Positions 1 to 64,000 of a DNA stretch of 64,000 nucleotides are shown here, piece by piece. The stretch covers positions 54,622,001 to 54,686,000 of the forward strand of contig OZ024740.1 of the NCBI GenBank assembly GCA_964016885.1. The letters run 5' to 3'. The number at the start of each line of letters is the position of its first letter. Positions within the stretch are counted from its first letter, which is position 1. Source of the DNA: Eledone cirrhosa (Eukaryota). The position numbers and the translations under genes are program-made. Below the pieces are notes generated by a model. It had not been told where the DNA came from. It did no database searches and saw nothing but the letters and a program-made list of their open reading frames with translations.

Positions 1-14
1 CTCTCTAAATTGCA

Positions 15-79
<65 letters not shown>

Positions 80-2843
80 TCTCTAAATCGAACCTTGAAT
101 TCGCACTGGAATTATCTCTCTCTCTCTCCCTCCCTCTCTCACTCTCTCTCTCTAACCTTTCCCCCCACTCTTCCCGCAATCTCTCTCGGTCCTCTCTTCT
201 GTTTATCTCCCCTTTCTTTTTTCTATTTCTCTCTCTCTCTCCCTCTCTCTGTCCTTCTCTAACAATTTCCCTAACCTTCCCGCTATCTCTCTCTCCACCC
301 CCCAGACCGAAACGGACTGCATACAGGGAACAGGTGAAATTAAAAGTCACAGAAACTGGTCAAAGATGGAACTAGCGGATTTGATCAAGGGGGTCACCAC
401 CAAGCAAAACGAAGTACCATGGCTTTCTGTGGACTCTGGCGCAGATAGAAAGAAAAAGAAAAGAAATCGAGAAGGCCTATGTCATCATAGCGCCACATAT
501 GGCGATGCTAAGCCGTGTCTTCAAGGAGGAGAAAAACGAAGAGAAAGGAAAAGAAAAAGAAAAAGGAAGAAAGCACAAGCACGGACCTGAAGGAAAATGA
601 GATACCCGCTTCCACAGTCAGGGATGGCAGGCCGGGCAACCAACAAGCAAACGGTAAAGGTCAGAGCAAAAACATGTTTTAGTAATGGCAGAGAAGATTG
701 TGGGACAGTTGACCTGGCTGCATCGTTTTCAGAGCCAAGGTCACCCACACCAGCACTCGAAACCACCACAATTAAGGGACCCAGAGTGGCCGCCGCTGAC
801 AACAGGCCAGGTGTCATACCGACAGCAATCGCTGGCACCCCCAAAGTCACACCAGTGCTGCTGCTGAATGAAACTGGTGAAACTCACTAATAGGAGTAAA
901 ATTTCCCACCTGGGTGACTTAGCCATAAGCACTCAAGCATTATGCATGGCACTAACCGAAACGCACATGTCAAGCAGTATAGCAGATGCAGAAATACATA
1001 TACCAATATATACTATATTTCGTTCGGACAGGAAGGAGAGAACTCATGGTGGGGTTGTTCTGTATATCCGTTAAAATGTCACACCAATTGTACTGTTGAC
1101 ACATTCAAACACAGTCTGTGACACACTGATAGTACATATGAAGCAACTAAAGACAGTAATATGTGTCACATATCGGCCGTCCAATGCCTCCAGTCATGAG
1201 GGTAAATTTGAGGATAGCCTAAGTAGGATAGAAGAGCTCCCTCACAAACTGGACCAGGGTGTCAACATTCTACTGCTGGAAGACTTCAACCTACCAAATG
1301 TTAAGTGGCCTGAGTGCCACCTCCTCCCTGGAATGACATCAATAGAACAGAGACAGACGCAGTCCCTGCTGACCCTCACACGCAGGCTGTACTCCTCCCA
1401 ACAAGAGGCGAGAATGTCCTGGACCTCTGTTTTAGAAACAACGAAGTGCTCATCCACAATGTAAAGGTGACACCAACAATTTTCTCGGATCATAACTTAG
1501 TAGAAATTATGATATGTCGTCCGAGAGAATCAACAGAGACACAACCATCAAGAAACATCGGGACCTTATCCAGCCTTAATTCTACAAGGCTAACTGGAAA
1601 AAGATCAAGAGAGAAAGCCGGAAGCAAATATAGAGCGAAAACACCGCTACACAAGACACCAACACACAATTTCAACATTTCATGACAACGATACACAATA
1701 TATGCCAAAAGTTTGTCCCGGAGAAATAGGCCAACAGACACAAAAATCTTATTCCCAGAGATAGGAAAACCCTTATGAGACGAACAACCAAGCTCGCAAA
1801 CCAGTTGAATACACAACAAGAAAACAAAAAAAAAGAAGGAATCCTATTTGAAACGTGCACTACTTGACACCGAGATTGCACTCAAAATTTCCCATGAAAA
1901 TGAGAGGGCAAAGAAAGAAAGAAGGGACATAGAGAATATTAAAACAAACCCTAAGACCTTCTTTACATTTGCAAGAGAAACTGCCTCGGTACAGTGCAAG
2001 ATTGGGCCACACTTTCATACAGACGGTTCATTAACCGAGAATCCCCAAGAGATATGTGAAATACTGAACGAACAGTACAAAAGTGTGTTCACATGTCCAC
2101 TGAGGCACATGCAAATAACAAAGCCAGAGGAGTTCTTTGATGCCACAACACTACATGAAGAAATGGTGACCATCAGCCACATAGACATAACGGAGGAGGA
2201 TGTGGTATACGCCATAGATGAAATTAGAACAGCCTCAGCTGCTGGACCTGATGGATTCCCAGCAGTCCCTTAAAAACATGTAAGCGGGCTTTAGCAACTC
2301 CACTGAAGACGCTCTTCAGAAGCTCCTTGTCTAGCGGTATACTACCCAGGGAGCTGAAAGAAGGCACAATATGCCCTATCCATAAAGGAGGTAGCAGAGC
2401 GGAGGTCAAAAACCATAGGACAGTCACCCTGACGTCACATATCGGTATGGTCACGGAGCGAATCATCAGAAAGAATCTGATCACTTTCCTCGAGGAAAAT
2501 GACCGCCTGACTAGCACGCAGCATGGCTTTCGCCCAGGAAGAAGCTAGCTTACACAGCTGCTACATCACTACGACTGGGTACTGAAGCAACTGCTAGACA
2601 GCTCACATGTGGACCTGATATATCTTGACTTTGCGAAGGCATTAGTAAAGGTCGACCACGGAATGACATTTCACAAACTACACGGACTCGGAATAACTGG
2701 AAAAGTAGGTGAGTGGCTGCATGACTTCTCAAAAGACAGTCGCAGCAAACGGGACCGTCTCAAAGGAAACATCTGTAAAAAGTGGGGTCCCCCAGCATGG
2801 CCTCGGCTGGTTGGTTGGAACAGGTAAAAGAGTAAAAGAGTAA
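1..2843 (+). mobile_element. CR1-group LINE, copy 1 (degenerate, two internal deletions, 5' end cut by the window edge)
   Basis: Frameshifted APE motifs (ALTETH, HGGVVLYI, YRP, LLEDFNLP, SDHNLV) and RT motifs (GPDG, PIHKGGSR, QHGFRPGRS, YLDFAKA). (CT)-rich 5' region, GAGTAAAA tail repeats, colinear with the copy at 40535-44949. Confidence 0.9.
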
Positions 2844-2907
2844 TATACATATGTATATAAATAAATAAATTATATAATTATCAAAGTTGTGTTCAAATCA
2901 TTCAATA

Positions 2908-2952
2908 GCTGACAATCGTTTCTTCCAAACTCTCGTTTGTGGTCATCGGAGC
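2908..2952 (-). ncRNA. Minimal type I hammerhead ribozyme, family E
   Basis: Minus strand reads GCT-CCGATGA-stem II CAAAC(GAGA)GTTTG-GAAA-CGATTG-TC-AGC. Confidence 0.65.
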
Positions 2953-3055
2953 ATTATCAATGTTTGCACATATAATTAACCTCCTATTCAACTGAACAAT
3001 AATATAGATACATATATATTTATATATATATATTATATGTGTAAACATTGATAAT

Positions 3056-3100
3056 GCTCCGATGACATCAAACGAGAGTTTGGAAGAAACGATTGTCAGC
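3056..3100 (+). ncRNA. Minimal type I hammerhead ribozyme, family E
   Basis: Stem I GCT/AGC, core CCGATGA (U4C variant), stem II CAAAC/GTTTG, GAAA, near-palindromic stem III ACGATTGT, GUC cleavage triplet. Confidence 0.7.
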
Positions 3101-3299
3101 TATTAAATCATTTGAACACAACTTCGATAATTGTATAACTTATTATTTTCCTTCTCTGTAAAACAACTGATGTTCATACATTGAGATATTTCTCTTACTG
3201 GTAATAAGGTAGTAGAACATTACTGACCTTTCTGTAAATAGTTGTTTATACTATATACATAACTACAAATAGTATTATTATTACATATGTATATATATA

Positions 3300-3580
3300 T
3301 ACATTTTTGAATTTGCCACTTGACTAAGAAGGCAGTGAATTTTTCAATGGCTTGGAATCTAGCCCCGCTCGCTTTTTTCCATCCACTGAATTATTTTTAT
3401 ATAAGTTCCCAGTGTCCTCGCATTGCCTGGAAACTTAGCTGAGAATAGACTCCCCGATGACGTAAGGCTTCTCTATAGTTATTACGTAACTATATTTATC
3501 CCCTTACAGAAACTAATTAGTTGGAGTAAAATTTTAGTAAGTAAGTCAATTTTCATAACTTTCTTATTTACGTCTTTCAT
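3300..3580 (+). mobile_element. HHR-bearing repeat (family D), PLE terminal-repeat or retrozyme-like
   Basis: Homologous to 22800-23080, flanked by (TA)n, contains the HHR at 3449-3527. Confidence 0.65.
3449..3527 (+). ncRNA. Type I hammerhead ribozyme, family D
   Basis: Stem I ACTCC/GGAGT, CCGATGA, stem II GTAAGG/CCTTAC, GAAA, palindromic stem III ACTAATTAGT. Stems covary with the copy at 22433. Confidence 0.8.
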
Positions 3581-3603
3581 ATATATATACATATGTATAT
3601 ATC

Positions 3604-3686
<83 letters not shown>

Positions 3687-3753
3687 GTATATATATATAC
3701 ATATGTATAAGTAAATTAGACAATTATCAAAGTTGTGTTCAAATTATTTAATA

Positions 3754-3798
3754 GCTGACAATCGTTTCTTCCAAACTCTCGTTTGTATTCATCGGAGC
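3754..3798 (-). ncRNA. Minimal type I hammerhead ribozyme, family E
   Basis: Third copy of the family E motif with the same CCGATGA...GAAA-CGATTG-TC arrangement. Confidence 0.65.
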
Positions 3799-4121
3799 TT
3801 TATCAACGTTTGTACATGTAATTACCCTCCTTTTCAACTGACCAATAATATAGATACATATATATTGATGTTGTGAACAACAGATTCGTATTTACAGGGT
3901 GGAATGGATGTGACATATATTTTAAGAGAATTGTACAAAATTCAAATTCAAATTAAAAGCACAGAGTGGAATACATGCAACAGATAATACAAGAGAATAG
4001 TCTTATTTATAATAATCTTTATAATGTCGGTTGAAATATGGTATAATATCAGTAATAGTAGGTAAGCATTTTCTCAAACAGAAACATAATAATATATCGG
4101 TAACTGAGGAAAAAGACAAAA

Positions 4122-4311
4122 AATAATTGTTTCTACTTTAAGCACAAGGCCAGCAATTACCAAATGCATTACTGGTACCTTATTTTATCGACCCCGGAAG
4201 GATGAAAGGCAAAGTCAACCTCGGCAGGATTTGAACTCAGATCGTAAAGAGACGTAACTATGCTGGAAATCATGGTGTCCCACCCTCTACCGAAACTGCC
4301 AATCCACCGTC
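4122..4311 (-). mobile_element. tRNA-derived SINE with Meta-like central domain
   Basis: Minus strand has box A-like TGGCAGTTTCGG, box B GAGTTCAAATCC, central GACTTTGCCTTTCATCCTT..GGGGTCGATAAAATAA and tail GCTGGCCTTGTGC..TAGAAACAATTA. Many copies in the window. Confidence 0.8.
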
Positions 4312-4572
4312 TAAAAAAAAATCACAGAAAATAATAATAGCCGTTTAACAATTTACAAATAATATTGCACGACTTAAAATATAAATCACACCGTAGCTGG
4401 AAGATGAATTCGAAAGGTCGCCAACATAAGCAAACCTTTCTCAAGTCTAAAAGAAAGACTATACAAAAAAGGATGCCTTGTGGTTGATGACGTTTAATAG
4501 AATTTGTTTCTAAAAATGGTGTATGACATTGAATATTCTTACTTTTGAAATCATAACGTTTAAAGAAGGAAT

Positions 4573-4573
4573 G

Positions 4574-4650
<77 letters not shown>

Positions 4651-4665
4651 AACCACCACAACTAG

Positions 4666-4728
<63 letters not shown>
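4573..4728. repeat. (ACT)n microsatellite followed by a SINE 3' fragment
   Basis: Directly visible. It explains the poly-Thr/poly-Ser ORFs. Confidence 0.95.
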
Positions 4729-5468
4729 ATCCTGGATCGATAAAATAAAGCACTAGTCAAATACTGGGTCAATAAAATCGAATGCCACTCAAAATGCCGG
4801 CCTTGGGCCAAGATTAAAAATCAATATTTTGATTAAACAATGACATGGCACAGCGATTTCTTTAGAACTCCGTGTGTCTGGTTTCAACTACCTGTTTCCA
4901 GAGAATTACATTCTCTGTTTTAATTTTGGCAAGATTCACTTTCATTGATTCTCCCCTGCTTCGATAATAAAAATTATTAGTCAAGCAGAAGAGGTGATTT
5001 AATCGTTTTGGAAATGCTACATAAAATTCGATTAGCCGTCATTGAGATTGGTGTTCGTGTTATTAAATATATTGGCTATAAAATAAAAAAATAATAATAG
5101 TAATAAATCCCTGTATTTCTGGTTCATCCGGTTCAAAATGTATGACAACATATTCAAAAATTCCTCTTGGTATATTGAATCGAAAACATAAAACAAAACA
5201 GAATTATTAGAATTACATGTTCAACATATATAACGAAAAAGGTCGGTAAGATCTTGAGGCAAAGGTACACAGAAAAAGATGGATAGGGGACTTGACGCTC
5301 ATAGCAGAATATTTTATTGGATTTAAGAAAAATATATCATCTCTTTTTTGCGTTAAAACTGGTATGATTATATTTATAGGGTGGTATGTGGAAAATTGGG
5401 TAAGATTTTGCATTTAAATTTTACCATCCTGTAAAACATTTGAAGTGCAGTATATCAGGATCTTCATG

Positions 5469-5499
<31 letters not shown>

Positions 5500-5500
<1 letters not shown>

Positions 5501-7097
5501 TCCTTTCTGAATTTGTTTAGTAAGATTCTTTATCTAAAACGTGTGTTGTGATCGATATTGTTATACTTTGGGAGGGTCATGTTGCCAATAACAAGCACAC
5601 GCACCAGTTGCTTTCACTTCAATTTATTATAAATTAAATTTATAAATTTATTAATTTATAAATTTCCGATTGGTTGGTTGGTTCCACAACCAGACGATTG
5701 TTCATATATTGTCAAAGTTCTTTCGTCACACATTCTGTGATCTCTTCAGTGACTGGGGATTATTTTCTTTGTTTTTGTACCTCTCCTTTGTTCTGTCCTA
5801 CGCCATCTTGTTTTTGTGTGTGCTGTGTGCTTAGTTTGCGCATGTGTTACATCCGGGTGTCTGTGTGTGTTTATATTTGTTTATTTATTTGTTTATTTAC
5901 ATGTTACTGGTTAGTTGTTCGTTCTATATGTGTGTGTGTTTTCATTTTGTCCTTAATTGTAAGTTGTGATGTTGCTGTTCCATTCATGTTTTCTATTTAA
6001 TTTTGGTTGGAGTTCATTTATGTTTATTGCCTCTGTGATTTGTCTAAACATTGCGTCTTTTCTGTGTGTAGATTCTATTTTTATTTCTATTTACTCTAAT
6101 TTACCCTTATGTTCTATTTTAGCATATTGGTGGAGTACACATGGTTTCTTTACTATCTTGAAGCTCTCGCCAGTGTTCATTTATCCGTTCCCCTATACTG
6201 CGAGCTGTCTCACCTATGTACACTATATTCTTATCTCTACAATGTCCTTCAGTACATCTTTTGCTATATACTACATTTCTAGTTTTACAGTTAATATGGT
6301 GGCTTAATTTACAGATTATACATTTCTTATCTATACAGGGAGGTCTTTGAAAAGGGAATGTATTGCTAATAAGTGTTTTTATGGTGGTACCTGGTCTTTC
6401 TACTATGTTAATATTGAGTTTATGTTTATCTAGGGCCCTTCTAAATGTGTAAGCTAATTCACCTCTAGGGGTTGTATCGATGAACATTACACTCTGGTAT
6501 TTATTGCTATCATACCATGAGTTTATTCTATTAACCTTATTCCTAGTTCTTTCTATTGTAATCAAACATTTGCTCCTATGCAAGGGGCAGGTCACATTTG
6601 TATCATTATTTACCATTTTTCCCCATTTGGTTCTGGCTCCTCTATATACTGATTTTATCTCTCTGATTGTATCCAGAGAACTGCATACGGTGGATGAAGT
6701 GTTGTATGTGTCTCTCTAGTTCTTCGGGGTTGCCCATGCGGGACACGTTTCTCATCACCCGTACCAAATCCTCAATCAGTATGTTGATGTTGGTATGGTC
6801 CGAAACAGGTGAGTTTCGGTGGATCAGATATTTGGAAGTCATGGGTTTGGCATAATAGGAATGGAGGATTTGTTTTTTGTTATCTAATAGAATCCCCAGT
6901 CACTGAAGAGGTCACAGAATGTGTGACTAAAGAACTTTCACAATATATGAACAATCGTTTGGTTGTGGAACCAACCAACCAACCGGAAATTTATAAATTC
7001 CTACATATATAAATTTACTTTATAATAAATTGAAGTGAAAGCAACTGGTGCGTGTGTTTCTTATTGGCAACATGACCCTCCCAAAGTATAACAATAT
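5500..7097 (-). mobile_element. Penelope-like element family A, 5'-truncated, with inverted terminal segment
   Basis: Minus-strand ORF pieces 6642-6842 (RT thumb-like) and 6119-6616 (Cys linker CIDKKCIIC, GIY-YIG NVVY...VYIGETARSIGERINEH). 6891-7097 is an inverted copy of ~5556-5760. Flanked by (TA)n. Confidence 0.9.
5711..5753 (-). ncRNA. Minimal type I hammerhead ribozyme, PLE family A
   Basis: Minus strand GTCA-CTGAAGA-stem II TCACA/TGTGA-GAAA-GAAC-TT-TGAC. The inverted copy at 6899-6941 (+) has GAAA changed to TAAA. Confidence 0.7.
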
Positions 7098-9476
7098 ATA
7101 TATATATCCCAGTTATGCAATATTATATTTTAAATAGAGATATGTGGATTGAACCAACATGTTCCACGTAGAAAAGGTGGGCCCCCAAAAAGCTTTTCTC
7201 CAATATACCTAGGAGGTTCACTGCAATCAAATTTGCCGCTCAGCCTTAATTAATCACGAACTCATCACACTGAGCATCAATGTTGCGGCACTCAGTAAAT
7301 GTCATCGTCCTGACGAGGGCAGCCTGCGAGACCATGGAGCAGACTACAATTTCTACTGGAGGAGGAAGATCAAAGGAGGAGAAACGCCTTCCAACAGTTG
7401 ACTGCAAGCTGGGAGATTCTGTTACCACCAAAAGAACTTACATTCCAGCCGGCCAGAGGGACCGCATCATTATGATTAGTACTTCCCACCTTGAACACAC
7501 CCCCTCTCCTGGTCTTTCCGAAAGTATTGGAGAGTTTAAGTGAATCATTAACGCCATGAATGCATTTGGATGACCTGTGTGGCTATAGACACTCTCTCCT
7601 GAAAAGAAAAGAGTAAAAAAGATCAACCCAAAGGAAAACGATATCTTTCAACACCCTCTCCAGGGTGAATACTGCTAAACACTTCATAACGATGTTGAAT
7701 GAGGATATCACAACGAATGACAGATGGAATGTGTTCTTGAAGAAAAACATCATAATTAGATACTTTTGCACCGATAGCAGAAGCATTCTCCTAGATTGTA
7801 TCCTTTCCTACAATATCATTGTCAAGTTGACTCATATATTTCAACACATTTTTGTTGATATTAATAAATAAAAATATAAAAACATGTTTCATATTACAAA
7901 ATACATGCATGATAATGATATACCTTTCATAACTTTCTGAATACAAATTCAAATCTCAATAATGAAATTAGGTAATGTATAGCCGAATGAAAACAAATTT
8001 CCGAATACATATTTTACGTACGTATCATATCTCCTAAATCTAAATTCAATAACATAATTATGGAAATTCAAACAGCTGCATTAATACTCATTTAAATATA
8101 TTTAATGATGTTTATATTAATATAGCAAGCAATTAGGTATTTCTTCAGAATGCTTTTTACATCTATAATTGTTTGTTAAGTATTTTGACATATTCATTTT
8201 CACTCTGATATAACTAAATATGATATATTAGTAAGAAACAAGCACCTTCAGTCTTAATTATTGTGCTTTAAAATATACAGTGAGCCAGTGCAGACGAAAA
8301 ACAAATCAGTGGAGCATTTAAACAATATCTCGAACGGGATCAAATGGAAGTAGACATGATAAACAGTGTGCGAGATTAGTGTAAGAATAGAAAACTATTT
8401 GTTAGAAGTTGGGTACACACAGTTAATAACTAGTTAATCATTTTGATATCAAAGCTACTGAAATCATTCATCATTCAATATACAGTTATAATGTAGTAGA
8501 TTGCTGAAATTGTATAAACCGTCTCTATCATTATATATAAAATAGTATCAGAAATGTTCATACAAGAAATGCTTTGTGGTCTACAATGGAGATATATGAA
8601 CAATATTTGCTTGATACATGGTAAAGCTTTTAATTCTAAAATAAAAAGAATACAAATTTTAAGAATAAATTTATCAATTTCTTTACCGACCTTGAAAGGA
8701 TGTAAATCGCAATTGACCTCGGAAAGATTTGGACGCAGAGAGAGAAAACCAAATTAAAATCGGAAAGCATTTCATCAGAACCATTAAGAGTAACCAAATT
8801 AAAGAAATGGCATTGTTTGCATATTAGTACACCTGCACTAACATCGACCAGACAGGTACTATTGATGCTGGAGTGAAAGCCTGTTTTGACAAAGTACGAA
8901 TCTCGTTCCTCCTGATTATGAGCATCTTATCAATTAAAATGTGATGATAGTCATGTATGGGCCTGCAACTCGGTGATATACAAAATCCACATTACAGAAT
9001 ATATATATCTTCATCAGCCGCTAGTTCGGAGTAAATCACGTGATATATCGGTCGCAAAAAAAATAACCAGCATATACTTGTGGGCTGAAACTTAATATAC
9101 ACTTGGCGATATGAGATCAAGGGATGAAAATGACATTAGATTGAACCGAAACAGAACATTATCAGATCGTACCCCTCGTGACAATGTGGGTGCAGCTGAA
9201 CTCAATGAAAAAGAACACGCAGGATAGGAATAGTGAAGCAAGATCAGGTGTGGACTGTGATCTATGTAGAGGGAAGGAGAGAGTGAAATGGGTGAGTGAG
9301 TGATTTAACCCGACGCTTCAATTTGTCGCGTCTTCATAATCTTAGTGTTGGTAACACTGCCTTAATGCATGACTAAAATATCATATGTATAGGGATATTC
9401 TAACCTACGCAACATGACTTTCTACCGTGTACCCAGTGCTGCTAGAAACACCAGCTTTAGAATGATACTACTAATA

Positions 9477-9950
9477 ACGGTTTTTTCTTTATGCACAAGG
9501 CCAGCAACTTTGGAGGTTGGGGAATGTAGATTAAAAAGATTCCAGTGCATGACTGGTACTTTACTTCGTAAAGGACCATGACTCTATTTTACGAAGCAAG
9601 GTATCCAACGCTTAGTAATAACGAAACATGTTTTTCTTAATAAATATGCCATATTTTGTAACGCAAAATGTAACATGGACTAATATGGAGTGGAGCAAAA
9701 TCAATTGAGTTGCGTCCGCCATTTTACTTAAATCTGTATTATCGACATTAAAAATTCTGCAATTATTGGTAGAATCGGAAGAGTGTAGAGACACCATACG
9801 TTGCAAAATAGTTTTGCCGCATTACGTTCTGAGTTCAAATCCAGCTGATGTAAACTTTGCCTTTCATCCTTACGGTTTTGATAAAATAAAGCACCAGTAA
9901 TGCACTGGGGGTAATTGCTGGCCTTGTGCCAAAAGTAAAAACAATTATCA
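9477..9950. mobile_element. Two SINE copies in opposite orientation (partial minus copy ~9477-9570, plus copy ~9764-9950)
   Basis: GAGTTCAAATCC box B, TTTGCCTTTCATCCTT core, GCTGGCCTTGTGCC tail. Confidence 0.7.
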
Positions 9951-11254
9951 TAATTATAATAAAGAAATGAGTGCGGGACTGCGTCCAGAATATATTTTTT
10001 TACCCCGCTTGTAAAATAAGTTGGATTACTTTGAATAAATAATGAATGAATATTACATAATTTATGTGGTAAATTTCGTGGCTGTTGATTAAATATATTT
10101 TATAGCTTATTTAAAGATTCACTTCTTTAACATTTTTAAATGTCAACACTTCTGATTAGCAACCGTTATATTATAACACTTATAAAGATATCGCATATAT
10201 TTCCGTCGCTAATGTTCTCCTAAAGCAGTTTATATATAATATCGTCTTTTTTAAATATATCATGGATTACGTTACTGATTACATAACACAGTGTATCACA
10301 GTCATCGTTCAATTTCTGTGTATTTTGTCAATTACGATTTTATTTGATGTATCATATCTACATGTATATATATTTGTGTATAATATCAATATACACAACT
10401 ACTGCTAGTTGTTTGAATAATTTTTCGACTATCAAACAGTTTTCTTTGAACGCTTTCTTGAATATATTTTATTGAGTAGGTGAACTAATCGTTATAGTTC
10501 CTTTAAAAGATAATCAGGAATTGGGAAGATTTTATCAAGATATCTGTACTAGTATTTATTACTATGTGTATATTAGTTCTGGTATTGACCAACAGAAGTT
10601 TCATCACGATACTGTTGCTTTATTGAAATATTTATTGGAATAAAATGTATATATATAAACATTTTAATTTTAGTATCGCGAAGTTTTGAGTAGTTAAATT
10701 TTTTAATTGAATAGGCGTAATTATAGTTCTATCACTGGATGTAATAGGAAGAAAACAGCTGGCATGTTGTCAGGGCACGGATTACATTTATTTCTAAATT
10801 CCTAGCTAATAAATTAATACTAATGGGTTAGATATTACCAATGCTTTTATATAGGTATTGTGGTGAAACAAAATCGGAGAAACCTCACTCCACTTGCTCC
10901 CTCTTAAGTATAATATTTTACAGTACTGTATTTAAGCGTACTAAAACGTTGTAAAATGAAATGTACGCTGACAATTCTTCATAAATCAATTTGAAATATG
11001 AATTTGTTTTCATAACTCAAGCATTTAAACATTATTGTTACGATAAGCATAGTAGTGAAAATTGACATTTATCTTTTTTTAACTGTTACAAAGACGTTTC
11101 TAGTAATTATTTCACTTGTGGGGAAAATACACGCTTTAAAATAATTCTTAGATAAAAGAATTTCTTTTGAAATGCACTTTATTGTTTAACGAAAAAATAA
11201 TATTGAGTTCAGTGGGTGCATATGTCACGTTAATAGAGTTTATTATGTAGTCAA

Positions 11255-11370
11255 TGTTCAAATCCCGCCGAGGTTAGCTTTGCCTTTCATCCTTACAGAG
11301 TCGATTAAATAAAGTACCAGTATTATACTGGGTAATTGCGAGCATTGTGCCAAAAGTAGAAACAATTATG
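11255..11370 (+). mobile_element. SINE, 5'-truncated
   Basis: GTTCAAATCCCGCCGAGG..TTTGCCTTTCATCCTT..GTAGAAACAATTA. Confidence 0.75.
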
Positions 11371-11471
11371 TAATCAATGTTATGGTGCAGCACCTCTATC
11401 TCTTTCTATTTCACCCGTAAATATCGCTCACCACATTCCAAACATACTTCCTTTACACAGACACACACACG

Positions 11472-11577
<106 letters not shown>

Positions 11578-11583
11578 TATATC

Positions 11584-11617
<34 letters not shown>

Positions 11618-11865
11618 TTTCTTTATTAACCACAAGGGTTTACATAAAGAAGACATTAAGGACAGTGCAGGACAATACAGGGCGGTACAAATGGGCATTT
11701 CTGCGTGTAAAAAACAAAAATAGAGGATGTAACAACAAATAACAATGAAAAATTCCCCAATAGGGGGGAGACTTCGGAGGGAGATTTGTGGAGAAAGCCC
11801 AGTAAAAGGCCACAATGACCCTGACCACCAAGGCAAGTGCCCTCTCCCAGTTTTCCACCTTTAAT

Positions 11866-14800
11866 TTACAGATATATACTCAGAGTAGGCCCATTCACTC
11901 GGGCCATTCTTGCTTCTCTCACCCATCTTTCAACAAAATGCTGGGAAGAGAGCACTTCCCTCTCTACTCTGATTTTCCTTTTCAAGTGAAATTTGAAAAA
12001 GTCAATCAGAGCATCACCGAAGAGGTAAGTGCTCGTCTTCAGCCATTTCAAACGTGTCCACCATACTATCTCTTTCGCCATGGCCACCAGACAGATAAAA
12101 ACTGCCTGCCCTTCCCGGCTAAAGGAGGAGGGCGGTGCATCCTCACGATGGACTCAGATGATAGCCGGATCCGTCCTAAACGCGACAGCAGGTGTTCGAC
12201 ATAAACCCACAAGTCAGCAATTTTCGGACACTGGACGAGTGCGTTCAGGACGGTTTCGTCGCCCTGCGCGCATCTCGGACATGCCCGGCTGACGGCACCT
12301 CCATTCCTGTAGAGTTTATCCCGAACTGGCAAGGCTCCTCGGTAGCACTGCCAGGCCAGAGATTTCTGGATGTTGTCCATAGGCCCCGGCCCGAACGTTC
12401 TTCCGAAAAGATTGGCTAGTTGATTTTCGTCGACGCCTAGAGTTTCCCCAAGTACGTCGTCGCTCTTCCCCTCCACTAATCCTCTATAGAACGCCGAGGT
12501 GGAGTTTCCACCGATCACATTGCCCGATTGGTCGAGGGCTGTGAGCACCTGAAGACATTCCAGTCTCCAGGCGCTCCCTCTCGGTCTTCGCTTGACCCGG
12601 GACAGCAGCTCCGTCAAGGAAACGAGCTGGGGAAATACGTGTCTAGCAAACGGCGACCACACCTGATCACCGTCGAGGAAGAGGTGGAGGTGTCGTAGCC
12701 TGAGCGCGTGCCTGCGCATCATCAGCCACGGCATGCCCAGCCCTCCACGTAGCGGGTGTTGACAACAGATGGACCGCCTGACCATCGGAGCGCGTCCCTT
12801 CCACAAAAAGCGAAAGAGCAAACGCTCCAGCGCAGTCAGGCGAGGCTTAGGACAAGGTACGACGGTCAGGCGGTAGCAGATGACAGACGCGATGTACGCG
12901 TTAGCCACCTCCGCTCGACCTTTCAGGGTAGCTTCCTCTCCGCCCATTTCTGGGTGAGAGAAGCCACCCTGCTCGTCACCTCGTCCCAGTTTTTTCCGTC
13001 TGGAGGTCCGGACCGAACCAGACCCCTAGCAATTTAACCGGTCCGTCCGTCCAGCGTCCGACGACGCTGTTGGACGGCAGGGACCTACCTCTCCAGGTGC
13101 CGAGCTGCAGGCCCACTGACTTTTCCTGGTTGATCATTGCTCCTGTCACCGCTTCGTATTCTCTTAGTGTAGTGCCGATCGCCTCGATGTGTTAGGCAAT
13201 CGTCCGCATATGCTGACACGGATCTTCCGCATCCTAGTTCGCGCGGGACCCCCGTCAAAGGCTCCAGTTTGTGCAGTAATGGCTCGAGAGTCAATACATA
13301 AAACAGGGACGAGAGGAGACATCCTTGGCGGACCCAGCGCTTGATGTTGAACGGTTCCGAAAGGTGACCGTTCACTCTTACCACAGAGCAGATGTCGCTG
13401 TGCATGGCAGCGATCCAGCCTCTGAAGACGGGCCCAAAGCCAGCCGCCCTCAGGACTGCCGCTAGGTAACGATGGTCGACTCTATCGAAAGCTTTCGACT
13501 GATCTAAATTGATCAAGGACCCACCCGTGCCAGGTTCCCTAGCTACCCTCTCTACGATGTATCGCAAGAGGTGGAGCTTGTCGTGGATGGATCTGTCGGG
13601 AATGGCGCATGTCTGCGTCTCTCCCACCAGACCACCAACGATAAGCGCCAACCTCTTTGCTAGCACCTTGGCCAAAATATTGAACACAGTATTTAGCAGA
13701 GTTATGGGCCAGATTATCTATGTTATCCCCCTTGTTCGGATCCTTTCTCAGCAGCGCCACAGCTCCTCGGCTCACAGATCTGGGAATTCTCCCGTTCTGT
13801 TGCCAGTTGCAGTTGACGTCCGCCAAGAGGCCTCCGAACAAGTCTGGCATCTGTACGTAAAGTTCATAGGGCAGACCATCCAAACCAGGCGATTTACCAC
13901 TTGTGCAGCTAGTCATTGCCTCCCGTACTTCAGCGGCTGTTATCGGCTTTTCGCAACACTCCGCCTCAGTGGCCGAGAGCCGCAGCAGTCCGTCGAGGTA
14001 GACACTAATGTCCATCCCTCAATCCAGCCCACCGCTTCCCCCGAACAACTGAGCGAAGTGTCGCTGAAAAGCGTCACACATTTGCGCGGGATCGAGTAGC
14101 ATGCGCCAGTCGTGGTCCACCATAAACCGGATCGTGGCTTTGTTGCCACGATGCGCCTCCGCCACTCGGGCCCATTGAACGGCTTTCGTCCCCTCGTGTC
14201 TGAGAGTACGCACTCTAGCTCTGACAACGCAGCCTTCGTGCTTTGCATTGAAGAATTGGTCAAGGACCAATTTCGCCGCAAGTACGTCGGTCGCGATGCC
14301 TTTGCTAAGCGCCTCGTCTAATTTTCTAACTAATCCTCTGCTCTATTTTTCTCTATTGCTAAAGCCTTACTAAACCTAATGGACTCTATTCTAATTGCTC
14401 TTTTCAGAGCAAACCACCACTTGTTGTTAACGATGGCCCCCGTCAACGCCCGCAATCTAGTTCGCTAATAGGTCTCTGTAGGCCTTGCGCGCTGGTAAGG
14501 ACGCGTTTAGCTTCCAGTAGCCGGGTCCTCGTCTATGAAGCCTATCTAAGTCAAGCACACAGATCACGAATGTGTGGTCCGTGTAGCTGACTATCTTCAA
14601 TTGTGGACAGCCTATGCTAGACCTATCTATTTCTCTACAAAACACTCTATCTAGATATAATCTGGATGACCCTATACGATTTGTCCAAGTCCACATTGGC
14701 ACATTCGGGAAATCCAATCGGTACCTGACAGACAGTTCAAAACTCCTGAGCAGGTTGATGAGGCTCTTGCACCTTCCTCCCTTATCCGCTAATCCCACAC

Positions 14801-15068
14801 GTCCCAGCGTACATCTAAGATGCCGTTCCAGTCGCCCACTAACACTAAAGAGCGGGACGTTCCAAGAAAGGTCTCCAGACGCCGGAAGAAATCAGGCTGC
14901 CCTGCTCCTGTCGGGGCATAGACGGCCACTAGCCTGAAAGCTTGCCCATCTCCGCTGGTCATGTCTAGCATCTATGTTTAGTGACCTGAGGTCGTTGAGC
15001 AGGTGGCTCTGCTTCCATGACGACCCCAAGCCACGCGCATTTATGCTGCCTATTATGAGTGAGGTCAT
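11866..15068 (-). pseudogene. Tx1-type ORF2 (APE endonuclease + reverse transcriptase), frameshifted
   Basis: Starts MTSLIIGSINARGL. Motifs AVYAP, LVGDWN, LDRVF, YTDH, GYWKLN, KSPGLDGLPYE, LDQSKAFDRVDH, VRQGCLLS, AYADD and CPRC..ETVLNALVQCP. Several frameshifts and a deletion in the APE. Confidence 0.9.
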
Positions 15069-15132
15069 GTTGAAATGGAGTGGAAAAGATGGGAAAGACC
15101 ACTTACCTTACTTCTCGTAGAGGAAGGATGGT

Positions 15133-16697
15133 TTATCCATCCTTTTCACTGCTTGTGGCCTCCTCCGGAAGGATGTCCTTATAAATCCTCCTGGAGAATG
15201 TTTGTCGGAAATCTCCGATGTCTTTGGGGAATTTTTGTTTTAGTGTCGTGTACGTTTTCTGTGTGATGCGAGTGATTTGTATGTGTGGAGGTGGTGTGAA
15301 CTTTTGGGTTGTTGTGTAGTCTGTTTCTGTGATGCTGGTGTTGTGTTGCATGTAGTGTAATAATTGGTTGTTGTTCAAATGTAATGCTGTGTAGTGTGTA
15401 TCGTTTTGGTGGTTTTGCTTTGTTTGCGTTTGTTGTGGGTTGTTCCTGTTACGCTTTTTGGTGAATTTTGTGGAGTTGGGGTTAATGATGGTGATGGTGT
15501 TGGTGTTTGTGGTGATGGGGTTGGTGTTTGAGGTGATGGGGTTGGTGATGCTGGTGTGGATGGTGGCATATCTGTCCTAACATTTTTGTTTCCCTCTGTA
15601 TTTTGATTTTGGAGGGCGAACGAAGAGAATTTTTTTTTTTTTTGGTTTCTTCTTTTCTTTTTTCCTGATACCGTTTCCCACTCCTCGTCGTCACAATCTG
15701 TCTCCAGTTGCGATAAGCCGGGGAGTGGAAAATCCTCCACAGGCGTTGGTTTTGGTTGTGGCGTGGTGGATGGTGTAGGCGCTGGTGCTAGTTCTGGCGC
15801 GTTGGGTGGTGATGGTGTTGGGTTTGCTACTGTTGCTGGGGTTGTTGCTGTTACGGTTGCTTCTGTTGTTGCTGCTACAGTTGTTGCTGCCATTTCTGCT
15901 GCTGGTGGTGTTGATGGTTGAGTCACTGGGGTGGGTAAGAGATATGGCCTCAAACTTTTAGCCTGAGGGCAGAAAGCCCTTAGGTGGGTTCCTTCACCAC
16001 GAACGACACACCTAGGTCTTCTCCTCTCGACGATTACGGTGAGGTGGCTGCCGTCAGTGAGGTCTATTACCGCTGGGATCTCCTTAATGCTGTTTTGGTC
16101 CGCTTAGATCAGGAGCTTCATCCCAGATCCGGACCAGTTCTCCTGCTTTTCTTTCGCTATTTCAATTATCTTGGTGTTGGCCTCGATGCCGGCGAGGACG
16201 GCAGCCATTAGCCAGGGAATTTCGATGGCCGGTGGAACGTGGGTCACCCTGATCTTCAGAAGTTTCTGGCCACAATAGCTTGGGACGAGTGTGAAGTCGT
16301 CACTTCTTAATGGGGCCATGGAGTGTTCTCTGGCCTTCTGTGGTGTTTCAAAGAACACGTCCACGGTTCCAGACTTCTGATGTGGGTTTTTTTGCCCACA
16401 CATGTCCCAAAGCTTTTTGGATTTTGGACTCGGATGCCCGTTCCACTCGGCGCGATTTTATGTTAATTGTCCGATAACACACGGTGCATAGGCGACGTTG
16501 CTCCATTTAGGTGTGTGGGGGGGGGGGGTGAGGATGACCATGTACCCATCTTTCTTTACCATTCTTTTGGCTTCTTCTAATTCCTCCTGAGTTACCTGGA
16601 TCGCTTCGCACGTTTTTGCTACTCTGGCAAAACTCAGGGTAGTTTTCAAGGCCCCAATATTTGTGAGTGTCCTTTTCAGAAATCCATGTATGTGCAC
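15133..16697 (-). pseudogene. Tx1-type ORF1 (gag-like, degenerate zinc knuckle, Thr/Pro-rich tail)
   Basis: ORF pieces 16458-16697, 16104-16403, 15375-15953 and 15133-15378. GRRPRCVVRGEGTHLRAFC at 15969-16010 is CX2CX4HX4C with the second Cys changed to Arg. Confidence 0.75.
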
Positions 16698-16805
16698 TTA
16701 TATACAGTTAACAATAAAAATTTTCCATAAATGGCAATTTTAAACAACTGAAAATAACAAACATTTGCGGAGCTCACGATGATACGATTTACTACGTAGG
16801 TCGTC

Positions 16806-16851
<46 letters not shown>

Positions 16852-17193
16852 TTTATAGTTATGTATATACTATATACATCTATGAATAGGAAAGGTCAGT
16901 CATTTATTACTACCTTATTACCAGCAAGAAAAATAGCTCAATGTAAATACATCAGATGTTTTACATAGCAGGAAAATAAATTATAAATTACACAATAATC
17001 AAAGTTATGTTCAATTCAATAGGAAATTATATTAACAAATATTGCTAGTGCTCCTTTGACACCAAACCAATGTTGGAAGAAACGATTGTCATGAAATGAT
17101 TTGAATATAACTTTGATTATTGTGTAATTTATATAAGCATATATATATATATATATATATAAGAAAACATTCGCTCTACATGGTTGAATACAA

Positions 17194-17956
17194 TAAATGT
17201 AATTTGAATTTTTCGAATATTAATAATTGTTTCTACTTTAAGCACAAGGCCAGCAATTACCCAGTGCATTACTGGTACTTTATTTTATCGATCCTGTAAG
17301 GATGAAAGCAAAGTCAACCTCGGCGGGATTTGAACTCAGATCGTAAAGGGACGTAACTATGCTGGAATGGATGGGGTCCGACCCTCCATCGATACTGCCA
17401 ATCCACCGCCCTAATATTTTCGAATAGTAATAATAACATTTGATTCGTTTGAAATTATGCAAACAAGACTCAATTTTATAGCCATGTCAGTAGAATGAAC
17501 CCTTAATTCTTGCTCTTGTGTTGGCATGTGAACAGAACTGCAGACACTAATGTTTCTGCGTATCACCCTTCATCATTTCAACTCACTGTTCACCTTCCAA
17601 ACTGTCAGAGCTAGTGAAAATATATGCTATTTTCAAAAATACACAGTGACTGCTAATATGCAGATCTGACTGATCAGCCAGTCTGCTAATAAGCAAATCA
17701 GGCCAATCAGTCACTGTGTATTTTTGAAAATAGCATATATTTTCACTAGTTCTGACAGTTTGGCAGGTGAACAGTCAGCTGTACAGATGAAGGGTGATAC
17801 CCAGAAACATTAGTGTCTGCGGTTCTGTTTATATGCCAACAAAAGAGCAAGTATGAAGGGTTCATTCTACTGACATGGTTATAAAATTGAGGCATGTTGC
17901 ATAATTGCAAACGAATCGAATGTTATTATTAATATTCGAAAAACTCAGATTATATT

Positions 17957-17958
<2 letters not shown>
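17194..17958. repeat. Long imperfect palindrome (foldback/MITE-like), left arm interrupted by a SINE
   Basis: 17417-17652 pairs with 17708-~17943, and 17194-17227 pairs with the right end. Spacer is ~55 bp. Confidence 0.85.
17228..17410 (-). mobile_element. Full-length SINE with ~18-bp target-site duplication
   Basis: Box A/B, core and tail present. TTTTCGAATA(T/G)TAATAAT at 17210-17227 and 17417-17434. Confidence 0.85.
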
Positions 17959-17987
<29 letters not shown>

Positions 17988-18038
17988 TGTTTCAGAAGCT
18001 CCCGTTAAGGGTGAAAGCAGCGATTCTTTGCTTAAACA
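17988..18038 (+). ncRNA. Hammerhead-like motif, PLE family C terminal fragment (17985-18140)
   Basis: Stem I TGTTT/AAACA versus AGTTT/AAACT at 40065 (compensatory), core CAGAAGC, stem II CCC/GGG, GAAA, stem III AGCA/TGCT. Confidence 0.6.
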
Positions 18039-18136
18039 TTAGTCTGTTATTTTAATAAATATTTACTCTAGGGTTCTTCTATATTTGATATATATTCATC
18101 CTTATCGAGCCCTCTTTGGATTATAGCCTTCACATT

Positions 18137-18217
<81 letters not shown>

Positions 18218-18289
18218 TATGTATGTATGTGTATGTGTGTGTATGTGTGTGTGTGTGCATATGTGTGTGTATGATAAAGTTCTAAATCA

Positions 18290-18660
18290 ATATACGATGA
18301 TATATTGTAAGACAATAGACCTAGGCAGGGTGAAAACGTAAAAGTATTCACAATTTGAATCAATTGAATTAGACAGTATTTTCGTTGTTTAACTCATCAG
18401 GCTGTCAGAACGTAGATATCTTCCTATAGGCATGTATAGTGTTGTTTTGGGATAATAGGATAATCAGCGATTAATTATACGCCAAAAATCAACAAATTCT
18501 GAATTAACAGCTCTCATCAGCAAGCTAGTCTATTAGAAGAATCCACAAATATCGACTACTAAGTTTTCGTGTCGATATTGGTAGCCCATCTGTTAGAATT
18601 AAGCTTGCTTCAAATTAATCAACAGGACACAGAAAGCTGATTGGAATATGTCTGTAGTTC
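18290..18660 (-). mobile_element. Old PLE-like 3' fragment with degenerate HHR at 18372-18406
   Basis: Minus strand GACAGC-CTGATGA-GTT(AAAC)AAC-GAAA-ATA-CTGTC. The upstream EASLILTD resembles the end of a GIY-YIG domain. Confidence 0.4.
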
Positions 18661-18701
18661 TAAATATAGCCGTACCACTTCGCCAAAGGAAGCACTCGAC
18701 C

Positions 18702-18772
<71 letters not shown>

Positions 18773-18899
18773 GTGTCTGCGTGTGTATATATATGTGTAT
18801 GAGTGTGTGTGATTGCGTGGATGGGATCGGGAATTTTCCGGGCAAGAACTAAAAAGTTACACTAGTGCTCCAATGAATAATACAATACATATAGAATAC

Positions 18900-20050
18900 A
18901 TGAAATAAATTATTCCTAATGTGTGAAGTCTATGGAGCAGCATCATCTCTTCGAAATATTCCATTGAGAAACGTAAACAGAGAGATCCATCTTTAATGCC
19001 TTTGAGAAAACATGGAAATCTTCTCACAGAAAGCCTTTCTATTCCGCGGGTGACTTCGTTTGAATTTCATTGCTCCTCTTGATGTCTTGCTTTTCAAGTG
19101 AAATGTTTCCTCTAAATCGTCAAGCATATGTTTCCCTTATCTTTGACATTTTACTAGTGAATAGTTGCCTGGGTTGAATTTGTCATCATCTAGAACTTGT
19201 GATTTACGCAATCGAACGAGGAAAAGGGTTTACGATTCAAGGAGCATATCATCGCTACTGTGGAAGGTGACTATAACAGACATGATACTAAACCGGCCAC
19301 ATAGAGTTTTCTTCTTGTGATATCGATAAAAGCGGCGTTTCGAGCGAATCGACATGCACTGTAGTAGTAAGAGAGCATGTGAAATACGAATTCGTTGGCT
19401 CTACAACCGCATTCGTTATGCTCACACTCCCGGGTGAATATGCTCCTGTTCCCTCCGATACCGCTGCACTTATAACATATAGCACCGCTCGGTGAGTTAG
19501 ATCAGAGGCAGGCTAGATGGATATGGTCTAGGGAAGATACGATGCACTTGTAAAATGGACTTGAGTCATCCCAGTTAATTATTGGCAGTAAAGCCATTCT
19601 CAATTCAAATAGCTACAGATATCCAACTTTACCACGAGGTGATGTGTCTATTTGAATATTCCACTGTAATGTTTGTCAATTGAGCAGCAATCTAACATTT
19701 TAATTTAACCTCTACGCTGAGTTCAACTGGGCATTTTGTCTTGCTGAGGACCGCCCTCCCACTACTGATGTGTCTACTACGAGGAGCGGGATGACTACGT
19801 CACTCATATTCAAGACAGTTGCTTTGTCTGTGTTGAAATGATTTTGTGTATAGTGTGGGAGACTATTTTTCAGAGTAGTAATCTACCGAAGCAGACGTAG
19901 TCAGTGGAGTGTGTCGAATTTATATCTCTAAGGTGACCATGTAGCAAGCAAACTACCAGTGCAACTCTACTACCGGGTTAGGATTTCAGAACAATTAGCA
20001 TATCCTCTTTGGAGGTGGACAAGTATATATATATCTGATACTGACCAGAA
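18900..20050 (-). pseudogene. Possible degraded gag-like/ORF1 relic of a retroelement
   Basis: GC-richer block. Minus strand shows PRPYP...RCY and CYKC near 19465-19545, resembling a zinc-knuckle context, but it is heavily interrupted. Confidence 0.25.
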
Positions 20051-22279
20051 TATGACAGGTGCATGTGAAAATAAATATTCTGTAAAAATGTCATTTGGTG
20101 TTGGTAAATTGAATTTACTGATATTTTGGAAAGTCTGAAGCAGAAAGAACTCTATTGTGCATGAAGAATTTGTTAAACAGAATATCTATATTATTTGATT
20201 ACCACAGTCTTTTTTCGTTTATCCATAAGTTAAATTTTGTCATACATTTTCTTAGCTATTCAATAAGCATCACCTCGCTAATTCTTGCTATGTAAAAATA
20301 ATATTGTATTGTTACAGTCTAAAGGTGAATGAAAGCTGTACCTCAACAATCAAACATATAAAACAGAAGCCAACTGATTTTTAAGAGATTAAATTCACAT
20401 TAAATATACAAACACATACCCACTCACACAGACCTGCAAGGCAGAGGTGATAAGATATGAAGCAGATATCAGTCCAAATAAAACGGACTGCTACATCGGT
20501 AAATTAAGAAACAGAGAAAAAAGGAATACATAAGCACTATGAAATTACATACAGAATATAATGAAATAACAACTGGTGGTGAAGATAGTGTATTCATACG
20601 TGTAAAATGTGCTGAGAATGGGCTGATTATGAATACCATGTGGACATAAGGAATTCCCTTAATATTTGACATCATATTTTACGTCATATTATTTTCTTAC
20701 CGATATGAGGAAACTTCAGAATCTTTTCATTAAACCTTTTACTGTTGTTTCTTGTAACAGTTCCTAGTCGTAAACGGGACAAAATCATTGTAAAATATTT
20801 GTCTGCACGCGAGGATCATTTATCTATTTTATTTATATTGTTTAACAGAATATAATGAATATCATGCAATATTAATTGTTGCTAAGGCATACTATTTTGT
20901 GATTTACCTATTGCAGCACAATCTGGTTATATAAGAATTACATATACGTAATTTGTGGTTTTCTTATTTAGTTGATGCTGCTGGTATGTCGTTGAAACGC
21001 CCCTAGGATACTTAGATAAAAGATGTTCGAGATGTGGGCTTACAGTCATTTTTGTATAACCAGAATTATTATCGAATGCGACCGTGTAGACACTCACTCG
21101 TTTACTTGAGATTTTAATAGTTGTTATTGTTTACCCCAGTGCAGACCTGACTTATTTCATCTAATGTAGCAGACCTATAATCACAGACATTTGAGCATTT
21201 GCCACCCAATTCATTTTGTACATAGTCTACCTGGGTCTACGTTGTCGAATGACGTCTTTTAATGCAGCAAATTCTAACTTGAGGGATATATGACTAACTT
21301 TTTTCCTTGCAGTTATATAACAACTATAGTAGTTACTTCCATTGCCACGTGAGGTGCAGTTTTTTTTTTTTTAACTTCATCTCTGACAGGAGATTCACCC
21401 CTTATTTCAAAGAGTCACTCTAGGATTACATTGCCCCATATATACTTAGTGTGTAACTTAAATTAAATTCGACTGATATTTCAGATGGCGAAGTAGTTAG
21501 CTAGACATGCTATCGTAGATGTAGTCTGCATTAGTAAAGATTCAAAACCAAACTTAAATGTCATGGAGAAAGTCATTATACATTCTACTGATATCTCTAA
21601 TAGGTTAGCAATCGTCGAAATATAAACAAGATTTATGATTTTATAATTTGATGTTTCGTTTATAGCACAGAAATTTACTTCATGCGCTCCTTCCAGCAAT
21701 ATCAATACTTTCACGTTCCTATAATTTGACTATCATCTGCCTTCTTAAAATATTTGTTAGTCACAACACTTTAGCGAAAATATGTTGAATCTCGTCGTAT
21801 TTATATTCTTTAGCAAAATTTCTGCTTAATAGCCATAACATATTTTATTTCTTTATATCAGTATATCTGTACACATATTTATTAGAATTTGACCATTAGT
21901 GTGCATTGCAAGTTTGCGAACATATATCGTTCATTAGAAAGGAAAACGTTGTGGCAGTAAATAGTGAAGTCTTCAACATAAATATATAATACTACATGTC
22001 ATACTATGTACGCTTGTATTTTATTCTTTGCAAATACGATTGAGACAAAGCATACACATAGTTATATAATATAACTAATAATTCTTTATTGTTCTCAAGA
22101 TGCTAGGCGATGTTTAAGCAACACACAAACATGTTTCTAAGAATATGAGTTATAGAAAGTTTTCATTGATCATAACAGTAGATCAGTTAACGTTTGTATG
22201 GTTAAGACATTTGGTTTGCAGTCCCTTGGTTCTAAGTCATAGCCGCGGGTTTACAAACAATTTTAGACAAAAACAGGAA

Positions 22280-22410
<131 letters not shown>

Positions 22411-22432
22411 ATAGATATATATATATATATAG

Positions 22433-22506
22433 ACTTCCCTGAAGACGGAATGTTTCTTCTTCTGAAAATATATTTACTCCATTCCAGAAACTAATTAGTT
22501 GGAAGT
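22433..22506 (+). ncRNA. Type I hammerhead ribozyme, family D (canonical core)
   Basis: ACTTCC-CTGAAGA-C-GGAATG...CATTCC-A-GAAA-CTAATTAG-TT-GGAAGT. Confidence 0.85.
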
Positions 22507-22946
22507 GATATTTTAGTAAGTAAGTTAATTTTATAATTTTCTTATTTTACGTCTCTCATATTATTGTTCTGCAACCCCATGCATTGAACCACAATGTTAT
22601 TAAGACAAAACCTATATATTTGCTAGCATCGATATGCATCTGTATGTATATATATGTTACTAGATATGAATTCTTTATAATTATCTCCAAATTATTTGTC
22701 GAGCAATATTGGCCTTGACTGCTGCTATGGTAGTAGGCAGGCCGCTGTCTTAATAGCAAACCACTTTCCACTGATTGACCTCGATGTCACGTGTTTGATT
22801 CTTTTTGAATGTGCCACAGACGCAGAGGCAGTGATTTTCTCAATGGCTAGGAATTCAGTCCACGCTTCGCTATTTCCTATCCACTGAATTATTTTTTAAT
22901 AAGTTTCCAGAGTCCTCGCTTTGCCTGGAAATTTATACGAGAATAG

Positions 22947-23028
22947 ACTTCCCTGACGACGGAATGTTTCTCAATATCTTATTCGGAAAATATATTTACT
23001 CCATTCCAGGAACTAATTAGTTGGAAGT
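22947..23028 (+). ncRNA. Type I hammerhead ribozyme, family D (GAAA changed to GGAA)
   Basis: ACTTCC-CTGACGA...CATTCC-A-GGAA-CTAATTAG-TT-GGAAGT. Confidence 0.7.
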
Positions 23029-23073
23029 GATATTTTAGTAAGTAAGTTAATTTTATAATTTTCTTATTTTACG

Positions 23074-23233
<160 letters not shown>

Positions 23234-23656
23234 AAAAATCCAGCTCCGACAAAGCTGTATATATACCAGTATGTGAATTTCGAATCTCGAATGATATACG
23301 ATGTGTTTAATAGATAAATAAAATTCACGATGTCGGATGAAAAATTTAAATTCTACTTTTAAGCTGAGCCAGCATATGAAGCTCCATATGCAAATGAGGT
23401 TGATTAGCACATCTACACAGGCAGAAATACTATATATTTTCGTCGGTTTCATGTTCCAGGAGAGAGCAGGTGAAGTTCTGTCCTGATGGCGGCCACAGCC
23501 AGAAAAGTACATTGAGAGTTGTACCCCGCTACTTCAGCTTGACTCCTCTAGACGGCGTTAGCCGTCAGCATTTAAATATTCATAGCTAGAAGCCTTTCCA
23601 AATGTTTATTTATTACGAATATCGTATATCATTAGGTATACGAAATTCACATACAT

Positions 23657-23746
<90 letters not shown>

Positions 23747-24629
23747 ATGTGAGTGGGATTGCATGTGAGGATGTATATGAATAACAGATATACGTATAAA
23801 ACAGATATATATCTTCGTTCAAAGGCAGTCATCGGAGTGTAATTTCTTAAACCAAAAGAGCGTATAAAAAAATTATTTCGAAAACATTTCAGATAATTCT
23901 TAAATATCTGTCACATATGTGAATAATATTGGATATTTATATATTGGAGCAACTTAGTAAGCCGTTTCAAAAGTCTTTATGTTGACATTTTAGGAAGCTG
24001 AATGAAGAAATTTACCACAACGAACAAATACATCGTGGAAAACGTTGAAGTGGACAGCTTCATCTGATAAAAAGAGCAAGGTAAAAATTTCCAGTTCAAA
24101 ATTTTATTCCTAAAAAATATTTCTCTCTTTAACCCCAATATTTAGAACATATTTCTCCTGTTTATTTGCATTTCATTACGTTCTGTAGTGTGGTTTCCTC
24201 ATTGGATTCAGTTAAGTGAAGAAAGAGGACAATATACTACAGGCTAGATCCAAAATATCGTCATAAATAAAAAGTTGTTAAGGTGTGCAACCTCTAAATA
24301 TTATTCGATTCACCTATAATTCTGGATTCTTCGCCTAAGCGACGAATTGTGTACGTTGACGAAAGCTTTATGAACATATTAGAGCCATTGAAAACGATGA
24401 AGAGTCTGAAGAAGAAATCATTGATTGGGAAAGTGACACTTCAGGCAGTAGTGATGAAGATAACTTCAATAAATGATAAAATACACTTCTTATGACCCGG
24501 CTTTCTTTTATTTCCCCTAAAATCGAAAAACGTTCATAACTTTTCAGCCGGAATAGCAAAACTTCCGCAGTAGAGTTTACTCTACTCGCCAAAGCTATAT
24601 TCATCTACCATTAACATCAAAGAATTGTA

Positions 24630-24896
24630 TCAAAAACAATATGGTGTAGGACAGAACAAATGAGGGACATACAATAAAAACCTAGTCACAGAATGTGTGA
24701 CGAAAGAGCTTTCATCATATATAAAGAACCATCCGGTTATCAAACCAACCAACCACAAGGAAATTAATAATAAATTGCTTTGAAAACCGAGAGGTGCGGG
24801 TGTTTTTATTGGAAGCATGACCCACCGAAGTTATAGTAATATCTATTTCGACACACGTTTTCAGATAAGAAAACTTGCAAAATAAATTCAAAAACG

Positions 24897-24900
<4 letters not shown>
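24630..24900 (+). mobile_element. PLE family A 3' fragment, diverged
   Basis: Homologous to the reverse complement of ~5500-5815. Retains only the GTCACA..TGTGAC-GAAA-GAGCTT half of the HHR. Confidence 0.75.
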
Positions 24901-24931
<31 letters not shown>

Positions 24932-25058
24932 CATCTATATATTATCGCAACACTCCATGGAAAGTTTCACACATCGGTCTGCTCTGTAGCTCTCATCATC
25001 TTGAAATAATTCAAACGAACGAAATTCTGTATGAAATTATATATATATATATATATAT

Positions 25059-25186
25059 ATAGGAACGAGTAGGACCCCGGCGGCTGAGCTCAAGCCGTTT
25101 CGACGGCTGATTCTGGACTAAATTTAGTCCAGAATTAGCCGTCGAAACGGCTTGAGCTCAGCCGTCGGGGTCCTACTCGTTCCTAT
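25059..25186. repeat. 128-bp spacerless palindrome containing the 3' half of a hammerhead
   Basis: Centre CTAAATTTAG, only two G-T pairs. The right arm contains GAAA-CGGCT..AGCCG-TC. Confidence 0.95.
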
Positions 25187-25263
25187 TACCCACTCTACTA
25201 CCCTAAGTATTGAGTACTCTGGTGCGTTATGGTCCACCTGGTTCCTTACCACATTTCCTTCGT

Positions 25264-25307
<44 letters not shown>

Positions 25308-25391
25308 AAAGCTAAACAGAAATAATAACTTAATCGGTACAGTATATGGAATGGATATATTAGGTTAACGCTTGATATAGCAGGAACAGGG

Positions 25392-25427
25392 TCTTAACGT
25401 TTCGGACGTTAGCCTTTCATCAGAAGA
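25392..25427 (-). ncRNA. Minimal type I hammerhead ribozyme, family H
   Basis: Minus strand TCTT-CTGATGA-AAGGCTAACGTCC-GAAA-CG-TT-AAGA, with an AACGTT palindrome. Stem II is weak. Confidence 0.6.
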
Positions 25428-25556
25428 AAGAATGAGAAATACGATAGATTGAGGGGACGGGTGGGATGGAGTTGGAAAAAATATCTTTAGATAAAAATAA
25501 CAGGTCCACTCATGTTGACATCTCTTGTTACACGCGCGCACGCACGCACACACACA

Positions 25557-25615
<59 letters not shown>

Positions 25616-25827
25616 GCAAAATTACGTGTGTGTGTACATGTGTGTTAAAATATTGATTACCTACAAACAGATACGCATAATGTGGATACATTTTTCTAGA
25701 CAATACCTGACCCTTGAGTTATTATATGTATATATATATATATATAAGTGTGTATATATATGTATATATATATATAAAGAATGAATAATAAGAGGTAGAC
25801 ATCATAAAAAAGGTAATTTATTCCGTG

Positions 25828-25939
25828 TGCTTACAGGTGTTTCCACGGTGGTACTACAGCCTAGTTATGCTATGTGCAAATTCACAAATACTTGCAGAAC
25901 TCAAATATCCAATGCTGTGACCACTGTTTCCTCAGAGCA
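25828..25939 (-). ncRNA. Type I hammerhead ribozyme with long stem II, PLE family B
   Basis: Minus strand TGCT-CTGAGGA-[ACAGTGGT..ACAGC / GCTGT..ACCACCGT]-GAAA-CACCTG-TA-AGCA. Second copy at 47696. Confidence 0.8.
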
Positions 25940-26434
25940 GAATGGTAAAATGTACAATGTAAATACCCTTAAGTGGGGTTGTTGGGGAAGATAGAGTAGA
26001 AAAGGAAGAGAGAAAAGTAGAGGAGAGGGAGAGAGAGAGAAAGATATGCAGAGGTTGGAGGAGAAGTAGGAGAGAGTGGTTTGTAGATATCTTAATCAAA
26101 ATGTTATTGTAGGGGTTTTATTATACTGGTTACTTTTAGAGAGATGCGTTGATAGTTAAGGTCGGAATTATTTATTGCCCCAGAGGGCAGGTTCATAGAT
26201 GTTGAGAGGGAGGTAGGCCAAAGGCGAGAGACAGAGAGTGTAATGGATGTAGAGAGAGAGATAGAGAGGGGACAGACGAAGTTTGTGTGGTGAGTGAACT
26301 TTGAGTTTGTAGTAGTAATCTAGGAATTGCACTGAGTTACCATTTATAGTGATAAGCAGTGTATTGTCTTGTAGTGTGGGGGGGAAGAGAATGTGGTTAG
26401 CTAGAAAGCGGTGTTATAGTTACGGGTTCGAATG

Positions 26435-27737
26435 TTAAGTTATTTTATAGTGAGAGAATTTAGCTTTTAGTTTGTGGTTGCAGTATAATGATCGTTCAAT
26501 TCTATCGTTAAGTAGTTTGTTTTGGGATTTTAATATGTAAAAGAGCTCAAGGTTACATAACCTGAAGTACTTCAATCCACTCCGATATGCACTTGCGCTG
26601 GAAAGTATATCCCATTTTAAGGTGAACTGTTGGTTGTGTTCACGGAGTTGCCAGGTCTTGTTGGCGAGCGTGGTCACAAAACGGTGATTAGGATGTTTGA
26701 TTGAGAATCGATGACGGTACCAGCGAGATTTAAACGAGGTGGTGGTAGATCCGATATAATACCATTTCTGGTCGTTCGATTCAACCGTGCATTGGTAAAC
26801 AATGTTGGACTTTAGGCATTCATTCTTCAATGGACATCTTTCAGGTAGATGACAGTTACATTCTTTGTTGTGGGTAGCGGGTATACCATGGATAGGTTGT
26901 GATAGCGGTGCAGGTGGGACGTGTAATACCCGTCTCCCATTTACTGGTTGGGAGGCAGATATTGCGTTCTGCCCATCTGTTACTAAAATGTTTTGTTTTG
27001 TAGAGTTGTTTAATTGCCTTAAGTTAAGTTTTTTTATGTATGCTTCAAGGTTTGGTGCCGTGGAGTATGATAGTCTAATAGTTTTAGAGTTCAGAATTTT
27101 GCTGTATTTATGGGAACTAGGGAAGTGTTTGTTGATTAACTTAAAGAATGAAAGAGATAGTTTTGTACTAATCGAGGCATTAAAAATAGGATTGTACCAG
27201 ATATACTTTCTACAACGTGATTTATTTGGTGGTGATTTTATATTATTAGTATGTCTGGTAGTACTGTATGTATGTGCTTGTATTTTAGTCCCCCGGTTAC
27301 GCATTCCTTGATTTCGTGTAGAGCTATGTGTGTTATGGAAATTTCTATCAATGTATTCTATTGTATCCCGGTGGTCAGCATTCCTTAATGCATTATTGTA
27401 GTATTCAGCGTGTTCACTAAAAATATCAGAGTTAGACGATAGGCGAGAGATTCTAAGAGAAATACTCCGGGGAACTGATTTGATCATGGAGAGTGGGTGG
27501 TTAGAGTTAAAATTGATATACGTAAGGTTCTCATTCACCTTGTGGAAGGGTCGTATCTGTCCGGTATTTAAATTAAGCGTTACGTCCAGAAAGTTTACTA
27601 CCTTAAGATTGTATTCGTATGTTATTTTTAGACCCAGTTCACTAAAAGATTTTCTAATATTTTTCCGTAGCCTTTCAAGATTTTGGTTATTCAAGTTATT
27701 AACTAATAAGAGCCCGTCATCTCTGTATATCCCCCCC

Positions 27738-27740
<3 letters not shown>
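26435..27740 (-). CDS. PLE RT C-terminal half + GIY-YIG endonuclease (5'-truncated; the ORF-track extension to 27985 is microsatellite)
   Basis: YRDD motif, CxCx5C linker, GIY-YIG motifs, C-terminal LNDR..CNHK. Confidence 0.88.
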
Positions 27741-27781
<41 letters not shown>

Positions 27782-27809
27782 AAATATATATATATATATA
27801 TGTGTGTGA

Positions 27810-27959
<150 letters not shown>

Positions 27960-28028
27960 AAAAAGGGATGAAATCGAAAATGCAACTGAAGTCTTATTTT
28001 TTTAAAAAATATATATATTTATTTGGTT

Positions 28029-28066
28029 CCTTTACCGGTTTCGCAGTTCTTCTGCTTTTCAAAAGG
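28029..28066 (-). ncRNA. Degenerate minimal hammerhead
   Basis: Minus strand CCTT-TTGAAAA(from CTGAAGA)-GCAG(AAGAA)CTGC-GAAA-CCGG-TA-AAGG. All three stems are intact but the core has two changes. Confidence 0.55.
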
Positions 28067-28094
28067 TGAGTTGAGATGGAGGGTCTGTGGTTTT

Positions 28095-28134
<40 letters not shown>

Positions 28135-28138
<4 letters not shown>

Positions 28139-28404
28139 CCAGTGAGTATAACGCGGAGTTACTGTAGGTTCACCCGGGTGAGCACTCGATGTTTAGGTTC
28201 GCGTCAGTATCATGGTCTAGAGTGTAATATAATAACACAAGGACGAATGGTTACTACTTCGTTTATTGGTTGATGACGCGCGTGTCGCTACTGATTAGGT
28301 CAAGGTTTGATCTGTATCGATGTAGCCCGATTCTGGAATGAGCTGATCAGTAGCGAAACGCTCGTCATCAACCAATATACGTAATGAAGGAGGGGACGTC
28401 CTTC

Positions 28405-28410
<6 letters not shown>
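28135..28410. mobile_element. PLE-like terminal fragment with inverted half-hammerhead (28264-28295 / 28346-28377)
   Basis: ATCAGTAGC-GAAA-CGCTCG-TC-ATCAACCAATA and its inverted copy, between (TA)n tracts. Confidence 0.55.
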
Positions 28411-28487
<77 letters not shown>

Positions 28488-28639
28488 AACATGTATATAT
28501 AAATACATGTGTATATTTGTGTGTATGTGTGTTAAAATATTGATTACATACAAACAAACGCGCATAATGTGGATACATATGTCTAAACAATATCTGACCC
28601 TGGAGTTATTATATGTAAATATATATACACATATTATTA

Positions 28640-29250
28640 TCATCGGTAGAGGGTCGGACGCCATGTTTTCCAGCATAGTTACGTCCCTTTACGATCTGAG
28701 TTCAAATCCCGCCGAGGTTGACTTTGCCTTTCATCCTTACGGGGTCGATAAAATAAAGTACCAGTAATGCACTGGGTTATTGCTGGCCTTGTGCCAAATG
28801 TAGAAACAATTATTATTACTAAAGTAATAATTGTTTCTACTTTTGGCACAAGGCCAGCAATTATCCCAAAGCGTGACTGGTACTTTATTTTATCGACCCC
28901 GTAAGGATGAAAGGCAAAGTTAGCCTTGGCAGAATTTGAACTCAACCCATAAAGGGCCGTAACTCTTTGCTGAAAAGCATGGCGTCCGTCCCTCTACCGA
29001 TACTGCCAATCGACCGCCATTGTAAAGTAATAATGGTTTCTTATATAGGCACAAGGCCATCAATTTTTGAGGGAGGGGAAAGTCGATTAAATCGACCCCA
29101 TTGCGTGACTGGTACTTTATTTTATCAACCCGTAATGATGAAAGGCAAGTTAATCTCGGCGGGATTTGAACTCAGATCACAAGGACTGTAACTCTTTGCT
29201 GAAAAGCATGGCATTCGACCCTATACCGATACAGCCAATCCACCGCCATT
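28640..29250. mobile_element. Cluster of three SINEs (+ 28640-28816, - 28826-29018, - 29028-29248)
   Basis: Three copies of the box B/core/tail family. The first two are tail-to-tail. Confidence 0.85.
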
Positions 29251-32200
29251 GTAAAGTAATGATAATAATATATCTGCTCCTTATTTGGTGAGCCATTTAT
29301 TGTCGAGAGGTTGAACTGCTATTTCTAGTGGACGATAACCCTTCATGTCTTTGTAAGTGCTAAAATTCATGTGTTGATACCATGTGCGTTTACACACTTT
29401 CAAGCCTGTATTGAGTGAGATTAGATGATTTTGAAATTCCCTCACTGATAATATGTTTCAAAATATCTAATTTCGCCGTTATTTCGTGAAATATATTCTG
29501 ATTTTGTGGAGAATACGTATGAGGGAAATATATTGATCGTTATCAAGTATTTTGTTTTGAATTTTTTATTAAATTTAATAAGATACTCAACGAATTATGT
29601 AATTTTACTTTCAGTGTAGATTGTCTTTAGCTCTAAATTTGGATTTGTCTTAATGCACACTTATGTGTGTATGAATATATTTCAATAGCATTCTTATAAT
29701 ATATACACACATATATTTGTGTGTGTGTATAGGTTGTCTGGGGGGGGGGGGTACGTGTGCGCATTACGTATAACTAAAGATACATGGTATGTTTAATAAA
29801 TATTTTGAAATATAATAAACATTTTGAAACCCAAGTTATGAATATTGAAAGGCTGGAATCAGCTAGATGTTTAAATCGACACCAGTGCCACCCACTAATG
29901 TCATCTTTGATAATAGAGGCTTCATGTGTATATGTGTATTATAAATCTTATATTGAAGGCATGAAATCATTACATGTTTTTTCCACGAAAAAAAGTTAGA
30001 AAATAAGGCAATTGTGAAGGGGAATTTGTGATGCATTTTTAAATATTTTTATCGTCGACCGATTAAAATTAATATACTGTTGAACATATATTTCAATGTA
30101 ATGCGGTTATATTTCCTTATATATTACCTTGTAAATTCCCTACTATAATCGCTTCAATATTCCTCAACGTCAGTGTGTACAGTGTGTAGGGGTGTGTATT
30201 TGTTTGCGTGTGTTTGTTAGCGGGTGTTTGTGTATGTGTGTGTGCGTGTGTGTGTATGTAATTGTGTATTTCAATGAACTATATGGATGAAAGACATCAT
30301 AATCGGCGACGAAACTGAAAACTAGATGCTTTTCGAAGAACGCATGAACACATTTGAAATATTGTTTCTTACCAAAATTACAGACGCTCATTTTTGCCTT
30401 TCCTTATTAGGTATTGACCTTTTTCAAATTTCTAAACACTACCGTAGCTTTTCACCAATTGTTCTATGAAATAATTAAATTATATTATTCACAGAAGACA
30501 ATGTGACAAATGATATAGCTGTAATACATATTACTTCTAATGTTCCATCATTTTTTCAAGGCTATTTTTACCATATGAAAGTCTGAAATACAATATGAAA
30601 TAACTTAAAATATACAACATTGTTAATATTAACATTATCTAGAACAACCATGTACCGGACAATTTTTCCGACCTCGTTTTTCTTTTTAAGCTCTATGCAA
30701 TGCTATAATGCGTTCATTTGTATAAAATAATAATATCTTGGATAATAATATTTATAATGTTTGTCATTGTTATCAGTACCAGTAAACTAATTATGAACTA
30801 GCTCTCTACAGAAATATTTGAGCAACAATGGTGACATTGATATAAACTATAATCCTGAAGAAACTCAATATCGCTGCAAACTTACAGGAGACAAGAAGGA
30901 AATAGAAAGGATGTGCTGGTTATAAAATATTCAACGTTAACAGAAGACAAAGCCTGGGAGTAAAATATGCTTAGCTTAACAGCCAAATATGCAATAAATA
31001 ACGTATCTTTAAGTAATTTCATTCTAGGCTTTTACTGAAAACATTTCAGTTGGTTAGCAAAAGTAATTTATTTACTGTCATTTGCTTTCGTTACCCACTC
31101 TAAGATATAGAGAATTTTTTTTTATTGTAAATGCTTAGCTTTATCTATTTTATTATTGAAGATACTTGCATCTTAAAACTAAAATATGCCCATAAATTGA
31201 TTGTTAAGTTATACATTATCAAAATTTTGTCAACAAAATCTCACACAGTCCTCATTTATAACAGCGACGTGAGAAGTTGAACTTCATATTGCATGAGCCA
31301 ATTTTAGTTTCAGTATCGAAATCAGTCGGCACTGCATCTTCAGAATGTTGCATTGTTTCAATGGTGTTTAGTTGATTCCTTCTGATCGATGATAGGGATT
31401 CTAATAAATGGAAAATCAACTCTCGTACCAAGAAATTATGCTTGTCCAATTCCTATTTTGATGGAATGGATCACTAGGATATTTATTGGCCGGAAACGAA
31501 GTGCGACGTTGATGATATTATACGAACTTTGAATTCTAGATTCGCTTCACATCGTCAGAGGAAAGCTGTCAACCTAGTGCCTTATCCAGCTGCGAATCAC
31601 ATAAACAATTATATACGTTTAACAAGAGAAATACAACTCTCTACTGCTTAATGAATGCAATTCAGGAGAACCAATGATTCGTTATACGGTTTTATTTTCC
31701 ATTCACACATACACATAAAATAAAAAATATACACAAGGCTGTGTGTATGTTAGTCTCTGCCTATATGTCTACTTGTCATATAAGTAGGCGTTTATGTGTG
31801 CGTCTGATTGAATATGTTTCTTTCATATATGTGTAGGTGCCTACATTGGTACATGTATGTAAATATATATACATATACATACACACACACACACACGCAT
31901 ATATATATATATATACATACAGACACATAAATATACATATATATACACACACACATATACATACATACATACATACATACATACATACATACATACATAC
32001 ATACATACATACATACATACATACACACATATATATATAGGCATGCAAGTATGGAGACGTTTATGCTTTTGTATGTGTGAGCTTATGTGATTATGTGTGC
32101 GTGAGTTGGCATCTGGCTTGAAATCTCAAGGGTTCAAAATGAAATCTGTTATCTTCTTAAATGTGCAATGGCATTAAGAGTATTGTGAAGGGGAGGATGG

Positions 32201-32758
32201 ATATACACTTCTATAACAATTAATATCCTCGTGAAATCTCGGTCGAGCTGCTAGCTCATACTAAACAACTCTATTTCGTCGCCTGAAGCCAGGTGACGTG
32301 AAAAGCCTACGGATACGGTTGGTAGTGCGTGTGTGGTCCCATTTAATTGTGCAGGTGTAATAGTAATACTGAATGGAATAAGTCAGAAGGATGTGTTAGA
32401 AAAATATAAAAGCTGTGAGGTGTCAGGTGAAGAACCCTTAAGCAATTTAAGCATTATAAAGACCAACTACAACAAAGCCTTGTGTTTAAGAAAACTATAT
32501 ATTGTTGCATTATTTACCTAAGAATATTTTTTATTATTTGCCTCTCGAATCCTAATTTACTTTCGTTAGAATAATTCTTGTGTCAGTAGTATAGTTATAT
32601 ATGTTTGGAAAATGTACATTCGTACTAAACAGATTTACCTTCGTAACAAGCACGTTATTCGGTGATAGATGTGTTGTTTATGGCGTATATATATATATAT
32701 ATGCATACATACATACACACCACACTCACACACACATACACGCACACACACACACACA

Positions 32759-32813
<55 letters not shown>

Positions 32814-33099
32814 TGAAAGAGAGAGAGAGAGAGAGAGGGGGGGGAGAGAATGAAAATGACAATCACTTATGATCTTTTCATCCTAGCATAAGGCCGGGTT
32901 CATCGGAGTAGCTAACAAAGGTCAAACAAAAATATAACATCAAAACTTTGACACAGGAACAACCTAAATAACAATTCATAACCAGTAGATACGCTTAACA
33001 ATCTTGTTCCTAATAATTATTAATGTATCATTCCCATAATACATTAATATCTAGGTCTTGCAGAAATATTAATAGCATTGTAGCACTCATATATATATA

Positions 33100-34800
33100 T
33101 ATATAATTCTAATAACTCTTCGGACCTTTACCCACAAAACTGTAATCAATAACTATAACTTCAATGTATTCCCTCTTAATGGAAATTGCCTTGTCAAGAA
33201 TATAGTTTATTCCTGTACTGTCACCACTTCCACCAACTCCAAAACCTATATCCGTACAACTTAGAATAGTTTTAAGACGAGGTACAATTCCCACCTTCAT
33301 ACTTTCAAAAACTCTAAGCTTAAGCATGCAACTTATTTATCTAGTTTTATATCGTTTTTAAAGAGTAATAATACATCTTACACCCTGACCTAGAACGTGA
33401 TTGCCAAAACCTCTTCTTATAAACCTCCCAATAACTCTTGTAACCGTTGCCTTCTTGAGTGTCATACTATTGTTTATTCTAAACTAAATTTATTAAATAG
33501 GAAATTTGAATTATTTTCCGACTGAACTCATATTAATCACCATTTCTTTTCACTGTTTCAAACCTATTAACAAATTTATATCAATGTAGATTTATACCTT
33601 ATGTTCTTCAGTAACATTAGTATCATTGTATGATGATTATTTAATTGCACTTTTAAACCTAAAGTTTTATAATATATAGTGTCTACCATTCTTCACACAT
33701 CCCCGCTCTGATCCCTTCTATTGCGATTACAATTTATTATAACCACCCCTTCACATTTAGGCAACTTGGCCTCGTGCTAAAAGTAGAAACAATTATTACA
33801 TTGTTTCCAAATAAGCCCCACTTATATTTATTTTTGCTAATATTAAATATAACAACCATTGCCCCACACTTTATTTTTATTTAGTATTATCTTTTCAATA
33901 CTTGTATAATTAAATAGCATAATACTTCATCCTTTCATATTGCTTGACATTTCAAGTATATATAATTACTTTGTTTAATAATTCATGACATTTTAGTGTA
34001 CATAGATATTTTTTTTATCTGTATTTTGTAAGCTTATTTTTTTTAATTCTTTACTTCTACAGCCATTAGCCCTAAAATAAAATTGTTAAGTCGATATATC
34101 TTTACATAATAAATCTTTCTATTTTTCCTTATTGGGTATGTAGTAACTCTCTAATATATCGAATATATAGAATATTTTACATGAATTGACTCTCCATTAT
34201 TTTTATTTCGCCTGAACCGTTTTTGTTTTAGGATTAATTTTTCAAATTGGATGCTAAGATGGCTGTTTCTACGCTTAATGATATATGACTCTGTCTCCTC
34301 CATTCAAATATGTGGTACTTTTGGTTCATGCGACTTGATAACACTTCAATGTATATTTTATTTTGTACTTTGATGATTGTATTTACTCAAAATTAACTCA
34401 TTTGTACCGTTTGAAAAATAATAATAATTATTATGATTGAATTACGTAGTCGAACTTTCTAAAATGCATTATTAAAATTATTTTTTGGAGATGTATTTTT
34501 AAATTTATATTTGAATGCATGCCTTCTCTTATTAACTTTATTAATTTTCTTAACTAATTATAATATATGTTTTTCTGTAGCAGCATATTCTCTACATTTT
34601 CTGTAACAGCATGTTTTTATTTTTTTTTAAATTTGTAATGCTTTCATCTGCTCCCATTTTGTATTGCATTTATAATGCTTCTATTCTTCATATGCTTCTT
34701 CCGCCTCCATTATCTCATATAAATGTTGATACTTTTGCCTCCCACATTATGTATCCTCCTAATGTTCTTGTGACAAAGTTTTGGTATTATATTTGTGTTT
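33100..34800 (-). mobile_element. Possible highly degraded AT-rich LINE fragment
   Basis: Strong strand asymmetry and coding-like fragments (for example YWEVYKKRFW), but no clear catalytic motif recovered. Confidence 0.25.
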
Positions 34801-36445
34801 AACCTTTGTTATCGAATCTGACGAATCCGTTCTTGTACTAGGATGAAACGATCGGAAGTGATTAAATGTTTTAAACTCTCTTTGATTATCATTTTCATTG
34901 TATTTCGGCTCTGTAGTATACATGTTATTTTACATTGAGCTAATATCATATTTGTAACTGGGTAATATTTAATATTAACAAAATTACATATATATTTATA
35001 TGTAGCTGCAATTATATATATATACATATATAAGCACATATATTGCATGATAACGTGCTTGTTATGAAATTAAATTTATGTAGTAGGAATGTATATATTT
35101 GCAAATATGTAAAAAACAAAAACTCCTATATTTCTGCAACAAGGAAACTCATCAAAACCTTATTCGAGTACTAAATGCTGCAACGAAAAGCCTGAAGTAT
35201 CGGATACTTTTAAATATATAAATGCGTAATGCAGTATAATATCGGTCGAATATTAAGATCATTTTTCCTGTTTATTCTTTGAGTCTTTTTCTCCTTATCG
35301 GCGATATTTCTAAGATGTCAGAAAACTGCAAACATTTCTTGGCGAATTGAATGATAGATAGTCGCTTGTTCCGTCTTCGGATGCCCTAGCATCGATAGCA
35401 CAACTCAGTTGAGATGATAGGAGGACAGTACAATTTCAGAGAGACATCAGTGCCGCATACTTTCCTTGTCCGATATGAAATCTTTTCATTTTGTGATGAG
35501 CTAAAATATGGTCAGTGGTGGGTTTTGAATTCTTATACAGAATATGAATGGAGAACGCAAAATGTCGAAAGAGATATCGCAGTGTGGCACATCTGTTACT
35601 CTACCAAATCCGTCAATTGGCCAGTCGTGGGATTTATATTCGGAGCGCAGAAACACATAGTGCCAGTCATTTTATCCGACATTCTAATGATTCTGGCAAA
35701 TCTCTGTAGATAATCCAAATTGGTTTCTCTGTGAAATGCATTGCATCTCGTCCCCATCATAAGAAATAAATATCCTACTGTTTAATTAATTTTCTGTTAC
35801 CTTTTGGTGACAGATAGTTCGACTAATTTTTCCCGGATTTGACTCTTTTCATATTTATTCCTTTGGAAGTAATATGGGGTAGTCAGTTTATTTGTGTGTT
35901 TATTAATTTCATTCAGTTATTTAAATTAAAACGGATCTTTCGTACGTTCGTTACGCTGACAGTTTTTATTGTTGTTACGGCTGATCTTGTCCATGCTAAG
36001 CTGTAGCTCAATAATGGTTGGGCAAACGTATGATTTGTCGTTACATTACAGCCTTTACCACCTCATTTTAGAAGTATGTTGGATTGCGTGTGTCATTTTT
36101 ATTTTTAAGAGAATGAAGCGTGATTAGGTATAAGCGGAAGAGAATAGAGAGAGGGGTTTACCTGCTATTTGTAGTCAAACTTATTGAGCCCATCTGCATT
36201 GTTGAGGCTTCCAGAAGGACCAAATTTTTTCATATAAATATATATATATATATTATGTAGTTTTCAAAGCTATATTAAATTATTTCATATTCATCATTAC
36301 AACATCAGTCGTAAAACTCTATATTCCAACTTCTTTTTAACAATTTGTTGGATACTTTCGAGAAATTGTTCTTCGGATCTCACTAATGTCATCCATTAAG
36401 TACATACATCAGGGTTGTGTCGAGATTAGACATCTTTACACACAC

Positions 36446-36544
<99 letters not shown>

Positions 36545-36557
36545 TACATATATATAT

Positions 36558-36591
<34 letters not shown>

Positions 36592-36611
36592 TTATTAAAA
36601 TAACAGATTAA

Positions 36612-36662
36612 AGTTTAAGCAAAGAATCGCTGCTTTCACCCTTAACGGGATCTTCTGAAACT
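36612..36662 (-). ncRNA. Hammerhead motif (CAGAAGA core), inverted copy, PLE family C
   Basis: Reverse complement of 40065-40115. Confidence 0.65.
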
Positions 36663-37221
36663 AACAAAGTCAATCTGTAAACGCAGAACTGGATATTTAA
36701 AAAAACGTCGCAACCGGAGGAAGACAGGAAGACGAAACTTTGGTTCGTGGAAACGTTCGCTGGCAAAGAACGGGAAAAAACGAATAATACGTCATTTATA
36801 GGAGCGGTGAAAAACAATTACGCGCAAAGACAGAACCACGTTTATCGTATAAAAGAGGTCGTAGACTAATGTTCTCTTAGGTGGTGCATAGAGCAGTTCC
36901 CTGGCAATGAGCGAAAAAACGAAGATAATACGTCATATGTGGACCGTGGAGAACAATAGCACGCAAAGACAAAACCACGTAAATGGTATAGCAGAAGTCG
37001 TAGACAAAAATTCTAACTAGGAGATCAAATGGATCTCCGCTACAGAGTTAAGAACAAAGTAAATAAATACAATACAGAAGTAATAGAAATAAAAAAATAC
37101 ATACACGCAAACAAATACGAACATACACAAGCATACGCAAAAACTTACCATAGGTATACAAAACCACGCACATATAAATATGTATGCGTGTATACAAATA
37201 AATAAATAATTATATAAACGT

Positions 37222-39137
37222 CCTTCGAAAATGATGTCTTGGAACTCATTCGGAGTATCAAATATCGGAATAGGAGCAATTCCTTCCAGCAAGACCTGAA
37301 GAATAGAATTCGTTCAATTAAGGATTCTAACGCCGTGCACGTCCATTCGGACAAAATTGGCAACCTATATCAAGTGGAGCGCAGTACTTACCATCAACTA
37401 CTACATAATACTGTAACTAAGGATTACCGTAAAACTAATCGGTCCGTCATCAATGAAATCAACGATGCCCGGTTTAAAATCACATCTGATCTCAACATCC
37501 TGGACCGGACCGAACCTCTGGACCCTATTTCCCCCCACTTTAACCTGAAGGATCACAAATCCAATTTTCCGAACAACCCCTCGATTCGGCTTATTAACCC
37601 TACGAAGTCCGATTTAGGTAGACTTAGTAAAACGATTCTTGATAGAATTATACCTGAAATTAGAAGTTTGGCCCCTCTTGCACTGTGGAACAATTATTTC
37701 GCGGTGATTGATTGGTTCAACGGCATATGTAACAAGGAACATTGCCGTTTTATCCAATTCGACATCAACAATTACTACTCCTCCATCACTTTACCACTCC
37801 TCCTTAGAGCTATCAATTTCGCTAAAACACTCACAGTGGTTAAGGGTTTCGAAATTGATGTCATCCTCAATGCCCGAAAGTCGGTGATTAATTTCGACGA
37901 CTCTATTTGGCTAAAAAAATCCAATAGTACCCCATTCGACGTGAGTATGGGCGCCAGTGACTCTGCGGAGGTTACTGATCTTATTGGCCTTTTCCTTCTT
38001 TTCTCTATCAAGGACGAATTCCCCAACGCGGGCGGTGGTTTGTATCGTGACGATGGTCTTTTGACCATGACTAAGTGCGGACCTCGTGCTTGCGACAGGT
38101 TCAGAAAAGAACTCACAGCCTTCTTTAAAGGCTTCAACCTCTCTATACAGGTTGAGGCCAATCTCTTGGTCGTTAATTACCTCGACGTTACCCTCAATTT
38201 ATTGAATGGGTTGTATTACCTGTACAGAAAGCCGAATGATACGCTTAATTACATAAGTAAGCATTCCAACCATCCTGCCAGCATAACCAAGAACCTGGTA
38301 AGAAACGTTTCGTTGAGGCTTTCCCGTCTTTCCACCAACGAGCGTATTTTCAACGACCATTCCACTTATTACAATGAAGCTCTGGCTCGAAGTGCATTTG
38401 TCGATAAGGTAGCATATACAGAGTACGAAAATAGACCTAGAAGTAATAGATCCCGTCGCATTTGTTGGTATAACCCACCATATAATATGGAGGTGGCCTC
38501 ACCTTTAGCTAAGATCTTTCTTTCCCTTATTACGAAGCATTTTCCCCCTACACATAAATACAGTCAAATTTTTAATAGAAATACTATTAAAATTCCTTAC
38601 TCTACGACTCCTAACCTTGCACATAACATCACAGCTTCAAATTTAGCTAAACTACCTAGCCGTAGGTACACGTGCAACCCTGTAGTTAGTACTAACTGTA
38701 ATTGTAGGAATCGGGCTGATTGCCCTCTATCCGGGAAATGCCTCTCTAGCAACATTGTCTACAAATGTAAGGTTGTAACACCCACGTCCCGTAGGGCCTA
38801 CATAGGGTTAACCGCCAATAGTTTCAAGCAGCGTCTATACATGTATACCTATTCTCTTCGTTAACCTCTAAGAAGGAATATGACGTCACTTTCAGCTTAT
38901 ATCTGGAGTCTAAAAGACAACCACATCCAATATAAGTTACACTGGGAGATCCTAGCTAGGGCTAGATCGTATAACGGGAATAAAAGACCATGTGACCTCT
39001 GCGCCGCTGAGGCCCTGGAAATACTCTACGCCACAGACCACATCTTAAACAAAAAATCTGAGGCAATTTCGGCTTGTAAACATAAATTGCACAAAGCTTT
39101 CCTGTATTACAGCCCCACGTTATACCCTAACGGATAG
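37222..39137 (+). pseudogene. PLE RT + GIY-YIG endonuclease, one in-frame TAA (38862-38864), N-terminus truncated
   Basis: Motifs LKDHK, IRLINP, FIQFDINNYYSSI, MGASDSAEVTDLIG, GLYRDDGL, YLDVTL, WYNPP, CNCRNRADCPLSGKC, NIVY..AYIGLT..FKQR and CDLC..LNKKSE..CKH. 38880-39137 continues in the same frame. Confidence 0.93.
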
Positions 39138-39721
39138 TACGATCTATACGTGGATTTTTTACGTCTTGATGTGGTAGCTAAGTATATGTTTTGTTTATTC
39201 CTTTACTTATTTGCATAGGTAAGTATATATTACCCGTATGTTTTGGGAAGGTACGTATACCTTCCCGTACGTATATTTGATTGTTATTGCGTATAATTTT
39301 CATATATTCTGGTACATATGATTTCGCTATGTGTATACGGGAGTTTTGCGTCTGTGTGAGTATGCAGGTTCGTACGTATGGTGGGTGTGTGTATATGTGT
39401 ACTTTATGTTTTAGTTGACTTACGTCTCCGAACATTCGTGTATTTATATGTAGGTATGTGTGTGCGCTTGTTATATACGTATTTATTTATTTATATACGT
39501 TTATATAATTATTTATTTATTTGTATACACGCATACACACACACATATTTATATGTGCGTGGTTTTGTATACCTATGGTTAAGTTTTTGCGTATGCTTGT
39601 GTATGTTCGTATTTGTTTGCGTGTATGTATTTATTTATTTCAATTACTTCTGTATTGTATTTATTTACTTTGTTCTTAACTCTGTAGCGGAGATCCATTT
39701 GATCTCCTAGTTAGAATTTTT

Positions 39722-39970
39722 GTCTACGACTTCTGCTATACCATTTACGTGGTTTTGTCTTTGCGTGCTAGTGTTCTCCACGGTCCACATATGACGTATT
39801 ATCTTCGTTTTTTCGCTCATTGCCAGGGAACTGCTCTATGCACCACCTAAGAGAACATTAGTCTACGACCTTTTTTATGCCATAAACGTGGTTCTGTCTT
39901 TGCGCGTAATTGTTTTTCACCGCTCCTATAAATGACGTATTATTCGTTTTTTCCCGTTCTTTGCCAGCGA
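39722..39970 (+). repeat. Diverged ~139-bp tandem duplication in the PLE-C 3' UTR
   Basis: GTCTACGAC..ACGTGGTT.TGTCTTTGCG..ATGACGTATTAT..TTGCCAG occurs twice. Confidence 0.75.
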
Positions 39971-40064
39971 ACGTTTCCACGAACCAAAGTTTCGTCTTCC
40001 TGTCTTCCTCCGGTTGCGACGTTTTTTTAAATATCCAGTTCTGCGTTTACAGATTGACTTTGTT

Positions 40065-40115
40065 AGTTTCAGAAGATCCCGTTAAGGGTGAAAGCAGCGA
40101 TTCTTTGCTTAAACT
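40065..40115 (+). ncRNA. Type I hammerhead motif (CAGAAGA core), PLE family C
   Basis: AGTTT-CAGAAGA-T-CCC(GTTAA)GGG-T-GAAA-GCA(GCGATTCTT)TGC-TT-AAACT. Confidence 0.68.
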
Positions 40116-40222
40116 TTAATCTGTTATTTTAATAAATATTTGCTCTACGGTTCTTATATATTTGATATATATTTATCCTTATCGAGCCCTCTTTGGATTT
40201 TAGTCTTCAAATGTATTATTAT

Positions 40223-40259
<37 letters not shown>

Positions 40260-40403
40260 ATTTATTTTAAATTTATTTTATTTTATTTCAATTTATTCCG
40301 TCTCCTTTTATATTTCATGCTGATATCATTTGTTTCCACTTTGCTTTGGTGTTTTATTCGCGAAATATTCTTTTCGAATATTAATTATTAATATTTATAG
40401 TTG

Positions 40404-40530
40404 TCTTACTTTGCCTTTCATGCTTCTGGGTTTCATACAATAAAGTACCAGTCAAGTACTGGGGTGGATTTAATCAACTTTACCCATCCCCCAATTTGCT
40501 GGCCTTGTGCTTAAATTAGAAATCAATATT
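40404..40530 (+). mobile_element. SINE 3' half
   Basis: ACTTTGCCTTTCAT..TAAAGTACCAGTCAAGTACTGGGG..GCTGGCCTTGTGC..TTAGAAA. Confidence 0.75.
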
Positions 40531-40534
40531 TATA

Positions 40535-40720
40535 GATGTCTTTGACCGGTCCACGTTGCTATTTCTCACGCTGTCTCTGTCTCTCTCCTTCTGTCTTTCT
40601 ATCTCTCTATCTCTCTCTCTCTCTGTATTTCTATTGTTCACGCTGTTTCTGTCTCTCTCATACCTGTCTCTCTCATACCTGTCTCTTTCTTTCTGTCTCT
40701 CTATCTCTCTATAGATTGCA

Positions 40721-40791
<71 letters not shown>

Positions 40792-43700
40792 AATCGCACC
40801 TTGAATTTCTCACTGGACATCTCTCTCTCTCTCTCTCTCTCTAACCGTTTCCACCACTCTTCCCGCTATCTCTCTCGCTCCTCTCTTCTGTTTCTCTCCT
40901 CTTTCTTTTTTCTATTTCTCTCTCTCCAGATCGCACAAGCTCTCTTTCTCTCCTTACCTGAAAATCGCTCCTTAAATTTCTTACTGTACTTATCTCTCTC
41001 TCTGTCCCTCTCTAACACTCTCTAACCTACCCACTATCTCTCTCTCTTCCCTCCACACCGAAATGGACTGCATACAGGGAAATGATCAAATTAAAAGTCA
41101 GCGAAACTGGTCAAAGATGGAACTAGTGGTTTGGATCAAGAAAGTCACCACCAAGCAAAACGATTGAGGACACCCTGAAGAACCATGGCTATCTGACGAC
41201 TCTGGCGCAGATAAAAAGAAAAAGAAAAGAAATCGAGAAGGCCAATGTCCTCATAGCGCCGCATATGGCGATGCTAAGACGTGTCCTCAAGGAGGAGAAA
41301 AACAAAGAGAAATGAAAAAAAAAAGAAAAGGAAGAAATCACAAGCACGGACCTGAAAGAAAATGTGATACCCGCTGCCACAGTCAGGGAGGGCAGTGCGG
41401 GCAACCAACAAGCAAACGGTAAAGGTCAGAAGCGAAATCACCTTCCGAAGGAGAACCAAGCGGAGAGGGACCAGTGGACAACTGTCCAAAGGAAGAACAG
41501 AACGCGCCGAGACACTGGGAGCAAGAAAACCTTGGTAACGTGCAAGTTCTTCAGGTACAGGACCTGCTGGCATGGAGAGACAGGGACAGGCTGCAGATTC
41601 GCTCACCCCAGGCCCCAAGCGAACTATACCCATACCACTCGCACAACATGCCCCAGCCAAAACCAAAACAAGCTGCCCCAGGAGTATGCTGATGTCACGC
41701 GTGCCGCTCCAACAAGGAGAAGGCACACACATGCTGACGAGATACAGATGGCAGCAGCAGAGCAGAAACATTTTTTAGTAATGGCAGAGAAGATTGTAGT
41801 ACAGCTGACCTGTCTGCATCGTTTTCAGAGACAGGGTCACCCATACCGGCACTCGAGACCACCACAATTAAGGGACCCAGAGTGGCCGCCGCTGACATCA
41901 GGCCAGGTGTCATACCGACAGCAATTGCTGGCATCCCAAAAGTCACACCAGTGCTGCTGCTGAATAAAACTGGTGAAACTCACTAATATGAGTAAAATTT
42001 CCTACCTGGGTGACTTAGCCATAAGCACTCAAGCATTATGCATGGCACTAACCAAAACGCACCTGACAAGCAGTATAGCAGATGCAGAAATACATATACC
42101 AATATATACGATATTTCGTTCGGACAGGAAGGAGAGAACTGATGGTGGGTTGTTCTGTATATCCGTTAAAATGCCTCGCCAATTGTACTGTTGACACATT
42201 CAAACTCAGTCTGTGACACACTGATAGTACATATGAAGCAACTAAAGACAGTAATATATGACACATATCGGCCGCCCGATGCCTCCAGTCATGAGGGTAA
42301 ATTTGAGGATAGCCTCAGTAGGATAGAAGAGGTCCTTGACAAACTGGACAAGGGTGTCAACATTCTACTGCTGGGAGACTTCAACCTGCCAAAGCTCAAA
42401 TGGCCTGAGAGCCACCTCCTCCCTGGAATGACATCAATAGATCAGGGACAGACGGAGTCCCTGCTGGCCCTCACACACAGGCTGTACTGCTCCCCCAAAG
42501 AGGCGAGAATGTCCTGGATCTCTGTTTTAGAAACAACGAAGTGCTCATCCACAATGTAAATGTGACACCAACAATTTTCTCGGATCATAACTTAGTAGAA
42601 CTTATGATATGTGGTCCGAGATAATCAACAGAGACACAACGATCAAGAAGCACCGGGACCTTATCCAGCCTTAATTCTACAAGGCTAACTGGAAAAAGAT
42701 CAAGAGAGAAATCCGGAAGCAAATATAGAGCGAAAACACCGCTACACAAGACACCAACACACAATTTCAACACTTCATGACAACGATACACACTATATGC
42801 CAAAAGTTTTTCCCGGAGAAAAAGGCCAACAGACACAAAAATCTTATTCCCAGATATAGGAAAATCCTTATGAGACGAAGAACCAAGCTCGCAAACCAGT
42901 TGAATGCACAACAAGAAAACAAAAACAAGAAGGAATCCTATTTGAAACGTGTACTACTTGACACCGAGATTGCACTCAAACTTTCCCATGTAAATGAGAG
43001 GGCAAATAAAGAAAGCAGAGACATAGAAAATATTAAAACAAACCCTAAGGCCTTCTTTAAATTTGCAAAAGAAACTGCCTCGGTACACTGTAAGATTGGG
43101 CCACACTTTCATACAGACGGTTCATTAACCGAGAATCCCCAAGAGATATGTGAAATACTGAACGAACAGTACAAAAGTGTGTTCACATGTCCACTGAGGC
43201 ACATGCAAATAGCAAAGCCAGAGGAGTTATTTGATGCCACAACACTACATGAAGAAATGGTGACCATCAGCCACATAGACATAACAGTGGAGGATGTGGT
43301 ATAAGCCATAGGTGAAATTAGAACAGACTCAGCTGCTGGTCCTGATGGATTCCTAGCAGTCCGAATAAAAACATGTAAGCGGGCTTTAGCAACCCCACTG
43401 AAGACGCTCTTCAGAAGCTCCTTGGCTAGCGGTATACTACCCAGGGAGCTGAAAGAAGGCACAATATTCCTATCCATAAAGGAGGTAGCAGAACGGAGGC
43501 CAACAACTATAGGCCAGTCTCCCTGACGTCACATATCGGTATGGTCATGGAGCGAATCATCAGAAAGAATCTGATCACTTTCCTCGAGGAAAATGACCGC
43601 CTGACTAGCACGCAGCATGGATTTCGCCCAGAAAGAATCTGCCTTACACAGCTGCTACATCACTACGACTGGGTACTGAAACAACTGCTAGACAGCTCAC

Positions 43701-44949
43701 ATGTGGACGTGATATATCTTCACTGTGCGAAGGCCTTTGACAAGGTCGACCACGGAATGATATGTTACAAACTACACGGACTCGGCATAACTAGAAATGT
43801 AGGTTAGTGGCTGCATGACTTCTTAAAGGACAGTCGCAGCAAACGGGACTGTCTCAAATGAAACATCAGTAACAAGTAGGGTGCCCCAGGTCACAGTCCT
43901 GGAACTACTACTGTTTTTGGAGGCTCTCTCAGACATGGCCTCTGTAGTACATACAACAACATCCCTCATTATGCTGATGACACTAAGGGAGCACAAGCAA
44001 TCAAAAACCGGCTGACGCTGCCCTTTTACAACAAGATCTGGATGCCATATACAAATGGGCGGGAGACAGCAACATGCAATTTAATGCTGGCAAATTCCAA
44101 GCCCTACAATACAAACCTGCAAACACAAATACAGTACAACACAGTTACGCCGGACCAGGAGGGACCGATATCCCCGTGTCGAAATTGATACGAGACCTGG
44201 GTATAGACATGAGCGATGATGCATCTTTTTCCTCACACATCATGAATATGGCAACAATGTGCAGACAACTCCTGGCTGAATCTAGTGGACTTTCCGGACA
44301 AGAGACCGAGACACCATCTTGACACTATGGAGGACATTAATCCTAAGCCGCCTGGACTATTTCTCCTAGTTGTGGTCACCCCATATGTCAAACTAAACAC
44401 GGTGCTTGAGGCAATCCAGCGAAGCTACACCAAGAGGATTGCGATGATGAAGGAGATAAGCTACTGGGAGAGGCAAAACGAACTGAACCTCTACTCCTTG
44501 GAACGAAGACGGGAGGGCTACGCAGTGATCTACATGTGGAAAATCCTGGAGGGACTAGCACCAAACTTTGGCATTGGGAGCTGAACCAACGGTCGAACAG
44601 GACGTCACTGTGTGGTGCCAAAGATCCCGTCTTCTACATCTAGAATAAAGAGCAGATATTGCAATAGACTGGGGTTCAAGGGACCTCAACTCTTCAACAA
44701 GCTGCCGAGGTTACTGGGAGTTCTGCATGGTGGGGATGTCTTCAAGAAACATCTCGATACCTTGCTATCCAGGATCCCGCATGAGCCCACAGCAAGGCAC
44801 GAGGGAAACCTAAGGGCAGCAAAAACGAACTCCCTCTTAAACCAGTGGCCAACCAATATGGGCTGGAGATAAAATGTTTAGCAGAAAGGGCGGTGCCCTA
44901 GCATGGCCTCGGCCGGATGGCTGGAACAGGTAAAAGAGTAAAAAAGTAT
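40535..44949 (+). mobile_element. CR1-group LINE, copy 2 (near full length, degenerate)
   Basis: (CT)-rich 5' region, ORF1 remnant with CCCH finger, APE (LLLGDFNLP), RT (KAFDKVDH, GTGCCCCAG at the GVPQG position, YADD), C-terminal LEAIQR..YWER..LYSLERRR, GAGTAAAA tail. Confidence 0.93.
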
Positions 44950-45279
44950 TATACATATTATACATATGTATATATATATGTACATATGTATATATATATA
45001 TCATAAAACATGTCTATAGAATCGCCAGATAAAATATATACCGTTTCCTCTCCCAATTAGCATAATCAACCATATAAAAAATCAATTAGACCAAGCTATA
45101 AGAATAAAGGCTTCTATGAAGAAATCTCCGACAAATAACCGAAAGCAGCCCCTTCGCGGCGGTTACTACGGATAATTTATCGAATATTTCTACAGCATGT
45201 ATAAATCGACCAGATATACAGTTAACTAAACAGAATTAGGTGTAAAATAAACTAGAAGAAAAGTTTACATATTTAATTA

Positions 45280-45355
45280 CCTCTACCATGGTTTCATCCG
45301 CATTTTAAGACATACGATAACATTGGAAATCTAGAGCTTCGGATTCTTCAGGAAG
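45280..45355 (-). ncRNA. Type I hammerhead ribozyme, family F
   Basis: Minus strand CTTC-CTGAAGA-ATCCG...CGGAT-GAAA-CCATGG-TA-GAGG, with palindromic stem III ACCATGGT. Confidence 0.85.
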
Positions 45356-45986
45356 TTAGCTCAAATTTAGACAATTAATTTTCAAAAGTGATCGCGCCAA
45401 GAATACATTCAAAATGGCTAAGAAGCGTGACGTGGCAGCGGTCAAGTTAGAAAGGATGTGATTAGTTGCTTACGGCTGGTAGGCTTTTTGGTAGAAAGCG
45501 CAGCCCAATACAGCCAAAGTTGTATCTCAACCTAACGGGAGATTATTACATATAAAGGTTTAAATCTATATACTGTATATATAAAGTCATAAATATATAT
45601 GTGTTTTGCAACGGGTCACTTTGTGGCTCAATGAAGAATTAATAAATTAAATAATCAGAGCTATATATGTCTATAGAATCAGAGCTATATATGTCTATAG
45701 AATATATGTCTATAACATGTCTATAGAATCGCCAGAAAAAATATATACCGTTTCCTCTCCCAATTAGTACAATCAACCATATAAAAAATCAATTAGACCA
45801 AGGTATAAGAATAAAGGCTCCTATGAAGAAATCTCCGACAAATAACCGAAAGCAGCCCCTTCGCGGCGGTTACGACGGATTATTCATCGAATATTTCTAC
45901 AGCATGTATAAATCGACCAGATATACAGTTAACTAAACAGAATTAGGTGTAAAATAAACTAGAAGAAAAGTGTACATATTTAATTA

Positions 45987-46062
45987 CCTCTACCATGGTT
46001 TCAACCGCATTTTAAGACATCCGATAACATTGAAAATCTAGAGCTTCAGATTCTTCAGGAAG
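45987..46062 (-). ncRNA. Type I hammerhead ribozyme, family F, second copy
   Basis: Same core. Stem II ATCTG/CGGTT is weakened. Confidence 0.75.
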
Positions 46063-46304
46063 TTAGATCAAATTTAGACAATTAATTTTCAAAAGTGATC
46101 GCGCCAAGAATACATTCAAAATGGCTAAGAATCCTGACGTGACAGCGGTCAAGTTAGAAAGGATGTGATTAGTTGCTTACGGGTAGTAGGCTTTTTGCTA
46201 GAAAGCGCAGCCCAATACAGCCAAAGTTGTATCTCAACCTAACGGGAGATTATTATATATAAATGTTTACATATATAGGAGCCTTTATTCTTATAGCTTG
46301 ATTT

Positions 46305-46340
<36 letters not shown>

Positions 46341-46364
46341 TATGTGTGTGTATATATATGTGTG

Positions 46365-46560
46365 AAGGCGTGTGGATGCTTGGTTAGAGAACTGGATTCG
46401 CAATCGTGAGGTTGTCAGTTCGTTTGCTAGATCGGACGAAGCATTATGTCCTTTAGCAAGACATTTTATTTCACGTTGCTCCTTCTACCTGGAGTTGCGA
46501 CCGATAGATAGTATTAGCAATTGGAAAGACCAACAGAAATATTGTTTCCTCGGTCCGATT
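46365..46560 (+). mobile_element. tRNA-derived CORE-like SINE, degenerate
   Basis: tRNA-like head (GTGGATGCTTGGTTAGAG...AGTTCG) followed by TGTCCTTTAGCAAGACATTTTATTTCAC, resembling the CORE domain. Confidence 0.55.
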
Positions 46561-46587
46561 TAACGAAAGTCGATCGACAAATTTATA

Positions 46588-47533
<946 letters not shown>

Positions 47534-47695
47534 TGTATAGATAAGAAATGTATAATCTGTAAACTCTCCCATTTCTCCAACCCCTGCATATATATCTCTC
47601 TCTCTCCCTCTCCCCTTCTTCCTCTCTACCTTTTCTACTCTATCTTCCCCCGTAACCTCACTTAAGGGTATTTACATTTTACATTTTAACCATTC

Positions 47696-47806
47696 TGCTC
47701 TGAGGATACAGTGGTCACAGCATTTATGATTGAGTTTTGCAAATAGTTATACATTTGCACATAGTATAACTAGGCTGTATAACGACCGTGGAAACATTTG
47801 TAAGCA
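47696..47806 (+). ncRNA. Type I hammerhead ribozyme, PLE family B terminal fragment (47564-47830)
   Basis: TGCT-CTGAGGA...GAAA-CATTTG-TA-AGCA, homologous to the reverse complement of 25815-26075. Confidence 0.75.
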
Positions 47807-47938
47807 CACAGAATAAATTGCGTTTTTATATATATGCTCTACGGTTATATATTTGCTCTACGGTTCTTATATATTTGATATATATTTATCCTTAACGAGC
47901 CCGCTTTGGATTTTAGTCTTCAAATTTATTATTATTAC

Positions 47939-48022
<84 letters not shown>

Positions 48023-48087
48023 CATATGTATATATATATATACACACATGTATACATATATATACATACACATATGTATATATATAC

Positions 48088-48140
<53 letters not shown>

Positions 48141-48254
48141 CATAGCAAGGAGGAGGGAAACCTAAGGGTAGCAGCAAGGAAATCTGCTCTTGCACCAGTG
48201 GCCAACCAATGCAGGCGAGAGATAAAATGTGTACCAACAAGAGCGGTGCCCTAG

Positions 48255-48256
<2 letters not shown>
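48141..48256 (+). mobile_element. 3' fragment of the CR1-group LINE family
   Basis: Similar to 44788-44903 (GAGGGAAACCTAAGGG..CCAGTGGCCAACCAAT..GCGGTGCCCTAGCA). Confidence 0.75.
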
Positions 48257-48290
<34 letters not shown>

Positions 48291-48440
48291 AAGTTTGAGT
48301 ATATGTTGGTTGTATACCAACACCTCAGAATGCAGATTGGAGCACTCGACGACGTGCGCAGGTTGGTTTGGTTACTCCGGAGTAATGTAAAATAAAATAA
48401 AAAATAAGTCAAATGTTTAAAACTTGGCTTCGTTTATTAC

Positions 48441-48491
48441 TGCTATATATATTTCGGTGACAGCCATCTTTGGCTGTGACCTCTTCAGGCA
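48441..48491 (-). ncRNA. Type I hammerhead ribozyme, family G
   Basis: Minus strand TGC-CTGAAGA-GGTCACAGCCA(AAGA)TGGCTGTCACC-GAAA-TATATA-TA-GCA followed by AATAAA. Confidence 0.82.
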
Positions 48492-48607
48492 TCCGAATTA
48501 GTGTGGTAGAGACGAGTACAAATATTGTTGAGGTGTATAACTATACATACATGCACACATTTTCCGTTTGTCGTTTTTGGTGCACCCGGCCGATTAACTC
48601 ACTCGAT

Positions 48608-48615
48608 ATGCAAAT
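48608..48615 (+). promoter_or_regulatory. Octamer motif ATGCAAAT, present in each array unit (function inferred)
   Basis: Perfect at 48608, 50476, 51933 (+) and 49807, 50244, 51253, 51700 (-), with one mismatch at 49371. Always ~75-85 nt upstream of the HHR on the same strand. Confidence 0.4.
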
Positions 48616-48690
48616 TTGCCTGATCAGCCGTTAATATGCATGAGGAAAATATATACTTTCAGACGTTAAATCATCTGGCAGGAAGGTATA

Positions 48691-48731
48691 CGGTGCTGAC
48701 GATAGCTAATAAGCTTGAAACTAGTACATCG
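48691..48731 (+). ncRNA. Minimal type I hammerhead ribozyme, array family I (representative copy)
   Basis: CGGTG-CTGACGA-T-AGCT(AATA)AGCT-T-GAAA-CTAG-TA-CATCG, with palindromic ACTAGT stem III and a GUA site. Confidence 0.85.
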
Positions 48732-50970
48732 TTCATTTGTCAGTGTTGAACAATAGGGCAACGATGGTTCCTAAAACTGTACGAGCATTATAATAAATGT
48801 TCGGTAAATCCATACGTACATATATATATGTGTGCATGTATGTATATATATATACATACTACTGTACGTCTGTATACATATATGTATGTACGTATACATA
48901 CTTATATTTAAGTAACAGCCGTACTAAGAGTGAGAAATGAAATTTCGTTTCATGTCTTCCGTTCACAAGTATATACATATATGGAAAAGAATGAAATGAA
49001 ATTTCATTTCTCACTCTTAGTACGGCTGATACCTAAATATAGGTATTTATACGTACATACTTATCTGTATACCGATGTACAGTAGTATGTATATATATAT
49101 ACATACATGCACACATATATATATATGTATGTACGTATGGGTTTTCCAAACATTTATTATTATGTTCGGTTTGTTTGTAAAGAAACAGCCCAAATTACGC
49201 CGTACAGTGTTCGGCCACCATCGTTGCCATTTTGTTCAACACTGACAAAGGAACAATGAACTAGTTTCAAGCTTGTTAGCTATCGTCAGCATCGTATACC
49301 TTCCCTGTCAGATGATTGAACGTCTGAAAGTATGTACTTTCTTTATGCATATTAACGGATGAACAGCCTAATTTGCGTATCGAGTGAGTTAGTCTGCCGG
49401 TCGTACCGAAAACGATAAATGGAAAGGAATGAAATGAAATGACATTTATCACTCTTAGTACTGGCTGATGCTTAAATATCAGTATGTATACGTACATTCA
49501 TATATGTATACAGACGCACAGTTCTATGTATATATATACATACATGCACACATATATATATATGTACGTATGGGTTTACCGAACATTTATTATAATATTC
49601 GGTTTATTTGTAAACAAACAAACTTCCAGAATTAATCCGTACAGTGTTCGGCAACCATCGTTGCCATTTTCTTCAACACTGACAAAGGAACGATGAACTA
49701 GTTTGAAGATTATTAGCTATCGTCAGCATCGTATACCTTCCTGCCAGATGATTGAACGTTTGAAAGTATATACTTTCCTTATGCATATTAACGGCAGAGC
49801 AGCCTAATTTGCATATCGAGTGATTTAGTCGGCCGGGGTTACCGAAATCGATAAACGGAAAAAATGAAACGAAATTTCATTTTTCACTCTTAGTACGGCT
49901 GATACTTAAATATAAGTATGTATACGTACATACATATATGTATATAGACATACAGTAGTATGTATATATATATATACATACATGCAGACATATAGATATA
50001 TATGTACGTATGGATTTGCCGCACATTTATTATAATGCTCGGTGTGTTTGTAAACAAGCATCCCGAATTAAGCCGTACAGTGTTTTAGAACCATCGTTGC
50101 CCTTTTGTTCACTACTGACACAGGAACGATATAACTGGTTTCAAGCTTATTAGCTATCTTCAGCACCGTATACCTTTCTGCCAAATGATCGTACGTCTGA
50201 AAGTATATACTTTCCTTATGCATATTAACGGCTGAGCAGCCTAATTTGCATATCGAGGGAGTTAATCGGTCGGGCGCACCGAAAACGACAAACGGAAAAT
50301 GTGTGCATGTATGTATATATATATATACATACTACTGTACATCTGTTTAAATATATGTATGTACGTATATATACTTATATTTAAGTAACAGCCGTACTAA
50401 GAGTGAGAAATGAAATTTCGTTTCATTTTTTCCGTTTATAGTTTTCGGTGCGCCCGGCCGACTAACTCACTCGATATGCAAATTAGGCTGCTCAGCCATT
50501 AATATGCATGAGGAAAGTATATACTTTCAGACGTTCAATCATCTAGCTGGAAGGTATACGGTGCTGAAGATAGCTAATAAGCTTGAAACTCGTACATCGT
50601 TCCTTTGTCAGTGTTGAACAAATGGGCAACGATGGTTGCTAAACACCGTACGGCTTTATTCGTGATGTTTGTTTACAAACACACCGAGCATTATAATAAA
50701 TGTTCGGTAAGTCCATACGTACATATATATATATGTGCATGTATGTATATATATAGATATTGCTGTACGTCTGTATATATATATATGTATGTACGTATAC
50801 ATACTTATATTTAAGTAACAGCCATACTAAGAGTGAGAAATGAAATTTCGTTTCATTTTTTCCTTTCATAATTATATACATATATGGAAAAGAATGAAAT
50901 GAGATTTCATTTCTCACTCTTAGTACGACTGATAACTTAAATATCAGTATGTATACGTACATACATATAT

Positions 50971-51018
<48 letters not shown>

Positions 51019-51432
51019 GTATGGGTTTACCGGGCATTTATTATAATGTTCGGTTTGTTTGTAACAAACAGCCCGAAATAAGTCGTACAGTGTTCGGCAA
51101 CCATCGTTGCCATTTTCTTCAACACTGACAAAGGAACGATGAACTTGTTTCAAGCTTATTAGCCATGGTCAGCATCATATACCTTCCAGTCAGATGATTG
51201 AATGTTTGAAAGTATATACTTTCCCTATGCATATTAATGTGTGAGCAGCCTAATTTGCATATCGAGTGAGTTAATCGGCCGGGCGTACCGAACACGATAA
51301 ATGGAAAACAATGATATGAAATTTTATTTCTCAATCTTAGTGCGGCTGATACTTAAATATCAGTATGTATGTATACGTACATATATACATATATACAGAC
51401 GTACATTAGTATGTATATATATATACATACAT

Positions 51433-51463
<31 letters not shown>

Positions 51464-52330
51464 CGTATGGATTTACCGAACCTTTATTATAATGCTCGGT
51501 GTTTTCGTAAACAAACATCCAGAATTAAGCCGTACAGTGTTTAGCAACCATCGTTGCCCTTTTGTTCAACACTGACACAGGAACGATGTACTATTTTCAA
51601 GCTTATTAGCTATCCTCAGCACCGTATACCTTGCTGCCAGATGATTGAACGTCTGAAAGTATATACTTTCCTTATGTATATTAACGTCTGAGCAGCCTAA
51701 TTTGCATATTGAGTGAGTTAATCGGTTGGGCGCACCGAAAACGACAAACGGAAAATGTGTGCATGTATGTATATATATATATACATACTACTGTACATCT
51801 GTTTAAATATATGTATGTACGTATATATACTTATATTTAAGTAACAGCCGTACTAAGAGTGAGAAATGAAATTTCGTTTCATTTTTTTCCGTTTATAGTT
51901 TTCGGTGCGCCCGGCCGACTAACTCACTCGATATGCAAATTAGGCTGCTGAGCCGTTAATCTGCATAAGGAAAGTATATTCTTTCAGACGTTCAATCATC
52001 TGGCAGGAAGGTATACGGTACTGACGATAGCTAATATGCTTGAAACTAGTATATCGTTCCTTTGTCAGTGTTGAAGAAAATGGCAACGATGGTTGCCGAA
52101 CACTGTACGGCTTAACTCGGGAAGTTTGTTTGTTCACAAACACACTGAGCATTATAATAAATGTTCGGTAAATCCATGCGTACATATATATATATGTGTG
52201 TGCATGTATGTATACATATACATACATACTGTTCATCTGTATACACATATGTATGTACGTATACATTCTGATATTTAAGTATCAGCCGTACTAAGAGTGG
52301 GAAATGAAATTTCTTGTTATTCTTTTCCAT

Positions 52331-52362
<32 letters not shown>

Positions 52363-55300
52363 GGGGAGAGAGACTGGGAGAGTTATGTGGAGAAGGGGAC
52401 TATACATCACTTTAACTGTGGAGATTTGTATACTTGACACATTCAAAAACAGTATTTATCGTTTAGCGTTTTGATCCTCTGCGAACACATGTCAGCATGG
52501 AAGAAAGATCAAATTGCGTTGTCATTAAATGTTAATCCGCTGGTTGTTTTATGAAACAAGGGAAAAAGATGTAGGTTATTGAGAAATCGAGTAAGTTGCT
52601 GCCGTTGTCTTCTATTGGAGGGTTTACTCTGCGACGGGGATTGTTTCCGGTTTTTGAAGGATGTACTTTATAACTAAACGAGATGCAGATGATTAAATGA
52701 CTGCCTTGCACAGTTTATAATCTCATCAAACGTATTCACTGTAAAGCAACTTTCGACAAATTATGAAACAAGAAAATAATTTATGTTGAAAATGACAACC
52801 AGAAATACAATTAAATGAAAGATTCAAATAGCGAATGGAAGCAAATGTGTTTTCATTTGCGTCTATATCATTTATTAAGATCATGAAAATGTGTGAAAAT
52901 ATAGGGTTACTTGCGAGATGAATACATACGTTCAAATCTACACAAAATAAAGTTTTATTTTTTACATATTTCTTCAATTTTCTTGACTGAAAAGAATACA
53001 CACAAGATAACCCTGAATTGTTACACTTGATATACTCCGAATATCTACTTCGTATAGATTATATGTTATGACCTCTCAGTTTTGCATTACCTGTAATTTA
53101 AGTTTCCTTAAAATTAATGTGACATGTTTTGATCAGTTAAGCAGTAGAGGGCATTTTCCATCGATTTCATCATCTATATATTAAAATATGGTTATTTAGT
53201 TACTAATATTATTCGGATTTGATGGTTTGTGTATAGGCAAAATAAGAAGAACGTCTGGCATTGATTCATGCATCCCTTCAACCGAGGCCAGAGTTAACAT
53301 TCTTTCTGAGGCCTATGAAATCAAATACCAGTTATGCAACATATAATTAATTGATTATTCACTTTACAATGATTTTTTGACATCGCATCCATGCTAGAAA
53401 CCAAAGTAATTTAGTTGTCTTTGAATTCAGCGAGATGGGTTGGCAGAAGTGTTACAAAATAGGACAAAATAACGTGGTGTATTTCGGTGAAAGGATACGG
53501 ATTTAAACTCAGAAAGCACAGTGCTAAAGTGTTCAATGTACATTCTAACAATTTCTTCAATGCATCACGTGTTACTGGTAATTTATTTATCAACAACGAA
53601 GGTGTGAATGGCGATGTTGACCTCGAGGAGACTTAAACTCAGAACAGAGGAAGCCGGAAAAAATTACTTTAAGACATTTAATCTGATATCCTAAAGACTC
53701 TCCCAATTCGTCGTATTAGTTGAATCTAGTATGATGGCTTTATAAGAGAAAATAATGAATAACATTTTTATCAACAATTTGCTTTGAAATTTGAAATATA
53801 AATAAAAGAATATATTATCGGTAAAGAAAAAGTATTTAATTTTCAAATACTAAACCATTTATGGTCCAAATGTAATATTTGGTTTGACTATCTCCGATAT
53901 ACTATACTTATTTGAATTTTGTAAATACCCCTCCTCATCTTATGTTGTATAGTTTATTCGAAATCTGTTTTGATAAAATCATTAATAATTTTATACCTTC
54001 ACTCAGTATCACCGCTGCTGATGCCAAGTTACAGAAGTGAATCCTTAAGCAGATATACTATATGTTGATGTATATTTGAACGTTATTGTTTTTCTCCTGG
54101 CTCTTCTGATATTCAATCAGTCATAGTGACAGACAGTTATACATATTGTAAGTCGGTCATCCAGACAGACAGACACAGAGAGAGGATCCAATCGAGGCAA
54201 GCAGGCAGATAAGCAACTCCATTTGTCGATAATAGTAGTAGTAGCAACAGCGGTAAGAAAAGTAACCAAAAAATACAGCAACATCTAAGACAGCAGGGGA
54301 TGTAAGGGGGAGATAGGTGGACAGGGGAGTGATTAGGATAGGGTGTGAGGGTTGACAAGTCCCTATTGTAATGAAAAGGACAGCAGCTGCTTCTACAGTA
54401 GTAGTAGTAGTAGTTGTAGTAGTAGTAGTAGCAGAGCAGTAGTAGTAATTCACCGGTCTCGTTGTCGATATGATGAAGCTTATAAGAAAAAAACTGTAAA
54501 GAAGGCTCGAGTTTCCGGTGGTGCCGGTGACAGTCACTAGGAAGATAGGAATGAAAGTATGAGAGAAAGAAAACAGAAAAGAAGAATAACGAAAGATAGA
54601 AATACACAGAGACATCGGAACAAAATGAGAAAACAACCTTTTAACATATATTACAAGGAAACAGCAAACATCACTCTTTTGAAGCTTTTTTTTTTTTTCC
54701 ACTCTTTTGCTGATTTATTATGTTTTTATCAGTTTTGCATCCAAGTTTCAGAATCATATTCTTATGTCATAACAAATGTGCAATAGCTTAGCCATTTTGG
54801 AAGCACCTGCCGTATATAAACAAGGCCTTTAGAGGATACTAGAGAACGTGATGTCGTTTCGGTGCAGCTGATTAGAGTATCTTTTTGCCTTGTATATTTA
54901 TTCATTATTTGCTCCCCTAGCCAAGTGATTTCTTCCGTTTTGCCAAGTCAGCTTTTCCGGTCTGACAAGTGAATGGGGTAGAAAACGATGCTTTTCTGAC
55001 ATTTAGCAAGACGGATGGGCTTCACCGGAAGCAAGATCCCCACTGAAGAAACTTGGCCAAATAACTTAGTAGCTTCAGCAGCTTTGAAATACTGAAGGAG
55101 AAAGCAGAGAATAAACTTTATACATTTTCATGTCTCACTTAACCCTAGAACTGCTTCGGCTAATTCATTATATTGAAATAAATGTACAAGCTATCGGAAC
55201 ACTTTTTTTTTCTGTAGAATTATTTATGACTTCTCGTTGTTACAATTAAAATGTATTAAACACACAAGTATTCTAGGGTTCAAAGAGGAATCATTTTACA

Positions 55301-55801
55301 ATAGGTTACATTGTAAACTAGACGGAAATCTAAAGAAATACATGCGGCTTTTCAATGAAGATTAGTTTCAGTTACAATTCTTTGACCTTTTTATTATTTT
55401 CCACTCAATAGATTAGATGTTAATAGAAATGAGACTTAAGAATTATAACATTACGGTTTAAGAGTTGTCAGCGTATTTAGAATTTATTATGCCGTTAAAG
55501 ATTTAATTTCAAAACCACAATTCTAAGGACTTGACGCAAATGTAGATGCATAGCCCCGACTGCAATAAAAGGGTAACTGATATAAACAATAATTTAAATT
55601 TCTTAATAAATATCTGTTACACATATTTAGATTCAGTTCTAAACAAGTTTTTTTTAATGTTTTGGGAAACATTTTCCATCAGGTTTTCGAAAACAATGTT
55701 TCTATAAAGTCATTTTCAGTGTAAATAAGGTATCCCCGTGATTTTCTGATATATATATTATTTCAGCATTTTACATATAAATATATATATATATATATAT
55801 A

Positions 55802-55848
55802 AGTCTGGAATTGGCTGTCGAAACGATAAGAGATCAGTCGTCGGGCCC
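55802..55848 (+). mobile_element. Half-hammerhead fragment related to the right arm of the 25059-25186 palindrome
   Basis: AGTCTGGAATTGGCTGTC-GAAA-CGA..TCG-TC-GGG versus AGTCCAGAATTAGCCGTC-GAAA-CGG..CCG-TC-GGG. Follows (TA)n. Confidence 0.6.
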
Positions 55849-58800
55849 TTCGTCTTTCATAAAATATATGTGTGTGTGCGTGTCTGTGTTGTTTGTTTGT
55901 TTGTATGTGTCTATATTTATTTATACACCAATCTACCCAGGTTTCCAATGCATTCGGTGCATATAAACTATGAGGGATCCTTTATGTGGTCTTGAATTAG
56001 TCAGTAATATTTTGAAAAATAGGGTTCTACACACACAAACTGTGTGAGGAAGGCTGGAAAATCTTTGTTCATAGATCTGCTCAATCAAAGTTATTCTGTC
56101 TCTAATTAGCAATATCAGCTATTACCCTTAACTGCCACACTGAATTGCAACATCACCGCACTACCTCAGCCGAGATTATATGAAATATAATTTTCTGCAG
56201 AAACCTAACGTATCTACATTTCAACATATTGACAGACATTACTTCAGATTGATAATATACTAGTGTGTGTGTGGGGGGGGGGGGGCGTTTGACATTTATG
56301 TTTCAACTATACAAGTGAAATAATATGGCTTCATAACAACGCTCGAAATCATGTTAAAGACATTGTTTGTAGTAATTTTATCTCTTACACTAGAATGTCA
56401 GTCACAAGTGATCCATATATTTCTGTTCTTTTTTTTTTGTATTTATAAGTCTTGGGAATATAGATTGTAGTTTGATACGTTTTGAACTAGATATAGTAAT
56501 GCATTCACTTAACTTTAGTGAATCAGTGCTGATTTCGTAAAGACAATAATTACAATGAGATGTTGACAGGACCAAACATTTCTCTAGGCTAGAGCTTTCA
56601 AATGATAACTGTTGCAACGTTATCAAACCCAGTCCACATTTAAACCTCTCCAGGAACGCTAAATTACAATGACATATAAGACATAATATAACCTGAGCAC
56701 GTGTTCTATAGCAGACAGGTCTTACGTTTAAACCGTTTGACTATCCCATACTGCGAACAATTTATTTTTTTTATTTCTTCATTTTCTTTGAACTATCTTG
56801 AGGTTATAAGAATCTCAGATATATCCAGTCACGTTTTCCAATATTTTTGGCAATTCTACTTATGTAAAACTCACCCTTTCCTGCTAACCTTGGCACTGCT
56901 TCATACTAACCATCCATTTGTTTCATATTCTTCTCAATTTCTAATACAGAATAAATATATGTGAATCTTTACAATGTAAGCAATCAATAAATTCCTTTTT
57001 AAAAATATAATATACATTGACAGCTTCTTATCCGTGGTAGGTTCGACAAGAACCGCTCAGAAGCACGAAATTAAGTTTAGGGATTTTCAACGTTTGTTCC
57101 TGGGCTGAGCAATTGATATTATATAACTACAGTTCTTATTTTACTTAATCGGGCAAGCTGGATAGTTATACCAAGCCGACGTTAATGAACTAGACATTAA
57201 AATTCGATTATGTCAATCTTTTGGTAGAAAATGAAAACAATATTTAAAATATCCATACATGTTTGAATAATAATACACTACTGAATTTTCTTGTTTTACA
57301 CGATACAATAGTCATGTATTTGCTGTTGGAGAGATAAATGTTATATTAATGCTTTTCCAAAGAACATTAACTGTGTAATTCGAGGTGAAAAGGCAATAGT
57401 CGTGGACTAAAAGTGCAAGAAATACGCAGCTGCCTGGCATTCGTTAAACAATAACGAACGATTATATATACATGTGATAAATTCACAAATTAAGGCACAT
57501 AGTGTCGAGTGTTTATATTAGTTTCAATTTTGTATTAGAATCCTTCCGCTTCACGCAATCAATTAAGTCGAAATACACGGAAATTGTAACATTCAATAGC
57601 AGTTCCCATAAAATTAATAAATGCCACGCATTTACAAAACCGATTTGAAAAAATATTCTTCATTTCTTTAAATTCCATCCATAAAAGTAAGAAAAGCTTG
57701 GGCAACATTTCATATTCAACTATTTACGTTGCCACAGACGAATCATTAAATTGATTTGGAGAATATATTTACCTATGCGGTGCTATACAAACCAGTCATC
57801 TCAACATTTAAATAATACCGAGTGTGATAGAACTCAAGAGTTGTAGTTATTCCAAATATAATGATAGGTAAAAACGTAAATGTAACACATAAAATTTGAT
57901 ATGTTCATGGATTCTACCTAATTTGAATATTTGAACAAGCAGTTAAATTTATCAATAATAATGTTTCATGCTGTTCAGTGGACTAATTGTGTGAGTGGGG
58001 AGGGGGAGTGTTTTAAGACTGTGATTTAGAAAGAATATTTATGAAACTGAAACGTTTAACGCAAAAAAATTATTCCATGTTTCAATGCTTCTCAAAATGT
58101 TCTAACTGAAAAAAATACCTATTTCATTTTCCCTTCAAGCGATGTTCCAAACGAAATCAACTACAGAAAGAATATGTCTGTATTGTTCAAATCAATACGA
58201 CGAATAATACCAGGAGATATATGCTGCTATTCCATAACATAAGCAAAGGAAACATTAAATTGGCTACCATAAAATGTTCATACTTCTCATTGTTATAATT
58301 TGACGAAATATTATAACCTCAATGTATCACAAAATCTTACATGTATGCACTCTACGGCAGAACCCATTTTCGAAATTGAGATTCAGCAGCTTAGATAGTG
58401 CAAGTCACTATATCATACAAGTGTTCAGGAGAATGGTAGACTAAATTATAGGTATAAACTTTAGTTACGCTATAAATTGAAGCCCAAGCGACACGACTAT
58501 ATCTTTTTAACCAGACACTCGTAATTAACTGTTATGAGCTGAGCTCTATATAATCAACAATCGCCTTCTCCTAAAATATATGAACTTACATCAATCTAAG
58601 AAATAGATATCCGATATCATCCTACGATTTTCAATATAATAGTCATAAGTGACTTGTCTGTGTTATGATTAAGTACAACTTTTTGATTTATAAAAAAAAA
58701 AGGACGTTAAGGTGAAAATATTTCATCATAAAAACTTGTGGAGAAGTTCAATTATTTTTAAGTGTAGCTTAATTTAGTAGATTGTTTGTCTATGACGTTC

Positions 58801-58883
58801 CCTCCAAGGATTAGAAAAGTTTTAAATAACATGTTTTCATTAAACACTGACATATCGGATGATGTTATATAATTTATATATAA

Positions 58884-59796
58884 CTAGCAGTGGTACCCGG
58901 CGTTGCACGGGATAAGGTATTTTGGAAGGCGGGCCGCCAACAGACCTAATCGTGGAAAAACTGGTCAATATGTAAAGAGAATAAACCGAATACTCTGATG
59001 GCTTGATAATCTTTAAGATTTTCCTCGATGAAGCAGGAAAAATGAAGGTTTTCACCTAGGGGATCAAGAAAATTAATTTTTTTTAATGTGCATAATATTC
59101 CTTGAAATTTCAGGAAAATCGGCTAGACGTAACGCCTCCAAAAAGCCCTCAAAAGCTGAAAAAATGAAGTTTTTTCACCTAATGCGGGCCCTAGGCCATA
59201 AAAAAGTTGGATTTTCTTTGCTCACGGTATGAAGAAGAGACTGATTAATACATAGTTACAATTTCAAGGAAATCGGTCTGACGTAACGCCTCAAAACAAC
59301 CTAAAAAAGCTTTAAAAACGGAGTTTTTCACCTAATATGGGCCCTCGGAGAGCAAAAAGTTGAATTTTTTAATGTGCATAACACTCCCTGAAACATAAGT
59401 AATACACATGTAAAGTTTGAAAAGAATCGGTTGGGTACTTCTCGAATTTTAGGGATTCAAACTCACAGACACACACGCACACACACAGACAGACATCCTC
59501 AAGGAAGTGACGTAATGCAGACAGCCAGACGTACATATAGATATTATAAGGGTGCGACGTTATATGTATGTATTTATCTAAAAAGAGAAAGACTAAGAAT
59601 TATAGAGAGAGATCGCTAAATCGCCTAATGTGGTCCTTAGGGCATGGAAAATTTGAAATTGTTTTTGCTCAGAACACTCCTTGAAACATAAGTATTACAT
59701 ATGTAAAGTTTGAAATCAGTCGGTTGGGTGGTTCTCGAGTTTTAGCGATTCAAACTCACACACACAGACAGACATCCTCAGTTTAATATATATAGA
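58884..59796 (-). mobile_element. Non-autonomous Helitron with internal subrepeats
   Basis: Minus strand begins TCTATATAT..GTCTGTCTGTGTG and ends with hairpin CCCGTGCAACGCCGGG then CTAG, inserted between A and T. Internal repeats TTTTCACCTA..AATCGG and a duplicated 5' segment. Confidence 0.82.
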
Positions 59797-60394
59797 TGAG
59801 GATTTCTAAAGCCGAACCAATGCAAATATAATACTGGACATTTAAAAGAAAATGATTAATGCCAAAGGATATTGAAATGGTTTTGCACTTAAGGTGATGT
59901 CAAATTCATTAATATACCTGAAACCAATACTGTCTCGGTATGTTTAGAATTCATATCTTTAGATGCAATTCTTTTGTAGTTCAAAGGGTTTGTAATAATA
60001 TTTCGTATTTCAAATGACTATGAACATAAGAGCAACTCTTAAAAGTAGTGGGACGCAATCAATATCTTTCACTTAAGTATATCATCGATATTTGAATGTC
60101 CGTTTGTTCAAAGAAATATATTAATTACCACGATAAAGTGGAAGAAACAATTAGGCCTAAAGTGATTCTTGATCTAGAGAGGGTGCTAAAAATTATAATT
60201 CATACAAATTTTATGTTGATATATACATCAAGTAGTAAGTATCAATTATCAATATTATGAAGTTCAATAGCAAATTACCCAATAAACTTATTTTATAGAT
60301 ATTGTGTACAGGTTAGAAAAACAGAACGATGATAATATCATGAAATTTATACATCCACCTAAGGAAAGTTTTGAGAAATGTCCACATATATATA

Positions 60395-61008
60395 CGAGTT
60401 GAGTCAGTAAAGCAAGAAGACTTAGTGTGCTGTGTGAGCAATGAGTGGGGAAGAGATTACCGGTTGTGTCTCCGTGTAACGCAATATGCGGGGAGTATAT
60501 AATTGCGATCTCAGCTCTCTGCAATCATTGTATATTTTGTCGCGTGTTTTCATTTCCGGCTCCTCAGTTTTAGGCCGTTGAGCGATGGGCACGGATAAAC
60601 AACCTAGCCTGACGTTTCTGGTGTGGCTGAGGAAAGCTCCATCAGAAGAACTCGGAAGGCTGCAGCAATTGTACGGAGATGAGACGATGTCGCGCTCACG
60701 GCTTTTCGAGTGGCACAAAAACGTTGAAGATGATTCCAGGAGCAAAACTGAGGCCAATGTTGAGCGCGTGAGGCATGTGGCGCGTGACGATCGTCGCCTG
60801 CCTGTTGTTACTGATCGCAAATGAAATGGACAAAAACCACGACATCATTTGGAGGATTATCACCGAAGATTCGGGCGTGCAGAAGATCTGCCTGAAGATG
60901 GTGCCGAAGCTGTTTAACCATGGCCAGAAATAATGGCACGTTCCGGTATGTCAAGTCATCCTTGAGGGTCCTGAACACGAACCAGACTTGCTGGGGAGTG
61001 TCATCACA
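60395..61008 (+). mobile_element. mariner-family DNA transposon relic (5' part, transposase pseudogene 60585-61008)
   Basis: LQQLYGDETMSRSRLFEWHK..EDDSR..TEANVERVR..DRRL HTH region, then KICLKMVPKL (the WVPHEL position). TA-CGAG left end, truncated before the DDD domain. Confidence 0.85.
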
Positions 61009-61415
61009 TATATATTTGGTGAGCATGAAGGTCCGTACGCATGCCTAATGTTAATATATAGATGTACGTAATTTTGGAAAATAGTAGCTTAATTACCTCT
61101 CCTATTTTTATTTTTATTTTATTTTATCATATTATAAACAATATTACTACATATGACGTTTAATATAAAAGCTTGGTACATATGATTTCTTGTAAAAGGT
61201 TTCCTTTCTATCGTTTGTTGTCAACTTCACATTGAAAAAGTCTTTGAACCTAAGATTCATATGCGATTATATTCTGTCATTGCCATTTCTCATATTTACA
61301 TGCTTAACGCGTAATTGACTAACTACCGTCCACCTTATTCTGGTCAATATACACATGTATTTTCTCATATATTGTATATAAAGGCACTGTAATCATTTTT
61401 TTTATTTTTTAATCC

Positions 61416-61474
<59 letters not shown>

Positions 61475-61777
61475 ATGTACGGATGTATATAAGCGCAACA
61501 TTTGATATACTGTTTTTTTCGTTTGCTTTTACCTTTGCTTCTTCTTTTTCTTTGCTATGTATTCTTTATTGGTATGGTACGAGCCTTATCCGTTTTATGG
61601 AGTTATCTCATGTGTGTAATACAGTTGACACTTTAAACAATATCTGGACTCCTGGGGGGGTATAGAGCTATAAACAAACAGCTTGTATATATCGTCGTAT
61701 GGGCCACTGCTTTATATTGAAACATATGTATAATAAAGATTTTAAGTAGAGCTCGGGTTTTTGCTCTTGATATATAA

Positions 61778-61905
<128 letters not shown>

Positions 61906-61987
61906 CTGTATAAGTAAAAATTAGCGAGAATCGAATTTCAGCCAATGAAATATCGAAAAAACACTTTCGAATCTCACTATATATATA

Positions 61988-62042
61988 GGGCGGTGCCCCA
62001 GCATGGCCTCAGCCGGATGGCTGATACAGGTGAAAGAGTAAA
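61988..62042 (+). mobile_element. Extreme 3' tail of the CR1-group LINE
   Basis: GGGCGGTGCCCCAGCATGGCCTCAGCCGGATGGCTG..CAGGTGAAAGAGTAAA matches 44888-44945. Confidence 0.8.
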
Positions 62043-62049
62043 TATATAT

Positions 62050-63160
62050 ATTTATGCTTTTATTTTCATTCTGCCACTTTGCCGAATCATGATCATCTTT
62101 TATTCATTCTTGCTCATTAGCTGTCTAGTAATAATAAATTACCTGTATGATGATACTTCTCATAATTTCGAATAAGCTCTAAGACTAACTGCACTGCATT
62201 GAAGTATCATGGAAAGGTTATTAAGAGTGAAATATCACTAGACTTTTTTTTATATCTCATATACTGATAATTTAACGCAGTAAAGTAAGAACAAACCCCA
62301 AGTTTGTCTAATGCTATACTGCCAAACAAATATAACATCTTCTATTGTTGGAGATGATGATTTATACACGATCTGAGGAGATTTATTATACTTCCGTACG
62401 TAACGTATATGTCACTTATATATATATATATATATAAATATAAATATGTATACGTACATACATATATGTGTACATACGTACATACATTTATGTGTACGTC
62501 TGGATACATATATGTATGTACGTATATTTTGTTTGGCGGAAAAATATCACTTGTGTTTAAACAAAATGAAATTCTTTAAATCCTTACCACATTAGATTTT
62601 CTACTATATACAATAAATCGAAATAAACATTTAAAATGTTTCATGATTTTTAACAACGTGCACTCATACTGTGTTTGCTTATACGTGTTCAGTTAATTAT
62701 GTACACATTTTTCTCTTATTTCCACTAATGTTTCTGAATTATTTATCATATAATGACGTTTTAAATGCATGTGTTTACATCTAGCTAATCAACAAAAACC
62801 TTACAATATTCAGTGACATATACGTTTCGTACGGAAGTATAATAAATCTCCTCAGATCTCCAACAATAGAAGATGTTATATTTGTTTGGCAGTATAGAAT
62901 TAGACAAACTTGGGGTTTGTTCTTACTTTACTGCGTTAAATTATCAGTATGAGATATCAAAAAAAAGTCTAGTGATATTTCACTCTTAATAAGCTTTCCG
63001 TGATACTTCAATGCAGTGCAGTTAGTCTTAGAGCTTATTCGAAATTATGAGAAGTATCATCATACAGGTAATTTATTATTACTAGACAGCTAATGAGCAA
63101 GAATGAATAAAAGATGATCATGATTCGGCAAAGTGGCAGAATGAAAATAAAAGCATAAAT
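62050..63160. repeat. Long near-identical inverted repeat (arms 62050-62416 and 62812-63160)
   Basis: Arms pair almost perfectly apart from a 17-bp indel and a few substitutions. Spacer is ~395 bp. Confidence 0.93.
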
Positions 63161-64000
63161 TACAGAAAATAGGTTGTAAAAATGATGAAAATTATCGCAT
63201 TTAAAACTATTTTAAGCACTATATCTGTATCAGAAAGCGAAACATTTTAATACCAAGGGACAAATATCGCTGAAAGTTAATATCCACACTACTTAAGTAT
63301 CTAGCTCCAAACATCTGCTTTGAGAAATATACAAAACTTGACTCTACTTAATAATAGATATGACAGGAATTAAGATATTAAAAAGATGCTTCGCAAATTG
63401 TAGATAAATGTAAACACCATATATAGTTTTAGGAAATTACTGTCTCCAGTGGTATATTCTTTCGGGATATTTTAAATAAAATTGGCTGTAATGGTTTTCA
63501 GGTTTGTTCTTGTCTGCATGAAGTCATTTACTCTCAAATTGAGGCAATCCGTCATAGATATTAGAGCATGTTCTGAATTCGAATCACGTCGTGTTCAAAT
63601 TACCTATTATCATTCCGGGACCGATAAAATAATGTTCCACTCAGATGTAGAGAATTGGCGAATTGTTAGAGCATTATTGGAGATGCATGAGGTTATTTTT
63701 TCTATATATATCTTTGCATTCTAGTTTTAAATCCCTCAAGGGTTTACTTCGGTTGCCATCCAATTCATAGAGTAATAGCACTAACTGAAATTGTTTGCTT
63801 TTAGCGGAATACAAACTGTTGCAAACATCTGGGACATGTTTGCATTTTACAGATCAGCTAATCTTTCCCTCAACCTGTCTCAGACGCTCTGAGATGATTC
63901 ATTTGTATCGGCATTCCCTCCACGATTTAACGTTAAAAAATCGAGATAAACACTAATTTCTTTCGAGGGACAAATTTAATTTACCATAGTAAATGAAACG

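Follow-up and report, generated by a model that had tools for sequence, protein, structure and literature searches.

A decayed hammerhead repeat cluster in Eledone cirrhosa probably derives from Penelope-dependent retrozymes with a predicted U6-type promoter

The closest described systems are the non-LTR retrozymes of coral, Mytilus and axolotl (Cervera and de la Pena 2020, PMC7229834), which are heavily transcribed into circles. Family A, the repeat family analysed here, resembles them as a non-coding, low-GC repeat of 150-450 bp with one type I hammerhead per unit, a 6-bp stem I and a short palindromic stem III, and in its thousands of dispersed copies, its self-paired predicted circle and the presence of Penelope in the same genome. 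Unlike those repeats, its copies mostly span 1-1.5 units, carry inverted arms on (AT)n and lack a clear target-site duplication. No host promoter is named in the accessible part of that paper, where “promoter” occurs twice and refers to T7. For vertebrate retrozymes, Li, Clavereau and Pollet (2026, 10.64898/2026.07.22.740005) proposed Penelope mobilisation and found monomers dispersed and multimers local, as here. Their argument uses co-occurrence and pseudo-LTR homology, whereas the link in family A comes from end patterns and three head-to-head tail joints, with no homologous pseudo-LTR found. None of their 35 genomes is from a mollusc, and the available part of that preprint describes no promoter.

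Two other hammerhead repeats carry promoters of their own. Newt satellite 2 (Coats, Zhang, Epstein 1994; via PMC2220036) has an internal snRNA-type promoter, as predicted here, reported there as Pol II; schistosome SM-alpha (Ferbeyre 1998; via PMC2220036) has its own promoter, cited there as Pol III. In family A, by contrast, the predicted cassette consists of a U6/MRP-type PSE and a TATA box at shortened spacing, and, as compared to newt satellite 2, it recurs in at least seven PSE+TATA families of an invertebrate-type genome. The SM-alpha promoter is said to be built of tRNA-like boxes. Finally, Neptune-clade Penelope elements (PMC4209133; 10.1101/2021.04.23.441226) share with family A the 5′ truncation, partial tandems, inverted 5′ copies, microsatellite targets and hammerheads with a palindromic stem III. 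Family A differs from them in having no ORF, a unit of ~430 bp and a short helix II of 3 bp plus a mismatch, as compared to 7-8 bp in Penelope.

In the window, the 64,000-nucleotide stretch of the Eledone cirrhosa genome that was analysed, eight units of ~430-437 bp lie within 48560-52313, each with a hammerhead-like motif, as an earlier note on this DNA had described. Its repeat array holds as a set of units, while the implied head-to-tail order does not: the orientation is mixed, with five units on the minus strand (49434, 49869, 50299, 51314, 51755), three on the plus strand (48560, 50421, 51877) and two inverted 120-bp partial units.

48560..48946, plus strand: unit 1, with a 38-bp internal deletion, starting at an inversion joint
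48690-48732, plus strand: intact hammerhead of unit 1, predicted cut after 48726
48607, plus strand: PSE of unit 1, decayed
48947..48997, no strand: two 3′ ends meeting tail-to-tail in a short AT-rich stretch, a joint seen again at 50850-50900
48998..49434, minus strand: unit 2, intact hammerhead 49295-49253, predicted cut after 49259; PSE 49379 with one change
49436..49869, minus strand: unit 3, hammerhead with G12C and helix II broken, core at 49726; PSE 49815
49871..50299, minus strand: unit 4, core boxes kept (50163); PSE 50252
50299..50419, plus strand: partial unit, 5′-truncated, head-to-head with unit 4 (Penelope-type 5′ inversion)
50421..50849, plus strand: unit 5, core boxes kept (50564), palindrome broken; PSE 50475
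50901..51314, minus strand: unit 6, hammerhead with G8C, core at 51172; PSE 51261
51318..51755, minus strand: unit 7, core boxes kept (51619), palindrome broken; PSE 51708
51755..51875, plus strand: second inverted partial unit, a duplicate of 50299-50419
51877..52313, plus strand: unit 8, intact hammerhead 52015-52057, predicted cut after 52051; PSE 51932

The units are 86-92% identical to the family A consensus. A block duplication of ~1.45 kb, with an overall identity of 88%, includes both inverted partial units, and on the side of unit 8 the array ends at (AG)n, at 52331. As the earlier note stated, there is no ORF, the sole stop-free frame of at least 120 aa being a 132-aa low-complexity frame over (TA)n, and CTGANGA and GAAA are kept in six of the eight copies, the exceptions being 49726 (G12C) and 51172 (G8C). 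Unit 4 has a broken stem III palindrome and a 1-nt insertion, and core and palindrome are both kept in three of the eight copies (48696 plus, 49289 minus, 52021 plus). Two consecutive intact hammerheads, by which Li et al. 2026 define an active array, occur on no strand here, and the locus therefore probably makes no circles. The segment 49200-50200, formerly proposed as a template, holds one G12C copy and one broken-palindrome copy. Given the decayed units, the mixed orientation and the lack of consecutive intact ribozymes, the ~435-nt RNAs that had been expected from this array find no support at this locus, whereas the proposed class, non-LTR retrozyme with a dimer-type type I hammerhead, stands at the level of the family. 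The cluster is a decayed, scrambled relic, from which the release of monomers is no longer likely.

The family is dispersed in the genome. The family A unit has 428-429 nt, a GC content of ~35%, no real ORF, one type I hammerhead and no LTR structure. A 30-place motif pattern matched the genome exactly 5,263 times, as compared to 0 for the reversed control, and a second tag matched 4,144 times; same-strand motif pairs ~430-450 bp apart were found elsewhere in the genome, and multimers at loci L110 and L238. A metagenome scan for the motif returned 0 matches. The assignment of family A to the non-LTR retrozymes, an already described class of element, is well supported by these sequence features. 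The literature search, which lay outside subscription journals, Repbase and Dfam, found no paper on family A or on a PSE in retrozymes; the family could already be listed among the hammerheads in the supplements to PMC7229834, PMC4209133 and the 2026 preprint, also outside that search. The dispersed family, the promoter cassette and the Penelope-type insertion pattern are absent from the earlier note.

We next consider the hammerhead itself. The family consensus matches 11 of 11 fixed core positions (CUGANGA, GAAA, UH), with a conservation of 94-100% per position in 133-143 fragments. At 10.1/11.1, where helix II begins, most copies have a U.U mismatch, and one subfamily C.A, rather than the usual G-C. 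Axolotl HHR_Amex2, with the same U.U, cleaves 22% as a monomer and more as a dimer (PMC7229834), and G10.1-C11.1 is therefore usual, not defining, for a type I hammerhead. In Xenopus, however, cleavage in vitro is reported for only one of nine predicted retrozyme dimers (bioRxiv 10.64898/2026.07.22.740005). Position 7 reads C, A or G in the window, as had been noted; among 135 fragments of the family, 70% have C, 35 have T, three have A and two have G. We read A and G as decay at a CpG and rejected them as evidence. The A-T swap at the base of stem I of the copy at 52015-52057 is present as well, and was discarded as covariation evidence because it is a private change; the two substitutions are rare family-wide (G144A in 3 of 133, C176T in 3 of 143).

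Constraint at the level of RNA is seen among shared variants and sister families. Within unit positions 1-295, the predicted fold accommodates 24 of 26 shared variants, where 18.4 would be expected (p about 0.001), and all seven helix transitions yield G.U on the ribozyme strand (p=0.008). The five shared variants inside the hammerhead sit at N7, H17, 10.1, 11.1 and one wobble; none falls on the 11 core positions, which alone is not significant (about 1 expected). In eight related family consensuses, whose identity to A is 41-70%, every one of the 72 stem I/II cells is paired, as compared to a mean of 46.6 in shuffled data, where 72 was reached in 0 of 20,000 shuffles; the stem I register is the best of 12, and the families are related. 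Stem III is palindromic in seven of the eight consensuses, all seven different, and family E replaces C3-G8 with U3-A8. The seven palindromes and this swap show, at the level of sequence, selection for dimer catalysis, and the type I hammerhead predicted from core, helices and covariation is well supported.

That the repeats are instead DNA-level elements (satellite, Helitron-like or fold-back) that resemble hammerheads by chance is very improbable. Such a reading could draw on the DNA-level duplication in the local array, on the equal folding of both strands (z -5.7 and -5.8, positions 109-295) and on Rfam, which gave no match for one unit's 271-bp core at E<=10 and no hammerhead family for the whole window among 150 of 266 matches listed, these being only microsatellite-driven miRNA-type matches; the scanned core (49726) carries G12C. 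It is contradicted by the strand-specific wobble variants and the cross-family covariation, and by copies with fixed 3′ ends and random 5′ ends, a reverse-transcription-like truncation rate, and neither a fixed 5′ terminus nor a terminal inverted repeat in family A.

How were the copies inserted? Of the 3′ ends, 161 of 209 lie within three AT-rich patches of the unit, and flanks start with an AT repeat at 115 of 209 3′ ends as compared to 47 of 207 5′ ends; the location of the ends in (AT)n masks target-site duplications. The 5′ truncation is random, at about 0.4% per nt, 69 of 205 runs are longer than one unit, and adjacent opposite-strand runs comprise 56 head-to-head and 4 tail-to-tail pairs. 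This combination of 5′ truncation, partial tandems, inverted 5′ copies and microsatellite targets is the Penelope-mobilised pattern, and the insertions look Penelope-made. Moreover, in 3 of 109 loci a family A 5′ end is joined directly to an outward-facing Penelope tail, the three head-to-head joints involving tails of two Penelope families. One of these elements lies in the window.

36590..40226, plus strand: Neptune-like Penelope element whose inverted pseudo-LTRs lie on (TA)n

Its tail is head-to-head with family A in L004 and L088, which makes it a candidate mobiliser of the family; we take it to belong to the Neptune clade. The three Penelope-like frames matched no Pfam family and were recognised by visible RT, zinc-linker and GIY-YIG motifs and by their atlas neighbours.

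These likenesses raise the question of whether the unit is itself an orphaned pseudo-LTR of an autonomous Penelope, and the repeats truncated Penelope insertions rather than an independent retrozyme. The ends, inversions and targets are Penelope-like (10.1101/2021.04.23.441226), and Xenopus retrozymes derive from pseudo-LTRs (10.64898/2026.07.22.740005). Against this, upstream of a unit we found another unit or a truncation, and in 13 family A loci the matches to Penelope proteins vary in distance and orientation. In addition, the window's Penelope pseudo-LTRs do not resemble the unit and contain no PSE that reaches its score, and the fetched loci and the window yielded no autonomous homologue of the unit. 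We regard this reading as improbable for the present family; the unit may have originated from a pseudo-LTR long ago.

The 5′ ends also bear on the template. Among 93 runs at risk, only one 5′ end falls at 172-180, the cleavage site, and no pile-up is seen there. Since the ends do not stop at this site, the template would be a circle or an uncleaved multimer, and a cleaved linear monomer is excluded as the main template by the end statistics. Genome-wide, a scan for ends at the cleavage site gave 9 matches, which without a matched control are not interpretable alone; among 100 of 479 rows, inspected by eye, ~8 break at 175-176 together, as compared to 3-5 per neighbouring position.

Instead of circles, which we favour, the templates could be long uncleaved or partly cleaved multimers from source arrays or host read-through, of which the weak U.U hammerhead would only trim the 5′ leaders or which it would seldom cut. 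The end statistics fit multimers equally well, because few reverse transcripts would reach the 5′ end of a long RNA, and the minimal hammerheads of Penelope show poor cleavage in vitro (PMC4209133). Diagnostic alleles are shared to 88% (607/691) by tandem neighbours and to 92% (638/697; p=0.03) by head-to-head arms, where about 95% is expected from one circle; some templates would thus have been mixed multimers, or copies were converted later. Yet neighbours are far more alike than random pairs (88% versus 60% of alleles, 35% versus 2% of rare variants), circles are the prevailing form in mussel and about half of the total in axolotl (PMC7229834), and the palindromes and the U3-A8 swap point to dimer catalysis. 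With the same family and mobiliser, multimer templates are a serious possibility, somewhat short of an even chance.

How would such repeats be transcribed? In each full unit, a PSE lies ~90 nt before the ribozyme and is followed by a TATA box, as in unit 3 and in a sister family.

49767..49815, minus strand: example of the cassette, with PSE, TATA 43 nt later and hammerhead core 89 nt after the PSE
23231..23645, plus strand: decayed copy of sister family B (~341-bp unit), PSE 23387, TATA 44 nt later, decayed hammerhead near 23482

The unit PSE matches the proximal element of the host U6, U6atac and MRP genes and scores 20.4 bits on a matrix from five host Pol III genes, which themselves score 18.2-21.7; the background is 1 in 119,772 window positions, namely the family B copy, and 1 in 510,651 flank positions. 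This form of PSE is absent from the host RNase P, U1 and U2 genes. The PSE+TATA pattern alone fetched 30 loci, all 30 in hammerhead repeat families: 21 have both hammerhead boxes 89-106 nt downstream, and the other nine are, by eye, decayed, truncated or U3-A8 members. The invariance of the PSE across families B-G is by construction, because these families were found with it. At least seven families thereby carry a U6/MRP-type PSE and TATA box with predicted promoter function, and a copy of the host U6-type promoter ahead of the ribozyme suggests a route to the transcription of such repeats.

Other elements were considered. A newt-like octamer enhancer was rejected: in the Pol III genes of the host, the motif occupies -77 to -79 beside a TATA, and is thus the proximal element. 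A CT-rich distal motif near -260 precedes host U1, U2, U6 and RNase P, and visual inspection of the unit shows no clear counterpart. The U1/U2-like pentamer that lies 26-27 nt ahead of TATA is a weak resemblance, seen by eye only.

Near the predicted start (125-133) the 5′ ends form no sharp peak: we counted nine against 3.6 expected (p=0.012 unadjusted), other peaks being as high. Genome-wide, the breaks there are spread: by eye, among 100 of 127 listed, ~13 lie at 129 (four of them internal deletions), ~11 at 125 and ~8 at 119. 

Which polymerase would read the cassette? A plain Pol III type 3 promoter would yield an RNA of ~310 nt that stops in the T runs of unit positions 5-26, with full units arising from rare read-through. 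The U6/U6atac/MRP form of the PSE, rather than the U1/U2 form, fits this reading, as do a pyrimidine-purine step at unit position 129, 30 nt after TATA, the location of the largest group of 3′ ends (78 of 209) at those T runs, and family G, the only one with a host-like PSE-TATA distance (48 nt; 47-49 in host genes). In families A-F, in contrast, the distance is 43-44 nt, 4-5 nt short, and the newt satellite 2 precedent is Pol II (cited in PMC2220036). Moreover, among 85 copies continuing across the unit joint, 34 have 5-7 T at that point, which looks like an inherited allele and would mean that source lineages read through T6. A plain Pol III promoter is plausible, and we lean against it.

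We consider it quite probable that the array represents a non-autonomous, Penelope-dependent retroposon, the non-LTR retrozyme family A, in a cluster that has since decayed and been rearranged locally. The life cycle of the family would be as follows. In active source copies, the PSE and TATA of one unit would start transcription ~15 nt before the hammerhead, and transcription would continue through the following units. Two hammerheads would pair through their palindromic stem III and excise a unit-length RNA, which a host ligase could circularise, as the axolotl, mussel and coral retrozymes suggest. A Penelope reverse transcriptase/endonuclease would then nick (AT)n, prime at the AT-rich patches of the RNA, and halt at random, at about 0.4% per nt, often beyond one unit; priming on both target strands would produce the head-to-head arms, of which the end pattern is observed and the enzyme presumed. 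Because the RNA includes the promoter of the next unit, new copies would inherit it. The cluster in the window would have formed by two-armed insertions, the local ~1.45-kb duplication and allele mixing.

A broader proposal is tentative, and somewhat more likely to need revision than to stand as it is. A superfamily of at least seven retrozyme families would have captured a host snRNA-type promoter (U6-type PSE+TATA) inside the replicated unit, the 4-5 nt shorter spacing leading to Pol II or terminator-resistant transcription; the hammerhead would remove the leader and close promoter-containing circles, and Penelope enzymes would copy these by double-primed rolling-circle reverse transcription.

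In the available parts of the cited literature, the promoter of invertebrate retrozymes is unnamed and the evidence for their mobiliser is indirect. This genome offers a promoter candidate that by itself marks hammerhead repeats, together with two natural spacing classes (A-F and G) and direct Penelope-tail joints for comparison. If the proposal is true, the full life cycle of an invertebrate retrozyme would be readable from sequence, and families A-F and G would provide a natural test of PSE-TATA spacing as a determinant of polymerase choice.

The array at 48560-52313 had been described in the earlier note as a ~435-bp repeat with one hammerhead ribozyme per unit. Eight full units (about 430-437 bp), each with the motif, are present together with two 120-bp partial units, but the arrangement is not a simple tandem.

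Order of units on the + strand, 48560-52313
Unit 1, forward
Units 2-4, reverse
Partial unit and unit 5, forward
Units 6-7, reverse
Partial unit and unit 8, forward

The array contains a duplicated block of ~1.45 kb, whose copies are 88% identical, and the runs of the array show a mixture of diagnostic alleles. Six of the eight full units keep both core boxes (CTGANGA and GAAA), as had been reported, while the stem III palindrome is kept along with both boxes by units 1, 2 and 8 only, no two of which are consecutive on one strand. Helix II starts with U.U in the array motifs. An Rfam search with the core of one unit, whose motif carries the G12C change, gave no match, and no hammerhead appeared among the 150 of 266 Rfam matches listed for the window. 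The window units are 86-92% identical to the family A consensus, and the locus is, to judge from its sequence, a decayed relic. Other hammerhead-like cores occur in the window at 46955 (-), 5749 (-), 25423 (-), 34818 (+), 18400 (-), 62855 (-), 22439 (+), 22953 (+) and, ~50 bp off the left edge of the array, 48488 (-); several are close to Penelope-like frames.

Across the genome (3.0 Gb, 1,796 contigs), a 30-place motif pattern of family A has 5,263 exact matches and its reversed control none. The consensus, the majority of 44 full units, is 428 nt long. We piled up 198 fragments from 97 loci and the window, leaving out 30 motif-chosen loci, and counted variants at a frequency of at least 10% over unit positions 1-295. 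The predicted circular fold accommodates 24 of 26 such variants against 18.4 expected (p about 0.001), a test biased in its own favour because the same consensus served to predict the fold; two of the 26 break a pair. All seven helix transitions (7/7) give G.U on the ribozyme strand. Within the hammerhead, variation falls at N7 (C/U), H17 (U/A), 10.1 and 11.1 (U.U or C.A) and at a single wobble of stem I. Variation in family A is structure-preserving. The U.U at the helix II base is common to family A and axolotl HHR_Amex2, which cleaves, and does so better as a dimer (PMC7229834).

What could drive the transcription of such a unit? Three U6 loci, one U6atac locus and the single MRP gene of the host carry a common element, located at -77 to -79, together with a TATA box (-30). 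The matrix was built from three of ten fetched U6 loci (the others being the same array), one of six U6atac loci (the others lacking a promoter) and MRP. Unit position 56 of family A scores 20.4 bits on it, as compared to 18.2-21.7 for the training genes, and a TATA box lies 43 nt past this PSE. The single background match among 119,772 window positions, at 23387, falls in the following feature.

23231-23645, + strand, decayed copy of family B, a second hammerhead repeat

Several observations count against the promoter reading. The PSE-TATA spacing is 43-44 nt in families A-F and 48 in G, as compared to 47-49 in the host genes, and this PSE form is absent from the host RNase P, U1 and U2 genes. 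No sharp 5′-end peak was seen at the predicted transcription start among the mapped family A runs and breaks. Finally, 34 of 85 joint-spanning copies have 5-7 T right before the next promoter, where plain Pol III would be expected to stop. With these points weighed, we consider that the PSE + TATA cassette is quite probably a working promoter, with Pol II and Pol III roughly equal candidates as its polymerase. In the host, a CT-rich motif near -260 is common to U1, U2, U6 and RNase P (L091, L093, L106, L146, L147, L172-L183). The proximal pentamer of U1, U2 and RNase P differs from the U6/U6atac/MRP element, and RNase P may therefore have a Pol II-type promoter. Tandem arrays of snRNA genes, with periods of 2.2 kb for U2, 1.8 kb for U6 and 2.7 kb for U1, occur at contigs G000:C3 307.35-307.45 Mb, C19 31.78-31.84 Mb and C1128.

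Family B has a ~341-bp unit and 1,096 candidates genome-wide; by blastn, its sole non-microsatellite likeness to family A is a 28-nt stretch holding the PSE match. A genome search for PSE + TATA, with the A and B consensuses excluded, gave 2,831 matches, including overlaps and A variants, against 564 in the reversed control. The first 30 loci fall at 26 separate places. Both hammerhead boxes lie 89-106 nt downstream in 21 of the 30, and inspection by eye assigns the other nine to such families too, as decayed, truncated or variant copies. In the window, this loose core pattern occurs 22 times over 128 kb (both strands). The hammerhead was not in the query, so its presence at these loci is unbiased, whereas the invariance of the PSE is not. 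In the eight consensuses (A, B, C, C2, D, E, F and G, from 3-44 copies each), 72 of 72 stem cells are paired, as compared to 46.6 when shuffled. Seven different stem III palindromes occur among them, C2 (3 copies) being non-palindromic, and the helices covary across families. Family E has U3-A8 in place of C3-G8, a swap also found in Schistosoma Penelope elements (PMC4209133). Family G (L219, L220, L300-L309; 1,230 candidates) combines the host spacing with a G-C pair at the base of helix II. At window 17500-17960, two inverted copies of a further repeat show a PSE-like element in decay, a TATA-like box and, at 17784, a hammerhead with an A4 core, as in the Penelope pseudo-LTR motif; the tail of this repeat resembles family D, and related sequence lies upstream in locus L161.

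How are the copies inserted? We mapped 211 runs over 109 loci, once 18 overlapping ones had been removed from the initial 127. The 3′ ends lie within three AT-rich unit patches in 161 of 209 cases, and an AT repeat starts the 3′ flank in 115/209, as compared to 47/207 for the 5′ flank. Adjacent runs on opposite strands are head-to-head in 56 cases and tail-to-tail in four. The 5′ ends are scattered, at a rate of about 0.38% per nt; of the 93 runs at risk, a single one has its 5′ end at 172-180. This end pattern matches insertion features of Penelope-like elements described in 10.1101/2021.04.23.441226. Complete runs exceed one unit in 69 of 205 cases; runs of this length cannot be copied from a linear monomer whose two ends are hammerhead cuts, but they can come from a circle or from an uncleaved multimer. 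Diagnostic alleles agree in 607/691 comparisons of tandem neighbours and 638/697 of head-to-head arms, against 60% for random pairs. A whole insertion usually comes from one template, and the tandem sharing is below the ~95% that a single circle predicts.

At two loci (L004, L088), the family A 5′ end directly abuts an outward-facing tail that belongs to the Penelope family of window 36590-40226, and at a third (L139) it abuts the tail of another Penelope family. Insertion into an older Penelope copy followed by deletion could also have left such joints; we read them as probable co-insertions. The first Penelope family has 713-aa frames, ~95% identity among its top copies and 72,836 candidates. 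The pseudo-LTR of this Neptune-like family carries a hammerhead-like motif, a putative ribozyme in which core position 4 is A instead of U, helix II begins with U.U and stem III is stable; one and the same 62-nt stretch is seen 28 times among ~40 instances at 30 loci (L240-L269).

Further repeat features of the window
40064-40115 (+) and 36663-36612 (-), the pseudo-LTR hammerhead-like motif
26435-28018 (-) and 6119-6715 (-), Penelope-like coding remnants
46671-47534, pseudo-LTR copy of the 6119-6715 element, immediately left of the array
662-2795 / 41758-43889 (94% identical) and 12066-14900 (-), LINE-type elements that are broken and include endonuclease and RT frames
25060-25265 (+), an element of ~200 bp that contains a long palindrome and has (TA)n on its flanks; 15 family A runs have 3′ flanks that match 25000-25500

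In the most likely cycle, transcription driven by the cassette would start near unit position 129 and read through into the next units. The RNA would be cut after position 175 of successive units, presumably by dimer cleavage, and then ligated into circles. Penelope enzymes may finally carry out target-primed copying at (AT)n, beginning in AT-rich loops of the RNA and in many cases using both strands of the target.

The proposal of a retrozyme system holds for the family, which has the sequence features of animal non-LTR retrozymes as set out in PMC7229834 and 10.64898/2026.07.22.740005, but the locus itself lacks two consecutive intact ribozymes on one strand. Newt satellite 2 is known to have an snRNA-type promoter (as cited in PMC2220036). 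The open-access literature searched (main texts) contains no description of family A or of a PSE in retrozymes. The class of element is already described; the promoter cassette over seven families is the part that specialists would want to test.
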